A stretch of 64,000 nt of DNA from positions 1 to 64,000 of the forward strand of contig CBFIJH010000010.1 in assembly GCA_965662895.1 (NCBI GenBank), written 5' to 3'. The translations under genes and the position numbers were made by a program. The notes beneath the pieces were generated by a model. It did not search any database, was not told the origin of the DNA, and was given only the letters and a program-made list of their open reading frames with translations. This stretch comes from Candidatus Poseidoniaceae archaeon. Its GTDB lineage: Archaea > Thermoplasmatota > Poseidoniia > Poseidoniales > Poseidoniaceae. Position 1 is the first letter of the stretch; every line of letters starts with the position of its first letter. Shown in pieces: positions 1 to 64,000 of this stretch.

Positions 1-1057
1 CATCATCAAGGGACTGTCGAGGCAGTAAGACAGTACGTACCGCCCACAAATCGGTGAAGATTCGATAGGTCGCTGTCTTGTCAAGATAGTCGACGCCATT
101 AGAACCACCTGTTCCCATTCGTCGACCAATCATACGCTCGACCATTCGTGCGTGAGCATGACGGAACAGAAGCATGGATTGTTCGAGTTGAACGATGGTA
201 TCAATCAAGCGACGTGGCCATGAAAGAAGGGGTAGTTCTGGATAGGATTCGATGAACAGCAAACCTGCTCGTGCACGATTGGTGACACCATTCGGCTTGA
301 GGAAGTCTCGTGCAGATGCAAGGTTTGCATCCATTCGAGGTTTGAGTGCTTCCGGGCTACCATGTCCAATCTTGACCATGTGTTCGATGACTTGATCTGA
401 GTGGGCCTTCATTGTGTTCAGGTGAGCATCAACATAGGCATCGATGGTCGCTTGATCGTTGGCATCAGAAGGTATGGAACCATTGATTGGCGTTCGTGAC
501 AACCAGGATGAAATCAAATCAACCAATGTTGGTTCTATAGAAATTTGTTGGAGTGTTTCATAGGCTTCTTTGCTGATTTTTCCTTCCCCTGAGAGCTTCT
601 TCATGTGGGCCATTGGATCCATATCTGCAACTCTTGATTCTTGTTTGAGTCCGAGTCGCATCTCCATGGCTCGCATTTGCCAGGATTCAAAACCTGAAGA
701 AGTCCCAAGCCGATCACGGAAGGCAAGAAAGCCCTGAGGACTGAGTGTTTCCATCACTTTCCATTGATTGGCAAGAAGACGGAAGATTTCAATGACGCGT
801 TCCAAGTGATGGACGATTTGAGGCAAATGTTTCTCGTCAACCGATTCCTGTGCCAAATATCCATGCACTGCATCGAGTTCTGCTCGTACTTGTTTGAACC
901 ACAATTCAAACGCCTGATGTGTGATGATGAAGTGCATCTCATCGTTTGATGGTGAGGGGCTGTGCCCTTCTGGACCTGCTTGCAATTGAAGCAACTCATC
1001 GAGACGAAGATAGCCCGAATAGGTCATTCGATTCGATGGTGAACCTGAACCTGCCAT
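1..1057 (-). CDS. kynA: tryptophan 2,3-dioxygenase (3' end outside the window; absent from the ORF track)
   Basis: Manual translation from ATG 1057 gives MTYSGYLRLDELLQLQ...DEMHFIITHQAFELWFKQ...FRDRLGTSSGFESWQMR...HARMVERMIGRRMGTGGSNGVDYL, all TDO motifs. The C-terminal part runs in frame to position 1 without a stop. Confidence 0.93.
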   Translation of the reverse strand, partial: MAGSGSPSNRMTYSGYLRLDELLQLQAGPEGHSPSPSNDEMHFIITHQAFELWFKQVRAELDAVHGYLAQESVDEKHLPQIVHHLERVIEIFRLLANQWKVMETLSPQGFLAFRDRLGTSSGFESWQMRAMEMRLGLKQESRVADMDPMAHMKKLSGEGKISKEAYETLQQISIEPTLVDLISSWLSRTPINGSIPSDANDQATIDAYVDAHLNTMKAHSDQVIEHMVKIGHGSPEALKPRMDANLASARDFLKPNGVTNRARAGLLFIESYPELPLLSWPRRLIDTIVQLEQSMLLFRHAHARMVERMIGRRMGTGGSNGVDYLDKTATYRIFTDLWAVRTVLLPRQSLDD

Positions 1058-1170
1058 GAACCTTGATGGAGATTCGGCTCTTGAACTCTTCACTAAATTT
1101 TCTCAAAATCATGCGACCCTATTGAGAACTAAGGGATAACAGTCATAGAGTGCATACGAAACCCCTCGAC

Positions 1171-2283
1171 ATGGGCGTAGACCACTCCACACTCCTCTCT
1201 TGGCTCGCCGACTACGACAAAGACAGCATTACCATTGGCGTAGTTGCTTCGCATTCCTCACTTCAAATCCTTCATGGAGCACGCACGGAAGGCTTTCGCA
1301 CCCTTGGTATTGCTGTTGGAGAGAACCGTCGTCGCTTCTACAAAGCCTTCCCAGGAGCAGAGCCTGATGAATGGTTAATGCTTGAAGACTATCGTGAAAT
1401 GTTGGATTATGCGGAATGGTTCCGAAGCAAGAATGTCATCATCGTTCCACACGGATCACTGGTTGAATATCTCGGAAGTGAGAATTTCCGTAATTTGGAA
1501 GTGCCTACGTTCGGAAATCGTGGAATCCTGCGATGGGAAAGCAGCCGTGCCAAACAACGAGATTGGCTCGTTGCTGGCGGATGTACGATGCCAAAGGTCC
1601 TCGAAGACCCGCACGACATTGATGGCCCTGTCATCGTCAAGTATGCGGGTGCAAAAGGTGGACGAGGTTACTTCATCGCTCGAGATTATCGCGACTTCCG
1701 CCGAAACGTCGACATTGAAGAAGAGTTTACGATACAGGAATATGTCCTTGGTTGCCGTTATTATCTTCATTTCTTCTTCGACCCACTCGCAACTGATGGT
1801 TACCAAGTTCAAGGTCGAGGAAAACACGCTGGAAAGAACCTTGGCCGACTGGAACTCCTCTCAATGGACCGAAGAGACGAGGCCAACGTCGATGAATTCT
1901 ACAAATTGGGTTCGCTTCGTGACTTGAGAGAGGCAGGAATGGAGCCTTCGTTCGTTGTAACTGGGAACCAACCTGTTGTCATCCGAGAATCGTTGCTCCC
2001 TCGTGCCTTTGAAATGGCTGAAGGGACCGTTGCAGCATCGTTTGAATTGGAAGATGAATCGAGAGGCATGATTGGGCCTTTCTGTTTGGAAACGATTGTT
2101 ACCGATTCTTTGGAATTCAAGGTCTTTGAAATCAGTGCGCGTATTGTTGCAGGTTCAAATCCGTTCGTCGGAGGTTCACCGTATTCCGACATCAATGAAA
2201 CTCGAATGTCGACCGGAAGACGCATCGCTCGAAGTGTAAAAAATGCGTTGAAAAACGACAGGCTTGACGACATCCTTTCCTGA
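1171..2283 (+). CDS. purP: FAICAR synthetase PurP family (ATP-grasp)
   Basis: ASHSSLQILHGARTEGFRT, VPHGSLVEY, VIVKYAGAKGGRGYF, VTGNQPVVIRESLL, IGPFCLE, FEISARIVAGSN. Confidence 0.9.
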   Translation: MGVDHSTLLSWLADYDKDSITIGVVASHSSLQILHGARTEGFRTLGIAVGENRRRFYKAFPGAEPDEWLMLEDYREMLDYAEWFRSKNVIIVPHGSLVEYLGSENFRNLEVPTFGNRGILRWESSRAKQRDWLVAGGCTMPKVLEDPHDIDGPVIVKYAGAKGGRGYFIARDYRDFRRNVDIEEEFTIQEYVLGCRYYLHFFFDPLATDGYQVQGRGKHAGKNLGRLELLSMDRRDEANVDEFYKLGSLRDLREAGMEPSFVVTGNQPVVIRESLLPRAFEMAEGTVAASFELEDESRGMIGPFCLETIVTDSLEFKVFEISARIVAGSNPFVGGSPYSDINETRMSTGRRIARSVKNALKNDRLDDILS

Positions 2284-2321
2284 TGAGCTGCGTTTCAGTA
2301 TGGATTCAAGTTGGTATTGTT

Positions 2322-2960
2322 ATGGAATTCTGGCACAATCGTTGGTTGACCGACCAAACGGGTTGGCACAAATCTTCGTTCAATGAATTGCTCGTCAAAC
2401 ATTGGCCACAAATCAACGCACCTGCTCATTGCAACGTTTTGGTACCTCTCTGTGGGAAATCACTCGATATGCTCTGGTTGGCTGAGCAAGGACACACCGT
2501 TTCTGGAATGGAAATGGTGCAACAAGCTGTTGAGCAATTTTTTGATGAGAATCAATTTGAATCCACTCACCAGGAACATGAAACCCACGTGGTGCACACA
2601 AGTGGACCGTTTACGCTGTACAACGGAAACATGTTCGACCTTGAACCTGGTCAAATACAAGCAGATGCATGGTACGACCGAGCGGCGATGATTGCGATTG
2701 AACCGTCCCTACGACAGGCATACGTTGAGCAACTTCGCAACCAAACCAGACCAGGGGCAGTTGGGTTGTTGATCACATTCGCATATCCTCAAGAGCAAAT
2801 GCAAGGACCACCTTTTGCATTGCACGACCAGCATGTCGTGGATTTGTTCTCGGTCGGTTTCCAAGTGGAAATGTTGGAACAGATTGAACTTGAAGATGAA
2901 AAAGGGAGAGGCTTGTCAAAGTTGACATCCTCCGTTTTCAAAATCACTCGAATTGAATGA
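2322..2960 (+). CDS. thiopurine S-methyltransferase family SAM-dependent methyltransferase
   Basis: FWHNRW...GWH, VLVPLCGKSLDMLWLAEQGH, YDRAAMIAI, QGPPF. Confidence 0.88.
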   Translation: MEFWHNRWLTDQTGWHKSSFNELLVKHWPQINAPAHCNVLVPLCGKSLDMLWLAEQGHTVSGMEMVQQAVEQFFDENQFESTHQEHETHVVHTSGPFTLYNGNMFDLEPGQIQADAWYDRAAMIAIEPSLRQAYVEQLRNQTRPGAVGLLITFAYPQEQMQGPPFALHDQHVVDLFSVGFQVEMLEQIELEDEKGRGLSKLTSSVFKITRIE

Positions 2961-2988
2961 TGAGGTTTCGTTCGTCAGTCGACGATGT

Positions 2989-4311
2989 TCATCCTAAATC
3001 TGGTGCTGGAGGTACCCCGGAGCCGTCGTCTTCGGGCTGATCAACAAGTTCACTCTCGATTTCATCAACAAGTTCGCCGAATTCAACCTGCTTCGGTGTG
3101 GATTCATCTTTGAGAATGTCATCTGCTCCGATGTCACCGCGTTCTGCCCTACGAAGCTGCTCCTCAAGTTCTCGCTTGATTCGCTCGCGCTCTTCCATTG
3201 TTGGGACATTGAAGGTACATACAAGTTGAATTTCCTCTCCGAAAGTGAGTTCGCCCGTATACTCCATCAAATCGCCGTAAGCATTGGCAATAACTTGGAA
3301 TTTGGTTGGGTCTTTTGACCGTCGCTTCTTGTGCTTCTTGTAGTAGTGGACAAACACTTGGTAAGTTCCTGCAGGAGCTTCACCTTCGGGCCAGACGACG
3401 TTCTCAATTGGCTTGCGTGAATCCGGCCGTACGTTTGCATCAACGTCAAGTTCGCCACCACACGCAGATTTTCGGTTACCGCCGTGAATTCGCTCACCTG
3501 AGGGGCAAACAACGTGAAGATCGAGGTCGTTGTAATTGTTCCACATCAATGAAACCTGAACATCCGAAGAACGAGCACCCTCACGTTCCAAACGAGCACG
3601 TAGTTCATCGAGTGCACGTGATGCTGCCTTGCGACGCTCGAGTGCTTCTTTTTCTGCTGCAGCACGAATCTCAGCAAGACGCTGTTCTTCCGCTGCTGCC
3701 AATTCTGCTTGTCGGGCTGCCTCTTCTGCATCACGCTCGGCTTGAGCGGCCGCTTCACGTTCAGCATTGATTCGTGCTTCTTCAGCAGCCTTCTCAGCCT
3801 CGATACGATCTTTTTCGGCTTGTTCTTCTTGCTCTTTCTTGAGTCGTTCTTGTTGTTCTGCAAGCGCTGCTTCCTCTTCTTCACGTCGGCGACGTTCTTC
3901 TTCTTCTTCGCGTCGAGCCCATTCTTCATCACGGAGACGACGACGCTCGAGCATCTCTTCTTCGGATTCTTCGTCAGTGTCTTCCTCAAGGGGAGGTTCT
4001 TCCTGAACTGGTGGCTCTTCACGAAGTGGTTCCACGGCTGGTTCAACCGGTTGCTGTTCCTGTTGGATTAATGCGATGCTTCCACCTGAAAGATTTCTGC
4101 GGCGGCGCTCAGACTCAATCATCATGAGTTTTCGTTCAAATTCTGAACGAGCGCTCGAAAAGCTTGAACCTTTTACAGGTGCTCTTAGGCCGTCCGCTAC
4201 CATTCCTTGTCGCATTTCAAGCGCAGCATCACGACGAATCAAGATAAACCAGACTCCGAGAATAAAGCCCCCTCCGAGGATGCTCAAAACGAGGATGGAG
4301 CCTGTGTCCAT
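2989..4311 (-). CDS. membrane-anchored coiled-coil protein with YfaP/DUF2135-like domain
   Basis: N-terminal TM (ILVLSILGGGFILGVWFILI), E/R/A-rich helical stalk, then VQVSLMWNNYNDLDLHVVCPSGERI...GELDVDAN...ENVVW...GTYQVFVHYY. Confidence 0.65.
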   Translation of the reverse strand: MDTGSILVLSILGGGFILGVWFILIRRDAALEMRQGMVADGLRAPVKGSSFSSARSEFERKLMMIESERRRRNLSGGSIALIQQEQQPVEPAVEPLREEPPVQEEPPLEEDTDEESEEEMLERRRLRDEEWARREEEEERRRREEEEAALAEQQERLKKEQEEQAEKDRIEAEKAAEEARINAEREAAAQAERDAEEAARQAELAAAEEQRLAEIRAAAEKEALERRKAASRALDELRARLEREGARSSDVQVSLMWNNYNDLDLHVVCPSGERIHGGNRKSACGGELDVDANVRPDSRKPIENVVWPEGEAPAGTYQVFVHYYKKHKKRRSKDPTKFQVIANAYGDLMEYTGELTFGEEIQLVCTFNVPTMEERERIKRELEEQLRRAERGDIGADDILKDESTPKQVEFGELVDEIESELVDQPEDDGSGVPPAPDLG

Positions 4312-4410
4312 GGTTGTCGGAAAACCTACTGTGTCTTTTATCATTTGCTTGCATGATTTGCGGATGGATTGCATGCAAAGCATTGAATGTGTCAAGTCTC
4401 TCGTCACACC

Positions 4411-5205
4411 ATGAACAAGTCAGACCGGCTTGACCGTCTTCTTCCAAATGGACGAGGCGTTTGGATTCCTATCGATCACGGAATGTCGGACTATCCGAAT
4501 CAGGGATTGGAAGATACTGAACAACTCATTCGCCAATTGGTTTCCGCTGGAGTGAATGCCATCGTAGCCCAAAAGGGCGTTGCAAGCCACTACAGCCACC
4601 TTTGCGAGAACAGTGACACGAACATGGTGATTCATTTCTCTGCTTCAACGCGTCACGGAGGAGACGATGCCTCTCGGAAAGTGTCGGTCGGTCAAGCCTC
4701 CGAAGTTGCCTCGAGAGGCGCGCTCGGTGCATCGGCTCAGGTGAACATCGGCTCAGTCGGTGAAGCAGCAATGTTGGAAGCGATGGGCAAACTCACGACG
4801 GAATGCCACCATCTTGAATTGCCTGTCCTTGGGATGGTCTATGCTCGTGGCCCAAATCTCAACCCAGTCGAGGGAGATGCTACCAATGGTGTTGCACATG
4901 CTGCACGCGTCGCATTCGAAATAGGCTGCGACGTCGGAAAGACGACGTGGACCGGCGATGAGGCATCGTTTGCTCAAGTCACATCTGCAGTTCCAATACC
5001 TTTGCTTGTTGCAGGTGGAGCGAAAACCAATACGGAGGAGATGCTCATTATGGTCGAGAAGGCGATGCAAAATGGAGCATCAGGAGTATGCATGGGCCGC
5101 CAGGTCTTTGCTCACCAATCCCCAGAGTTGGTCGCCAAGGCCCTTGTGATGATCGTCCACCAAGGAAAATCTGCAGAACAGGCGATGAAAGCCGCAGGAC
5201 TGTGA
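4411..5205 (+). CDS. 2-amino-3,7-dideoxy-D-threo-hept-6-ulosonate synthase (AroA', DhnA-type class I aldolase)
   Basis: IPIDHG, MVYARG, AARVAFEIGCDVGKT, VAGG, MGRQVF; directly upstream of dehydroquinate synthase II. Confidence 0.82.
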   Translation: MNKSDRLDRLLPNGRGVWIPIDHGMSDYPNQGLEDTEQLIRQLVSAGVNAIVAQKGVASHYSHLCENSDTNMVIHFSASTRHGGDDASRKVSVGQASEVASRGALGASAQVNIGSVGEAAMLEAMGKLTTECHHLELPVLGMVYARGPNLNPVEGDATNGVAHAARVAFEIGCDVGKTTWTGDEASFAQVTSAVPIPLLVAGGAKTNTEEMLIMVEKAMQNGASGVCMGRQVFAHQSPELVAKALVMIVHQGKSAEQAMKAAGL

Positions 5206-5214
5206 GGCGTAGGC

Positions 5215-6213
5215 ATGGAAGTATGGCTCGATGCGCCGAGGAACAGCGTTCATCATGGTGTTGACAGATTTTTTTCTGTTCACGAAGAGAACGACATTTT
5301 TTCGAAAGATGGCGTTTTGTATCGAAACGACGTCACCATCGGCGGCCATGTTCACATCGATTCAGATGCAGCACAGTCCAAAGCTCGTAGTCTTGCTGGA
5401 ACGGTTGAATGGATTCTGCTCACATTCGAAGATTGGTCGATGATTCCGATTGAAAATGTCATCGCTGCAGTCGATTCAACACCAACAAAGGTTGCTGCCC
5501 AAATCACTCAGCCTATCGAAGCACAAGGTGCTGGTTTTGCATTGGATATCGGTGTTGATGCATTGCTCTGCTCAGAAGAATGCCTCGAGGCCGCATTGGT
5601 CGTCAAATCACAACGACTTGAGAAGATACAAACGACATCCGTTCGTCCCATGAAGCATCACGATTCAATGCATCTTTCAACCATGACAATCGTTGAGATC
5701 GAGGAAGGACATTCGGGAGACAGAGTCTGTGTCGATTTATTGTCGCTGTTGAAGAAGGGCGAAGGGCTCCTCATAGGTTCGACATCCAAATCGTTCGTGA
5801 TTGTCCATGGGGAGACAATTCCATCGAAATATGTCCCAACTCGGCCATTTCGAGTCAATGCAGGAAGTGTTGATGCCTACACGTATCTCGCTGATGGTAC
5901 AACAAAATATCTGTGTGAATTAACATCAGGCGATGAAGTACGCATCATTGGTAGAGGAGGTACAACTCGTACAGCCATCATTGGTCGAATGAAGATAGAA
6001 AAACGACCATTTCTTCTATTGAGATTCAAAGATGAAAATGCTAATGAAGGTCATGTCTTCATTCAGCAAGCGGAGACGGTGCGCTTGATTTTCGGAGATG
6101 GTGAAGTCTGTTCTGTTACCGACTTAACGGTCGGTGACCAGATTCTTGGGTTCGCTTCCTCTACCACACGCCACGTAGGACAGAGTATCTCAGCCCCGTC
6201 TGAGGAGCGTTGA
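5215..6213 (+). CDS. 3-dehydroquinate synthase II (archaeal AroB')
   Basis: WSMIPIEN, GDRVCVD, GEGLLIGS, TRPFRVNAG, GRMKIEKRPF, QQAETVRL. Confidence 0.92.
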   Translation: MEVWLDAPRNSVHHGVDRFFSVHEENDIFSKDGVLYRNDVTIGGHVHIDSDAAQSKARSLAGTVEWILLTFEDWSMIPIENVIAAVDSTPTKVAAQITQPIEAQGAGFALDIGVDALLCSEECLEAALVVKSQRLEKIQTTSVRPMKHHDSMHLSTMTIVEIEEGHSGDRVCVDLLSLLKKGEGLLIGSTSKSFVIVHGETIPSKYVPTRPFRVNAGSVDAYTYLADGTTKYLCELTSGDEVRIIGRGGTTRTAIIGRMKIEKRPFLLLRFKDENANEGHVFIQQAETVRLIFGDGEVCSVTDLTVGDQILGFASSTTRHVGQSISAPSEER

Positions 6214-6216
6214 TGT

Positions 6217-7107
6217 ATGGCAGTTTTGGGCAAAGGCATAGCACACGGAGCTTGCAGCCTTCTTCACGCTGCGGGAACGGGTTATGGTGCAAGTATGGCG
6301 CTTGATTTGCCAATTCTTGTTCGAGTCCTTGATCGGAAAAGCAAACGAGAACTTCACGACAAAGACGGGGTGCTACCGCACATTGTCGAAGCGTGGAAAA
6401 GCGCTGGACACGATTTACCAATCGACGAGGAAGATTTGCACTGGTCTGTGCAATCAAGAATACCGCCACGTGAAGGTTTGAAATCCTCATCTGCCCTTTG
6501 TGTTGCAGCGGTACGTGCACTCTGTGATGCGACGGACACCGCACTCGAATTGAACGAAATCGTCGCAATTGCTGTCGATGCTCAACTTCGGGCTGAAATT
6601 ACACTAACGGGAAGTATTGACGACACCTGGGCGTGCGCAACAGGCGGATGGAAATTGATCAATGCGAACGAACCCGACGTCGCTCAAGGCGTCCTGCTTG
6701 AGGGTGATGGTCCAAAAGGAGATGAATGGAAAGTACTGGTTGTATCACGTGGACCGAGAGAAACACGACCTTCACTTGAAGACTTTCTACCACATCAGCA
6801 ACAATTTATTCAAGCACTCACTGCAATCCAAGAAGAAAACGAATTGGTTGCTCTGACGCTCAATGGCCGAGGCGTCATTGGAGCAACCAAAGACCATCGC
6901 GCACGAATTTTAACGAACGATGCGCTCGTCAATGGTGCTCGTGCAGCAGGCATCAGCGGCTCTGGAACTGCAATTATTATCGTCATACCGATTCAGTTGG
7001 AAGGTGTCATTCAACGAATAAAATCATGGTACACAAGCAAGCATCCTGAGTTTAATATTCTCGAAACACGATTCATCAACCCTGAGAAGATCGACTCCGA
7101 GGAGTAA
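6217..7107 (+). CDS. aroK: archaeal shikimate kinase (GHMP family)
   Basis: IPPREGLKSSSA, TLTGSIDD, AGISGSG; sits within the aro cluster. Confidence 0.88.
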   Translation: MAVLGKGIAHGACSLLHAAGTGYGASMALDLPILVRVLDRKSKRELHDKDGVLPHIVEAWKSAGHDLPIDEEDLHWSVQSRIPPREGLKSSSALCVAAVRALCDATDTALELNEIVAIAVDAQLRAEITLTGSIDDTWACATGGWKLINANEPDVAQGVLLEGDGPKGDEWKVLVVSRGPRETRPSLEDFLPHQQQFIQALTAIQEENELVALTLNGRGVIGATKDHRARILTNDALVNGARAAGISGSGTAIIIVIPIQLEGVIQRIKSWYTSKHPEFNILETRFINPEKIDSEE

Positions 7108-7151
7108 GGCTCAAGTTCTTGAACGCGTGTTGCGTGGTCTGGTTGAGCCCA

Positions 7152-8225
7152 ATGAAGATGCGCCTTGGCGAAACCTTGTCCATCACTCTGTTTGGGGAGA
7201 GCCATGGACACTTGGTTGGAGCACTTTTGGAAGGTGTTCCTGCTGGTCTTCAAATTGATGAAGAACGTATTGCTAAGCGCATGTTGACACGGCGACCAGG
7301 CGGCCACTTTGCCAGCAAACGTAAGGAGGATGACAAGGTCGAACTTCTTACTGGAGTTCACCAAGGATTCGCTACAGGCCAACCAATTTTAATCCAAATC
7401 CGGAACAAAGACGCTCGTACAAGCGACTACAGTTTCATTCCAAATCATCCTCGCCCGGGCCATCAAGATCTGCTCATGCACCTTCGAACAGGCGGATTCG
7501 CCGATTTACGAGGAGGTGGTACCTCATCCGCCCGCCTTACAGCAGGAATCGTTGCTGCTGCTGCCATTGTTGAGCCCCTTCTTGGTGAGATTCAAATCGA
7601 TGCCCACGTCGGAGCAATCGGCCCTGTTGAATCTGCACGGATCGATGAATGCCCAAAGGAGTGGTCGAACGAACTTTGTGAGCAACTCCGTTGCAGAGAT
7701 CCTACCGTTGTTGAAGCAATGAAGGAGCACATTGAGACCGTTCGTAAACAAAGGAATTCAACGGGGAGTAGGGTTGACGTTTTGATTTCGAATTTGCCAC
7801 ATGGCATAGGTGAGCCATGGTTTGACGGTCTCGAACCTGCTCTTGGCCGAGCGTATCTATCCATCCCTGCATCGAGAGGTGTAGCCTTCGGGAATGGTTT
7901 TGAAGCCGTAAAAATGACCGGATTGGAACACAACAACCCGTGGACTGGAACACCCGAAACGCCTCTGCAAGGTGGAGAACGACCGGATGGAAGCATCGCT
8001 GGTCTATCTTCAGGTTCACCCCTTTACGTACAAATCGCGCTAAAACCGCCATCAAGCATCGCACATGAGCAAACCACGCTGGATTTGAATGATGGTCAAC
8101 AAAAACCCCTTGTCGTTAAGGGACGGCACGACCCAGTTCTGGGTCCAAGAGCGGTGAGCGTTGCACGAGCCATGACCACTCTGGTTCTATCCGATCTTCT
8201 CCTCAGGAAACGTGATGCGCTTTGA
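7152..8225 (+). CDS. aroC: chorismate synthase
   Basis: FGESHG, RRPG...RKEDD, PRPGHQD, GGGTSSARLT, KPPSSI, GRHDP. Confidence 0.95.
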   Translation: MKMRLGETLSITLFGESHGHLVGALLEGVPAGLQIDEERIAKRMLTRRPGGHFASKRKEDDKVELLTGVHQGFATGQPILIQIRNKDARTSDYSFIPNHPRPGHQDLLMHLRTGGFADLRGGGTSSARLTAGIVAAAAIVEPLLGEIQIDAHVGAIGPVESARIDECPKEWSNELCEQLRCRDPTVVEAMKEHIETVRKQRNSTGSRVDVLISNLPHGIGEPWFDGLEPALGRAYLSIPASRGVAFGNGFEAVKMTGLEHNNPWTGTPETPLQGGERPDGSIAGLSSGSPLYVQIALKPPSSIAHEQTTLDLNDGQQKPLVVKGRHDPVLGPRAVSVARAMTTLVLSDLLLRKRDAL

Positions 8226-9544
8226 GTCGTCGTATCGTCCACAAATTTGGAGGCTCATGCCTTCGTGAACCGGATGATATTGAAAAAATTGCAGAAGTCA
8301 TACGCGGCAACGATCAGGCCATCCTCGTTGTATCTGCACTTTGGGGAACGACGGACCGTTTGTATCGCGCAGCCAAGGACCCTCGTTATGCAAGCCGTTT
8401 AGTGCAAGATTTGTCAAAACAGCATCTTCGCTTCGCACCAGGTCTTGATAATTCGAAGAATGCGCATCTCTTCTCAATGGTCCTCCACAATCTGAAGGAA
8501 GCATTACGTATGCTTGCACAGCATCCAGAAGATCAATCTGCTCTGAACAATCTCCTAGCCTCTGGAGAGCGATTGAGTGCACTCGTTGTCGCTCACCGGT
8601 TGCAAGAATATGGGTACGATGCCTACCCTCTTGGTGCTGAAGATATTGGTATTACGTTGGAAGGAATCTTTGAAGCAAATCACGTCGATTTACAGGCTTC
8701 AAGCACCAAACTTAACCGAGATACACTCCACGGCACACCGGTCATAACAGGGTGGTTTGGTGAGGGCCAAAATAAGGACATTGCAATCCTCAGTCGAGGG
8801 GGATCCGACCATTCAGCCACGGCAATTGCGCACCTCATTGAAGCTGAACGAGTCATCCTCTGGAAAGATGTTCCTGGTATTTTTCGATTGAATCCTCGAT
8901 GGGGCGTACGTTCCGATACACTGGCCTACCTCACATATCAGGAAGCGATTGAGCTCTCATTGATGGACACACCCGTATTGCACCCCTCAACCATTGAACC
9001 TTTGATTGAACCTCGAATTCAGATGGAAGTGCGACACCTGTACGATGCAAACAATGAGCAAAAAACCATCATCGGACCAGAGATTCATGAAAATCAATTG
9101 AAAGCAGTCGGTTGCCTACCGAACGTCATTAGTCTGGGATTTTCACATCATCACGTTGATGCGCATCAACGCCAACTCGTGAAAATACTCGGTGAAATGG
9201 CACAGAATGAAGTTCACTGGTGGGGATTGGAGTCAAGAATGGGAGACTCAAGACTGATCGTTTCACAACATGACATTCATCGTGCATCCTCAATTTTCGA
9301 TCGATTTGGAATCGAAGCAAATCATCACCATCACCTTGGCCTTTTGTCGCTTATTGGTTGCAAAGAGAGCGATATGGGTGAAATCGACGCATTGTTCGAA
9401 TCCACTGATTACGAACTCAGCTGGCTGAACAAAACAAATTCAGCTGCTCGGGTAGCCATCGACGGGGAGGACTTGAGTCAAGCCTTGCAGATTTTGCATA
9501 GGTTCATTCTCGAAAAAACAGAGATTTTCATTCAAGAAAACTGA
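8222..9544 (+). CDS. aspartate kinase (degenerate C-terminal ACT-like region)
   Basis: HKFGGS, VVSALWGTTDRL, GERLSA, LSRGGSDHSA, WKDVPG, VLHP; its start overlaps the aroC stop. Confidence 0.85.
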   Translation: MSRRIVHKFGGSCLREPDDIEKIAEVIRGNDQAILVVSALWGTTDRLYRAAKDPRYASRLVQDLSKQHLRFAPGLDNSKNAHLFSMVLHNLKEALRMLAQHPEDQSALNNLLASGERLSALVVAHRLQEYGYDAYPLGAEDIGITLEGIFEANHVDLQASSTKLNRDTLHGTPVITGWFGEGQNKDIAILSRGGSDHSATAIAHLIEAERVILWKDVPGIFRLNPRWGVRSDTLAYLTYQEAIELSLMDTPVLHPSTIEPLIEPRIQMEVRHLYDANNEQKTIIGPEIHENQLKAVGCLPNVISLGFSHHHVDAHQRQLVKILGEMAQNEVHWWGLESRMGDSRLIVSQHDIHRASSIFDRFGIEANHHHHLGLLSLIGCKESDMGEIDALFESTDYELSWLNKTNSAARVAIDGEDLSQALQILHRFILEKTEIFIQEN

Positions 9545-9546
9545 GA

Positions 9547-10467
9547 TCACTCATCGTTTCCTTCACGACGCTTTTGGATGTATGTTGGAAGGTCCAAAGC
9601 AAACAAACCGCCTACGACAATAAAGACAAACAGTGTTCCAAGGGCGACTCCGTAGACCGATCCGAGTTCAACCGATTCACTGAGACGGGTCGCAGTATCT
9701 TCGGATAGGATACCAACAATCCATGGCAAAATCGTATTTGCTGAAAGTACAAGCGTAGCCAAAATTGTCGCAACAACAGGATTGACAATCAAGGAACGAT
9801 GGTATTTTCCAACAATCTTTTTTGGATTCATGACATAAACCTCGTTGGTGCGAATGCTCGTATCCAGCATCGAGTAACGGAGCACACCATTTGATAATTC
9901 GAAATACATGATGAGGAGTACGGAGTAAATGACAACCAGTGAGGCGAGAATTGTCGGGCTATCAGCGAGACCAAAGAGGTCATTAACACTGGTTTTTGAT
10001 GATGCAAATCGCATGATTGCGAGGATAAACAGCACATAGGAGCCAAGCATATAACGAGCATCACGTTGGTAGGCCCCCCAGAAACCAAGGCCAGTCGCCC
10101 CGATGATAATTCCAATCTGGAACAACAGGGCAAGGTCTGCACTACCGAGAAGCATGAACCAAATCGTTCCTTCAGGGGGCGAGATGATGTAGGTGAGAAG
10201 TGCAAGTCCGACGAGGATGACGTAAACACCGAGTTGCATGTTCTGAACGAACTTGTCCGGAGGAAGGAACTTCATCTTTGGAACAATCGGTCCACCGATG
10301 AGGCTTTCAATGAAGGAAGGCATTTCCAATTCAGGAATCGCATCTTTCGGAATTTCGGAGCCAATACCGGCTTGCCCTGCGATTTTCTTCCGGCTTGGAG
10401 CAGATGATCGAACCACTTTACCGTCGTAGAGATGCGCAGTGTCTGAGGATGGTTTTCGCATTGTCAT
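9547..10467 (-). CDS. multi-pass membrane protein (last gene of the MoxR cluster)
   Basis: About 6 hydrophobic segments; GAGGTGA Shine-Dalgarno upstream. Confidence 0.7.
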   Translation of the reverse strand: MTMRKPSSDTAHLYDGKVVRSSAPSRKKIAGQAGIGSEIPKDAIPELEMPSFIESLIGGPIVPKMKFLPPDKFVQNMQLGVYVILVGLALLTYIISPPEGTIWFMLLGSADLALLFQIGIIIGATGLGFWGAYQRDARYMLGSYVLFILAIMRFASSKTSVNDLFGLADSPTILASLVVIYSVLLIMYFELSNGVLRYSMLDTSIRTNEVYVMNPKKIVGKYHRSLIVNPVVATILATLVLSANTILPWIVGILSEDTATRLSESVELGSVYGVALGTLFVFIVVGGLFALDLPTYIQKRREGNDE

Positions 10468-10476
10468 CGTCTCACC

Positions 10477-11790
10477 TCAGAATCCTCGTGCACCCGCGAG
10501 TGCTGTTGAAAGGAGCATATCAGGCTCCCAATCCATAATGTTGACACCAAGTCCACGAAGTTCACCAATCAGGACATCACGTTCTGTCTTCATCACTTCG
10601 TATCCAGTTCGATCGAGACGCTTTGCATCAAATTCGAACTCAAGCGATGATGGTGTGAGAACGGTAACGTCGAAATCACGTGCACGGAAATCTCTCAAGG
10701 CGTTGACGATGGTTGGGTCATCTTCGAGATTGGACAAGAAGATGATTGGGCTACCCTTGTTGATGTGAGGTAGGATTCGATTAACAACGACTTGAAGTGG
10801 AATGTTTCCACGTGCTACAGCCCCAGCAAGTTTGGTGAGGATGACGTAGAGTTGCTTCTTGCCTGTGTCTCTGTCGACGCTTACGACTTCATCACCGTAC
10901 ACAACCACTCCGACAGAGTCGCGTCGACCCAAGAAGTACTTGGCAAGTGAGGCAGCTGCCCGAGTTGAATACACCAACGCATTTCTACTGACTGGTCCGG
11001 TTTCACTGACAGCTCGAGAATCGATGATAATGATAACATCGGATACAGCGTCGCGTTCACGCTCGTTGACCATCAGTTTACCCGAACGTGCATATGCACT
11101 CCAGTTGATGGCGCGGAACGAATCGCCTTCGAAATACTCTCGGAGCGAATAGAACTCCGAACCAGGACCAGGTTGTCGGATGTTGACCGCACCAGTGAAA
11201 ATCTTCGGCACACGAGACTTAACGAAGGTCTCTTTGAGATCCTCCATCTTCGGGAACACAAGGAAATCGTTGTAGACATGCATTTCCTTTTCCTTGTGGA
11301 ACAATCCAAATGGGTCTTGTATTCGTACAGCAACAGGACCTACGCTATAGAAACCTCGAAGGGGACACTCAAGCGTGTATTCGATGTAGGTCTCGCGACG
11401 AGGACCAAGTTCCATCAAAATGTAGTTGGAACCTTCCTTGATTCGCATGACTTCTGGAACGCGATCTCGAACTTCGAGAATCTTCGCAAGGCCAGAATTA
11501 TTCTGCATACGTAACGTTACCGTCAATTCACCGTCTTCGAAGATGCGTGAACCTGAGAGCTTGCGCATGGCGAGAACGCTGCCTAAGGCAACCCCTTCTT
11601 CACCTGTCCACTCATCGGCTCGTCGTCCGCTGGAGGCGACGTCAGCATGGCCACCAAACAAGGCAGCCCATGTCAGGAAGACAAAGATCACAACAGCAAT
11701 TGTGACCAATTGTGAATTCCTGAGCGTTAGGCCGAGAAGATACATGGCAACCGCCATGCTTCCTAGCATTGCTGATTTACGACTCCACAT
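10477..11790 (-). CDS. DUF58 family (vWA-like) protein
   Basis: DPFGLF, LVFP, GSEFYSLREYFEGDSFRAINWSAYARSGKLMVNE, DVIIIIDS; follows MoxR. Confidence 0.9.
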   Translation of the reverse strand: MWSRKSAMLGSMAVAMYLLGLTLRNSQLVTIAVVIFVFLTWAALFGGHADVASSGRRADEWTGEEGVALGSVLAMRKLSGSRIFEDGELTVTLRMQNNSGLAKILEVRDRVPEVMRIKEGSNYILMELGPRRETYIEYTLECPLRGFYSVGPVAVRIQDPFGLFHKEKEMHVYNDFLVFPKMEDLKETFVKSRVPKIFTGAVNIRQPGPGSEFYSLREYFEGDSFRAINWSAYARSGKLMVNERERDAVSDVIIIIDSRAVSETGPVSRNALVYSTRAAASLAKYFLGRRDSVGVVVYGDEVVSVDRDTGKKQLYVILTKLAGAVARGNIPLQVVVNRILPHINKGSPIIFLSNLEDDPTIVNALRDFRARDFDVTVLTPSSLEFEFDAKRLDRTGYEVMKTERDVLIGELRGLGVNIMDWEPDMLLSTALAGARGF

Positions 11791-11826
11791 CCGTGAACAC
11801 CTCTATTCAAGTATGATTCAACGATC

Positions 11827-12975
11827 TCAAACGGTAGGTACTGGAACTTCTCGTAGAATGCTTTGCATAACTTCGCCAGCCTCGAGACCCTTGATTTGGT
11901 GCTCAGGCTTGAGGATGATTCTGTGTGCAATCGCAAGTTCTGCAACCGACTTGATGTCATCAGGCGTCACAAAGTCACGACCGCGCATTGCGGCTGCTGC
12001 ACGACCAGTCTTGAGCAATGCTTGGGAACCACGAGGCGAGGAGCCAACAAGAACACGAGGATCTTCACGGGTGCGAGCAACGACTTCAACCATGTACATG
12101 CGAAGGGCAGGATCGACGTAGATGTCTTCACAAGCCTGTTGCATAGCGATAACACGTTGTGGGTCGGTAATAACGTCAACATCGACGGCGTCCTTACCAC
12201 GTGTGATACGTCGAGCGAGAATCTCGTCTTCATCAGCACGGTCTGGGTAACCGACACTCATCTTGAACATGAAACGGTCAAGTTGAGCTTCAGGAAGTGG
12301 GTAGGTACCCTCTTGCTCGACTGGGTTCTGTGTTGCCATAACAATGAACGGAGCAGGGAGTTTGTGCGTAACGGTACCGATGGTCACTTGCTTCTCTTGC
12401 ATAGCCTCAAGCAATGCAGCTTGTGTCTTTGGCGGTGCACGGTTAATCTCGTCAGCGAGAAGTAGGTTACAGAACAACGGTCCTGGCTTGAACGTAAATT
12501 CACCCTTCTTTGCATCGTAGATGTTGGTACCAGTAATGTCGGCAGGGAGCAAGTCAGGCGTGAATTGAACACGCTTGAAGTCACAACCGAGCGCGTCAGC
12601 GAACGTATTGGTCATCAATGTCTTCGCCAATCCAGGATAATCTTCGAAGAGAAGGTTACCGTTGGAGAGAATATTGATGAGAACGTTGTCGATGACGTGG
12701 CTCTTACCGATAATGACTTTCTGAACCTCAGCGCTGATCGCTTGTGCGATGGCGCCGACGGCGGAAAGTCGCTCACGGACTTCTGGGGTGCTTTGGTGCT
12801 TCGGCTGGGCCGGAGCGGCCGGTGCTGCAGGAGCGGCAGGCGCTGCTGGTGCTGCAGGTGCTACAGGTGCGGCTGGTGCCGCAGGCATAGGTGCTGCAGG
12901 TGCAGGTGGCGCTGGTGCCGCTGGCGCTGCTGGCGCTGGCGCGGGCGGGGCTGCTGGTGGTGCGGGGGGTTGCAT
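11827..12975 (-). CDS. MoxR family AAA+ ATPase with Pro/Ala-rich N-terminus
   Basis: EDYPGLAKT, RVQFTPDLLPADITG, LADEINRAPPKTQAALLEAMQE, ATQNPVEQEGTYPLPEAQLDRF. Confidence 0.95.
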   Translation of the reverse strand: MQPPAPPAAPPAPAPAAPAAPAPPAPAAPMPAAPAAPVAPAAPAAPAAPAAPAAPAQPKHQSTPEVRERLSAVGAIAQAISAEVQKVIIGKSHVIDNVLINILSNGNLLFEDYPGLAKTLMTNTFADALGCDFKRVQFTPDLLPADITGTNIYDAKKGEFTFKPGPLFCNLLLADEINRAPPKTQAALLEAMQEKQVTIGTVTHKLPAPFIVMATQNPVEQEGTYPLPEAQLDRFMFKMSVGYPDRADEDEILARRITRGKDAVDVDVITDPQRVIAMQQACEDIYVDPALRMYMVEVVARTREDPRVLVGSSPRGSQALLKTGRAAAAMRGRDFVTPDDIKSVAELAIAHRIILKPEHQIKGLEAGEVMQSILREVPVPTV

Positions 12976-12996
12976 GTCATTTTCCTCCTTTTTTCT

Positions 12997-14595
12997 TCAG
13001 TTTCCCCAACGACGAATCAATGGGATAATGTCCCGTAGTTCTTCGTTGGAATAAGATCTTGCCGAACTTACAAGTTCGACAAGGCGTGGGTCACGAACCA
13101 TCTGCATGATTTCAGCAGGGGTCTTTCGGGCGAATTCGTCCCGTGTGAGGTCGTTGAATTGCCGAACCTTTGAGAGAAAGGCCTCTCTGGTTCGGACTTG
13201 GTACAATGAACTGTCAACTTTGTTTGGACGTTCACGGAATCGGGTCAAATCAAAGACATGGCGCCAATTCTCCTTTTCTGGAACGACCATAATGGCGATA
13301 GCGAGGAGGGCAAACAAGTTGAGAATGATCAACCACTTGAGGTATGCGTCACTTGTCAAAAGAACGACTGCTCCAATGGCTTCTGTAAAGGGTTGTGTTG
13401 CAACGCTTGATATGTGGCGGCTTTCATCGAAAACGATGTTGAATTCATCGGTGTTTCTTGTAATTTGGAGCGACAATTCATCGTTGTCGAATTCCATCAT
13501 ATCCCGAATAAGCGCTCGGAAATACAGCTGGTTTCCTCTCCAAGCAGTGTCGCCTTGAGCAGCAAGGAGACCGTCAGGATCTGAATTCCAGCAGGTGTGG
13601 CCGTTTTCTTGGTACAGGTCAGAACCACACTGTTGTTTTCCAGTCAAATCTGCATCTCCAGCATCCCAGAGGTGGTTGGCGAAGACGGAATGGTCTGAGA
13701 CAAACACAATGCTTCCGGTAACAGAAACTTCTCCGTTGTTACCGTCGGACTTGGTATCGTATGCTTCGATGTTTGGATAATCAATTCGAACGATGAGGTC
13801 TGTTTTTCCTGTCTTTGGATTTGCGACGTTGTTGATGTCGAATCCAGAACGGGCAACGAAGGCTTGATCGCTTGCAGAGGCAAGGACATTGACGTCTCGT
13901 GTATCGTCTTCAATGTCCAGAACTTGAATGGCGGTTGGTGAGTGGAAAAGAACGGGCATCCGGCAGTTGTCGGTGACGCCTGAGGAGACCTCAGCCTCCG
14001 TACACGGTGTTCTTAGCGATGCCTCGTCCATGACATCGATATCTTCGCTTACTGATGCAACGGACCACAAGCGGGTTTCTTGCGGAGCGAGGCGAGCGCC
14101 GGTTTCATCGGTAACTTCGTAGAACCATTTTCCATCAGAAACCGGTGCATCGAAGTACAAGACGCCGAATTCTTCTGCGACTCGCTTGGCATTGGTTGAA
14201 TTTGCTGCAAGAATGACTTTACCGCCTTTTTCGGTGACGAAGTCATGAATGGCTTGTGCCTCAGCGGCATCGAATGGTTTCTCCGGTGCGGCGATAATTA
14301 GCATGGTTCGGTGAGGGTCTTGCCAATCGTTGACAAGCATCGGTGTCGACATTGTGTTGTAGATTGAATATTTCTCTCCGGTTTTCCCATCTTCGCTTTC
14401 TCCAAGCGTGTCTCGCATTTTCGAAAGTTGCTGATACTGATAGTCTCCATCAGCATCTCGAACGTACGGGGAAAAGACTGTTTCCTTGGATGAGGAAGCA
14501 AGAACAATGAGAACAGTTGAGAGGAGAATCGATACGACCAAACCCACCATGAGTTTCTTTTCAACAGAGAGTTTTGTTTTCTCTGTTTCAGCCAT
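12997..14595 (-). CDS. membrane-anchored extracellular protein, DUF4350-like
   Basis: N- and C-terminal TMs, IHDFVTEKGGKVILAA, GSIVFVSDHSVFAN, IVFDESRH; first gene of the MoxR/DUF58 cluster. Confidence 0.6.
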   Translation of the reverse strand: MAETEKTKLSVEKKLMVGLVVSILLSTVLIVLASSSKETVFSPYVRDADGDYQYQQLSKMRDTLGESEDGKTGEKYSIYNTMSTPMLVNDWQDPHRTMLIIAAPEKPFDAAEAQAIHDFVTEKGGKVILAANSTNAKRVAEEFGVLYFDAPVSDGKWFYEVTDETGARLAPQETRLWSVASVSEDIDVMDEASLRTPCTEAEVSSGVTDNCRMPVLFHSPTAIQVLDIEDDTRDVNVLASASDQAFVARSGFDINNVANPKTGKTDLIVRIDYPNIEAYDTKSDGNNGEVSVTGSIVFVSDHSVFANHLWDAGDADLTGKQQCGSDLYQENGHTCWNSDPDGLLAAQGDTAWRGNQLYFRALIRDMMEFDNDELSLQITRNTDEFNIVFDESRHISSVATQPFTEAIGAVVLLTSDAYLKWLIILNLFALLAIAIMVVPEKENWRHVFDLTRFRERPNKVDSSLYQVRTREAFLSKVRQFNDLTRDEFARKTPAEIMQMVRDPRLVELVSSARSYSNEELRDIIPLIRRWGN

Positions 14596-14722
14596 AATAT
14601 CACCTCATTTTGCGGCAAGCGCAGTATGTTCTTTTCTACGGAATCACGATACACACATAATGATTCTCCCTTGACGTTTAGTAGGATTTTTATGTCTCGG
14701 AGGACATTTTATCCCTTCCTAT

Positions 14723-15691
14723 TCAGTCAACGCCGAGGTGTTTTCGTCGAAGAAGAGCGACAATTCCAAGCACGCCAATCAGCGTTTGTGCACCAAGCGA
14801 AGGAAGGGCGGATGAATCATCCGAATCGGATGCTGATTCTGATGAGCTCGAACCGGAATCTCCGGAATTCGAATCTGTGCTCCCGCCCGATTCATCAACA
14901 TCAATACTGAACGACGTGCTGCGCTCCAAGCCGTTCCCTTCTGAAGTCACGACGATCGTGACATCACAAGTGCTGGATGAATGTGCAGTCGAAGGGGCAA
15001 TTCTGAAACTCACCTCAAATGGCTCATTCCCATTGAGACCTGTTGGTTGGATTTGGGTGTCTTGTCCTGCTTCAAGACCTTCGATATCGAGAAGTGGGCA
15101 ACTGCGAACATCGGCTTCAATTGTGGTCGCAGCATCGACAGTGTTGCCCATGTTGTTGAGAAGAAGGGTTTCTTCAATCCACGTCCCTGCATCAACGTTG
15201 CTTGCCACCAGTGTTACTTCTGGGAAGAGATTGTGATACCGAGGAACGTTGAGATTCGCATCGATTTCTTTCGGCGATACGGGAGCGCCTGCTGCGTTTT
15301 CTTCTGCGGTAACTTTGATGGTTATTTTCTCATTTGGATCATGACTTCGCACATCGTCTGCGCTCGATGTCAAAAGATTGATCGAGAACGTTTCGTTCGA
15401 TTGGGCACTGACTGTAATGGACTCTTCATAGGACGGTTCGAGGAAATCAATATCGCCATCAAATTCGACAGCAATCGTGAGACTGAGATCGTTGACTCGT
15501 GGGTTATCAACGAAGAAGACGAGCGTATCCTCGATTTTCCACTTTTCACCATCAAGAGCAAGATCGTAGCTCGGCTCGACATCAGAATCCCAACCAAATT
15601 CCCATTCATTGTTGCCAGGAAACTGCCCCGATGTTGATGGAAGCACAGCACTCACAAGAATCAGAAGAACCAAAACTGCTCCTCGTTTCAT
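14723..15691 (-). CDS. secreted cell-surface protein with C-terminal sorting-type anchor
   Basis: Signal peptide, acidic beta-rich body, S/D linker, then LPSLG + TM + RRK; ATGA overlap with the upstream gene. Confidence 0.7.
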   Translation of the reverse strand: MKRGAVLVLLILVSAVLPSTSGQFPGNNEWEFGWDSDVEPSYDLALDGEKWKIEDTLVFFVDNPRVNDLSLTIAVEFDGDIDFLEPSYEESITVSAQSNETFSINLLTSSADDVRSHDPNEKITIKVTAEENAAGAPVSPKEIDANLNVPRYHNLFPEVTLVASNVDAGTWIEETLLLNNMGNTVDAATTIEADVRSCPLLDIEGLEAGQDTQIQPTGLNGNEPFEVSFRIAPSTAHSSSTCDVTIVVTSEGNGLERSTSFSIDVDESGGSTDSNSGDSGSSSSESASDSDDSSALPSLGAQTLIGVLGIVALLRRKHLGVD

Positions 15692-16668
15692 GCTTCATCA
15701 CCAAGAATTTCTCGAAGACTACGCTTTGTGAGAACTCGGACCATCGATTTACGATACCTTGGAGGCAATGCAGTGTTGTTGACTGGTTTAACAGATTTCA
15801 TCACGGCTTCTGAAAGTGGATTGATCAACGTGCTGGAAAATGCTTCATCAAACGCATCAATCTCGGCTTGGTGCGATTTTGGAATTGATTCCAAAGCAGT
15901 CGATGCGATGCGTAGGGACGAAGGGGTGCCAGGAATCCATGACGAGGCCACACCGGCTTCAGGGAAATCCCAAGATTCCCGGATTCTCAGTTTTTTGTAG
16001 GACCCAATCCGATCTTCAACGCCCTCTGGGAATGTAACTTTGAGCACAAATTCACCGGTTTCAAGAACGTTGCGAGTTATGCCATCAAGCTGGAAGAATT
16101 CATCCACGGGGACCTCACGCTGCCCGTTTGGGCCAATAATGTGAATCGTTCCTTCCAGAACCATAAGTGATGGAGCAAGGTCGCCCTGATACGTTGCAAC
16201 ACAGAGCGTATTTTGATTCGGAATGACGCGGCAATCCGAGCCTGTTCCACAGTCCTCTTTGTGGCACCAATCGATTGATCGTCGCCAGTCTTCGCTTTGG
16301 TTGAACCAGAAACACCGCGTATCCAAACAGATGTTTCCACCGAGTGTAGCATTGTTTCGAATTAAGGACGAGGCGATTTTGCTTGCTGCCTTCGCAATGA
16401 GAGGATGAACTGCATCGGACGAGGTCAATGCTCCCAATCGAGCCATAGCACCGATTTCATGCATTGAAATCGTATCGATTCCATCGATTTGAGCGAGAGA
16501 TATAACGTGTTTCTTCACGTTGATGTGCCACTTGTAATTCGGCAACAGGTCGGTTCCTCCTGCAACCCAATCGAACGCTTCCTCATTTGCTAGGAAGGTT
16601 GCGGCAAGTTCGCATGCCTCCTCAACAGTTTTCGGATGATGCAAATTAAAAGGTGGCATCAGCATCAT
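15688..16668 (-). CDS. xanthine-dehydrogenase-family FAD subunit, HcrB-like with extra Cys-rich [4Fe-4S] insert
   Basis: AGGTDLLPN, ATLGGNICLDTRCFWFNQSEDWRRSIDWCHKEDCGTGSDCRVIPNQNTLCVATYQGDLAP, WDFP. Confidence 0.88.
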   Translation of the reverse strand: MMLMPPFNLHHPKTVEEACELAATFLANEEAFDWVAGGTDLLPNYKWHINVKKHVISLAQIDGIDTISMHEIGAMARLGALTSSDAVHPLIAKAASKIASSLIRNNATLGGNICLDTRCFWFNQSEDWRRSIDWCHKEDCGTGSDCRVIPNQNTLCVATYQGDLAPSLMVLEGTIHIIGPNGQREVPVDEFFQLDGITRNVLETGEFVLKVTFPEGVEDRIGSYKKLRIRESWDFPEAGVASSWIPGTPSSLRIASTALESIPKSHQAEIDAFDEAFSSTLINPLSEAVMKSVKPVNNTALPPRYRKSMVRVLTKRSLREILGDEA

Positions 16669-19469
16669 TGATCACCTTCCATCTGTCGTTGTTCTTTCTT
16701 CAACCAAGCCTTTCCTGCAAGACCGAGTTCTGCCAATTGTTCTGGAACTGGTTCAACTGCGGATTTCCATCCTTCAACCTGGTCCTCGAGTGGTTGATTG
16801 GGGTCAAATCCGAACAATACGCCGTTTACGTAAGCAGTGGTATCTTCGCTTCGTTGCCGGCGACGGTCCCGCTCTTTGTGCTCTGTACCACGTTCGACCA
16901 AGGTTGCTTGAAGAGGACTGTGCTCAAGTCGAGGCGTGGGCAATTCTGCCTCATCAATACCACCAAGTTCCTTGGTTTTCGCCGATATTGCTTTCCACAC
17001 AACGTCTGGTGTAAGCGGTAGGCTTCGAATTCGGACACCAATCGCATCGTAGACAGCGTTGACAACAGCCGGTAGAATCGGTAAGAGTGGTCCTTCGCCC
17101 GCTTCTTTTGCTCCGAATGGCCCTTCCGGATCGGAGGATTCGACAATGATTGGCGTCACGTGAGGCATTTCATGAACGGATGGAATTTTGTATTCTAGGA
17201 GATTTGGGTTTTGAAGGTGACCTGTTCGACCATACACCATTTTCTCCGAAAGCACCTGCCCCAATCCCATGTGACACGAACCAATAATCTGGCCTTCAAC
17301 TGCAAGCGGATTCAACGCTTTTCCACAATCGTGAGCAGCCCAGACATTCGTGCACGAGACCAAACCGGTTTCGACGTCGACATCGACTTCAGCAACATAC
17401 GCTGAAAAGGAATATGCAGGGGCGAGGCCAGCCGCAGCACCTTTGTGCACACCACCCATCGGTGGAGAGCGATATGCACCGCTCGAAATCAAGGAGCCTT
17501 TGTCCTCTTGTGCCTTGTGCAGTGCTTCAAGGTAGGAAACTCCAACGGCAGGGTCGTGTTTGTAATAGATTCGCCGATCGTTCAAGACCAGAACATCTGG
17601 GTGGTAACCCAGTATTTCCCACGCTGCGTTGAGAAGCTTTTCGCGAATGTCAAGCGCAGCACGAATTGCTGCATTTGCGTTCATGAAGGTGACTCTGCTC
17701 GAATAGGAGCCGAGATCTACCGGACTGGTATCGCTTTCGTGAGAACGGACGTGAATCATCTCAATTGGAAGTGCGAGGACCTCGGAGACAACTTGAGCCA
17801 CCGCTGTTGTCGAACCTTGACCGATATCAGCTGCGCCTGTATGAACAGTGACTCCACCGTCCATGTCAATTTGCATGTGAACTGTGGCATGAGGGAAACG
17901 GTTCGGGTCCCAGTGAATAGGAAGACCCGACCCTGAAATGAAGAAACCACAACCAATTCCTATGCCCTTTCCAAGAGGCAATTGACGGAATTTCTCATCC
18001 CAATTCGAACCTTCTCTCACTCGTTCAAGCGCCTCCCTCATCCCGTTTGAGGTGATGCGGAAACCTGAGATGGTTCGGCTGTGTGGTGGCAACAAGTTTG
18101 CAAGACGCAAATCGATGGGGTCAACCTGCATTTGTTCTGCCATTTCATCGAGACCCACTTCAACAGCACATCGCGTGTTGACTGCTCCATGGCCTCGCAT
18201 GGCTCCACTTGCAGGTTTGTTTGTCCAAACTCGAGCACCCGTGTAATGGAACGAACCAAGTTCATATGGAGCGGTTGCGAGAACGCCGTTGTAATAGGAT
18301 GTGACGTGTCCGAAGGAAGCAAAACCACCTCCATCGATCAATGCATCGATATCAAAGCCCGATATTCGAGCCTCTTCGTCAGCTGTCATCTTCACTTCGA
18401 TGTAACTTGGATGACGTCCACGATTAATCCAATAGACCTCTTCTCGTGTAAAGTTGATTCGAACTGGACGTCCTGCCTTTCGAGAGAGAATTGCAGCACA
18501 CATCTCGTGTGGGAATGGGTCCGATTTTCCACCAAAACCTCCGCCAACGAAGGTTCGAATGACGTTGATTTGATGCATTGGAACTTCAAGCACAGTCGAA
18601 AGTGCTCGATGCGCATAGTGAGGAACTTGCTGGGGCGTGTACAGTTGAAGTCGTCCGTTCGGGTCCCAATGAGCGACAACAGCATGAGGTTCTGTGAATC
18701 CATGATGGACACCCTCCATCCGCCATTTTCCATGCGATGATGCGGTTGGATCGTCAACCAAACTGCGATCACCAAATTCTTGGAAAACCCGCTTTTGGAC
18801 GTTGGTTGTACCGACGTGGTATTTTCCACGCCAGTGAATCGGTTCGTCTTGATCTTCAAGTCCTTTTCGCGGGTCGAAAATAGGATCGAGAACTTCCCAT
18901 TCAATTTCGAACAGATTGAGCGCTTCCATTGCAGTTGCCTCATCGATAGCTGCAACACATGCGACTAAATCCCCTACGTGACGAACTTTCTCAACCGCCA
19001 TTGCATGCTCGTCTTTGGTCACTGGAAGAACTCCGAACGTATTCGGCGCATCCGCTCCAGTGGCGACAGCTAAGACGCCCGGCAAGGCTTCAACTTTGGA
19101 CGTATCAATCGACTTGATCTTTGCATAATGATGCGGAGAACGTAGAATTTTTCCAATAATCTCATTCGGTAATCGAACATCATCCCCGTACCATGCTTGC
19201 CCTGTCACTTTGGCGTGCGAATCGACCAAAGCACGAGGCTTTCCGACTTCCGTTCCCGTTCGGTATCGGTCATGGATGTGTGAACCTGCGGGTTGGGGTT
19301 CTTTTCCTCCAACAGATTCAGGAATCGAGTCAAGGTCTCGAGGAGCCATGTTTGGTCGAGAACCTCCAGAACCAGGTGGCGGGAATTTCTGTTTCCCTGC
19401 AACACGCTTTCCATCCTTTCGGGTCTCACCCGAGGATGCGCCTGGCTGTTGTCGGTAACCCCCTGCCAT
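16665..19469 (-). CDS. xanthine-dehydrogenase-family molybdopterin subunit, HcrA-like
   Basis: KVTGQAWY, LRSPH, FGVLP, QVPHY, GGGFGGK, GAMRGHG, TGAADIGQG, GSYSSRVTFM, GPFGAKEAGEG; start placed at ATG 19469 after a GAGGTGA SD. Confidence 0.9.
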   Translation of the reverse strand: MAGGYRQQPGASSGETRKDGKRVAGKQKFPPPGSGGSRPNMAPRDLDSIPESVGGKEPQPAGSHIHDRYRTGTEVGKPRALVDSHAKVTGQAWYGDDVRLPNEIIGKILRSPHHYAKIKSIDTSKVEALPGVLAVATGADAPNTFGVLPVTKDEHAMAVEKVRHVGDLVACVAAIDEATAMEALNLFEIEWEVLDPIFDPRKGLEDQDEPIHWRGKYHVGTTNVQKRVFQEFGDRSLVDDPTASSHGKWRMEGVHHGFTEPHAVVAHWDPNGRLQLYTPQQVPHYAHRALSTVLEVPMHQINVIRTFVGGGFGGKSDPFPHEMCAAILSRKAGRPVRINFTREEVYWINRGRHPSYIEVKMTADEEARISGFDIDALIDGGGFASFGHVTSYYNGVLATAPYELGSFHYTGARVWTNKPASGAMRGHGAVNTRCAVEVGLDEMAEQMQVDPIDLRLANLLPPHSRTISGFRITSNGMREALERVREGSNWDEKFRQLPLGKGIGIGCGFFISGSGLPIHWDPNRFPHATVHMQIDMDGGVTVHTGAADIGQGSTTAVAQVVSEVLALPIEMIHVRSHESDTSPVDLGSYSSRVTFMNANAAIRAALDIREKLLNAAWEILGYHPDVLVLNDRRIYYKHDPAVGVSYLEALHKAQEDKGSLISSGAYRSPPMGGVHKGAAAGLAPAYSFSAYVAEVDVDVETGLVSCTNVWAAHDCGKALNPLAVEGQIIGSCHMGLGQVLSEKMVYGRTGHLQNPNLLEYKIPSVHEMPHVTPIIVESSDPEGPFGAKEAGEGPLLPILPAVVNAVYDAIGVRIRSLPLTPDVVWKAISAKTKELGGIDEAELPTPRLEHSPLQATLVERGTEHKERDRRRQRSEDTTAYVNGVLFGFDPNQPLEDQVEGWKSAVEPVPEQLAELGLAGKAWLKKEQRQMEGDQ

Positions 19470-19473
19470 GAAA

Positions 19474-20076
19474 TCACCTCGCATGTCCTGGGGGCATCGA
19501 CGGTTCATCTGGCCCTTCAGGATGTGGATTTGGATGCGGGTCAGTTGCAGGCGCAGGTGCAGGCGCATCACCACGTTTGATTTCTGCTGCTGCTTCAATC
19601 GAATCGAGAATCTGTTGATATCCCGTGCAACGGCAAAGATTTCCTTCGATAGCACATGCGATTTCTTCTCGGGTTGGATTTTCATTTTCATTGAGAAGCG
19701 CCTCAGCGCTCATGAGGAATCCGGGAGTGCAAAATCCACATTGTGAACCACCATGTGTTGCAAAACAGGTCTGGATTGGAGCAAGATGGGCGCCGTCGGC
19801 AAGACCTTCAACAGTTGTAATTGCTTGCCCTTCGACTTGACCAGCAAGGCAAAGACACGACAGTCTCGGTTCACCATCAATCATCACTGCACAACAGCCA
19901 CAGGTGCCCAAATCACAACCGCGTTTGACACCAAGCATTCCGACTTCGTCTCGCAACACATCAAGAAGAATTGCATTTGTTGGTGCAATGGCTTGGACCT
20001 CTTGACCGTTCACGACTGCAGACCATATGGACTTTGGAGCGGAAGGGATCATTGTGACGTGTTCTTTTCCAACCAT
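19474..20076 (-). CDS. xanthine-dehydrogenase-family 2Fe-2S subunit (HcrC/CoxS-like)
   Basis: GCDLGTCGCC...LSC, QCGFCTPG, GNLCRCTGY. Confidence 0.92.
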   Translation of the reverse strand: MVGKEHVTMIPSAPKSIWSAVVNGQEVQAIAPTNAILLDVLRDEVGMLGVKRGCDLGTCGCCAVMIDGEPRLSCLCLAGQVEGQAITTVEGLADGAHLAPIQTCFATHGGSQCGFCTPGFLMSAEALLNENENPTREEIACAIEGNLCRCTGYQQILDSIEAAAEIKRGDAPAPAPATDPHPNPHPEGPDEPSMPPGHAR

Positions 20077-20142
20077 ACAACGCACCTGTGTTAACCTTGA
20101 GAACTCCGTCTATGAATGTAAGGATTCACTCCACTGCAACGA

Positions 20143-22146
20143 TTATGCCTTTTCATCCCAGAATGGATTCTCTGACAGGTCTGAATCAACAGCATCAACA
20201 ATTTGCGCATCAAGATAGGACTTGAGGCCTTTACCAGCGAGGCTGCCTTCTTCGCGTGATGAAATGGTCGAAACCAAAAGAAGAACGACGAGGAAGAGGA
20301 GAATTCCAGCAACAGAAAAACCGACGATGGCGCCTGTGGAGAATCCGTCTTCTGACGCAGGCATCACCGGGCTCGTATCGTCACTCATCACCATGATTTC
20401 TGCAGTTACAAGTGGTGATGCTGAGGTTGTGCCATCTTGGTACTGGACGCCGCGCAGTGAAATCGTATGGTTGCCCATGATGGCAATGCCGGGCAAATGC
20501 TCGATTTGGTGAATGATGTCAATGATCGACAACTCACCTGTCGGCGATCCTGGTTCGTAGGTGTGAATGTTTGACCAATCATCGCGAAGATGATTGCTTC
20601 TCCATTGCACTGTTTCCATGTCCTCACTCACCTCAAAAGAGATGCTATCTCCACGCTCAAGATGGATTCGGTTGTCAAGCGTTGTCGGCGTTGAAATCGT
20701 TACACTAAGGTTCGAATTGAACACATAATCACGTTCTGCAGCTTCAAGAAGCGCGTCAAGTGCACGAACTTCTCCGTGTCCGTATACGTTGTTTTGTCGA
20801 TTCTTTGGAATCAAATCTTCAGCACAAGGCTCGTTGGCAGCCATGTAGTGACATTGGCGGTATGTCGCTGTTTCTTGCATAATATTGCGAATGTCAAATG
20901 GCGAGAGGTCTGGATTTGCTTGCAACATGAGCGCAGCTACGCCAGCAGCCCCGGGTGTTGCCATGCTGGTACCACTGAATGCGACATAACCATCACCGGT
21001 ATTGTGGGCCACTGACATGACGTCTGAGCCTACATAGGCGATGTTTGGTTTAATTCGACCTTCTTCTGTTGGACCTTGACTGCTGTAAATGGCAATGCTT
21101 GAGTCTTTGTCCAAAGCTCCGACTGTGATGGCATCTTCTGCGCTTCCGGGAGTACCGATTTGAGCAGAGAAAGCGCTGTTTCCTGCTGCAATGAAGAGCG
21201 CGATGCCGGCGCGAACCATCTCGTTTGCATAACGGTTCACGCTGTCCTCTTCAGAAGATGTCCATTCGATTGCACCGGGGCCTCCAAGGCTCATTGATGC
21301 AGCGCGAATGTTGAATTCGTATCGCTTCTCAACGGTCCATTCCATTCCGGCCATGACAGTGGCAAACGAACCGCTTCCACCAGAATCGAGGACCTTAACA
21401 CCAACCAACGAGGCTTGTGGAGCCATGCCAGGATGTTCGTAAGTTGGTGCACCAGTTCCTGCAGTCGTTCCAGCACAGTGCGAACCATGGCCTTGGTCAT
21501 CGTAAGGGTACACCTCGGTACCGTTGGTCAGGCTAGGATTGTTGACTGGATCGTAGAAGGCGATGACTTTCGGATCGTATGTGGCAGGATCATCATCTTG
21601 GTCGTCAAGACTGGAATGATTGCCATCGATTCCTGTGTCGATAATCGCTACTGTCGTTCCAGAACCGTCGTATCCTGTTTGAGCCCATGCGGTATCAACT
21701 CCATGAAGCACAGCAGCATCACCGTTTGCAACCGTCAAAATTCCATCAAGTTCGAGCATAACAACCCCAGGTAACTGAGAAGTTTCGAGAACATTGCCTA
21801 CCGGAACACGACCTGCAAGGGCATCAATTCCCTCAAGCGTCCATTGGTGTCGATAGTCAACATGTTCTTGCAGCATTGCAATCTCTGCATCACCAGGCGT
21901 AAACGAGAAATCGATGATGAGTGGAAGCGTCTTTTCATCATCGAGGAAGAGTGGATTCTTTTGGTGCACCTCGATCATGTCACCGATTCCGTTTCCGTCT
22001 CGGTCGACGGTCGTCTCTACCCACCAGCCTTCTTCTTCCGATTCTTCAGGGGTTGCAACAGGTACTGTGGCCAAAACTGTCGGAAGTACAAACATGGCCA
22101 GACAGAGAATTGGTAACGTCAAACGTGGCATCTTCATACGGCTCAT
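20143..22146 (-). CDS. secreted, membrane-anchored S8 subtilisin-like serine protease
   Basis: Signal peptide; IIDTG, HGSHCAG, AAGN, GTSMATP; C-terminal TM. Confidence 0.93.
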   Translation of the reverse strand: MSRMKMPRLTLPILCLAMFVLPTVLATVPVATPEESEEEGWWVETTVDRDGNGIGDMIEVHQKNPLFLDDEKTLPLIIDFSFTPGDAEIAMLQEHVDYRHQWTLEGIDALAGRVPVGNVLETSQLPGVVMLELDGILTVANGDAAVLHGVDTAWAQTGYDGSGTTVAIIDTGIDGNHSSLDDQDDDPATYDPKVIAFYDPVNNPSLTNGTEVYPYDDQGHGSHCAGTTAGTGAPTYEHPGMAPQASLVGVKVLDSGGSGSFATVMAGMEWTVEKRYEFNIRAASMSLGGPGAIEWTSSEEDSVNRYANEMVRAGIALFIAAGNSAFSAQIGTPGSAEDAITVGALDKDSSIAIYSSQGPTEEGRIKPNIAYVGSDVMSVAHNTGDGYVAFSGTSMATPGAAGVAALMLQANPDLSPFDIRNIMQETATYRQCHYMAANEPCAEDLIPKNRQNNVYGHGEVRALDALLEAAERDYVFNSNLSVTISTPTTLDNRIHLERGDSISFEVSEDMETVQWRSNHLRDDWSNIHTYEPGSPTGELSIIDIIHQIEHLPGIAIMGNHTISLRGVQYQDGTTSASPLVTAEIMVMSDDTSPVMPASEDGFSTGAIVGFSVAGILLFLVVLLLVSTISSREEGSLAGKGLKSYLDAQIVDAVDSDLSENPFWDEKA

Positions 22147-22251
22147 GTTTAGGCCAAGAATTCCTAAGGTTTGAACTCTTTCAATCCGAGTGTTAAAAAT
22201 TCAATCTGAAATGCTACTTGGGGTATTAATGCTGGGTGTTGTTTTATATCC

Positions 22252-25200
22252 TTGACCTCGGATGTCTTGCCGATTCAAATGCCGGCACCACAGAGGAAAC
22301 CCCAGCAAATGGTCTCAATAGCAAACGACGCTATTTTTGCCAGTGAAGAGGAAGAAATACCGTTCAAGCCCGTCATCGTCCGGGCTCCAGGCGATACGAA
22401 AGGCGATTCACTCGAACGATTTACTGAAATCATCATGTTTGGCGTTGCAATGCTTGCAATATGGACAGGACTTTTGGGAATCGCATTCAGTGAGAATGTG
22501 GGTGAAGAAAAATTCATGATTCTCTTCATTGGAGGTTTTGCCTCCTCCGCTATTGCTCTGTTTATGGTCGAGTTGCAAGCAAAGAAGAACGAGTATCGAC
22601 TCATGATTTCTCAAAATTATCTCTTGGGTGTTTCGTTCTTCTTTATGGCAGTTGGAACACTTTGGGGCCTTCGATTCTTGGGAGGATATTTTACCCTACA
22701 AGGGTTTGAATTCGATGGAAGTGAATTTACCTTCCTCGGTGATGTTGGTTTCGATGATGCAGAAAACGAGATGTTCCTTGCCGGCCCGAATATGATTTAC
22801 GTTCAGGCACTGGGAGCTGCGGCGATGTGGTTCGTGCATCGACGAATCCTTGATCGATACAAAGGTGACACGTCTTTTGGTTGGGCAGTGGCAAGTTACA
22901 TCCCACTCGGATTGTTGCTCGTTGGTGTTGGCACTTGGATTGATTGGGCCAATAACGAAGTTTCCTACCCGCTTGGGATATCGATTGTCGGTTTGTGCGG
23001 TCTTGCGATGTACAGCGCATTGATGTCGAATAAATCCATCAATTTCGCAGTCGTTAGCGTCGTTTCAGGATTTATTCCCATCCTCTATGAAATCCTCAAC
23101 GAAAACGCACCTCCTGGCGGCGAAGGTGGCGCAGTTTCGCTGCTTGTTTTCATTATCATCATTCAAGGATATCTTGCAGGAAATGAACGTTTGAAGCAAA
23201 CACTGGCTGAGAAAATGTCCTTCTTCATGATTGGAGCTGTTGTCATTGCAATGCTCATCGCGAGCATTCAAAATTGGAATCTTATCCTTGGCCCATTCAA
23301 ACCAAACGAACTTGGAAGCGATGGTTTGGCGTCGTTGGTCACCCTCCCGGTTGCGCTTTGGATTACCGTCTTGTGCGCCTATTTCCCCGCAACGCACAGA
23401 AACAGGGTTCCTGCAATGCCAATTGGACTGGCGTTCTCGTTGTGGACACTCAATGGCGATGAAGCAATTCTTCCTTGGGTCATCTCCATGGTTATGATAT
23501 CGTACATGCTCTTTTTTGCCGAAGCAACCCGAAAATGGGTTGCAAACTTTACCATGTCTGCTCTGGCCTTCTCTTACCTTTTCAGCGACCAGATCGGATA
23601 CGGTGTTGACCAAGTCGAGATGGATGCTGCGATTGCAATAGGCATCGTCATTATCGCCGAAACGGCTCGGCGACTCGAAAAAGTATCAATTTGGAGCAGT
23701 GTACAAACCGTCACATTCATCGCACTCAGCAGCACAATTCTCGATTCGCCGTATTGGTTTGTTACCTGGCTGTTCGTGATTTACCTTCTCGGCATGGTCT
23801 ACGAGTCAATGCTCAGGGCTCGAAAAGGAGACGATATGGAAAAGCGTAATGCCACGCTTGCACTTCTCACGTCCCTGATTGTAAGCTCAGGACTGTTGTT
23901 GGCCAAGAAACTCGAAATTCCAGATGCGTACCAAATTGCTGGATTGAATGGCCTCTCTCTGGAATACCTGGTCCTCGGCGTGATTGTATATGCAATCTTC
24001 AACACTGTTCGCGATGTCGAAGTCGACATCGGTCGATTGTTATCGCTTCTTGAAACGAAGGCTTCAGGAGCATACACCTACGATTCTGAGACAAATGCAT
24101 GGTACATCAAAGAGAAGCACGTCAAAGAAAAGGATGAAGTGGCAGCGACTGAAGAGGGTTCATTCGGATCGATTGGCCGTATTTCACTTGCATTTTCGCT
24201 GTTGGCAGTAACAATTGGTATCAGCACACTCGATTCCTCCTTGCTGGAAGGTGACACATTCTATCTCGTCGGGTTGTACATTATACCAATCGGTATCCTG
24301 TTTTGGGAAATCAATTCGATGGACGTCCTTTCCTCGCAAAGCCGGATGGTCGGGGCGTTTATGTTGCTCATTGTTGCTGCCTCATCGATGCCAATGATGC
24401 TCCAAGTTGATCCCTCAGATGGGTTGTTTCGGGCAGGTATTTTGTATGACCTCATTTTCTTGTCAGCCCCGATTGGAGCCTTCGTCCTGATCAACAAACG
24501 AGGACTTGACAGAGATCATCTCAGCCGCCCCGCCGATCAGGTCATGCTTTGCGTCCTTTTGGTCATCGGAATGATGGACCAATCCGGCGGTTTACTCTTC
24601 CTCAGCATGTACGGTCTTGTTGCCTTAGTGGCGCTCCAATACCGACATCATGGCGTGACGATGCTGGCACCAATAGCGACCATCTCGATGCATTGGCTAG
24701 GAGACCACGGCCTCGTATATTCTTTCTTGGATTCGTTCATTTTCTCAAATCCGGATCACATTTCAGAGATTCGAGTCCTTTGGTTTACGCGTGTTACTGG
24801 GATGCTTGTTGCTGCACACATGTTGATGCCAATGGCATGGAGCATTCTTGACCTTCAAAAGGACGAATATGTGGAAAACCCATTCCCTTGGTTCTTACCC
24901 ATGGTCTGGTTCTTGTTTGCAGTGTGGGCTGTTCTCCCAACTGCATCATGGTTGCCTCTCGTCGCATGTATCTTTGGCCTCCTGAACTCTTGGGTTCGTG
25001 GCGACATTAATCTTGTACCACTGCTGTCAGTTGGAATCATTTTCTCGTTCATGATTGGATTTACAGATGGAGGATACTTCACTGGAGAAATCTTTGGCTA
25101 TTCCATGCTCTTCTCTGGCATCATCATTTACCTGCTTTGGTTCGCGAATTCCCGTGGAATAATGGAAATGAACGTCGTTGACAAAGCTCGATTGGATGCA

Positions 25201-26280
25201 CTCATGCCTTACTCTCTCGATACGCAATTGCGTTTCCTTACGATTGCCACGCTTCTCCTTTCTTTCGATGTCGTCAACGGCATGGGTATGCTGGCAGGAA
25301 GCGGCTGGGCAACGTATGAAGCCATTCAGAAAGGCGACAAGATATCCATTCTCTTCCTACCACTCATCGACGGTCTGACAGCTGCGAATCTGATCAATCA
25401 GTTTGAAATCGGCTCCGAGTCGATGCAGAGTTTCCTCATCGGTGGAATCTTCTTCATTGAAGGTGCTGTCATGATCTATCTCTCTTCGAGAACTGACAGC
25501 ATCTATGATTCAGAGATCTTCGAATGGAAGGACGATGATGAATTCTTCAACTTCATTGAGTACATGGGATTCTCGGGCGTTGCGTCGGCATTGACGGGTG
25601 TCATTTACGCCTTTGGAGAGGACCAAACAAACCTTGCATTCTTCCTTACAGCATTGATTCTTACAGGACTCGCCATCACTGGTTTTGATAAATCACAAGC
25701 AGAAGTACGCTGGCGTCGAGGACTCGGCGTGTTTGGTTCAGTCCTCACATTGTTCATGCTGTTTTTGAGATTGGATGAGAACTCCGATGATGTATTGTTC
25801 AAGTACCTCACACTTGTTATCATCGGCTTGCTTGCGCTTGGATATGGTTTCCTTTACATGCAGCGAAGGTCAACTTACGACGTGCGAGATGTTGCCATTC
25901 CACAAGTCTTTGGTAATGTTGTTCCGAAAGCTCAACGCCAATCCTCTCCAAAACAGTCGAAAGATGAGGAAGAAGAGGTTGTTGAAGAGGAAGAAGAGGT
26001 TGTTGAAGAAGAAAACAACATGACTGTTGAAGAAAAGGAAATCCTCGAATTGGATGAAGCATTCGAAGACGAATTGGATGAAATTATCGAGCCAATTGGT
26101 AATGCAACCACGGAAAACATTGGTTACATCGAGACCATGGAAGGATTCGATGTCCGTCTACCAAAGGAATCGATCGAACAAATCACTCGAACCATTGCAA
26201 TGACACCTCATGAAGGGTTCAAACCGGTTGTTCGAGTCAACATGCTCGGACAAATCGTTCTCGACTTTGAACCAATTTGA
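22252..26280 (+). CDS. very large polytopic membrane protein of unknown function
   Basis: 1342-aa ORF with roughly 30 or more hydrophobic segments and an acidic C-terminal tail; start codon uncertain. Confidence 0.75.
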   Translation: MTSDVLPIQMPAPQRKPQQMVSIANDAIFASEEEEIPFKPVIVRAPGDTKGDSLERFTEIIMFGVAMLAIWTGLLGIAFSENVGEEKFMILFIGGFASSAIALFMVELQAKKNEYRLMISQNYLLGVSFFFMAVGTLWGLRFLGGYFTLQGFEFDGSEFTFLGDVGFDDAENEMFLAGPNMIYVQALGAAAMWFVHRRILDRYKGDTSFGWAVASYIPLGLLLVGVGTWIDWANNEVSYPLGISIVGLCGLAMYSALMSNKSINFAVVSVVSGFIPILYEILNENAPPGGEGGAVSLLVFIIIIQGYLAGNERLKQTLAEKMSFFMIGAVVIAMLIASIQNWNLILGPFKPNELGSDGLASLVTLPVALWITVLCAYFPATHRNRVPAMPIGLAFSLWTLNGDEAILPWVISMVMISYMLFFAEATRKWVANFTMSALAFSYLFSDQIGYGVDQVEMDAAIAIGIVIIAETARRLEKVSIWSSVQTVTFIALSSTILDSPYWFVTWLFVIYLLGMVYESMLRARKGDDMEKRNATLALLTSLIVSSGLLLAKKLEIPDAYQIAGLNGLSLEYLVLGVIVYAIFNTVRDVEVDIGRLLSLLETKASGAYTYDSETNAWYIKEKHVKEKDEVAATEEGSFGSIGRISLAFSLLAVTIGISTLDSSLLEGDTFYLVGLYIIPIGILFWEINSMDVLSSQSRMVGAFMLLIVAASSMPMMLQVDPSDGLFRAGILYDLIFLSAPIGAFVLINKRGLDRDHLSRPADQVMLCVLLVIGMMDQSGGLLFLSMYGLVALVALQYRHHGVTMLAPIATISMHWLGDHGLVYSFLDSFIFSNPDHISEIRVLWFTRVTGMLVAAHMLMPMAWSILDLQKDEYVENPFPWFLPMVWFLFAVWAVLPTASWLPLVACIFGLLNSWVRGDINLVPLLSVGIIFSFMIGFTDGGYFTGEIFGYSMLFSGIIIYLLWFANSRGIMEMNVVDKARLDALMPYSLDTQLRFLTIATLLLSFDVVNGMGMLAGSGWATYEAIQKGDKISILFLPLIDGLTAANLINQFEIGSESMQSFLIGGIFFIEGAVMIYLSSRTDSIYDSEIFEWKDDDEFFNFIEYMGFSGVASALTGVIYAFGEDQTNLAFFLTALILTGLAITGFDKSQAEVRWRRGLGVFGSVLTLFMLFLRLDENSDDVLFKYLTLVIIGLLALGYGFLYMQRRSTYDVRDVAIPQVFGNVVPKAQRQSSPKQSKDEEEEVVEEEEEVVEEENNMTVEEKEILELDEAFEDELDEIIEPIGNATTENIGYIETMEGFDVRLPKESIEQITRTIAMTPHEGFKPVVRVNMLGQIVLDFEPI

Positions 26281-27657
26281 TTATTCATCCTTGAAGATTG
26301 CAATGCGATCTGAGACAAGAGTCTCAACGGTTGCAGTAGGGTAGAGACCCCAGTAGGCTTCACGGGCTTCTTGATTGATGTTCATGCAAAGAACAACATC
26401 ACCGGGCCGGTCATCCATCGCTTGTGTTCCGTTAAGATGCATGAGCATTGGTTCAATGTTGGACATGTTGACAACACCCCAACCCACCTGAGTGCATGGA
26501 GCAACAGGTGAAACTGGCGTGGTTCCAGACAGGGGATCCCACGTTGCAAACGAAGGATACCATGCAGACAAATTCAATGCATTACGAACCTCTGCGTTTC
26601 GAATGGTGAAGGATTCACCATCACTCGTCGTTCCGTTAACGAGATAACCGCCTCGTTCTGTCGAAGCACCAGAACTGACATCATTGAATTCTTCTCGAAG
26701 TTCTTGAAGAATGAAGGAGAGAATACCAGCGGTTCGAGGCGTTGCAAAGGACGTCCCTGACGTCTCGTGGTAACCGTCTGTATCGTCATGATTTGGCAAC
26801 ACTTGTGTCCAATCGGCTGCAATATCTGGATAGGAACCACTCATGGTCTCTTTCTGGTCGTCGCCTTCCTCAGCGTATCCTGCAATACCAATGGACCATG
26901 GTGGACCCGCAGTTGCATCTTGAACGGCCGGTGAAGGTGTGTTATCAGCGGCACCAGTGTGAATCTTGTTGTTGCCCACAACTGCTTCGTATGTCCCTGT
27001 CTCAATTCCTGGTACTGGAAGCGAACCAATCGCACCAAACGACGTGGAAATGATGTCAACAAGGGGTTGATTCGAAGCGGCCAGAACGGCTTCGGTTGAG
27101 AAACCTTCAACAAAGAAAATGACTGCATCTGGGTTTGCGTCCAAAACTGCACCCGTAACCGCCGTTCCGTGTCCATCTGAAGGGTCGTCAAGAATGTGGA
27201 TATCCGTGCCTCCATCAGGCGATGTTCCAATGATTTTCGTTCCGTAAAAGTACACAATATCGGATGTCGTGATGTTATCCCAACAGTATTCTTTATCGGC
27301 TTGATATCGCTCTTCCCATGAACCTTCGAGCGTGATGTAGCACGTTTTGGTCACACCAAGCGATTCAAGCAACCAGTTTGGATAGACCTCGTCGGTACGG
27401 AAATGATCGTGATAAACGTTGATACCCGTATCAACAGGTGCTACAACAGAGTAGTGCCTCCAATCCGTATCTAAGTTAGCCTCTCCACTTCTGCTTTGGG
27501 TTTCATCCGCATCATCCCATGTCATTTGCCAGTAAACCAATGAGCCCGCAAGACCGAGAAGAATGACAACGAGTAACGTACGTATTTTAGCAAAGAAAAC
27601 CCAGAAGTCAAACACTTCAACACCGACATCAAGTAGGACATCAGCAGCATCGACCAT
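26281..27657 (-). CDS. membrane-anchored S8 family peptidase
   Basis: N-terminal TM; PVDTG, GHGTAV, AADN, GTSFATP catalytic motifs. Confidence 0.8.
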   Translation of the reverse strand: MVDAADVLLDVGVEVFDFWVFFAKIRTLLVVILLGLAGSLVYWQMTWDDADETQSRSGEANLDTDWRHYSVVAPVDTGINVYHDHFRTDEVYPNWLLESLGVTKTCYITLEGSWEERYQADKEYCWDNITTSDIVYFYGTKIIGTSPDGGTDIHILDDPSDGHGTAVTGAVLDANPDAVIFFVEGFSTEAVLAASNQPLVDIISTSFGAIGSLPVPGIETGTYEAVVGNNKIHTGAADNTPSPAVQDATAGPPWSIGIAGYAEEGDDQKETMSGSYPDIAADWTQVLPNHDDTDGYHETSGTSFATPRTAGILSFILQELREEFNDVSSGASTERGGYLVNGTTSDGESFTIRNAEVRNALNLSAWYPSFATWDPLSGTTPVSPVAPCTQVGWGVVNMSNIEPMLMHLNGTQAMDDRPGDVVLCMNINQEAREAYWGLYPTATVETLVSDRIAIFKDE

Positions 27658-27727
27658 GCCAAAGCCTGTGACATCACCATCAAGAAGCCTACGCCGACTT
27701 CAAGAACCGAATTCTCTTCGCAAAAGC

Positions 27728-28276
27728 ATGGACGACCCCAACAAACGAATGGTATGGATTGACCTTGAAATGACTGGTTTGGATTTGGAACGTGAAAGCA
27801 TTATTGAAATTGCGACAATCATTACCGATTCTGAACTCAACATCATTGTAGAAGGACCAAATCTTGCGATTTCAGTGTCTGAGGAACTCATTGAAGGGAT
27901 GGATGAGTGGAATACGCGACATCATTTTGGAAGTGGATTAATCGATCGAGTTCGGAACAATTCCGTCAGTTTGGAAGAGGCTGAGCGCCAAACACTTGAG
28001 TTCATCCAGCAATATGTTCCAAGAAGAACCGCACCACTTTGTGGCAACTCAGTATGGAACGACCGCCAATTTCTCGCTAAAGAGATGCCCAAGGTAGCGG
28101 ATTACTTGCATTATCGCATGGTTGATGTCTCAACCATCAAGGAACTGGCTCGACGTTGGTATCCAGAGCTACCCAAGTTTGAGAAAAAAGGGGCGCATCT
28201 TGCTCTCGATGATATCCGAGAATCTGTGTTTGAACTCGTTCACTTCCGAGAACATCTGTTCATCGACCGTCCGTGA
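27728..28276 (+). CDS. orn: oligoribonuclease
   Basis: MVWIDLEMTGLD, IIEIAT, MDEWNTRHH, PLCGNSV, HYRMVDVSTIKELARRWYP, HLALDDIRES. Confidence 0.95.
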   Translation: MDDPNKRMVWIDLEMTGLDLERESIIEIATIITDSELNIIVEGPNLAISVSEELIEGMDEWNTRHHFGSGLIDRVRNNSVSLEEAERQTLEFIQQYVPRRTAPLCGNSVWNDRQFLAKEMPKVADYLHYRMVDVSTIKELARRWYPELPKFEKKGAHLALDDIRESVFELVHFREHLFIDRP

Positions 28277-29342
28277 CGAAATCTCTCCACCGACGCATGT
28301 AGTCAATAAACGTCGGGCTCAAATCGGCTTGTTGCAATTCCTTTGGCGTGAATGGTGGTCGAGAAGGACTGTATGTTGGATTGCTGACCATGGAAGCCCA
28401 ATCCGGATGAGGCAGTGCAACTCGAGCAACGCCGACTGCTTGAGCCCCTTGATCGAGTACGAACTGAGCATCTTCAGCAGTCCATACTGAACCCGTCGAT
28501 ACGATCGGAATGGATTCGGAATAGATGGAACAAAGTTCCTTCGTAATGGTTTGATTGTTGTCTTGTTTCTCAAAGACATCCCAGCACGAGATGTGGAGTG
28601 CATCGATCTTCTCCTTGATGAGCAGATCAATGACCTGCTTCGTATCTTCCATGGTGATTCCTATTTCATCGGAAACTGGTGAAAGACGAACCATGATGGC
28701 AAATTCATCCCTAACAACATCCCGAATACCGCGAATAATGCGAAGAAGAAAGGTGCAACGTTGTTCAACATCGCCTCCAAATGCATCTTGGCGTCGATTG
28801 GTCTTTGAACCAAGGAATTGAGCGATAAGGTATCCATGAGCACCATGAAGTTCGACGCCATCAAATCCTGCTTCTTCACAACGTTTTGCTGCCTGGACAA
28901 AGGCGTTGATTGTCTCCTCAACCTCGCTCAATTCAAGGCTTCTCGAAAACCCCTCATGCTCAGAAATAAAATTCTCACTTGCGGAACAGGCTCGATGCCC
29001 AGTTATCGATGAAGGGGCACGCATTCCACCATGGAAGACTTGAACGAACGATTTGCATGGATGTTCTTTCAACTGAGATGCAAGTAGAGTCAACCTTGGA
29101 AGATGGTGGTCGCTCCACACTCCGAACTCCCCTTCCCATCCTTGACCTGATTCTTGGACGTGCGATGCCGCCGTTGTAATGATGCCAAATCCTCCCTCAG
29201 CACGGCGTGTGAGGAAACGGATTTCTTCGTTTGAAAGTGTTCCATCAGCATGACTTTGTTTGTTGGTCATCGCAGCAAGAACACTACGATTAGGAATCAT
29301 CAAACCGTTTCGCAGTTTCCATGATTCGTCCATTGCAACCAT
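28260..29342 (-). CDS. NADH:flavin oxidoreductase (old yellow enzyme family)
   Basis: LAAMT, RRAEGGFG, AGFDGVELHGAHGYLIAQFL, NRRQDAFGG. Confidence 0.92.
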   Translation of the reverse strand: MVAMDESWKLRNGLMIPNRSVLAAMTNKQSHADGTLSNEEIRFLTRRAEGGFGIITTAASHVQESGQGWEGEFGVWSDHHLPRLTLLASQLKEHPCKSFVQVFHGGMRAPSSITGHRACSASENFISEHEGFSRSLELSEVEETINAFVQAAKRCEEAGFDGVELHGAHGYLIAQFLGSKTNRRQDAFGGDVEQRCTFLLRIIRGIRDVVRDEFAIMVRLSPVSDEIGITMEDTKQVIDLLIKEKIDALHISCWDVFEKQDNNQTITKELCSIYSESIPIVSTGSVWTAEDAQFVLDQGAQAVGVARVALPHPDWASMVSNPTYSPSRPPFTPKELQQADLSPTFIDYMRRWRDFVTDGR

Positions 29343-29351
29343 ACAATGACC

Positions 29352-30218
29352 TCATTGGTCTCGCCAATTTGGAGCATGTACGTCGGCATCTTTGTGCATT
29401 GCCAATATTTCAGCAAGAACGGCAATGGCAATCTCTTCAGGCGATTCAGCACCAATGTTCAATCCAATTGGGCATCGTACTTTGTCAAGCGTTGAGGATT
29501 GAATTCCAACTTCGATGCACGATTCCGTGAACGATTTCCACTTTGACCGACTACCGATAGCTCCAATGCGAGGAAAAGCCTTGCCATCGGGTGAAACGTC
29601 CGCAGCCTCTGCAAGTTGGAGTAGCCGTTGCAGTCGATCAAGATCTTCGGAGTAATCGTGCCCAAGCAAAAGAACATCTGAAAATCGCATCATTGATTCA
29701 ACCGTTTCTCCTGAGAAAAATTCATCCACAGTTGAATGAGATCGTTCGATAGCCTCTGGATAGAGTTCACTCGTTGTGAACGGTTCACGAGTGTCTTGAA
29801 CAGAGTAATTCCATCCCTTTTTTGGCAAGAGTTTGGTGATGGCTTCTGAGCAGTGTCCCCCTCCCATCAGTAGAATGTGTGGCATCGGTAGCATCAACTC
29901 AAGAGAAATGGTGACTTGTCCACCACAAAGTGAGTCGAGTGGTTGCACTTCATAGCCCTTCGCCCCTTTATTCAGACCAAAGGTGTGGACCTCAGATGTC
30001 GATTTTGATTGATGGATTAATTCTTTGCAGCGAGTGAGAATTCGATGTTCCAAACCGGCCCCTCCCACAGTTCCTACCCAGTTCTCGGACCGATTCATGG
30101 CCAAGCGTGCTCCAGATTTCCCAGGCACACTTCCTTTGGTCGCAACAACGGTAGCGAGAACAACGGGCGAATTGTTTTGCAGTTGTTCCAACATCCATGC
30201 TAGAACCCTCGCCGTCAT
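29352..30218 (-). CDS. XdhC/CoxI family molybdoenzyme maturation factor
   Basis: LATVVATKGSVPGKSGA, GTVGGAGLE, LCGG, IGAIGSRSK, PIGLNIGAESPEEIAIAV. Confidence 0.92.
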   Translation of the reverse strand: MTARVLAWMLEQLQNNSPVVLATVVATKGSVPGKSGARLAMNRSENWVGTVGGAGLEHRILTRCKELIHQSKSTSEVHTFGLNKGAKGYEVQPLDSLCGGQVTISLELMLPMPHILLMGGGHCSEAITKLLPKKGWNYSVQDTREPFTTSELYPEAIERSHSTVDEFFSGETVESMMRFSDVLLLGHDYSEDLDRLQRLLQLAEAADVSPDGKAFPRIGAIGSRSKWKSFTESCIEVGIQSSTLDKVRCPIGLNIGAESPEEIAIAVLAEILAMHKDADVHAPNWRDQ

Positions 30219-30254
30219 GGTAGCGCCTCCATGAACACACACATACGATTTGCG

Positions 30255-30839
30255 CTAGAACCAATCTTCCTCTGATGCGGCGAGAAGGGCCGTCAAGTCA
30301 GGCTCAGTGTCGATGTTGAGGTGAAGCCACTTGAACTCGACAAGTAGAGGCTCTCTTCGGACCAAAGAGGAGAGTGGGGCATCACGTTCAGCCAGATAAA
30401 CGGTATTGATGTCCTCTCCTACAAGAACAAGTGGATGGCCGCCGCGTTGGTTCCATACTGGACAAGCGCTGATGTCCGACTTCAACAGGTCTTGAACTAG
30501 TTCAATACTCCAACCTGGTCGATCTACAGGTGCGATGAGCACCTTTCGGGGCAATCGGCCATTTCGCTCGAGAATGCTTGCAAGTCCGCATTGAATCGAC
30601 CCTGTTCGACCTTTTTCAGGGTCAGGGTTCAGAACAACTTGAGCAGAGGGACATTGAAGCACAATGTCTGCAAGAAGGTCGGTGTTGGTCACGATTGTCA
30701 CCTCAACATACTTCAGACGAAGCAATCTGCTCACAAGTCGTTGAATCAAGGACTGGCCATGGACATCGACAAGAGCCTTTGGTTGACCGAGACGAGAAGA
30801 GCGACCAGCCGCTATGAGAATCACATCGATGGCGCCCAT
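30255..30839 (-). CDS. molybdenum cofactor nucleotidyltransferase (MocA/MobA-like)
   Basis: ILIAAGRSSRLGQPKAL, GRTGSIQCGL, PVDRP, GGHP, NIDT; adjacent to xdhC. Confidence 0.85.
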   Translation of the reverse strand: MGAIDVILIAAGRSSRLGQPKALVDVHGQSLIQRLVSRLLRLKYVEVTIVTNTDLLADIVLQCPSAQVVLNPDPEKGRTGSIQCGLASILERNGRLPRKVLIAPVDRPGWSIELVQDLLKSDISACPVWNQRGGHPLVLVGEDINTVYLAERDAPLSSLVRREPLLVEFKWLHLNIDTEPDLTALLAASEEDWF

Positions 30840-30905
30840 GTTCCAACGATGAACGGAACGATGTTGACAATTTCGGTTCATATACCGTGGGTATGAGATG
30901 GAATT

Positions 30906-31550
30906 GTGCTTCAAGACATCGAACCTACTCCACATGAGAAATCTCTGCGGTTTCTTCGCGATGTTTGCGCAATGGATGGCATTGAGTTAACCGAATCAGA
31001 ATCGACTCCAAGCATCACGGTTCGAGTGAGAGGACGTTCAAGACGTCATTATGAGATTTTAGCCTCACGTCAAGTCGGAATCCTCGTCGATGAACCGTGG
31101 ACGACGGAAATCACAGCTGCAGCATGGAAAAGTGACTTGATGTCGGAGCAGTCGCGTGCTTACACGGCAAAGCTGTGTCTGAATATCCATCGCGAAAAGG
31201 AGCATCTCCCATTAGGGGATCAACTCGCTGCCCTCGCACTTAGCCTCCATAACGACATTCAATTGGCAATGGACATTGCACTCGTCGCTCAGTTTATTGT
31301 TTGCCCAAGGGACGAACTCCTGAATGTCCATATCTTTCAAGATGAAATGGTTGTGACTGAAGAAATGATTGAAAATGGTGGTCCAAGTATTGATGTGAGT
31401 TTTGATGAAGGATTCGAATACGAGGATTTTTTCCAACACCTTTGCCCAGTCCATGAGCCTGAACATCTTGACCTTGAATTGGGCAGCAGTAATTGGGCTC
31501 AAGACTTGGAAGATGATCTTATGCAGCGTTACGAACGAATGAACATCTAA
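30906..31550 (+). CDS. hypothetical protein
   Basis: 214-aa ORF that fills the gap exactly; its GTG start is 24 nt after a TTCAT promoter-like motif. Confidence 0.65.
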   Translation: MLQDIEPTPHEKSLRFLRDVCAMDGIELTESESTPSITVRVRGRSRRHYEILASRQVGILVDEPWTTEITAAAWKSDLMSEQSRAYTAKLCLNIHREKEHLPLGDQLAALALSLHNDIQLAMDIALVAQFIVCPRDELLNVHIFQDEMVVTEEMIENGGPSIDVSFDEGFEYEDFFQHLCPVHEPEHLDLELGSSNWAQDLEDDLMQRYERMNI

Positions 31551-32699
31551 TCACAAATTTTTGGTGATTTCTCGACCAATAATCATACGTTGAACTTGAC
31601 TGCTTCCCTCGTAAATCTGCATCACCTTTGCACCGCGCATAAGTCGCGCAACGGGATACTCCTCTGAATATCCATATCCACCATAGACTTGGACTGCATC
31701 GGTAGCGATCTGCATGGCAGTATCGGCTGCAAATCGTTTTGCGTGGGCTGCAGACTCAGTGTTTTTGACACCTGCATCTGCATCCGCTGCAGATTTCCAG
31801 GTTAGCATACGGCTTGCTTCGATGTTGGTCTTCATATCTGCAAGCATGAATTGAATCGCCTGATGTTTATGCAAAGGCTTCCCAAACGTTTGGCGCTCGT
31901 GACTGTACTGTAGCGCATGCTCGTAAGCTGCACGTGAAAGCCCGGTTGCATGGGCTGCGATGTTGGGTCGGCTCAAATCAAATGCATTCATTGCATTCAT
32001 CCATCCACCTGATTCACTCTCTCCGACCAGTTGGTTCGCAGGGACCCGAACGTTGTTGAAGGTTATACTGCGTGTGTCACTGCAACGTTGCCCCATATTG
32101 GTCTCTTTCTTACCAAGCGAAAGTCCTTCAGCATTGGACTCTACAATGAATCCGGACATGCCTCGATATCCTGCATCAGGATCGGTTTTGGCCAGTACGA
32201 AGAAGAAATCTGCGTATCCGGCTCCAGTAATCCACATCTTCGATCCATTGATGATATAATCATCTCCGTCACGAACCGCCGTAGTCTGAATTGCTGCAAC
32301 ATCTGAACCAGCGCCTGGCTCTGTAACGGCGTACGAAGCGAGCGCTCCTTCTTCTGCAACTTTGCGTAACCAGACGTTCTTTTGCTCCTCTGTTGCTCCG
32401 GTAATAATCGGAGCGCATGCAAGGGCTGTAGCGTAAGCAGCGGTGGCGAACCCTGGATCGCCCCAAGCCAATTCCTCATTGACGAGCACTTCTTCCATGC
32501 AACCGAGACCAGGCCCTCCATATGCTTCAGGAATATGGAGATTGAGAAGACCCAATTCATGGGCCATTTGTATAGCCTCTTTCGGATAGATGGATTCCTC
32601 ATCCCAATGTTCTGCATGTGGGCGGATTTCGTCCCGTGCAAATTCGCGAGCAAGTTCACGCAACATCTCTTGCATCTCATCCAATTGGAAGTCGACCAT
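31551..32699 (-). CDS. acyl-CoA dehydrogenase
   Basis: YAVTEPGAGSD, INGSKMWIT, RQTFGKPL, QVYGGYGY, IYEGSSQVQR. Confidence 0.95.
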   Translation of the reverse strand: MVDFQLDEMQEMLRELAREFARDEIRPHAEHWDEESIYPKEAIQMAHELGLLNLHIPEAYGGPGLGCMEEVLVNEELAWGDPGFATAAYATALACAPIITGATEEQKNVWLRKVAEEGALASYAVTEPGAGSDVAAIQTTAVRDGDDYIINGSKMWITGAGYADFFFVLAKTDPDAGYRGMSGFIVESNAEGLSLGKKETNMGQRCSDTRSITFNNVRVPANQLVGESESGGWMNAMNAFDLSRPNIAAHATGLSRAAYEHALQYSHERQTFGKPLHKHQAIQFMLADMKTNIEASRMLTWKSAADADAGVKNTESAAHAKRFAADTAMQIATDAVQVYGGYGYSEEYPVARLMRGAKVMQIYEGSSQVQRMIIGREITKNL

Positions 32700-32746
32700 A
32701 CCATGCCCACATGGAAGTCGGACATAAGTCTTGATTTGGAATCAAG

Positions 32747-33850
32747 TCAACGATTCAGTTGCAAAACGACCAAGAAGATGAGATAAAACAAAACCATACA
32801 GGCACCTTCCCAGCGTTCGAACCTGTACGTTCGCCGCATGAAAAACAATGCGAGGAGTACACCGAGAACGGTTGCAGGAGCGATAATGTCCATGGTCAAA
32901 CCATTGTCTGACGGCGAGATAGATAAAGGATGAATCATCGAAGCGATACCAACGGAAAGAAGCGGATCGGTAATGTTCGACCCAATCAGTGTACCAATAG
33001 CAACGCCTTTGCTTCGTTTTGCGGCCATAATAGCGATTGTTAATTCTGGGAGAGAGGTTCCAATTCCAGACACTGTTGTTCCGATAACAGAATGTGGAAC
33101 CTTCAGTCGCTCTGCGAGCTCATAGGCTTGTTCAACGAGGATGTTCGCAGAATAGACAGCGAAAGCAAGTCCAAGAAAAATCATAATCATGTAAGCAGTT
33201 GAACTCCAGTTTGACCCTCGAACTTCGTATTCACCCGCTTCTTCAACCTCTTCCTGACGGATTGCCTCTCGCTTCATCAATAACCAAACAATGTACACGA
33301 CATAGAGCGATGCAAGGATGGCTCCTTCCCATCGCTCGAGCGAGTTGTTTGTCCAGACAAAAAACAGCATGAGGATGACCGCAAGCAGCATGATTACGCC
33401 ATCGCGATTCAGCCACGATGGTCGAACTTTCACCGCTCGAGTCATGACAACGATACCCAGGATAAGTGTGATTTGAACCAGAACTGAACCCAGAATACTT
33501 CCTATTGCAAAGTCAGCCGCTCCTTGTTTTCCTTGGCTTGCTTCGTATGCTGCACTTCCAGAGACAAGGATTTCGGGAAGGGAAGTCCCGATTGAAACAA
33601 TTGTTAACCCGATGACGATTTCTGCTATACCTGCGCGACGTGCAAGCCCTTTCGCCCCCTCGATGAAAAAATCAGCACTCGTGATGAGCAAACCGAGGGA
33701 AAGCAGAAGAATGATGCTCACAACAAGCATTGAGTTTGATTGTCCAAGATATTTGAGAAGGACAATCGCAAAGAAGAGAGCACCAGTGATTAACATAGCG
33801 TTGAAGTGTATGAGTTGAGGAATTCCCATCAACTCATCCTTCTGCTCCAT
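32747..33850 (-). CDS. Ca2+/Na+ antiporter (CaCA, YrbG-like)
   Basis: Two alpha repeats, GTSLPEI and GTSLPEL...GSNI. Confidence 0.92.
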   Translation of the reverse strand: MEQKDELMGIPQLIHFNAMLITGALFFAIVLLKYLGQSNSMLVVSIILLLSLGLLITSADFFIEGAKGLARRAGIAEIVIGLTIVSIGTSLPEILVSGSAAYEASQGKQGAADFAIGSILGSVLVQITLILGIVVMTRAVKVRPSWLNRDGVIMLLAVILMLFFVWTNNSLERWEGAILASLYVVYIVWLLMKREAIRQEEVEEAGEYEVRGSNWSSTAYMIMIFLGLAFAVYSANILVEQAYELAERLKVPHSVIGTTVSGIGTSLPELTIAIMAAKRSKGVAIGTLIGSNITDPLLSVGIASMIHPLSISPSDNGLTMDIIAPATVLGVLLALFFMRRTYRFERWEGACMVLFYLIFLVVLQLNR

Positions 33851-33930
33851 AATCCTCCCATGGGTTATGGGTTTTGATGCTTCTGTCCTTCTATGGAGGT
33901 AAGATGATGTTCTGATTTGTTTTCGATAGA

Positions 33931-34542
33931 ATGATGTGGAAACGCGGAAGCATCGAAGCCTTTGGAACCCTCATCATGGTTCTTGCTGGATGTGGAAGCG
34001 TTGCATTAGAACGATCAAGTGTTGAGGTTTCACTTGCCTTTGGAGCCTCTGTAGCCATCGTCATCTTAACCATCGGACGATGGACGGGAGCGCACATTAA
34101 TCCTGCAGTATCCATTGCATTCTGGTACAGAGGAGACCTTGCTTCGAAGGATGCAACAGCCCACGTGTTGGGTCAATTGATTGGTGCACTTTGTGCCGCT
34201 TTGATTCTTCAAGGTGCGGGTCCTACCACGCGAAATACATCGTGGATGAACCTAATTGGCATTGAAGTTCTCATCACCTTTGTTCTGATGGCATCGATTT
34301 TATGGATCATTCGTCAAACGGATGAATGGTTTCCAATTGCTGTTGTCGTTGGTTCAACCGTAGCAGTTCTTGCCTTTGTTTTTGGAAAATATACGGGTGC
34401 AAGTATGAATCCAGCTCGAACTTTTGGTCCAAATCTCATATCTGGTGATGTGACAATTATACCCATCTACTTTGTCTGCACGATAGTTGGGGCTTTGCTT
34501 GCAGTTGCAGCAGAGCGGTTCATTGCACCAAGTTCTGAATGA
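33931..34542 (+). CDS. aquaporin / MIP channel
   Basis: GAHINPAVS and GASMNPART (two NPA boxes). Confidence 0.93.
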   Translation: MMWKRGSIEAFGTLIMVLAGCGSVALERSSVEVSLAFGASVAIVILTIGRWTGAHINPAVSIAFWYRGDLASKDATAHVLGQLIGALCAALILQGAGPTTRNTSWMNLIGIEVLITFVLMASILWIIRQTDEWFPIAVVVGSTVAVLAFVFGKYTGASMNPARTFGPNLISGDVTIIPIYFVCTIVGALLAVAAERFIAPSSE

Positions 34543-37105
34543 CTCGTGTTACGTGTTCAACCGAAGGAATGGTGTGGTTTTCAAGTGGTGGAGAAAATGG
34601 TACTGGTGTATCTAAAGCACCAATAACGACCGGTTGGGCTTCGAGTTGGTAAAACGTCGATTCGAGAATCCGGGATTGAATGGTATGACCCAAACCTCCG
34701 TGCCATTGTCCTTCTTGCAGGACAACGAGTCGGCCAGTCTTTTGCACAGAGGCAATACAAGACGCTGCATCAAACGGCAAAAGGGTTCGCAAATCGAGAA
34801 TTTCAACCTCAATCCCACTTTTGCTAAGTTCTTCAGCGGCCTCTGCAGCAAGGTGTACCATCGCACCCCACGTGACAAGGGTTACGTCATCACCTTCACG
34901 ACGAAGGGACGCTCGACCAATTGAATGACGTTCCCCTTTCTCAATCGAATCGTGGACAGATTTTGTATCGACCTTTTGGTTGATGTTTTGGCCCCAACCC
35001 GTTTTTCCACCTCGCAATCCGTACAATCCAATATGTTCGAGAAACAAGACCGGATCATCAAGATGTGCTGCTTCAATCAACAAATCGTATGCATCCTGAG
35101 GAGTTGCAGGTGCAAGCACAACCAAACCTGGGTCATTTGCAAACCATGATTCAATCATGTTCGCATGAAATGGTCCTGAACGCGTTTTTGCTCCAAGTGG
35201 AATTCGAATGGTCATGGGACAGTCTGCGCCCCAACGCCATCTCAACATCGCTGCATTGTTGATGAGGGCATTGAATCCGAGTGCAGCAAAGCCTCCAAAT
35301 TGTATCTCGACCATGGGGCGCATACCCGACAAGGCTGCTCCAACCCCAGCATGAACGATGATCGCTTCGCAAAGAGGCATATCAACAAGTTTCTCTTGAT
35401 GACCTGCATTTTTGAGAGCCATATTCATTCCAAAGGCCCCTGCAACTTCCATATCTTCACCAATAAAGACGCAATCCTCTCCATAGGAATGCGCAATATC
35501 GACCATCGCTTGTTGAATCGCACGAGCATATGTCCATCCTCCGGTTTCGACATAATCGAGTGGATTGAAAGATGCGATGGATGCAACATCCGTGCTTATT
35601 TCCATTGCAGCAAGATGGTCCTCGTGGGTTCGTGCATCATGAAGCGAAGTGATTCCTTTGGTAACAGTCTCAGGTTTTGGCCATTCCATCTGCTCAACAA
35701 TTGTTCGTGCTTCATCAACAAGTTCTTGCTCTTCAGATTCCATTTGAGCAAGTTCTTCTTCGGTTATTCCGAGTGTCATTAACAGGGTTCGATGCGATGG
35801 AATCGGATCCTTATCGGCCCAATATTCCAATAAATCACGATCAACATATCCAGGTGGCGTACCTGTTTCAGAACCAAGATAGAGATCGTCATGGTGATGG
35901 GCGTGACCGCACCCACGCATGGTTTCGACATGGATCATGGTTGGCCCACCTCCTTCAAGTCCAAATTCACGAGCTGTCGCGACACTTGCATGCCATGCTG
36001 CTGGATCTGAACCGTCAATTGTCCATGAAGGGAAACCCATCGCCACAGCTTTGTCAGCCCACAATTCGACGCCGGACTGATGCGCTGGTGGCGTATCGAG
36101 TGCAATCTGATTGTTCTGAAGAATGTAGCAGATTGGTAGTCCTCGTGCACCCGCTAAGTTGATCGCTTCCCAATACTCACCAGAGGATGAGGCTCCTTCT
36201 CCAATGCATGCAACGTGGAAGCGGTCAAGCGATTGTTTCCAGCCCGCAAAAGCAAGACCTGTCATGGTTGCACTGGCAATGGGAAGAGGTGCTGTAGGTG
36301 GAAGTACACCAACGTGCCAAGCACCAATGTGAAGATCTCGTCCACCCGCTCCTTCGTGACCACCGTTCTGATTCGATCCTGCTTTACCCATCTGGGCGGC
36401 CATCACATCAACCACTGTATCACCCATCGCAAGACCAAGTCCGACATCTCGAATCATGGGTGCAACCAAGTCCCCATCGTATCCATTTCCAGGGGTATGC
36501 GCCTTGTTTGGTTCTTCAGTTCGCTTCAATGCGGTTGCAACAGCGACCACACCCTCTTGCCAAGTTGATCGAAATCCTTTACCCCCAAATCGAGAACCAT
36601 CGGGAGTTTCCATGCCGGAAAAAAACACCTCTTTCAGGTGCGCATCCATCGCCCGTGTACGGGTCATGAGCCTCTGCCACTCAAGACGATGGTCCATCGT
36701 TGTCGACATGTAGTGAGCAAGACGACGGAGACAAAGCCGAAGATCAACGATGAGATGCGAAATTCGGCGTTCAAGATGCTCAGTTATGCTACGTCGCGGC
36801 ATAACTTCTGCATCGAGAATGGTTGAGATCTTGTGCGAATTTTGGGCTTCAAATCCCCGTTTGAATGCATCAACAAACCGTTCACTAAACGCATGCCATG
36901 ATTCACCATCGAAAGAATGTTGACCATCGGCGTGGAGATGATCCCATATGTTTGCAGCAAGGAAAACGTGCCCTTCATGGCGCTCCGCAAAAAAACGCAT
37001 AACTTCAGCTCGTGCAGCATCAAAAAGAAGAGGTTGGCTGAAGGTTAACGCCACACGAGGCTTCCAGTCCGCTCCATGAATTTCCGGCTGTGCACCCTGT
37101 GTCAT
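34520..37105 (-). CDS. fused 2-oxoacid dehydrogenase E1 alpha+beta with N-terminal extension
   Basis: ThDP motif GEGASSSGE...NNQIA, RGCGH, DPI (alpha part); GEDM, EIQF, GPFH, LFLEH, LDLRTLLPFD (beta part). Confidence 0.88.
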   Translation of the reverse strand: MTQGAQPEIHGADWKPRVALTFSQPLLFDAARAEVMRFFAERHEGHVFLAANIWDHLHADGQHSFDGESWHAFSERFVDAFKRGFEAQNSHKISTILDAEVMPRRSITEHLERRISHLIVDLRLCLRRLAHYMSTTMDHRLEWQRLMTRTRAMDAHLKEVFFSGMETPDGSRFGGKGFRSTWQEGVVAVATALKRTEEPNKAHTPGNGYDGDLVAPMIRDVGLGLAMGDTVVDVMAAQMGKAGSNQNGGHEGAGGRDLHIGAWHVGVLPPTAPLPIASATMTGLAFAGWKQSLDRFHVACIGEGASSSGEYWEAINLAGARGLPICYILQNNQIALDTPPAHQSGVELWADKAVAMGFPSWTIDGSDPAAWHASVATAREFGLEGGGPTMIHVETMRGCGHAHHHDDLYLGSETGTPPGYVDRDLLEYWADKDPIPSHRTLLMTLGITEEELAQMESEEQELVDEARTIVEQMEWPKPETVTKGITSLHDARTHEDHLAAMEISTDVASIASFNPLDYVETGGWTYARAIQQAMVDIAHSYGEDCVFIGEDMEVAGAFGMNMALKNAGHQEKLVDMPLCEAIIVHAGVGAALSGMRPMVEIQFGGFAALGFNALINNAAMLRWRWGADCPMTIRIPLGAKTRSGPFHANMIESWFANDPGLVVLAPATPQDAYDLLIEAAHLDDPVLFLEHIGLYGLRGGKTGWGQNINQKVDTKSVHDSIEKGERHSIGRASLRREGDDVTLVTWGAMVHLAAEAAEELSKSGIEVEILDLRTLLPFDAASCIASVQKTGRLVVLQEGQWHGGLGHTIQSRILESTFYQLEAQPVVIGALDTPVPFSPPLENHTIPSVEHVTRVIQNLVQ

Positions 37106-37171
37106 AGCCCCGCCCCGTTCTTGCGAAGAAGCCCCTTGTTTCAAGGCTATGGATTCAAAATTGTGGAAGAA

Positions 37172-37978
37172 TTACTCATCCTCTCCAATGGTTTGTTTAA
37201 GGACACGAATTGAAGTTCTCGTGACAAGAACCGTCACGATGACAGTAGCGAGAATCCCAACCAGAAGCAAAACAAGGCCGCTATTTGATTGCGTTAATCC
37301 ACTCATTCCTGACTGACCAAGAGCAAGAGAACCGAGCGCATGTCCATAATATGCATAAATCAGACAGTAGATCAAACTCGAGGTGTTTGAAATCAAGAAC
37401 ACCCTTAGCGACACGGGTGTTGCTGACATAATGTAATTCAGCCATTCATCAGGAAGGATTGGTGAGAGACGGACCAGTACAGAAATACGCATCGCATCCT
37501 CTTCCAAAGCAGATTCAATGCTCAACATACGCTGGTCGTTCTGTATGGCTTCTCGAATCGAATCACGAAACAACCATCTTCCCAGAACAAAGGCCAAGAA
37601 ACCGCCAACCATCGATGCGACAAAGTTCACTGCCACTGCAATCCAGAAGGGGAAAATGGCTCCTGCTCCAACCTTAACGAATGGTGTTGGAAGCAAAAGA
37701 ACAATTCCAAGAGAAAGGGCAACCGTAAACAAGACTGGAGACCAAATTCCAAATCCCTTGAACCAGTCAATGATGTTGGAAGCATCTTGGAACAGGAAGT
37801 ACCCAGCAGTTCCACACAACATGAGTGCGATTAAACCAAACGCTGCACGCCATTGATACACGCCGACCTTCTGTTGTTTCATCTGCTGAAGATTCTTCCG
37901 ACCATCGATGAGGTGGAGTTCGGAGGGACGTGGAAATTGAGGTACAGAGGATTGTGAACGTTTGTTCAAACTTTTCAC
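37172..37978 (-). CDS. TVP38/TMEM64 (DedA/VTT) membrane protein
   Basis: AGAIF, AFVLGRWLFR, VLVRLSPILPDEWLNY. Confidence 0.85.
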   Translation of the reverse strand: MKSLNKRSQSSVPQFPRPSELHLIDGRKNLQQMKQQKVGVYQWRAAFGLIALMLCGTAGYFLFQDASNIIDWFKGFGIWSPVLFTVALSLGIVLLLPTPFVKVGAGAIFPFWIAVAVNFVASMVGGFLAFVLGRWLFRDSIREAIQNDQRMLSIESALEEDAMRISVLVRLSPILPDEWLNYIMSATPVSLRVFLISNTSSLIYCLIYAYYGHALGSLALGQSGMSGLTQSNSGLVLLLVGILATVIVTVLVTRTSIRVLKQTIGEDE

Positions 37979-39009
37979 TCCTCTTCTGATTCAGGTAAAG
38001 AAGAAAGAACATCACCAAGCATTTCTGCTGCGTCTTCGATTCGTGTCATGAGCGTCGTATCAGCAACTGCACCTGGGCGCCCAAGATCCCACATCAATTC
38101 GTGAACCATTTCGGTCGTCAACCGAGTCATTCGAAGAACTTGCGGATCGATTCTCTCCAAATCATCATCCGGCAGGAGTGCAACCTGTTCAGGAGCTTCA
38201 TCGAGAATGTCGTCCATCTTTGCTTCAATTTCATCAGCGATGTTCGCAGCTTGTTGTTCAAGAATGGATTCCATTCCACCTTGCGAAAGCGGTGTTGGTT
38301 GTTCGTTGAGATTACCGAGCGATTTTTTCTTCTTCAAGTCTTCAAACGAAGGTCCTTTGGCATCGCCAGTTTCGCTCCCATCTTGTACCAATTGATTCAG
38401 TGCAACTCGCAACAGATTGGAGAGATCTGTTGCTTCCAAGTCAAGATCGACCTCCATTCCTTGCTCTCCCATTTGTGCAAGAATATCGTTGATGAATGAT
38501 TCATTGATTCGATCGGGTCCGACAAGACCCTTGAGCATGGGAAGAGCCCATCCTCCTCCACCCGCCATAACTGCAACATCAAACGAGCCCCCTCCGGATT
38601 CGAGTGTCACATCTGCTGGCGGCGGGACAAATTGTTTGCGAGCATGTTTCCAAAGTTGTTCGGTCAGTGCCTTCATATCAACTGGTTTACCGATGACCTC
38701 GTGGATTCCTGCCTTCGCAGCGACGAGCATAAAGTCAGGACTTGTGGAACGTGAAAGGAGGACGATGCGACATTTGAAAGCAAACTCGGGGTCGCCCATC
38801 AATCGTTGAGCTGCATCAATCGCATCACCTGATTTCCACTCACCATCAAGCAAAACAACCTCTGGCATAACCGCAAGCGCTGTACCTTCCGCTTGTCGCA
38901 AGGTACCTGCTCGCGTTACGTCAAATCCTTCACGTTCAAGTGTTGATGCGAGAAGGGTTCGACGGCCCTGGTTCTCGTCAGCAACAATGACTTTGCCCAT
39001 GATGACCAA
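37975..39009 (-). CDS. response regulator receiver-domain protein
   Basis: KVIVADE, PEVVLLD, IVLLS, IGKP, followed by an acidic helical C-terminus. Confidence 0.75.
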   Translation of the reverse strand: MVIMGKVIVADENQGRRTLLASTLEREGFDVTRAGTLRQAEGTALAVMPEVVLLDGEWKSGDAIDAAQRLMGDPEFAFKCRIVLLSRSTSPDFMLVAAKAGIHEVIGKPVDMKALTEQLWKHARKQFVPPPADVTLESGGGSFDVAVMAGGGGWALPMLKGLVGPDRINESFINDILAQMGEQGMEVDLDLEATDLSNLLRVALNQLVQDGSETGDAKGPSFEDLKKKKSLGNLNEQPTPLSQGGMESILEQQAANIADEIEAKMDDILDEAPEQVALLPDDDLERIDPQVLRMTRLTTEMVHELMWDLGRPGAVADTTLMTRIEDAAEMLGDVLSSLPESEEE

Positions 39010-39050
39010 TATGAAACGAAGAGTCCGGCTCTTTGAACCTCACCCTCAAT

Positions 39051-40205
39051 TCAGCCATGAACAACGTCTTCTGGAGCCATCTGACTCCATGCCATGATTC
39101 CACCCGTGAGATTGTACAATCGGCTTGGGTCAATACCCGATTGGTTGAGCAACAAAATTGCCATTTGAGAACGCATGCCGCTACGACACATGACGACGAC
39201 GTCACGGTCGTGAGGAATGCTATCAATTGCGGAATTCGCAACATCGTGGACAACATGCAAATCAAAGGTTGCAAGACGGATCTGTTCGAGTTCTTCGTCA
39301 CTACGCACATCAATAATGAATGGTTCCCATCCTGTTTGTTGTTTGGATTTCAATTCAGGTACGGTCATGGATTGCATCATAATTTTCCCTGTCACATCGT
39401 CTTCTTGAACTTGCTGAGGGCGAGGAGTGCAGTAAGCAGGGTCATCAAACAACGCTTGTGCGAACGATAAATCTGTGATTTCGGGTTTTGAATCCAAAGC
39501 CCCAAATTGCAACGATTGCATGGTCATCGATTCGGCATCGTACAAGAGCAAGCGACCGATGAGGCTTGATTTCATGCCAACAATATGTTTGATCACCTCC
39601 GTCGCTTGAAGACTACCAACAACACCGGGAAGAACACCAAACACACCCGCTTCGGCACAGTTTTGCAGCGCTCCAGCCGGAGGTGCATCAGGAAACAAAT
39701 CTCGATAGCGACGATCTTCTTTTGTCGAGAAAAACGAGACTTGGCCTTCAAATCGATGGATTGAACCATACACCCAAGGAATCGAAAGCAGATGGCAAGC
39801 ATCGTCGATGAGATATCGAGTTGGAATGTTGTCGGTTCCATCGACAATCACGTCCCAACCGTTGAACAATTCAAGTGCATTTTCAGGGCTGAGTCGTTGC
39901 TTATATTCGAGGATGGTTACGTTTGGATCGAGATCGAGAAGTTTCTCCTTTGCAGATTCCACTTTCATCCGACCAACGTCTTCGGTTCGATGGAGGACTT
40001 GTCGCTGAAGATTCGAAATATCGACTCGATCATCGTCGATGATACCAATCGTACCAATGCCCGCTGCAGCAAGATAGAGGAGAACAGGGCTACCAAGTCC
40101 ACCCGCACCAACAACGAAGACCTTGGCCTTCGCCAACTTCTCTTGCCCTTCAACTCCAACCTGCGGTAGGACAAGATGACGAGCGTGTCGTTGCATATCG
40201 ACCAT
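39051..40205 (-). CDS. moeB: MoeB/ThiF/UbaA E1-like adenylyltransferase with C-terminal rhodanese
   Basis: VGAGGLGSP, SNLQRQ, DGTDN, CAEAGV; rhodanese DVRS...CRSGMRS...LTGGIMAW. Confidence 0.88.
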   Translation of the reverse strand: MVDMQRHARHLVLPQVGVEGQEKLAKAKVFVVGAGGLGSPVLLYLAAAGIGTIGIIDDDRVDISNLQRQVLHRTEDVGRMKVESAKEKLLDLDPNVTILEYKQRLSPENALELFNGWDVIVDGTDNIPTRYLIDDACHLLSIPWVYGSIHRFEGQVSFFSTKEDRRYRDLFPDAPPAGALQNCAEAGVFGVLPGVVGSLQATEVIKHIVGMKSSLIGRLLLYDAESMTMQSLQFGALDSKPEITDLSFAQALFDDPAYCTPRPQQVQEDDVTGKIMMQSMTVPELKSKQQTGWEPFIIDVRSDEELEQIRLATFDLHVVHDVANSAIDSIPHDRDVVVMCRSGMRSQMAILLLNQSGIDPSRLYNLTGGIMAWSQMAPEDVVHG

Positions 40206-40245
40206 GTTGATGCGTATTGATGCTTCATCAAATAGACATCGTTGC

Positions 40246-41184
40246 TCAATGAACATTTTCTTCAAGCCACTTTTCAGCATCCATAGCGGCTTGGCATCCC
40301 ATTCCAGCAGCCGTGATGGCTTGCTTGTATCGGGTATCAACAACATCGCCTGCTGCAAACACACCATCGACCGAAGTCATGGTGTGGCTCTTGTGAAGGA
40401 TGTAGCCGTTTTCATCGGTTTCAACTTGTCCACCAAGGAAGCTTGTAATGGGTTTGTGACCGATGGCAATGAATGCCCCTGTGGCAGCGATTTCTTCTGT
40501 AGAGCCATCTCTTGGATCTTCAAGAATTGCCCCAGTCAATCCCTTTTCATCGCTCAGCCACTCCTTAACTTGGCGGAAGGTTTTAATCTCGATTTTGGGA
40601 TGATTTGCAGCACGCTCGTACATGATTGTCGAGGCTCGGAAGACATCTCGACGATGAACCAGTGTCACCTTTGAAGCAAAACGTGTGAGGAACGTTGCTT
40701 CTTCGCAAGCAGAATCGCCACCGCCCACAACGAGGACTTCTTCATTCCGGAAGAAAGCACCATCACAAGTTGCACACGTCGATATTCCACGACCTTTTTG
40801 TTCCGCCTCACCCGGAGCATCAAGCCAAATGGATTCTGCTCCTGTACAAACAATAAGAGAATGGGCGAAGAAATCCTCACCTTCAACCGTGACCTTGAAC
40901 GGTCGAGAGGATGTGTCAACGGATTCGACATTTTTGTCCTGAACGTTCAAACCGAATCGTTCTGCTTGCTCACGGAGTTGCATCATCATTTCAGGGCCAC
41001 CGATTCCTTCTGGATAGCCGGGGAAGTTCTCGATATCACTGGTCAGCATCAATTGGCCGCCAGACATGTATCCAGCAAACATGAGCGGTTCGAGCATGGC
41101 TCGAGCAGCGTACAAACCGGCAGTGTATCCAGCAGGTCCTGAACCGATAACAATGACATTGTGAACATCCGACATTTGACTCAC
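40246..41184 (-). CDS. trxB: thioredoxin-disulfide reductase
   Basis: GSGPAGYTA, GGQL, ENFPG, CATCDG, GGGDSA, HRRD, FAAGDV, QAITAAG. Confidence 0.95.
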   Translation of the reverse strand: MSQMSDVHNVIVIGSGPAGYTAGLYAARAMLEPLMFAGYMSGGQLMLTSDIENFPGYPEGIGGPEMMMQLREQAERFGLNVQDKNVESVDTSSRPFKVTVEGEDFFAHSLIVCTGAESIWLDAPGEAEQKGRGISTCATCDGAFFRNEEVLVVGGGDSACEEATFLTRFASKVTLVHRRDVFRASTIMYERAANHPKIEIKTFRQVKEWLSDEKGLTGAILEDPRDGSTEEIAATGAFIAIGHKPITSFLGGQVETDENGYILHKSHTMTSVDGVFAAGDVVDTRYKQAITAAGMGCQAAMDAEKWLEENVH

Positions 41185-41308
41185 TCTACGACCAACACCC
41201 CGATGGACTTGAACATTATCCCTGTGTTTTCTCGACCTCGAACTCGACTCTTGTATCTCAGTCATAGGTGATGTCACAATTTATCGTTGCCCATCTCTCC
41301 CATTGCTC

Positions 41309-41854
41309 ATGGATGTCGCATCACACTGGTTGATGGGTTCGGGTGCCACGAACGGGCGGACAAAGTTCTGGGTAGCAGGACTCATGGGCGTCCTTCCAGA
41401 TCTTTTGGTTTTCATTCCAAATTCCTTCTTGTTGGATGAGCGACCTGAAATAACCGATGAAACTATAACTGCAGATTTTGGTTGGTATGCTTGGGAAGCA
41501 TACCAAGTCACACATAGCCTTGTTTGGGCAACGATTGGATTTCTTTTCACATGGATTTTCTTCGAGAAGAGAGGCGTATCCCAGCGATTGTTCACCAACG
41601 ATGCACTCTCGGCGCGAGATGCGGCAATCTGGCTTTGGCTTCCCTGGTTTATTCATATTTTCAACGACATTCCGACACACACTGCGAAGTTCTTCCCAAC
41701 CCCCTTCTTGGCGCCGTTTAGTGACGTACGAGTTGATGGATATCGCTGGAGTACACCTTGGGTTTGGTTCACGAATCTTGCGATCATCCTCGCAATATGG
41801 TCGTATGTGTTTTACAAGAAACGAAAGCAATCACTCGTCGAGAAAGGGACGTAG
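41309..41854 (+). CDS. YdjM-like metal-dependent membrane hydrolase
   Basis: MDVASH, LPDL, THSL, HIFNDIPTH. Confidence 0.7.
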   Translation: MDVASHWLMGSGATNGRTKFWVAGLMGVLPDLLVFIPNSFLLDERPEITDETITADFGWYAWEAYQVTHSLVWATIGFLFTWIFFEKRGVSQRLFTNDALSARDAAIWLWLPWFIHIFNDIPTHTAKFFPTPFLAPFSDVRVDGYRWSTPWVWFTNLAIILAIWSYVFYKKRKQSLVEKGT

Positions 41855-42232
41855 TGCGTCCACTGCAGCTGTTGCATGTGGCCCAATTCGAGGGTTGATG
41901 TGTTCAGGTAATGCACCTGGTCCGATAATACCCAAACCGATTGGTTTGTTGTGAACCAATTGCAATTCAAGAATCGTCTTGACAACGCCTTGGCCCATCA
42001 CGAGACCATGGTCTGTCTCGCCCTTTTCGATAATCCCGAGACAAAATGCACCATCGATGTCCTCACTCGAGAGGACTCTGTCGAGTGCCAGAGGAATCTC
42101 CATACAGCCTGGAACTCGAACAACATCGACAAGGTTGTACCCCAAATCTTCTGCTTGAGAGCTAGCGATTGTCAACATTCTCTCCATTTCATCCAAGTGG
42201 TACATTGCACATACTGCTACGATATTTGTCAT
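41831..42232 (-). CDS. ribH: 6,7-dimethyl-8-ribityllumazine synthase
   Basis: VPGCMEIP, LGIIEKGETDH, KPIGLGIIGPG; part of the rib operon. Confidence 0.9.
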   Translation of the reverse strand: MTNIVAVCAMYHLDEMERMLTIASSQAEDLGYNLVDVVRVPGCMEIPLALDRVLSSEDIDGAFCLGIIEKGETDHGLVMGQGVVKTILELQLVHNKPIGLGIIGPGALPEHINPRIGPHATAAVDALRPFLDE

Positions 42233-42234
42233 GT

Positions 42235-42834
42235 TTATTTCTCCTTCATCATTCGTTCAACGGTTTCAACAATCATCATGGTTGTTGAATCGATTTCAAG
42301 ATTGACTGCGTCACCGATTTGTTTCTCACCGATGGTCGTCAGTCGAAGCGTTTCTGGAATCAAATGCAAGTCAAAGTGGTTCTCTGAAACTTCGCCTATG
42401 GTCAGAGAAATACCGTCGATTCCAATGTACCCTTTGCTGACGATGTACTTTCGGACATCTGGAGGTACAATAATCGAATACTGGGCACCATCACCAACAC
42501 CGTCCGCTTTGCTGATGAGACCTCGTCCAATGATGTGTCCTGAAAGCAGATGTCCTCCAATCTCGTCTCCATATCGCAATGATCGCTCCACATTCACAGA
42601 ATGGCCTTGTTCAAGTTGGCCCAAGGTTGTCTTTTCGAGGGTTTCTGGGATGACGTCGAACGAAACAATGTTGTCTGAGAATTCTGTTGCTGTTAAGCAA
42701 ACACCATCGATGGAAATACTTGCTCCAATCTGCAATCCTTCCGTTGATGGGACGCGAATTCGAAGCGTTGTAATCTCGTTTCCAGTTTCGATGGAAACGA
42801 TTTCACCCCGGCCCTGAACGATACCCGTGAACAT
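42235..42834 (-). CDS. riboflavin synthase, bacterial/eukaryotic homotrimeric type
   Basis: MFTGIV N-terminus, SISIDGVCLT, GGHLLSGH, KGYIGIDGISLT, LIPETL, VNLEID. Confidence 0.93.
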   Translation of the reverse strand: MFTGIVQGRGEIVSIETGNEITTLRIRVPSTEGLQIGASISIDGVCLTATEFSDNIVSFDVIPETLEKTTLGQLEQGHSVNVERSLRYGDEIGGHLLSGHIIGRGLISKADGVGDGAQYSIIVPPDVRKYIVSKGYIGIDGISLTIGEVSENHFDLHLIPETLRLTTIGEKQIGDAVNLEIDSTTMMIVETVERMMKEK

Positions 42835-43283
42835 CAGAATTCACCGCCTTTCGCTCGCTCAACAATACGAGCAATAATCTTCCGCGTACCATCCAAATCA
42901 TCGCTCAGACCTTCAACCCGAACGACATCAATCGATGAATAGCCTCGTTCTTCCAAGGCTGTGCGGATTCGATCTTCTGCATGTTCTTGGTCGTATCCTA
43001 AAGCAATCACCGAAGGTTGGATTTCTGGAAGAATATCGAAAATGGGGACATCGGGTGGGTTCCCAACGCAAGCAACATCAACTGGCTTCAAACCTTCAAC
43101 CATTCGACGTCGCAAGTCTTGGTTGGTGACAGGTTCGTGTTTTCGCTTACGAACTGTATCGTCGTGCGCAACGACCACAGTCAAGTGGTCCCCGAGATTT
43201 TTGGCTTGTTCCAAATAATGTAAGTGGCCAGCGTGAAGGAGGTCAAAAACTCCAACTGCCATGACCTTACGCATCGTGTCCAC
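42834..43283 (-). CDS. ribL: archaeal FAD synthetase
   Basis: GVFDLLHAGHLHYLEQAK, VVVAHD, IALGYDQ; part of the rib operon. Confidence 0.88.
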   Translation of the reverse strand: MDTMRKVMAVGVFDLLHAGHLHYLEQAKNLGDHLTVVVAHDDTVRKRKHEPVTNQDLRRRMVEGLKPVDVACVGNPPDVPIFDILPEIQPSVIALGYDQEHAEDRIRTALEERGYSSIDVVRVEGLSDDLDGTRKIIARIVERAKGGEF

Positions 43284-43315
43284 CAAAGTACAGCAATTGA
43301 ATCATGTTCTTGATG

Positions 43316-44023
43316 TTAACCGTGCAATGCTGCGATGACTTCTGCACCTTCCAAAAATGGAATTCCACGTTCGTTCGCCCATGCACGGGCATCACCAACT
43401 GAGAGTGCACCATCTCCATCTGGTTGCAACATTTCTGCACCAATAACAACAGGCGTAAGCCCCGCAAGTCGGGCAATACCGACTGCAAGTTCAGTATGAC
43501 CCTGACGGGTTAGCAAACCACCTTCGGATTCTCGACAGACCGGAATATGACCAGGTGTTCGAAACTCCGCACCCATGCGACGCTGAGCCTCGCTCTTTGG
43601 AAGGTTGTCCTCAAAAACAATTGATGTTAATTCAGCAAAACGCCGGGTTGTAAGCGCACGGTCATGATCGGTAATGCCGGTGTATGTTTCACGATGATTA
43701 AGCGAAAGTGTGAATGCTGACCGTGAATCATAGCGCAAATCATTTGTTTTCAGTTCAGCGAGAACTGGGTATTCCGTGGTCAAGGCATCATGCGTGTGCA
43801 GATCTTGCAAAAACGGCAATCCAAATGCTTCGCCAACGTCGTGGCCGATTGCAAGGAAGAGGAGCCCCCCGCAATCTTGGCGAAGTTGTCGCATGGTTGC
43901 AGGCTTAGCAAATGAAGCCGGGAACAGAAGGTCGGTTTCTCCTTCTCGTTTGTCCGAGTCAAACAAACAGACCGGGTCGCCTCGACGGAAAGCTTCGATT
44001 GCTGCTTTCACCGTTTCCGCCAT
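43316..44023 (-). CDS. ribB: 3,4-dihydroxy-2-butanone-4-phosphate synthase (archaeal type)
   Basis: DSDKREGETD, YDSRSAF, TGITDHDRALT, FRTPGH, RQGHTE. Confidence 0.92.
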   Translation of the reverse strand: MAETVKAAIEAFRRGDPVCLFDSDKREGETDLLFPASFAKPATMRQLRQDCGGLLFLAIGHDVGEAFGLPFLQDLHTHDALTTEYPVLAELKTNDLRYDSRSAFTLSLNHRETYTGITDHDRALTTRRFAELTSIVFEDNLPKSEAQRRMGAEFRTPGHIPVCRESEGGLLTRQGHTELAVGIARLAGLTPVVIGAEMLQPDGDGALSVGDARAWANERGIPFLEGAEVIAALHG

Positions 44024-44147
44024 AGTCCGTGCTTTTGTTTCACCTTCATGAACCGTCGTATTGCAATGTATGTACAGAATTCCGGCAAACGATTGACGGA
44101 AAGGGGTTAATGTAGGGAACGGCTTGGCTTGTACTCGCGGGGGTGGA

Positions 44148-45296
44148 ATGATGGGTGTAAAACTAGGTCCAGCGGGCGTACCTTTGTCTTGTAAAGGACG
44201 TACAATCGTCGAAGGCATGGACGACATTATTGCTCTCGGACTCGAAACAATGGAAGCGCAAACGGTCCGACTCATCCAACCTCAACACTTCGAACAATAC
44301 TGGCAAGCAGGCGTGCTCGCCAACAAAGCAGATTTTGAGATGAACATTCACGGACCATACTATTCGGAACTCCTTGGTAATCGAGTTGAACGAGGTCGAT
44401 CTCTTGCCAAAATAGAAGCGACATTGCAAGCAGCAAGGACCATTAACGCACGACATGTTACATTGCACACTGGACACTACGGTGATTTTGGGCGAGGCAC
44501 TGCTGCGAACGAACAACTTGCCAACATCTTCTCCAGTATTGTTGAACGTGTTCACGATATTTGGCACGATGATGAGGACGAATTTCCCGTATTCCCTTGG
44601 ATAAAAAACGGAACGCCCTCGAAAATTGGCATTGAAACATCCGGTCGCCAGGAATTGTGGGGTACCCTCGAAGAAGTCATCGAAGTGGTTAATCACGTTG
44701 AAGGGACCATTCCCGTTCTCAACATCGCCCACATTCACGCCCGTGGCCACGGACGAATGAAGACCTCCGAAGACTATGGCGAGTTGTTTGACATGGTTCG
44801 AGAGTCGATTGGTACCAAGGAATTCTATTGCCACTTCTCAGGTGTTGAGCACCGAACTGGAAATGCAATGCATTACACGCAGATTAAGAAATCTGACCTA
44901 AATTTTGAACCGTTAGCGGAGTTCATTGTCGAGGACGGTGGGTGGTTGGACATCACCCTGATATCAGATTCACCTCTCTTGGAACACGATGCAATGTATA
45001 TGCTACAAAACATCGACAAAGCCAAACACAAGCAACTTGAACGCAAGGCTCGAGAGGATCGTCGCCGTGCGCTCGCTGCTCAAACAGGAACATCGGTCGA
45101 AGATCTTCAACGTCGTGAAGAAGAAATGGCGAAATTGCGAACACAAGGTGCACCTGAAGAAAAGCCGGCTGAAAAAGCAAAACCTGAACCTGTCAAGGAA
45201 AAGAAACAGGCAAAAAAGAAGACGGCCGCTTCAAAGAAGAAAGAAGAAGAAGACGTCTTCTCGTTTGATGAAGAAGACGATGACGACTTATTTTGA
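44148..45296 (+). CDS. endonuclease IV-like (AP endonuclease family 2) with charged C-terminal tail
   Basis: GPAGVP, IHGPYY, LHTG, GIETSG, AHIHAR, HFSG, ISDSPLLEHDA. Confidence 0.8.
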   Translation: MMGVKLGPAGVPLSCKGRTIVEGMDDIIALGLETMEAQTVRLIQPQHFEQYWQAGVLANKADFEMNIHGPYYSELLGNRVERGRSLAKIEATLQAARTINARHVTLHTGHYGDFGRGTAANEQLANIFSSIVERVHDIWHDDEDEFPVFPWIKNGTPSKIGIETSGRQELWGTLEEVIEVVNHVEGTIPVLNIAHIHARGHGRMKTSEDYGELFDMVRESIGTKEFYCHFSGVEHRTGNAMHYTQIKKSDLNFEPLAEFIVEDGGWLDITLISDSPLLEHDAMYMLQNIDKAKHKQLERKAREDRRRALAAQTGTSVEDLQRREEEMAKLRTQGAPEEKPAEKAKPEPVKEKKQAKKKTAASKKKEEEDVFSFDEEDDDDLF

Positions 45297-45386
45297 GTCG
45301 GCGATTCAATTCTTGAGCAAAAAAGAGGATTTCTCCCTTCCAATTAGGGAATGCACATAAGGACAAAGAGTTCGAAGTCCCGAGTC

Positions 45387-46385
45387 ATGGCACACATCGC
45401 GGTGTTAGGATTGGGAAATTGGGGGACTGCAATTGGTCGACTCTGGTTGATGGAAGGCCATCATGTCAAAGGGTGGACGATTGAGCAAGAAGTGTATGAA
45501 TCGATTACAATGGATGGAGTCAATCGAAAGTACCTTCCACAACATTCAGTCGAGGGCATGGAAGTAACAATGCATCTGGAAGAGGCAGTGGATGGTGTCG
45601 AAATCGTTGTTTTGGCCATTCCATCTTCCGTCATCTTGGATGTCGTTCACGATGTCATCCCATATCTTCGTCCGGGGCATGTCTTGCTCGATTTAGCAAA
45701 AGGTCTTGCCCCAGGTAAACGGCTCATCTCACAGGCGATTCATCAAGCTCTGAGAGAAGCTGATTGCTCAAACCCAATGGCGGTCCTTACCGGTCCGACG
45801 ATTGCACCAGAAGCCGCTGGAGGAGTTATGACAACTGCTCTGGTCGCATCAGAAGACCTTTCCGTTGCTGAACGTCTTGCAGATACCCTGTCGACTCCAA
45901 CACTCCTCCTTCATGCTGCATCAGATCCAGAAGGTGCTGAATTATGGGGTGCATTCAAGAATGTCGTTGCCCTTGCATGTGGACTAGTTGACGGATTGAA
46001 AACGATAGGAACGCTCGGAGGAGACAATCTGAAGGCAGCAATTTTCAGTGCAGGATTCAAGGAAGGATGCATCCTTTTGCCCTTACTCGGAGCTCGAGCA
46101 GAGGTTGCATTTGGCCCTGCAGGCCTCGGCGACCTCTACGTAACCGCCACGTCCCCTTATGGTAGGAACAGGACGATGGGTGAGAAACTTGGAACTGGTA
46201 AGAATTTGGAGCAAGCACTCGCTGAAATGACCATGGTGGCTGAAGGCGTACGGGCTGCGAGAATGTTCCGAGACCGCGCAATCGATCAAGGAATTGAGAT
46301 TCCGTTTACGAAAGCGCTCAATACCCTTCTTGATGGGGCAATCGAAGCAGAAGAATGCTGTCGCCGTATGGTTCTCTTGGGATAA
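45387..46385 (+). CDS. gpsA: NAD(P)H-dependent glycerol-3-phosphate dehydrogenase
   Basis: GLGNWGTA, LAKGL, TGPTIA, GAFKNVVA, GDNLKAA, AGLGDL...SPYGRN, AEGV. Confidence 0.93.
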   Translation: MAHIAVLGLGNWGTAIGRLWLMEGHHVKGWTIEQEVYESITMDGVNRKYLPQHSVEGMEVTMHLEEAVDGVEIVVLAIPSSVILDVVHDVIPYLRPGHVLLDLAKGLAPGKRLISQAIHQALREADCSNPMAVLTGPTIAPEAAGGVMTTALVASEDLSVAERLADTLSTPTLLLHAASDPEGAELWGAFKNVVALACGLVDGLKTIGTLGGDNLKAAIFSAGFKEGCILLPLLGARAEVAFGPAGLGDLYVTATSPYGRNRTMGEKLGTGKNLEQALAEMTMVAEGVRAARMFRDRAIDQGIEIPFTKALNTLLDGAIEAEECCRRMVLLG

Positions 46386-46424
46386 GGCCGATTTCCTCAT
46401 ATGGAGGTAGGATATCCTCCAAAC

Positions 46425-46652
46425 ATGTCAGATGACGACTCCTCTGATTTGACCGATTTTGAAGAGGGCCTGCTTGAATGGTTGTGTGAAAACAACTTCC
46501 ATGTTGAACCTTGGTCAACAAAGAAGGCTGCAAAGCAATTCTACGTTGAAGAAGAAGCAATTTACGAAGCAATTGCTGCTTTGACACGAAAGGTTCCACT
46601 GCGGATTCAAGTCTTTTACAAGAATGGGGCACTTCACATCGCTGCAGATTAG
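46425..46652 (+). CDS. small hypothetical protein (possible winged helix)
   Basis: 75-aa ORF filling the gap; ATG is 24 nt after CTCAT. Confidence 0.55.
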   Translation: MSDDDSSDLTDFEEGLLEWLCENNFHVEPWSTKKAAKQFYVEEEAIYEAIAALTRKVPLRIQVFYKNGALHIAAD

Positions 46653-46656
46653 AAAA

Positions 46657-47532
46657 TTACTCCGAAGCCTCATCTGCCGTTCTAGACTTCATCAGAAAGT
46701 TCAGCCATTTTGGTTGGCGTACTTCTCCGTCATCCGTCACGAATGAACGAATCATTAACGAAAGCAAGTCAATGATGATGACCACAATAAAGATGAGAAT
46801 GAGTAAAGCAAGCACCTTGTCGTATTGTAAGAGTTTGAGATACGTATTGATGTAGAAACCAATACCCCCTGCTCCAACAAGACCAATCACTGTACCATGT
46901 CGAACATTGTATTCAAACATAAACATGAGTTGGCTAAGCAGATGATTCCCCGTCTCGGGAATGACGACGGAAGTGAAGATGGTTGGATGAGAAATGCCCA
47001 TCGCTTTGCTGACATCAAGAGAATCACTGGGCATGCCCTCAAAGGCCTCGTACTGTAATTTTCCAAGATAGCCAACCGTGTAGAAGGTCATGGCGAGAAC
47101 ACCCGCCAAAGGACCGACGCCGATAACGATGACGAAGATTATTGCCCAGATGAGTGACGGGAGGCTTCGGATGGCCGATAGCACAATTCGGAATACTAGA
47201 GCAATGGGCATAGGCATCAGGTTTTTTGCTGCAAAAGAGGAAAGAGAAAGTGCTCCAATGAACCCAAGAATTGTGGCAACAAAGGCGATTTTGATTGTTT
47301 CAACCATGCCTACGTATCCAACCGAACAAAGCAATTCAATGTCTTTCTCACAAACGGGATACGATTGTGCTTCCAAAACAGACCAGTTCGGCGGCCACAT
47401 GCTGTCATGAATGAAGGTTGACAGGTTGTCAAATCCTCCACCTAATCGCCCCCAATCACCAGCCAAATCGCTGAGAACGAGAAGAGTAAGGAACAACAAA
47501 CCGCCGGCAGCGGCGATGAAGCCCTTTCTCAT
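46657..47532 (-). CDS. ABC permease, PhnE-like
   Basis: ETIKIA, IRSLPSLIWA, GKLQYEAFE, FEYNVRHGTVIGLVGAGGIG; ATGA overlap with the ATPase stop. Confidence 0.88.
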   Translation of the reverse strand: MRKGFIAAAGGLLFLTLLVLSDLAGDWGRLGGGFDNLSTFIHDSMWPPNWSVLEAQSYPVCEKDIELLCSVGYVGMVETIKIAFVATILGFIGALSLSSFAAKNLMPMPIALVFRIVLSAIRSLPSLIWAIIFVIVIGVGPLAGVLAMTFYTVGYLGKLQYEAFEGMPSDSLDVSKAMGISHPTIFTSVVIPETGNHLLSQLMFMFEYNVRHGTVIGLVGAGGIGFYINTYLKLLQYDKVLALLILIFIVVIIIDLLSLMIRSFVTDDGEVRQPKWLNFLMKSRTADEASE

Positions 47533-48206
47533 TCCTCTTCCTCCTGCATTTTCTGCCATTGTTCGATGGACATGTCGAGAAGTTGTTTGTCTTCGATCAA
47601 CCAAATTCTTGTGGCAATCATCTCAACATTCTCTTCATGATGCTCAACCATTATGATCGAATTTCCTGATTCGATGAGGGTTTGTACTGCTTCGGTAACA
47701 ACGTCCACGGTTGAATGATCGAGTTCGCTCAAAAATTCGTCAGCCAACAAGAGCTTTGGCCGTTGTGCCAAAGCACGAGCTGTTGCAACCCTTCGCATTT
47801 GCCCACCTGATAATCGCCGAATAGGCTCACGGATTTTCTCTTTCAAGCCGACCGCGGAAAGAGCTGACACAACTCGTTCCATTCGCTCTTCTCGCTTCCC
47901 TTTCAGCAGTGGAAGACTGGCTCGTGCCCCCAGATTTACATTGTGATAGACGCTTGCGTGACGAACCAAACCAAGTCGTTGTGGAATGTAGCCCAGTCCA
48001 CCTTGTGATGAAAGTTGAAGTTCCAACGTACCCTGTCGTGGAGGAACCAAGCCTGCAATGGTTCGAACAAGCGTGGTCTTTCCGATGCCTGATGGGCCGA
48101 GAACAGCGATAATCTCACCAGAGTGAACCTCCAATGAAATATCCCGAACCAAATCTTCCTTGAATCCGATGCTCAAATCCGAAATGGTGAGGAGTGGTTC
48201 AGCCAT
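47529..48206 (-). CDS. ABC ATPase, PhnC-like
   Basis: GPSGIGKTT, LSGGQMRRV, LLADE, VEH; start placed at ATG 48206. Confidence 0.9.
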   Translation of the reverse strand: MAEPLLTISDLSIGFKEDLVRDISLEVHSGEIIAVLGPSGIGKTTLVRTIAGLVPPRQGTLELQLSSQGGLGYIPQRLGLVRHASVYHNVNLGARASLPLLKGKREERMERVVSALSAVGLKEKIREPIRRLSGGQMRRVATARALAQRPKLLLADEFLSELDHSTVDVVTEAVQTLIESGNSIIMVEHHEENVEMIATRIWLIEDKQLLDMSIEQWQKMQEEEE

Positions 48207-48223
48207 GTGCATCAACCTCTTGT

Positions 48224-49372
48224 TCATGATGAGATGTCGTATTTCGTATCGAAATAGTTCGAAATTCCAGGTATTGAACCGATGAGTGAACCATATATTC
48301 CGAGGTGTGTTTCCGTATCTGCTTGAACCAAACCATTCGTATTGAGGATGTTCGAAAGGATGTAATCGCCACATTGTGAGCGAGATGTGTCTTCATCAAC
48401 GTTGTTCTCATTCACATCAAGGCATCCAGTAACAATGGAATCACCAACGACGCCATCTTCGATGTACGTCTCATTGTTGAGTGCAAGTAGGGCATCAAGT
48501 ACGAGACGTTGCTCATCTTCATCGAGGAAATCAGGATTAAACATAACTGGATGCGAAGGCGCTTGACCATAGGACGGTAAGAGGATGTACTCATCCAAAC
48601 CAAGACACCAATCCTCGTTCGCAGCAGGGTCGTCGAATCCACAATAGGTCGAAACCGATGAATCCTTGACAAACGCAACATCACCTGTCCCATCCGACAA
48701 ACAGTGAAGGGCACCACCATAGGACGAATATGGTGTGCCCGAATCCGGAATGCTTGCATCCTCACTGAAGTACGAAAAGATGGTTGATCTGAGCGATTCA
48801 ATGTCATCTTCAGGACCGACAACAGGTGCGTATCCTTCCGAGATAAGGAAACCCATTGGAAGCAACATTCCCGCCGACTTCAGCCATCCTGTATGGCAAG
48901 GCGTTGTTCCTTCCAGTGTTGCAAACGGGTCTGTTGAAGCGTTGTCATCGAGGTAAGCGTTTGCTGCATCTGAACCGTTGAGAACAACTGCATGCGCATT
49001 GTAATAGCTACGGCCATCGGATTTTGTATCGGCTGCGAGAACTTCCAATCCATATTGTTGCCAACCCATCCATGCAGCTCCTGCATCCATGAACGCTATA
49101 TCCGCATGGCCAAAGCGCAATGCTTCAATGATTGCTCCCTCTGAAGTGATCGGATAGAGTTCAACTTCAAGACCGGTCTGTTCGCTCACAAAATCTGCAA
49201 AAATTTGTGGGTTGGCATCGACATTTGTATAGTCGTCTTTTATTTCAAATGCGATTCGGAGGGTTTCAAGTTCGGAATCTTGACCGTCGTCCCCAATGCA
49301 GCCAGCAAGCGATCCTAAAACAATCAAGAAGGCGAGCAGTATCGATATTTTTGCCGTTTTCCACATCATCAC
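48224..49372 (-). CDS. ABC substrate-binding lipoprotein, PhnD fold, with full transferrin-lobe Fe(III)/carbonate motifs
   Basis: Lipobox LAGC; ADIAFMDAG, YYNAHAVV, CHTGWLKSAG..LPMG, YSSYGGALHCLSDGTGDVAFVK, QAPSHPV. Confidence 0.85.
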   Translation of the reverse strand: MMMWKTAKISILLAFLIVLGSLAGCIGDDGQDSELETLRIAFEIKDDYTNVDANPQIFADFVSEQTGLEVELYPITSEGAIIEALRFGHADIAFMDAGAAWMGWQQYGLEVLAADTKSDGRSYYNAHAVVLNGSDAANAYLDDNASTDPFATLEGTTPCHTGWLKSAGMLLPMGFLISEGYAPVVGPEDDIESLRSTIFSYFSEDASIPDSGTPYSSYGGALHCLSDGTGDVAFVKDSSVSTYCGFDDPAANEDWCLGLDEYILLPSYGQAPSHPVMFNPDFLDEDEQRLVLDALLALNNETYIEDGVVGDSIVTGCLDVNENNVDEDTSRSQCGDYILSNILNTNGLVQADTETHLGIYGSLIGSIPGISNYFDTKYDISS

Positions 49373-49379
49373 CTCACCG

Positions 49380-49430
49380 TTTTCGGTCGCCCTAAAAAAC
49401 TGAAGTATATAATTTTAGGGTTCCCTAAAA
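49380..49430. promoter_or_regulatory. TATA box flanked by two 18-bp palindromic operators (DtxR/MntR-like)
   Basis: 49413-49430 TTTTAGGGTTCCCTAAAA (perfect 8-bp arms); 49380-49397 TTTTCGGTCGCCCTAAAA; minus-strand TTATATA at 49412-49406 between them; SD GGTGAGG next to the start. Confidence 0.75.
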
Positions 49431-50342
49431 CTACGCATCAATCCACGCATTCACCAAGGATTCTGCGTATGGGTCCGTGGTGAGACCGTCGTGGAAAGAC
49501 GGGCGAACAACAACCAGCATCTCGACGGTGCCACCCCAATTCGGTTGCCCGACGACGACAACCTCAGCAACTCTGGTTCCATCTGGATCTGTTCCTGAAG
49601 TGGTGTAACAATCGTACACCCAAACGTTGAGTTCGACATCGCCTGAACTTGGCCGGAACGTATGTGGCTGAGCATCCTCTTTTTGATCAAGTCGGAAGGC
49701 TTCGCTATCGATACGAATCGGAACGCGCTCATCGACCAAATCGATGGCTAGACGCATTCTTGATTCTTGCATGCCAAGTAGAGAAGAAATCCAGATTGAT
49801 GATTCAACTTGGAGGAACGAGTTTTGTTGATGAGGCGTGCGTAAAGAAAGACTCTGAACAACCTCGAAATTTGTCGGATCTAATGGTTCCACGAAGATCC
49901 ATGTGTATTGTTCACTGCTTGGCCAAGCAGGTGCATAGGGGTTCTCTGTTGCGAACGGTTCGCCCCATTGTTCTGGAGCTCTAGGGGATTCAGCAGGTAT
50001 CAATCCAGAGGCGCCGAGCATCAACAAGACCAACATTCCAGTGATGATTCGCCGATTCCGGAATTCGCTCCAATCCATCCTTCCAGCAGGACTTGCGAAG
50101 GAGAGCGCAACAACGACTGGGAGAACGACAAGTGTTCCATATGGAACAACGAGCAAAAGAATGAGACTAAGAAATGCGTACCTGGTAGTTTTTTCTCCCA
50201 AGAACGATGACATCTCGAGAGATTCGTCTTTCACTCGAAGCCGGATGACGCCATATGCGAGGGGAATCGAAACGAGAATGAGGAGAAAGCCAACTGCATC
50301 AAGAGCCACTCCCATGCCGATTGAACGAAAATCAACCATCAT
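49431..50342 (-). CDS. hypothetical membrane protein
   Basis: 3-4 N-terminal TMs plus a soluble C-terminal domain. Confidence 0.65.
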   Translation of the reverse strand: MMVDFRSIGMGVALDAVGFLLILVSIPLAYGVIRLRVKDESLEMSSFLGEKTTRYAFLSLILLLVVPYGTLVVLPVVVALSFASPAGRMDWSEFRNRRIITGMLVLLMLGASGLIPAESPRAPEQWGEPFATENPYAPAWPSSEQYTWIFVEPLDPTNFEVVQSLSLRTPHQQNSFLQVESSIWISSLLGMQESRMRLAIDLVDERVPIRIDSEAFRLDQKEDAQPHTFRPSSGDVELNVWVYDCYTTSGTDPDGTRVAEVVVVGQPNWGGTVEMLVVVRPSFHDGLTTDPYAESLVNAWIDA

Positions 50343-50405
50343 ATGCGTTTGGGAGTACGCCGTGAAAAACAAAGCATTTGAGACATGTGGCTCCTAAGCC
50401 GTAGC

Positions 50406-51416
50406 ATGGGGGATGGTATTGCTTTGCAGTTTACCTCCATCGGGTACCGCCATGAAATTTCAGATCCAACATGGTACGATCCGTTCAAGAAACGCAAAGG
50501 GGCAGGCATCTCACATGTCGATTTGTCCATCCACAAGGGAAGTATTGTAGGACTGGTTGGCACAAACGGAGCGGGAAAAACCACGCTCTTGCGAATGATT
50601 TCAGGCATATTACCGCTTGAAGAGGGGAACGCTTCCAAAAACGACCTCCCTCTTGAAGTCGAAACATTACGTTCAATCGTTGGGTTCATGCCTGAACAAG
50701 TTCGCTGGTCAGGCCAACAGACCGTGCGTCAGACAATTATCGAATTCGCACATTTACGTGGCTGCTCAGTCCAATCAGCGACGGATGTCCTCAACGTTGT
50801 TGGATTAAAGAACCGAGCCGACGTTTCGCTTGATTCACTGAGCCAAGGAATGCGACAACGCCTCTCGCTTGGGGTCGCATTGCTCGGGTCGCCTGAACTC
50901 CTCGTACTTGACGAACCGTTTAACGGAATGGATCCAGTGGCGATTGATGCGTTCAAACGATTGTTACGAACCATGGCGAAAAAAGGGATATCCATCGCCA
51001 TTTCAAGCCACCACTTGACCGAATTGGATGGTCTCGTGGATACGATTGCTTTGCTTCATCGTGGCCAATTGTTGGCCCATGAAACGGTTGAATCGCTTCA
51101 ACAATCGCTTGGTTTTGATCGTGTGACTGAACTGGTTCTTGATAGAAAAATCCCATCCGAAATGGAGAATACACTGAATGTACTCGATTACAGCGAGACT
51201 ACAAAGCAGCATCGCTACATCATCAAGTCAGCACATCCAGAACTTCTCAACCAATTGGTGGAAGATGGTTTTCATATCTCCACATGGCGGGTTGTTCCTC
51301 CAACACTGATTGAATTGCTCTGTGCTGCAACCGGACTTGATCGAGAATCGATTGGCATGGATGTTGAACAAAGCAGTATGATTCCATTGAGGCCCGTCGG
51401 AGGTGAAGAAGAATGA
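50406..51416 (+). CDS. ABC-2 type exporter ATPase
   Basis: GTNGAGKTT, LSQGMRQR, LDEPFNGMDP, SSH. Confidence 0.92.
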   Translation: MGDGIALQFTSIGYRHEISDPTWYDPFKKRKGAGISHVDLSIHKGSIVGLVGTNGAGKTTLLRMISGILPLEEGNASKNDLPLEVETLRSIVGFMPEQVRWSGQQTVRQTIIEFAHLRGCSVQSATDVLNVVGLKNRADVSLDSLSQGMRQRLSLGVALLGSPELLVLDEPFNGMDPVAIDAFKRLLRTMAKKGISIAISSHHLTELDGLVDTIALLHRGQLLAHETVESLQQSLGFDRVTELVLDRKIPSEMENTLNVLDYSETTKQHRYIIKSAHPELLNQLVEDGFHISTWRVVPPTLIELLCAATGLDRESIGMDVEQSSMIPLRPVGGEEE

Positions 51417-52243
51417 CCCCCACGAAACGGATGTTTTCCCTCACCTATGCGCTGGCAAGGGAGCGTTTCTTCTCAACACGGATGCTCATCATGTTGCCGA
51501 TTCTTCTCCTCTTTATTCCTGGGATGGCTTGGGGATTTTCGGACCCAAACATCCAACTGCCTGCGGATCAAATCCCTGAAAATGCGACGGAAACGATGTT
51601 CCTTGCAAGCATAGGCATTGTGTTCGCAGGAACGATGGCTGCGGTTCTGATCGCACATGATGGCATAAGTCGAGATCGAGCAAGTGGTGTCCTCGAAATC
51701 CGCCTCTCGCAACCTATGCCTCGTTGGCGACAGGGATTCACTTTGATTGCAGGCCACTGGATGAGTATTGCAGCCCCCGTAACGGGACTTCTTGTCATCT
51801 CAATGCTTCTCGTTGGCTACCGTAGTGGAATGTACATCCCACTTCTTGATGCTGTCGTCTACATCGTCGCAGCAATGTTGATCTTGCTGTGGTACACGGT
51901 ATTTGCTCTACTTGCCTCAAGTATTGCAAGAGAGCAGGGTTCAGCAATCGCTTTCTCGATTGGGCTTTGGTTTCTTTTTACATTACTATGGGTTCTTTTC
52001 ACAACACTTCTCGCAGCCCTCAATGGCGTACCTGTAGGGGACAGTCAAGACCAGAGTTTCCTCGCATTTGAGGGTCGATTGGACCTTCTTTCTCCAAATG
52101 GTGTGTATCATCACCTGCTTGAGACCCGTTTGGATGGCGTGGAACGTGGCGTCTCCGCCTTCGGAGCCTACATTGCTGCTGTCCTTTGGACACTACTTCC
52201 ACTTTACTTCTTCCAGCGAAGGATGAATCGGCTCGTTCCATGA
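51413..52243 (+). CDS. ABC-2 type permease
   Basis: HDGISRDRASGVLEIRLSQPMPR; about 6 TMs; ATGA overlap with the ATPase. Confidence 0.85.
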   Translation: MTPTKRMFSLTYALARERFFSTRMLIMLPILLLFIPGMAWGFSDPNIQLPADQIPENATETMFLASIGIVFAGTMAAVLIAHDGISRDRASGVLEIRLSQPMPRWRQGFTLIAGHWMSIAAPVTGLLVISMLLVGYRSGMYIPLLDAVVYIVAAMLILLWYTVFALLASSIAREQGSAIAFSIGLWFLFTLLWVLFTTLLAALNGVPVGDSQDQSFLAFEGRLDLLSPNGVYHHLLETRLDGVERGVSAFGAYIAAVLWTLLPLYFFQRRMNRLVP

Positions 52244-52289
52244 CGATTCGTAACCAAGCATTGATGAACAAAGTCGTTGTCGTACAACC

Positions 52290-54206
52290 ATGATACCAGT
52301 TCTCATCATGATGCTCCTTGCTCTAATGAGCCCATCGATTGAAATGTCCACTTTGGAAGATGGCGACGCTGTACAAAACACATCCGGACGTCAAGGAAGT
52401 CTCGATGTTGATTGCAGTGGATACACATTTGAGGACCTGTTTGAATACAATTTTGCGCTCTTCACTCTTGACGTCAACGACGATTGGGCGACTGGCGTAA
52501 TGGATGCGAAAGCCTGGGTCAACGGGAGTAAATCTGCCATTGTACGAGATAACCTCGACAGCCTCTTCGAAGGCGTTCCCGGTGGCGATGATGACTGGAT
52601 TTCCACCGACGAGCGAGAGGCAGTACGCCAGATTGGCCCGAGATGTATTGCTGACATGGAAACACGGCTTGGAATCCGTGAGGGGCCATCTCATCGAGGC
52701 AATGTCGATTGGAATGACCTTGAGTTCGTTGAAGACGGTATTGCACTTGACGAAGTAAACCTCGTTCCTGCAGGACACGAGCAAGAACGAGATTGTACTG
52801 CCCTACTTTCCGATGATGGATGCAAAGAGGTTCCAGTATCCATAACAGATGATCTTGAGATTCATCTCCTCCTTGCAGACGATCAAAACAACAACGTGCG
52901 ATTTGACCAACTTCCGAATCAAGGGAGTTCGAATTTTACGCTTGCGATGAACATTACCAACATTACCGACGCACGATTGGTCATGACCTTCCCTGTTCAG
53001 CAAGGCCTTCGAGTTGCCGAAATGGGTTTCTTTGATGACGGAGTGCTCAACGAAAACCTTGCAGCTCCTGTTAGCGAATTCCTTCCTGATGGAAGACTAC
53101 GTATCGTAGCGGATGTTGATTACCCTCTTGGCTCCTATCCAATGATACGAAATCTCTTCGTTGACTTTACAACAATGGCGCCATTCACGAACGATAACCC
53201 AGTGTGGAGTGCTACGGCTCCTGCCGATGGGACAATCATCCCTGTCGGAACAACCAATGGCGAGATGCTTGCAACTGAAGCTGCAGGCATGTGGGTGATC
53301 GATGAAAGTGGTTGGAGTTTGCAATGCGACTTCGCAGATGCAGGTTGGGATGTTCGAATGGATGAAAATGCCGCACTGTTCGTAACGGCAAACGGTGATT
53401 CAGCCGTAGCCCAATGCGCAGGTGTTGATGCGTATGGTGCCGAAACAGAAGAACATCGGAACTACACGTTTGGCAAAGTGATGGACGCGAGTGCAGTCTT
53501 GTCAACCGATGGAGATGTCATTGAGTTTTCGCCAACCTCGACAGGTCTTGTTCCCAGCGTGACCGTAACGGCACATGCTCACCAGATGTCAAAGACAGGA
53601 CCTGATGCAACCGCTGTTGCAAATGCGAACGGTGTGGTCATGGAACTGTCCATGTCTGGTCTTTCACCCGGAGATGTCATGATCATGGGCACGGCTACCG
53701 CAAATGGTATGCTTGACTACAACTTCATGCTCGACTTAGGAATCGAAAAAATGAACAAACCTCCTGCCATTACCATCAACACAAACCTTCAGGGAGAAGA
53801 AGCTGAATGGGAACTCGATGGATTGAAGTTTACACTCAATGGAAATGTGATTGATCCAGACGGCCAGGACGTAACCATGACGCTCAGTATTTGCAACGGT
53901 CAAACTTCGAATTTCAATCGAGACAATCTTGCATGGGAAATTCAAGTTTCGATTGCAAATTGCATCCAGAATAATGTTGAATCACCATACACAGTTACCA
54001 TCATCGCAGAGGATGAGTCACTGGAAAAAACCACCCTCACCATCGAAGTTGCTGATCCAAACACAGGAGGCAGTGATGCGAGCGATGACTCAAGCAATTC
54101 CGATACTGATGCAGAGGGGGGTAACATCCTCCCTGCACCGGGATTAATTGCAACCCTCATGATTGGATTTTTAGCGGCAGGATGGGTTTCATCCCGCCGA
54201 ACTTGA
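52290..54206 (+). CDS. secreted acidic cell-surface protein with C-terminal sorting-type anchor
   Basis: Signal peptide, acidic beta-rich body, S/D linker, then LPAPG + TM + RR. Confidence 0.72.
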
Positions 54207-54243
54207 CCAACAGACTCAAACATGGTTGGCAGACAGAGCGGGA

Positions 54244-55212
54244 ATGAGGGCTATGTTTCGAGGCACTGTTGACCGCTCAAGCCATGAAGGTGGCCTCCTC
54301 GTGAAATTCAGTGGTTCATCACCCGCTCTCGGATCAATTATCGTTCGTGAAGAGGATGGCCATTACATTGGCAAAATTGATGCTGTTCTCGGTTCAACAG
54401 ACTCACCATTAGCGCATGTTGCTCACCTCGATCGTAAGCAGGACAATGCATCCTTCTTGGGTTCAACTGTCATCGTTCGAGCCAAGAAAGAACGTGAAGA
54501 ACGCCCTCCTCGTCATGAGCAACGAAACGATCGTCGACAAGAACGAAATGAGCGTTCCTTTGACCGTCGAGATGGCCGTTCAAGAAATGACGCTCAAAAA
54601 GACGATTGGGTATGTGCATCGTGTGAAAATGTCAACTTCTCATGGAGAAAGGAATGCAACAGTTGCGGTAAATCCAAAGATGGTAATGTGAAAGAATACA
54701 AGTCATCGTTCAGAAATGACAACCATTCCAACAATCGCCGTGAACGGCCTCGTCAGGAAAACCATGGCCGGAACGACTGGGAATGCCCTGCATGCAACAA
54801 TATCAATTTCTCATTCCGAACGGAATGCAACAAATGTGGAAAACCGAAACCAGGGGGTCGAGGCGGTGGACATTCACGTGGAGGACGTGATTCCAACCGT
54901 CGTGGTGGTTTCCGTGGAGGACGTGATTCTAACCGACGTGGTGGAAACCGAGACAGAGGGCGAAACTTTGGAGGAAATCGAGACGGTCGTGATTCCGACC
55001 GTCGTGGTGGAAACCGAGACAGAGGGCGAAACTCTGGAGAAAACAGAGGTGATCGAGATTCAGGACGAGGTCGGTCAAATCGTGATCGTGACAATCAACG
55101 TCCGAATGAGCGCTATCGAAAGGCTCGAGGAAAGCGACCTGGACATGCACACAATCGAGGTCCACAACCTATCCGGCCGCGGCGATATCAACGAAGAGAT
55201 CAAGACGATTGA
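54244..55212 (+). CDS. Gar1/Naf1-like domain + two RanBP2-type zinc fingers + RGG-rich tail
   Basis: [15 protein letters not shown]...PALGSIIV...[18 protein letters not shown] (Gar1-like); [21 protein letters not shown] and [21 protein letters not shown]; RGG/RD repeats. Confidence 0.78.
54880..55053 (+). repeat. imperfect intragenic tandem repeats (36-bp and 66-bp periods) encoding [10 protein letters not shown] / NRDRGRN
   Basis: ggaggacgtgattc(c/t)aaccg(t/a)cgtggtgg twice; cgtggtggaaaccgagacagagggcgaaact twice, 66 bp apart. Confidence 0.8.
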
Positions 55213-55223
55213 GGTGAAAAAAC

Positions 55224-56261
55224 GTGACAGCAGAATCACACTATCTCGATGCACTCGAAGCACTGGAAGCGGATGAACGAGATGAAGCATTGAAGCATGC
55301 TCGAAAAGCTGTCAAGCTCGATTCGGAGCATGCTGATGCTTGGAGAATCATCTCTGATGCAAGCCTTCCTGGTCAACGGAAACAGCCAACACTGAAGCAG
55401 GCGGCTTCTTCTCTTTCTGCCGCAAAAAAAGTTGTCGCCCTTCAACCTGATGATTTGGCTATGTGGGTTCGCGGTGGGCGTTTGCTCTCAGATGAACTTG
55501 GCCTGTATATGGACGCCCTTCAGTGGTGGCAGGATGCTCGACATCATGCACCTGACGAAGTAACACCCATCGTTGAGCAAGCAGCAATATTGGCAGATAT
55601 GGGACTTTACGGAGAAGCGAGTGAACGACTTCAATCCATCTTCGATGAGAATATGGATCTTGCTACAACACAATACGCACGGGTCGCTCGTTTGCATCAA
55701 ATGTGTCAATTGGCCAGTGAGCAACCCTCCTCTGAGCACTTCAAACCGTGGGAAAAGCATCACGATGGTTGGGAAGCAATCAAATTGCGAATGAACAAAC
55801 CTCCGATTAGTGAATCGAAGATTTTCCTTCTTGTTACAACACCTATTCTGATGCTTGAAGTCATCATGGCGCCTCAAGTCTTTGGTTCGAGTTTTGGAGG
55901 ATTCTGTTTAACATCCGCACTTATTTTGTTCACGGTTATCATCGGAATGCGAATCTCACGACGATGGTTCCAACGACTGAATCGTCCTGCATTCAATCTC
56001 CTACGGGCCATGGACTTCGAAACCGCAACCGGATACGTCGTCATTCCTGAAGAAATCCGTATCTCCAAACTGTCCATGTTTATCTTGAGCAGAAGACCAC
56101 CTGCGTTTCAAGAACGCATGCTGAAGATTGTAGAATCGAAAGAGACATTCAAGGGAGATTGGAAACCAAAACTCCCCGATTTTTCTTCCCATATTACGGA
56201 TATGGAACCTTTCTGGGAAGAAGACTCTGAGGATGAACTCAGTTCATTCGAAGAGGAATAA
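55224..56261 (+). CDS. TPR-repeat membrane protein
   Basis: TPR-like helices (ALKHARKAVKLDSEHADAW, AKKVVALQPDDLAMW) followed by 2 TMs; GAGGTGA SD. Confidence 0.7.
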   Translation: MTAESHYLDALEALEADERDEALKHARKAVKLDSEHADAWRIISDASLPGQRKQPTLKQAASSLSAAKKVVALQPDDLAMWVRGGRLLSDELGLYMDALQWWQDARHHAPDEVTPIVEQAAILADMGLYGEASERLQSIFDENMDLATTQYARVARLHQMCQLASEQPSSEHFKPWEKHHDGWEAIKLRMNKPPISESKIFLLVTTPILMLEVIMAPQVFGSSFGGFCLTSALILFTVIIGMRISRRWFQRLNRPAFNLLRAMDFETATGYVVIPEEIRISKLSMFILSRRPPAFQERMLKIVESKETFKGDWKPKLPDFSSHITDMEPFWEEDSEDELSSFEEE

Positions 56262-56287
56262 TCCTCTCATGCTTTGGTTGCTCGCAT

Positions 56288-57535
56288 TCAGAGCGCAGCT
56301 TGGAATGCATCGATGACTTCTTGTTTTAGTTTCTCCCAAGGAAAGGTCGCTCCCGAAGGTTGACGGCCGAAGTGACCACCTGCAGCAGTAACACCGTAGA
56401 TAGGTGCTGCGAGCCCGAGATCACGAATGATATGCCCCGGTTTGAACGAAAAGTGCGCATCAACAAGTTGAGCGATGGCATCGTCTGAGATTCTACCACT
56501 TCCAAAGGTGTCAACACGGATACTAACAGGGTCTGCAACACCAATCGCATAAGCCAGTTGAATCTCGCATTCTGTCGATAGCCCTGCGGCTACGACGTGT
56601 TTCGCTGCCCAGCGGGCAGCATAAGCAGCAGAACGATCGACCTTTGTCGGGTCCTTGCCAGAAAACGCTCCACCACCATGCCGTCCACGACCACCGTACG
56701 TATCGACAATGATTTTTCGTCCAGTTAGGCCTGCATCTGCATAAGGACCACCTGGATCTGCGAACCGACCGGTTGAATTTACGTGAATTGTCGTCTTCTC
56801 TTCAAGGATGAGAGTTGATGGGACAACAGGTTCGATGATGTGTTGAATGACTTGTTCACGTATCCAAGCCTGTTCTGCCTGCTCTGAGCCAAATTCTGCA
56901 ATCATATCTTGATGCTGAACTGCAATAACGATGTTATCGGCATAAAGCGGTTGACCGTCCGTGCCATGCATCAGTGTCACCTGAGATTTCGCATCAGGTC
57001 GAGCCCATGGAAGTGTTCCATCGAGACCCGCTTTGCTCACTTTACGAGTTAACGCTTGAGAGAGTGCAATAGCCAAAGGCATCCAACGTCCTTGATGTTC
57101 GGGATAAGATTCGGTCTCATCGCATGCATAACCGAACATGAGTCCTTGATCGCCAGCACCTTGCTCATCAATGGACTGAACAACACCACGGTTGATATGA
57201 GCAGATTGATTTGTGATTAATTCCGTCACCTCGCACAGTTCTTCTGATGTTGCATCCATACCAATACTGTGCGATGTGTATCCAATGTTGGCTGCAGTTT
57301 TTCGGGCGATGGCGACATAATCTGGAGCATCGATACCGGTTGCAAGTTTCACCTCACCAGCAAGCACAATGTGTGAACGATCTTCTCGACCTTTTACGAG
57401 AGTTTCAACAGCAACCTTCGCTTTTGGGTCAAGTGAGAGACAAGCATCAACAATGGCATCAGAAATAGCATCGCATAATTTGTCAGGGTGGCCTGCAGCC
57501 ACTGACTCAGAGGTAAACAACCAGTTTTGTGCCAT
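56288..57535 (-). CDS. metK: methionine adenosyltransferase, bacterial/eukaryotic type
   Basis: FTSESV..GHPDK, GAGDQG, DAKSQV, GLTGRKIIVDTYGG, GGGAFSGKDPTKVDRS. Confidence 0.95.
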   Translation of the reverse strand: MAQNWLFTSESVAAGHPDKLCDAISDAIVDACLSLDPKAKVAVETLVKGREDRSHIVLAGEVKLATGIDAPDYVAIARKTAANIGYTSHSIGMDATSEELCEVTELITNQSAHINRGVVQSIDEQGAGDQGLMFGYACDETESYPEHQGRWMPLAIALSQALTRKVSKAGLDGTLPWARPDAKSQVTLMHGTDGQPLYADNIVIAVQHQDMIAEFGSEQAEQAWIREQVIQHIIEPVVPSTLILEEKTTIHVNSTGRFADPGGPYADAGLTGRKIIVDTYGGRGRHGGGAFSGKDPTKVDRSAAYAARWAAKHVVAAGLSTECEIQLAYAIGVADPVSIRVDTFGSGRISDDAIAQLVDAHFSFKPGHIIRDLGLAAPIYGVTAAGGHFGRQPSGATFPWEKLKQEVIDAFQAAL

Positions 57536-57595
57536 AAATGGCCCCTATCCCATCCGCTATTCAAGACTTGCTGTAGGTGTACTCTTCGATACTGC

Positions 57596-57634
57596 TCCAC
57601 ATCCAGGATGAATCCAAACTTCATCGGATGCGGA
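57596..57634 (-). other. intergenic stem-loop between ahcY and metK
   Basis: Minus strand: TCCGCATCC-GATGAA-gtttgga-TTCATC-ct-GGATGTGGA (15 bp of pairing, one G-U, 2-nt bulge). Confidence 0.5.
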
Positions 57635-57664
57635 TTGATGGTAGGTTCGGACAACAACTGAACA

Positions 57665-58939
57665 TCAGGTTCCGATGGTGTAATCATCCTGATAGGCGAT
57701 TTGGGCATCGGTTAGTTTGTCGATTCGGAAGCCAAGTGTTGCGAGTTTTGTTGTTGCAAGTTCTTCATCTTGCTCTCTGGTAATATCGTAGACTTCAGGA
57801 CCCATCGAACTCCCGTCTTTTGCGAGACGGCAAAGAGAGAGGAACTGATTTGCAAACGACATGTCCATCACCTCTGAAGGATGTCCTTCAGCAGCGGCAA
57901 GATTGACCAGACGACCCCGTGCAAGCAAGAAGATTCGACGACCATCAGGCATGAGGAATTCTTCGTTATCTTGTCGAATGGTGCGGACAGATTCAGCCTG
58001 TGCTTCCAAATCTGTAATTTTTATTTCACAATCGTAATGCCCTGTATTGCAGACAATTGCTCCGTCTTTCATAACGGCAAAGTGACGATCAACAATGATG
58101 TCTTCCATACCGGTTGCTGTACAGAAGATGTCACCCAAGGCTGCTGCTTCATCCATTGGCATAACACGGTATCCGTCCATAACAGCACGTAGTGCTGCAA
58201 GGGGGTCAACTTCAGTGACAATCACGTTCGCTCCAAGCCCTTGAGCACGCATAGCAACACCTTTTGCACAATGCCCATATCCTGCAACAACCATGGTTTT
58301 TCCTGCAATCAATACTGAGGTCGCTCGCAAGATACCGTCCATTGTTGATTGGCCTGTCCCATAGACGTTATCAAAATCCCATTTTGTAATGGCGTCATTG
58401 ACAGCTATGACAGGGTACTTGAGATCACCTGCAGCAGCCATAGCTCGAAGACGATGTACACCAGTTGTTGTCTCTTCAGTTCCACCGATGACACCTTCAG
58501 CATATTCTGAGCGGTCACCATGAACCCGAACAATCAAGTCTGCACCATCATCAAGAGTCAGCGTCGGTTTGAACTCGAGCGTCTTATCGATGCACCAATA
58601 GAAGTCATCAACACTTTGTCCGTGCCATGCATAAACTGAGTATCCTTCACGAGCAAGCCAAGCAGCGACGTCATCTTGTGTCGAGAGAGGGTTGCAGCCA
58701 GACCAGGAGAGTTCCGCACCTGCTGCTGCTATCGTCTCGATGAGGACAGCCGTTTCTTTGGTCACGTGAAGGCATCCAGCCACTCGCATGCCAGCGAGCG
58801 GCTTGCTTCGTTCTGCTTCTTCTCTTAAGGCAGAAAGCACCGGCATTCTTGAGCGTGCCCAGTCAACTCTCAGTGATCCTTCTTCAGCAAGCTCAATGTC
58901 TCGGACAGCGTAGCCGTCACCGGTATCCAAACCTTCCAT
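57665..58939 (-). CDS. ahcY: adenosylhomocysteinase
   Basis: GCLHVTKETA, CNPLSTQD, LDDGADL, EETTTGV, KWDFDNVYGTG, GRLVNL, GHPSEVMDMSF. Confidence 0.96.
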   Translation of the reverse strand: MEGLDTGDGYAVRDIELAEEGSLRVDWARSRMPVLSALREEAERSKPLAGMRVAGCLHVTKETAVLIETIAAAGAELSWSGCNPLSTQDDVAAWLAREGYSVYAWHGQSVDDFYWCIDKTLEFKPTLTLDDGADLIVRVHGDRSEYAEGVIGGTEETTTGVHRLRAMAAAGDLKYPVIAVNDAITKWDFDNVYGTGQSTMDGILRATSVLIAGKTMVVAGYGHCAKGVAMRAQGLGANVIVTEVDPLAALRAVMDGYRVMPMDEAAALGDIFCTATGMEDIIVDRHFAVMKDGAIVCNTGHYDCEIKITDLEAQAESVRTIRQDNEEFLMPDGRRIFLLARGRLVNLAAAEGHPSEVMDMSFANQFLSLCRLAKDGSSMGPEVYDITREQDEELATTKLATLGFRIDKLTDAQIAYQDDYTIGT

Positions 58940-59000
58940 AACCTGCCCGGTCGTTTGGGGTTTTTCAACCCATCTTCACGACCATGGGGCTTTGGGGAGG

Positions 59001-62000
59001 CTATTGTTGCTGTTGCGCTTGAGCAGCATATTGTTGAGCATACTGTGCAGCCGTTGCCTCATCGTAACCTTGCGCTACGAACTGTTGGTAGTACTGATTG
59101 TAGTATTGCGTGTACAAATCATTGCTCGCAGCGGGTGCAGCAGCAGCGGCAGGAGCCGCAGCAGCCTGTCCAACATACTGAGCGGCATAAGCTCGTGCGG
59201 TTTCCTCAGGATATCCTTGAGCAATCAATTGTTGCACATACTGTTCAGTCATGTCCATCTCTTGTCCATAACCAGCAGCAGCTGCACTCAAGTTGTCGAT
59301 CTTCTCGCCGCTACCTCCACGGAGGAAGAGTACGGAAACAACGAGGAGCACCAAGACTGAGGCGATGATTCCTATGATGAGCATCATGCTATCGTCTTCT
59401 GTTTCTTCGCTTGATTGTTCGTTGTTTGACTGTTCAGTCCACTCGCCGGTTTCTGGGTCGTAGGTCCAATCACCATTTTCTGAAATCCAATCACACTGCA
59501 AGGTGGTAGTGTTCCAAACGAAACCACCGCCGGCAAGGGCAGCGCTTGAATTGGCAAGAACGCCACGACAGATACTCAATTTCACTCCTACCGACTTGGT
59601 AAGGTTGTCCGACCAACGCTCGTCATCACCTTCGTACACTCGAACCCAAATCTCTACTACTTCGCTTGTGTTGCTGTATCGGTCGCCGATGAAGAGCGAC
59701 AATTCGAACGATTCTGAGTCGGAAAGAGCTTCCGTTCGGTCAAATCTGTTGTTGGATTGAAGATTGTACTTCTCAATTGCAGATGCTTTGAAATCATCCT
59801 TGTTGAATGCTGCTTCAACATAGACTTCACCAGTTTCAGAACCTGAGAGTATGGTTCCAGTAATGGTGTAGGTTTGATCGGAAACAAATCCGGACTCATT
59901 TGAGAAATCATCGTATTGGACTTCAGGCATTTCATCACCAAAACCATCAGGAACGACGACGAAATACATTCTGTATTTGTCAGAGAATTTGCCGGATGCG
60001 TCGTAAACGCGCAGTTCCATACGGATTTGAGACTCCGCTGTTCCTGAATCATCGACGGTTACGTTCTTGAATCTGTAGGAGAAGAGTCCATTGCTTGCAG
60101 CGGTTTCCTCGAATGTGTGACCTTCCAAATTGAACGATGTGTCACCATAAGGCGCATCAAAGAAGATCTTCCATTCGTAGGTGACAATACCGTTGCTTCC
60201 GTCGATAGCGTCCGCATCGAAGGATTCACTAGCATCAAAGTGAACAACAAGTTCACCAGATTCAGGTAAAATGATTCGGTTGACGTCCCATTCCGCGCTC
60301 GATACGGTCTTCGTTCCAGTGAACTCAATGTTGTCAACATACTCATCTCGCATGTCAATGCTCATGTTTGCTTCAGGTGCAAATGCATCGGCCAGTACAT
60401 CGTTTGTTTCAACAACTACCGAGATGATTCGAGCGTGACCTGCCTCATCATGAAGCATGAGCGTCACAGTCCATTGCGCACCCTGGAGACAACCTGTTGC
60501 TGAAGACAGGTCGGTCTTACAGAAGGTTGCTGTCGGGGACGCTTCGGAGATATGATCGGTTCCAGTCGCCATCGTCTGTCCCATCCAGTCGGTTGGGCCA
60601 TCAAGAATCCAGTCTGCAGTTAATGGTACAGAGGTCCCTGTCATGTAAGCGAAATTGACCGTCGCATCGCTCTTCATGTAATGCGTTGCGTATCCACCGG
60701 TCGATGGGTCGATACCTGGCATCTCATCGTCAATTTTGAGGCCAAGATCTTGTCCCATCGAGCCAAAGCCTTCAGGATACGGCGTTACTGAGAATTCCAA
60801 CATGTTTCCGAGAAGCGGGAAGGTTGTGCTGTCGGCTCGTGAGGAATACGTTGCAACATCGATGGTCGAGACAATCATACCACCTTGGTAGTAGCTGCAC
60901 GTACCCATAATGACGTCTTTGCTGTTTTCGCTTGTTCTCAAGAGGCTCTGGAAGTATCCACCGTCCTCCATGTAACCGTTGCAAACACCAGGAACATTCT
61001 GTGTGCTGACCGAGTTCGTATTGAGAACCGCAGTTGCAACCGTTCCATCGCCCTCAAATCCTTGGAAGGCTGTCGTTGAAACGTTGTCCATGATTGGGTG
61101 GAACGGATCAGCGATGTCGAGACCTGTGTACAGAATCTTCGTTCCGGGTGTGTCTCGGCTCTGAACGTCCATTCCGAACGGCAATCGACCGTTCAATCCG
61201 ACATCAAGACCGTAAATTTGCGTACCTTGTGGACCAAGGTGTGCTTGGACGGTACCACCAGCGGACATGAACGACTCGAGAGTCTGTCGGTTGGCAGTTG
61301 ACCCCAATTTTTGATAATAGCCACGGCCACCGCTTTCAACGTCTTTCGCTGCTACATCATCCTGCCATGGAAGGAGAATCTTGTCGTAATGCGTCATCCA
61401 TCCAGAATCGAGATACGTGGTCCAATCGTTGATTGCAAACTGTGTGTAACTCATTCCTAGCGTTTGCAAGTCTTCCTTGATGGTGGAGGTTCGAGCGGTT
61501 GAATCGCTTAGGATAGCAACATCGATCTGATCGGCAAAGGTCGCGTGGAAATAACGAACGTTTCCACTCGGGTTTCCGTTTGCAAGTTCTGCGTGGAAGC
61601 TGATGTTGTAGGTATGGCCATCCATCCAATTGTTGAAGGAAGGGAACGTCAAATCAATTCGTTCGTTTGAGGCAAGTGCCGTGGTCGTCGAAGAGGATGA
61701 TGCTTGATGGACTTGCATTCCGTCAGTTTCGTCAAAGACCGTCATGTAGAACATGTAATCTCCGCCGAGCACTCCGTTTGTTGCCCTGAGGTCCCAACTG
61801 TGGGCTAGACTACCATCGATTGGTAGAACACACTCGTAGGTACCATCATCAAGACATGCAAGTGTGCTCGGTTTACCGAGCGTGATGTCGACAGATTCGA
61901 CGTTGAAAATCACCTGTTCGATGTTGTTCGAATCGCTCAACTCATTGTCACCAAACCAAGGGACTCCCGCTGTCGTGTTGTCAAAAATCGTTTCAGCACG

Positions 62001-64000
62001 AATCATGTAAACGCCTGAGAAGAATTCGTGGTTTGCAACGGTTGTGGTCGCAACGTCTTCTGCATCAACGTTGGTGCGGGACGTGGTGTAGGAGGCTTCT
62101 TCAAAGAACGTAAATTCTTGCAGTGTGATGTTGTTAAACGCCACACCCTTGAAGCCATCGTTGACCCCGTTTCGACCATCGCCATCGCTCTGGAATTCAA
62201 AGTTGATGTCAACCGTTGAACCTGCTAATGAGATGCACTCGCGGAACCACTGTAGGCTGTCGGCGGCTGTGTTGTTGAGAACATAAAGATGCGTCAAGTC
62301 AATGCTTCTGGTAAGTACAAGATCGTCTGTGTTGAAGAAAACGTTGTAATTTCCACCGGAGCCATCCGTGCTTGATGAATCGCCAATGAATGAGATTTCT
62401 GCTTGATTGACGGATTCGCTTGAGTTTGTTACCCCATCATCGTTGTCGTCGTTTCGGCATGTGCCATCCTCGTCGTAATCGTTCCACTGTCCGAGAAGAA
62501 CCGCTGAGTACGAATCTGAACCCTTGGTGAAGTCGACGTTAATCGATGCGTAGTCGTTCACGTCGACAATCGAGGTTCCATCGACATCGATACCATAGAA
62601 GGTGTCAGCGTAGTACTCGAAGTTCAACGAAACGAAATCTCCGGACATTCCTGTCAAATCGACGTTCGGAATTGTGAGCGTTTCATTTTCCCAGAGGTCG
62701 CCATAACCTTGCGTAGCAGTATCACAGGGGTGGCCAAACCAATACGCATTGTTGTTGAAGATTGGATCGTTGCACGTGGCTTCGTTGTAGATTGCTCCTT
62801 GTGGGTTGCCATCATCGCTGTAGACGTATCCTTCAGCTCCACCTTCGAACGATTCCTTACAGATAACCGCTGGTGCGCTACACAACACATCGGACGGTGT
62901 TGCAGAGAAGACTGTCGCTTCAATGTCAAAGTCAACCATGGTATTGCCCCAGTTGTTGGTGACAACATCGATGTCAAACAGCCCTTCAGCATACAATCCA
63001 CCAGGATTGAAGTACTCGATTCCTTCGATGGTAGGGTCGTAGAGGTTGAACGGTTGTACGTAGCCGATGATGTCATCGTTAACGGATTGCTCATCCCATG
63101 CATGATTGCTCAGTGTTGCTGAAATTCGGTAGATTGTATCGTTGAGTAGATTTGCAGAAATGTTTGCAGTCTCTGTTTCACCCGGCCCAAGATTCTGGAG
63201 ACTGAGTTGGCGCTGAAGCGTTTGTGGGTTCGGGAAATATGCAGTGTTCTGTTTGTAGATGGTAACGTTATCAATGGCATATCCATCACGACCGGTCCAC
63301 AGCGACTCGTTATCATCAGCGATGGAACCTTCAAACCCGGAACGGAGTCGGAAACGAATGTCGACCGTTTCACCGGCCCATGGTGAAAGATCGAATTCAC
63401 CGACGCCATCTTGCGTAAAGTTGTCCCATCCATAATATGTACCGGAGCTGTAGAGGCCGTAATAGTAGACACCTTCGGCGACACCTCCGATGCCGTTGAT
63501 CTTGAACGCCCGATCGTTGTCGTACCCGCCCCAAAGAGTGGAGCCTGAAAGACAAGCACCAGCAACTTGTGCAGAGGTTGGACATGCGATGACCGACCAT
63601 CCAGTTTCGTCAGACCCGACTTCAATCATCGCCACATCGTCCCATAGTTCTCCAATGAGCCATTGTCCAGTTGTAGCGTCAACAGAACCCAAGGCTCCAA
63701 AGCCAAGGTGGCGGAACAACTCAACGCTGAGGAAGGCTCGGTCAGAGCCAGTCAAATCAACATCTGTCAATGTCAAGGCATCGTCCCAATGTCGGCCGTA
63801 ACCAGACCAGAGGTCTCCACTGCTGTTGGTCTTGTATTCCCCTGCCCACATGAAGTCGGTTGGGTTCTGGTAGTTCGCAGATAGGTTCGGCGCGTTGTTT
63901 CCGTCGGTTGCACCCACGGAATTGTTCGTTTCAAGAATCCAGCTCGAGGATTGATCGACATACTCGTCAAAGGACCACGTACATCCTCCACCGCAACCTG
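59001..64000 (-). CDS. giant acidic cell-surface protein (>1660 aa, 5' end outside the window)
   Basis: Frame stays open from 63917 to the window end. Jelly-roll-like FDLSPWAGETVDIRFR segments, Ca-binding-like DxDxDG loops, PKD-like FDASESFDAD...VTYEW, a C-terminal TM and a Q/Y/A-rich tail. Confidence 0.8.
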   Translation of the reverse strand, partial: GCGGGCTWSFDEYVDQSSSWILETNNSVGATDGNNAPNLSANYQNPTDFMWAGEYKTNSSGDLWSGYGRHWDDALTLTDVDLTGSDRAFLSVELFRHLGFGALGSVDATTGQWLIGELWDDVAMIEVGSDETGWSVIACPTSAQVAGACLSGSTLWGGYDNDRAFKINGIGGVAEGVYYYGLYSSGTYYGWDNFTQDGVGEFDLSPWAGETVDIRFRLRSGFEGSIADDNESLWTGRDGYAIDNVTIYKQNTAYFPNPQTLQRQLSLQNLGPGETETANISANLLNDTIYRISATLSNHAWDEQSVNDDIIGYVQPFNLYDPTIEGIEYFNPGGLYAEGLFDIDVVTNNWGNTMVDFDIEATVFSATPSDVLCSAPAVICKESFEGGAEGYVYSDDGNPQGAIYNEATCNDPIFNNNAYWFGHPCDTATQGYGDLWENETLTIPNVDLTGMSGDFVSLNFEYYADTFYGIDVDGTSIVDVNDYASINVDFTKGSDSYSAVLLGQWNDYDEDGTCRNDDNDDGVTNSSESVNQAEISFIGDSSSTDGSGGNYNVFFNTDDLVLTRSIDLTHLYVLNNTAADSLQWFRECISLAGSTVDINFEFQSDGDGRNGVNDGFKGVAFNNITLQEFTFFEEASYTTSRTNVDAEDVATTTVANHEFFSGVYMIRAETIFDNTTAGVPWFGDNELSDSNNIEQVIFNVESVDITLGKPSTLACLDDGTYECVLPIDGSLAHSWDLRATNGVLGGDYMFYMTVFDETDGMQVHQASSSSTTTALASNERIDLTFPSFNNWMDGHTYNISFHAELANGNPSGNVRYFHATFADQIDVAILSDSTARTSTIKEDLQTLGMSYTQFAINDWTTYLDSGWMTHYDKILLPWQDDVAAKDVESGGRGYYQKLGSTANRQTLESFMSAGGTVQAHLGPQGTQIYGLDVGLNGRLPFGMDVQSRDTPGTKILYTGLDIADPFHPIMDNVSTTAFQGFEGDGTVATAVLNTNSVSTQNVPGVCNGYMEDGGYFQSLLRTSENSKDVIMGTCSYYQGGMIVSTIDVATYSSRADSTTFPLLGNMLEFSVTPYPEGFGSMGQDLGLKIDDEMPGIDPSTGGYATHYMKSDATVNFAYMTGTSVPLTADWILDGPTDWMGQTMATGTDHISEASPTATFCKTDLSSATGCLQGAQWTVTLMLHDEAGHARIISVVVETNDVLADAFAPEANMSIDMRDEYVDNIEFTGTKTVSSAEWDVNRIILPESGELVVHFDASESFDADAIDGSNGIVTYEWKIFFDAPYGDTSFNLEGHTFEETAASNGLFSYRFKNVTVDDSGTAESQIRMELRVYDASGKFSDKYRMYFVVVPDGFGDEMPEVQYDDFSNESGFVSDQTYTITGTILSGSETGEVYVEAAFNKDDFKASAIEKYNLQSNNRFDRTEALSDSESFELSLFIGDRYSNTSEVVEIWVRVYEGDDERWSDNLTKSVGVKLSICRGVLANSSAALAGGGFVWNTTTLQCDWISENGDWTYDPETGEWTEQSNNEQSSEETEDDSMMLIIGIIASVLVLLVVSVLFLRGGSGEKIDNLSAAAAGYGQEMDMTEQYVQQLIAQGYPEETARAYAAQYVGQAAAAPAAAAAPAASNDLYTQYYNQYYQQFVAQGYDEATAAQYAQQYAAQAQQQQ

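Follow-up and report, generated by a model that had tools for sequence, protein, structure and literature searches.

Genes at the locus

The window, by which we mean the whole 64-kb stretch of DNA that was analysed, carries on its minus strand an operon for a substrate-binding lipoprotein, an ABC transporter ATPase and an ABC permease (Table 1). The binding protein is both transferrin-like and PhnD-like: it matched Pfam Phosphonate-bd (3.1e-20) and Transferrin (1.8e-17), it matched TIGR01098 below the cut-off, and its best solved-structure relatives by sequence were lactoferrins and transferrins (1e-20). In the alignment with transferrins, the blocks that carry Asp, Tyr, Tyr and the anion-site residues, which we take to form the Fe/carbonate site, line up. 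The permease scored 213.7 bits on the NCBIfam PhnE model, whose cut-off is 216.7 bits, and no NCBIfam model was reached at cut-off by the ATPase. Because the ATPase ORF overlaps the preceding gene, its listed start is probably over-extended.

The binding protein occurs in two forms among relatives. In many species of the genus it is encoded by a single frame of about 686–754 aa with two tandem domain copies (L014-L022 and L026-L032; G035:C129, G028:C75, G011:C2 and others). This two-lobed form resembles the eukaryotic transferrins, and the source genome has a one-lobed form of 381 aa. At the distant two-lobed loci the neighbours were glycosylation genes, and no local regulator was found there or beside the operon.

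Upstream of the operon lies the gene for a 313-aa membrane protein, which matched no Pfam or NCBIfam family and whose homologues adjoin the boxes described below in related genomes. As listed (50372–50385), this ORF is separated by a gap of 12 nt from a divergent ABC ATPase gene on the plus strand (50385–51416); the membrane protein probably starts at an ATG ATG ten codons in. At two loci in relatives (L073:3433-3690 in G027:C16 and L069:12271-12318 in G005:C2) the binding-protein gene lies elsewhere, and the gene for the membrane protein is still followed by twin boxes with a TATA-like stretch, with no more than a short ORF (about 60 codons) behind them.

Table 1. Positions of the genes and promoter elements discussed in the text. 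Bare numbers refer to the window; other positions carry the handles of genomes (G), contigs (C) and loci (L).
Feature	Position	Strand	Remarks
Upstream membrane protein, 313 aa	49431-50372	minus	Syntenic with the operon; stop codon TAG (49433-49431) touches box 1
Box 1	49413-49430		Plus-strand reading TTTTAGGGTTCCCTAAAA; perfect 8+2+8 palindrome; core 16-mer 49414-49429
Putative TATA box	49412-49406	minus	TTATATA (plus strand TATATAA)
Box 2	49380-49397		Plus-strand reading TTTTCGGTCGCCCTAAAA, minus-strand reading TTTTAGGGCGACCGAAAA; imperfect palindrome; core 16-mer 49381-49396
Predicted transcription start zone	49381-49385	minus	About 26 nt past the TATA centre, within the right arm of box 2
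Shine-Dalgarno-like GGTGAGGTG	49370-49378	minus	Right before the ATG at 49369
Substrate-binding lipoprotein, 381 aa	48224-49369	minus	LAGC lipobox; first gene after the promoter
ABC transporter ATPase	47529-48374	minus	Pfam ABC_tran 2.4e-28
ABC permease, PhnE-like	46657-47604	minus	Pfam BPD_transp_1
DtxR homologue	G000:C19:11447-12112		About 222 aa; outside the window
FEA1-related lipoprotein genes	L069:8785-10251 (G005:C2), L073:5505-6953 (G027:C16), L059 (G033:C41)		
nuo boxes	L070:3047-3081 (G005:C11), L074, L075, L076, L046, L053, L057		

Promoter architecture

The gap between the membrane protein gene and the binding-protein gene, which lie on the same strand, measures only 61 nt and holds two palindromic boxes together with a TATA box. 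Read along the minus strand, the order is the TAG stop codon (49433–49431), box 1, TTATATA, 8 nt, box 2, GGTGAGGTG and the ATG at 49369. A preliminary description of this DNA had reported twin palindromes bracketing the TATA box of the operon, one at the position of the BRE and the other between the TATA box and the likely transcription start. Both sequences were found at these coordinates and the layout was confirmed, with the qualification that box 2 is an imperfect palindrome, whose outer arms are complementary at 6 of 7 positions. Box 1 touches the stop codon of the upstream gene and lies directly upstream of the TATA box, at the BRE position; box 2 follows the TATA box and precedes the start codon. 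A repeat search picked up both boxes, as a direct repeat whose copies start 33 nt from each other and as inverted repeats.

The position and composition of TTATATA suggest that it is the TATA box. In archaea the centre of the TATA box usually precedes the transcription start by about 26 nt, and at this distance transcription would begin at about position 49383, inside the right arm of box 2, so that box 2 would cover the start site. At the position of the Shine-Dalgarno-like sequence, orthologues carried GGAGGTG or GGAG.

Rarity and conservation of the boxes

The pattern TTAGG-N(0-8)-CCTAA occurred once in the 64-kb window against 0.02 occurrences expected, and it was matched in 2 of 100 shuffles. 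When the 18-mer TTTTAGGGNNCCCTAAAA was searched with up to 3 mismatches in the source genome (1,864,816 bases), only the two boxes were returned. The degenerate 16-mer TTTMGGNNNNCCKAAA (TTTMGG-N4-CCKAAA), searched without mismatch, gave three genome sites, namely both boxes and a third at C19:17428. Other spacings between the arms were almost absent from the source genome (0 sites for N2, 1 for N3, 0 for N5 and 1 for N6). At ≤2 mismatches and outside long ORFs, 8 sites including the three exact ones were found in the source genome, with 8–18 for control patterns, and hence no excess.

The palindromes had been expected to recur upstream of orthologues of the operon, and they did so both within the genus and beyond it. 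A match to the binding protein was present in 49 of 61 related genomes. The best 30 matches were all from the same genus, and the 28 of them that had upstream sequence made up the genus promoter set. Every one of the 28 promoters carried at least one box at ≤1 mismatch, at -60 or -62 from the start codon, and 22 carried two boxes, at -60/-27 or -62/-28. The remaining 6 belonged to the distant two-lobed forms, in which one box is followed by CATTCATAT. When the 22 twin-box promoters (all distinct) were aligned, the arms of the boxes were invariant or nearly so, whereas variation was seen in the central 4 nt of both boxes and in the spacer that follows the TATA box. In box 2, TTTTAGGG and CCGAAA were unchanged in all 22 sequences, and the TATA column block read TTATATA, CTATATA, TTAAATA or TTATGTA throughout (22/22).

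Outside the genus, 13 of the 14 genomes with a match were examined, the fourteenth match lying at a contig end, and 12 loci had usable upstream sequence, the region of the remaining one being truncated. An exact box preceded the binding-protein gene at 10 of these 12 loci, a box with ≤1 mismatch at 11, and a box with ≤2 mismatches at all 12. Several of these loci showed the box-TATA-box layout with a spacing of 42–45 nt.

At one of these 12 loci, L110 (G045:C3:171700-172600), both boxes read TTCAGG-N4-CCTGAA around TTTATAC. The change is mirrored in both arms of both boxes, as expected for a site that is read by a symmetric dimer.

Other genes preceded by the motif

The preliminary description had suggested that the motif might also precede iron genes elsewhere in the genome. 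The genome scan agreed with this, since its three sites are the two boxes of the operon and the promoter of a ferredoxin gene. In 37 genomes of the genus, 133 motif sites were found as opposed to 18 for a reversed control pattern, and every genome had at least one site. The third exact site of the source genome, C19:17428, lies 68 nt before the start of a gene for a 91-aa two-cluster ferredoxin. Ferredoxin loci in the genus, picked by protein match and not by the motif, carried an exact box at -68 or -69 in 30 of 30 cases; outside the genus the box was present at 1 of 16 ferredoxin loci.

A second conserved block, (C)ATTCAAGTA(C/G)(T/G)TGATGAC, is situated downstream of the ferredoxin box, at about -40 to -20 from the start of the gene (G000:C19:17376-17445; loci L116-L145).

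FEA1 is a family of algal low-iron-inducible, phytotransferrin-like proteins. Genes for a related lipoprotein (Pfam Fea1; NCBIfam NF038033, 351 bits) were found in relatives with two boxes 19 nt apart upstream, and no FEA1 homologue was found in the source genome. Two boxes with the same 19-nt distance stood about 100–130 nt before nuoA of the nuoA-D operon in 7 related species. The nuo promoter of the source genome (G000:C5:20700-20930) had no boxes, and the leader downstream of it (GGGAACGCTTATGGAGGG...) was kept. The motif in relatives also preceded a divergent gene pair with a sugar-nucleotidyltransferase gene, as well as a gene for a 764-aa fusion of an M28 peptidase and a ZIP transporter (L071:602-2896 in G005:C20; also L068 in G032:C9), which starts 9 nt from the box TTTAGGCCACCCTAAA. 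The ferredoxin, the FEA1-related lipoprotein, nuo and the ZIP-domain protein support the view that the genes behind the motif are iron- or metal-related.

The arrangement of boxes differed by target: at the ferredoxin gene the box is further upstream, and at the nuo and FEA1-related genes two boxes are nearly contiguous. A TATA-adjacent box at nuo would mean that an Fe-S-rich complex is repressed in ample iron, unless the factor activates there. The factor might have a dual role, repressing uptake genes and activating those for iron-rich proteins; this would be physiologically sensible, and the TroR regulator of Haloferax, discussed below, offers a precedent.

Candidate regulator and the metal sensed

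The window itself holds no repressor gene, as had been noted earlier; the sole DtxR-family gene sits on contig C19. A profile search of the source genome returned this one protein with both DtxR-family domains (PF01325, 3.7e-17; PF02742, 9.9e-17), so that the homologue sought for the boxes does exist in the genome. The only other match to PF01325 in the genome, a weak one, was a TFE-alpha-like protein, and the Fur family gave no match in the source genome, which is 92% complete. Of 61 relatives, 60 had a DtxR homologue, and the exception was a genome with a completeness of 72%.

With a rough probability of 0.72, the boxes serve an iron-repressed uptake operon as operators, to which a dimeric metal sensor of the DtxR family binds, the candidate being the only DtxR homologue in the genome. 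The homologue is named as the putative binder because of the analogy with Haloferax TroR; the metal that it would sense and the direction in which it would regulate are predicted as well. It is unlikely that the boxes, as real operators, are bound by a factor of another family that senses iron or another signal, so that the likeness to the TroR site would be convergent. Such a factor would be consistent with the fact that nothing links the DtxR homologue to the boxes physically or by co-localisation: none of 9 Poseidoniales loci had a box within 3 kb of the DtxR gene, and hence no autoregulatory link appeared there. Nor does the distribution of the homologue discriminate, as it is found in nearly all genomes regardless of whether the binding protein is present. 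Against a factor of another family, the boxes share half-site and spacing exactly with a DtxR-family site that has been mapped by experiment, the arrangement of the pentamers suits IdeR/DtxR dimers, and the DtxR homologue is the only recognisable metal sensor in the genome, no Fur having been found.

Two distant bacterial DtxR-family genes, in a Bryobacteraceae MAG (L097:2958-2973) and a Hyphomicrobiales MAG (L089:2670), are each preceded by a box of this kind (ATTAGGCATGCCTAAA), some 30 nt upstream of the coding region that was matched. These boxes hint at a possible autoregulation of the genes in those bacteria.

The DtxR homologue gives mixed signals as to its metal. A Cys in the segment HETACRLEH was present in 6 of 6 aligned Poseidoniales homologues (that of the source genome and those of five relatives), and Glu stood at this position in two Mn-type solved relatives and in two distant bacterial homologues. 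We take this Cys to occupy the Cys102 position, which favours Fe over Mn in DtxR. By a hand alignment to the DtxR numbering, the homologue seems to have Glu at the positions equivalent to Met10 and Gln43, and its N-terminal ligand position appears to be acidic and Mn-like. The best NCBIfam matches of the protein were MntR models, all far below their cut-offs, and its nearest solved relatives include MntR, SloR and ScaR. These matches and the acidic position would suit a homologue that binds to these boxes in response to Mn2+ or some other divalent metal, which the operon would then import. We consider this improbable in view of the Cys in all six Poseidoniales homologues as opposed to Glu in Mn-type relatives, of the different motif of the Mn regulator SirR of Haloferax, which has 0 sites in the source genome, and of the targets, which are transferrin-like, FEA1-like, ferredoxin and nuo genes. 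The protein sequence by itself does not decide between the metals. Iron is indicated by the target genes, and Fe is more likely than Mn to be the metal sensed.

Alternative functions of the boxes and of the operon

It is very unlikely that the palindromes act as RNA, box 1 as the terminator hairpin of the upstream gene and box 2 as a hairpin of the 5'-leader. Box 1 does stand immediately after a stop codon, and a folding energy of -21 kcal/mol (z = -2.67) was computed for the 81-nt stretch. Taken singly, however, the two hairpins are weak (-7 and -4.5 kcal/mol; z = -1.68 and -0.65), and among 14 pairs in the 22 aligned sequences none showed a compensatory change: every departure breaks the pairing, and in box 2 one pair does not form in any of the 22. 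There was also no Rfam match, and copies of the 16-mer stand elsewhere both in divergent intergenic regions and at a long distance before unrelated genes.

Just as improbable is a phosphonate or phosphite importer under phosphorus control with the boxes belonging to a phosphate-responsive regulator, a reading in favour of which only the descent of the transporter from PhnD/PhnE speaks (Phosphonate-bd and the sub-threshold TIGR01098 match on the binding protein, and the near-miss of the permease on PhnE) and that is opposed by lactoferrins and transferrins as best solved relatives, by the aligned motifs of the presumed Fe/carbonate site, by the match of the motif to the site of an iron regulator, and by the presence of no phosphorus-related gene among the others identified behind the motif. 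The earlier judgement in favour of metal rather than phosphorus uptake is supported.

Proposed regulation and its significance

For the preferred reading, in which the DtxR homologue acts on the boxes as an iron-responsive regulator, the following scheme can be proposed. Each box is made up of two CCTAA-type pentamers in inverted orientation, their centres 9 bp apart, and would present the footprint of one DtxR/IdeR-type dimer. Being 33 bp apart, or about three helical turns, the boxes would lie on one face of the helix. In cells with enough Fe2+, the regulator would carry the metal, sit on both boxes and block the recruitment of TFB/TBP and RNA polymerase. When iron is scarce, the apo-protein would leave, and the TATA promoter would drive expression of the transferrin-like binding protein, the ATPase and the permease. 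The match to the TroR site probably marks the operon as an iron-uptake system that is switched off in ample iron. The preliminary description had proposed a strong promoter shut off by Fe or Mn; what stands of this is that the motif is that of a DtxR-family iron regulator, with Fe likelier than Mn, and repression would be expected by analogy.

The boxes bear on the function of the binding protein as well. A conserved iron-repressor site provides regulatory evidence, independent of homology, for iron rather than phosphonate uptake. The predicted iron regulon is small, comprising the uptake operon and the ferredoxin gene in the source genome and the FEA1-like, nuo and ZIP-domain genes in relatives. 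At somewhat less than even odds, we suggest an iron stimulon that spans the order Poseidoniales and whose sole universally conserved target is the transferrin homologue with its PhnC/E-type ABC importer. In related genomes this homologue also takes the tandem-duplicated, two-lobed form, of about 720 aa, and FEA1/phytotransferrin-like lipoproteins are encoded behind boxes of the same kind. Prokaryotic relatives of both eukaryotic iron-carrier families, transferrin and the FEA1/phytotransferrin-like proteins, would then be iron-regulated uptake receptors. Marine group II archaea are abundant in the plankton and uncultured, and if this suggestion is true, the operon transcript would be a marker of iron stress in situ for them.

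DtxR-type operators before metal-uptake genes are already known, and the motif itself has been published for Haloferax. What is new is its assignment to the Poseidoniales, the retention of a single operator sequence in two archaeal lineages that are far apart, and a target that consists of a transferrin homologue with a phosphonate-type importer. In the literature searched, we found no paper on a DtxR-type regulon in marine group II, and none of those listed was relevant to iron and transferrin in Poseidoniales; the search on prokaryotic transferrin origins gave nothing useful. Leyn and Rodionov reportedly described DtxR regulons in Archaea in 2015, and motifs of a related kind may be given there for further archaeal orders.

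Comparison with known metal-dependent regulators

Bell et al. (1999) are said to have described MDR1 of Archaeoglobus fulgidus, a DtxR-family repressor. Its operators reportedly extend over the transcription start of an operon for a metal ABC transporter, where they keep polymerase from being recruited. The likeness to the proposed regulator is that of an archaeal metal-dependent repressor; the operators of MDR1 reportedly differ in lying at and downstream of the start, rather than flanking the TATA box.

The motif of SirR, the SirR/MntR-type regulator of Hfx. volcanii, is TTTwGA-N4-TCwAAA and has been linked to Mn transporters (PMC10783522). It shares with the present boxes a 6-N4-6 palindrome and T/A-rich outer arms, but its inner bases are GA/TC rather than GG/CC. 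With these inner bases and with 0 sites for TTTwGA-N4-TCwAAA in the source genome, a SirR/MntR-type Mn operator was rejected.

The actinobacterial DtxR/IdeR operator is described as a 19-bp sequence, TTAGGTTAGSCTAACCTAA, with four CCTAA pentamers and two dimers (PMC8464063). Each IdeR monomer reads one CCTAA pentamer, so that a single dimer is bound where a site has two of them (PMC8464063). The boxes here differ from the 19-bp iron box, as each has two pentamers with 4 nt between them instead of four; two single-dimer sites 33 bp apart take the place of one site with two overlapping dimers, and an archaeal TATA/BRE promoter takes that of a bacterial -10/-35 promoter. Nevertheless, pairing alternate pentamers of the IdeR 19-mer would yield TTAGG-N4-SCTAA, which is the geometry of the boxes. 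An IdeR site has also been predicted before complex I genes (PMC8464063) and may be likened to the nuo boxes in relatives.

TroR, the DtxR-family iron regulator of Hfx. volcanii, has a ChIP-seq motif given as TTTAGGC-NNN-CCTAAAANAN (PMC10783522). Tandem motifs about 30 bp apart lie in a siderophore promoter, where either one is enough for Fe- and TroR-dependent repression, and TroR, which is itself constitutive, represses uptake genes and activates the storage gene dpsA (PMC10783522). Three DtxR paralogues in Hfx. volcanii and 206 motif instances are reported as well (PMC10783522). As a positive control, our motif pattern was run on 40 kb of pHV3 and matched exactly at 24996, 25305 and 26607 and with 1 mismatch at 26643. 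All four sites fell within the two intergenic gaps of the siderophore cluster, so that validated TroR sites were recovered, and a control pattern gave zero matches on the same 40 kb at ≤1 mismatch. The sites before the binding-protein gene of pHV3 are 36 nt apart and flank TTTTAA just before the ATG. From the gene order we infer that this gene is HVO_B0047, and TTTTAA would, from the gene order and the legend of the paper, be its TATA box.

The differences between the two systems concern the genes served and the numbers. The TroR promoter serves siderophore genes, whereas here a transferrin-like protein and a PhnE-type permease are served, in the Poseidoniales (Thermoplasmatota). Three DtxR paralogues compare with one here, and the 206 reported motif instances with 3 sites here. 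The likenesses extend from the site to the promoter. The half-site and spacing are the same, TTTAGG-N4-CCTAAA, box 2 having a CCGAAA arm. In both systems tandem sites about 30–36 bp apart surround an A/T-rich, TATA-like stretch just before the gene for an uptake binding protein, an iron-uptake promoter has multiple sites, and the regulator gene is seemingly without autoregulation. Three features of an archaeal TroR/Idr-type operator were found: a semi-palindrome, tandem sites about 30 bp apart in the promoter of a probable iron-acquisition operon, and a DtxR-family gene in the genome. Of the DtxR/MntR-like operators named in the preliminary description, the DtxR-family type is thus retained, and the SirR/MntR type gives way to that of TroR and of a single IdeR dimer. 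One DtxR-type operator sequence is common to Halobacteria and Thermoplasmatota.
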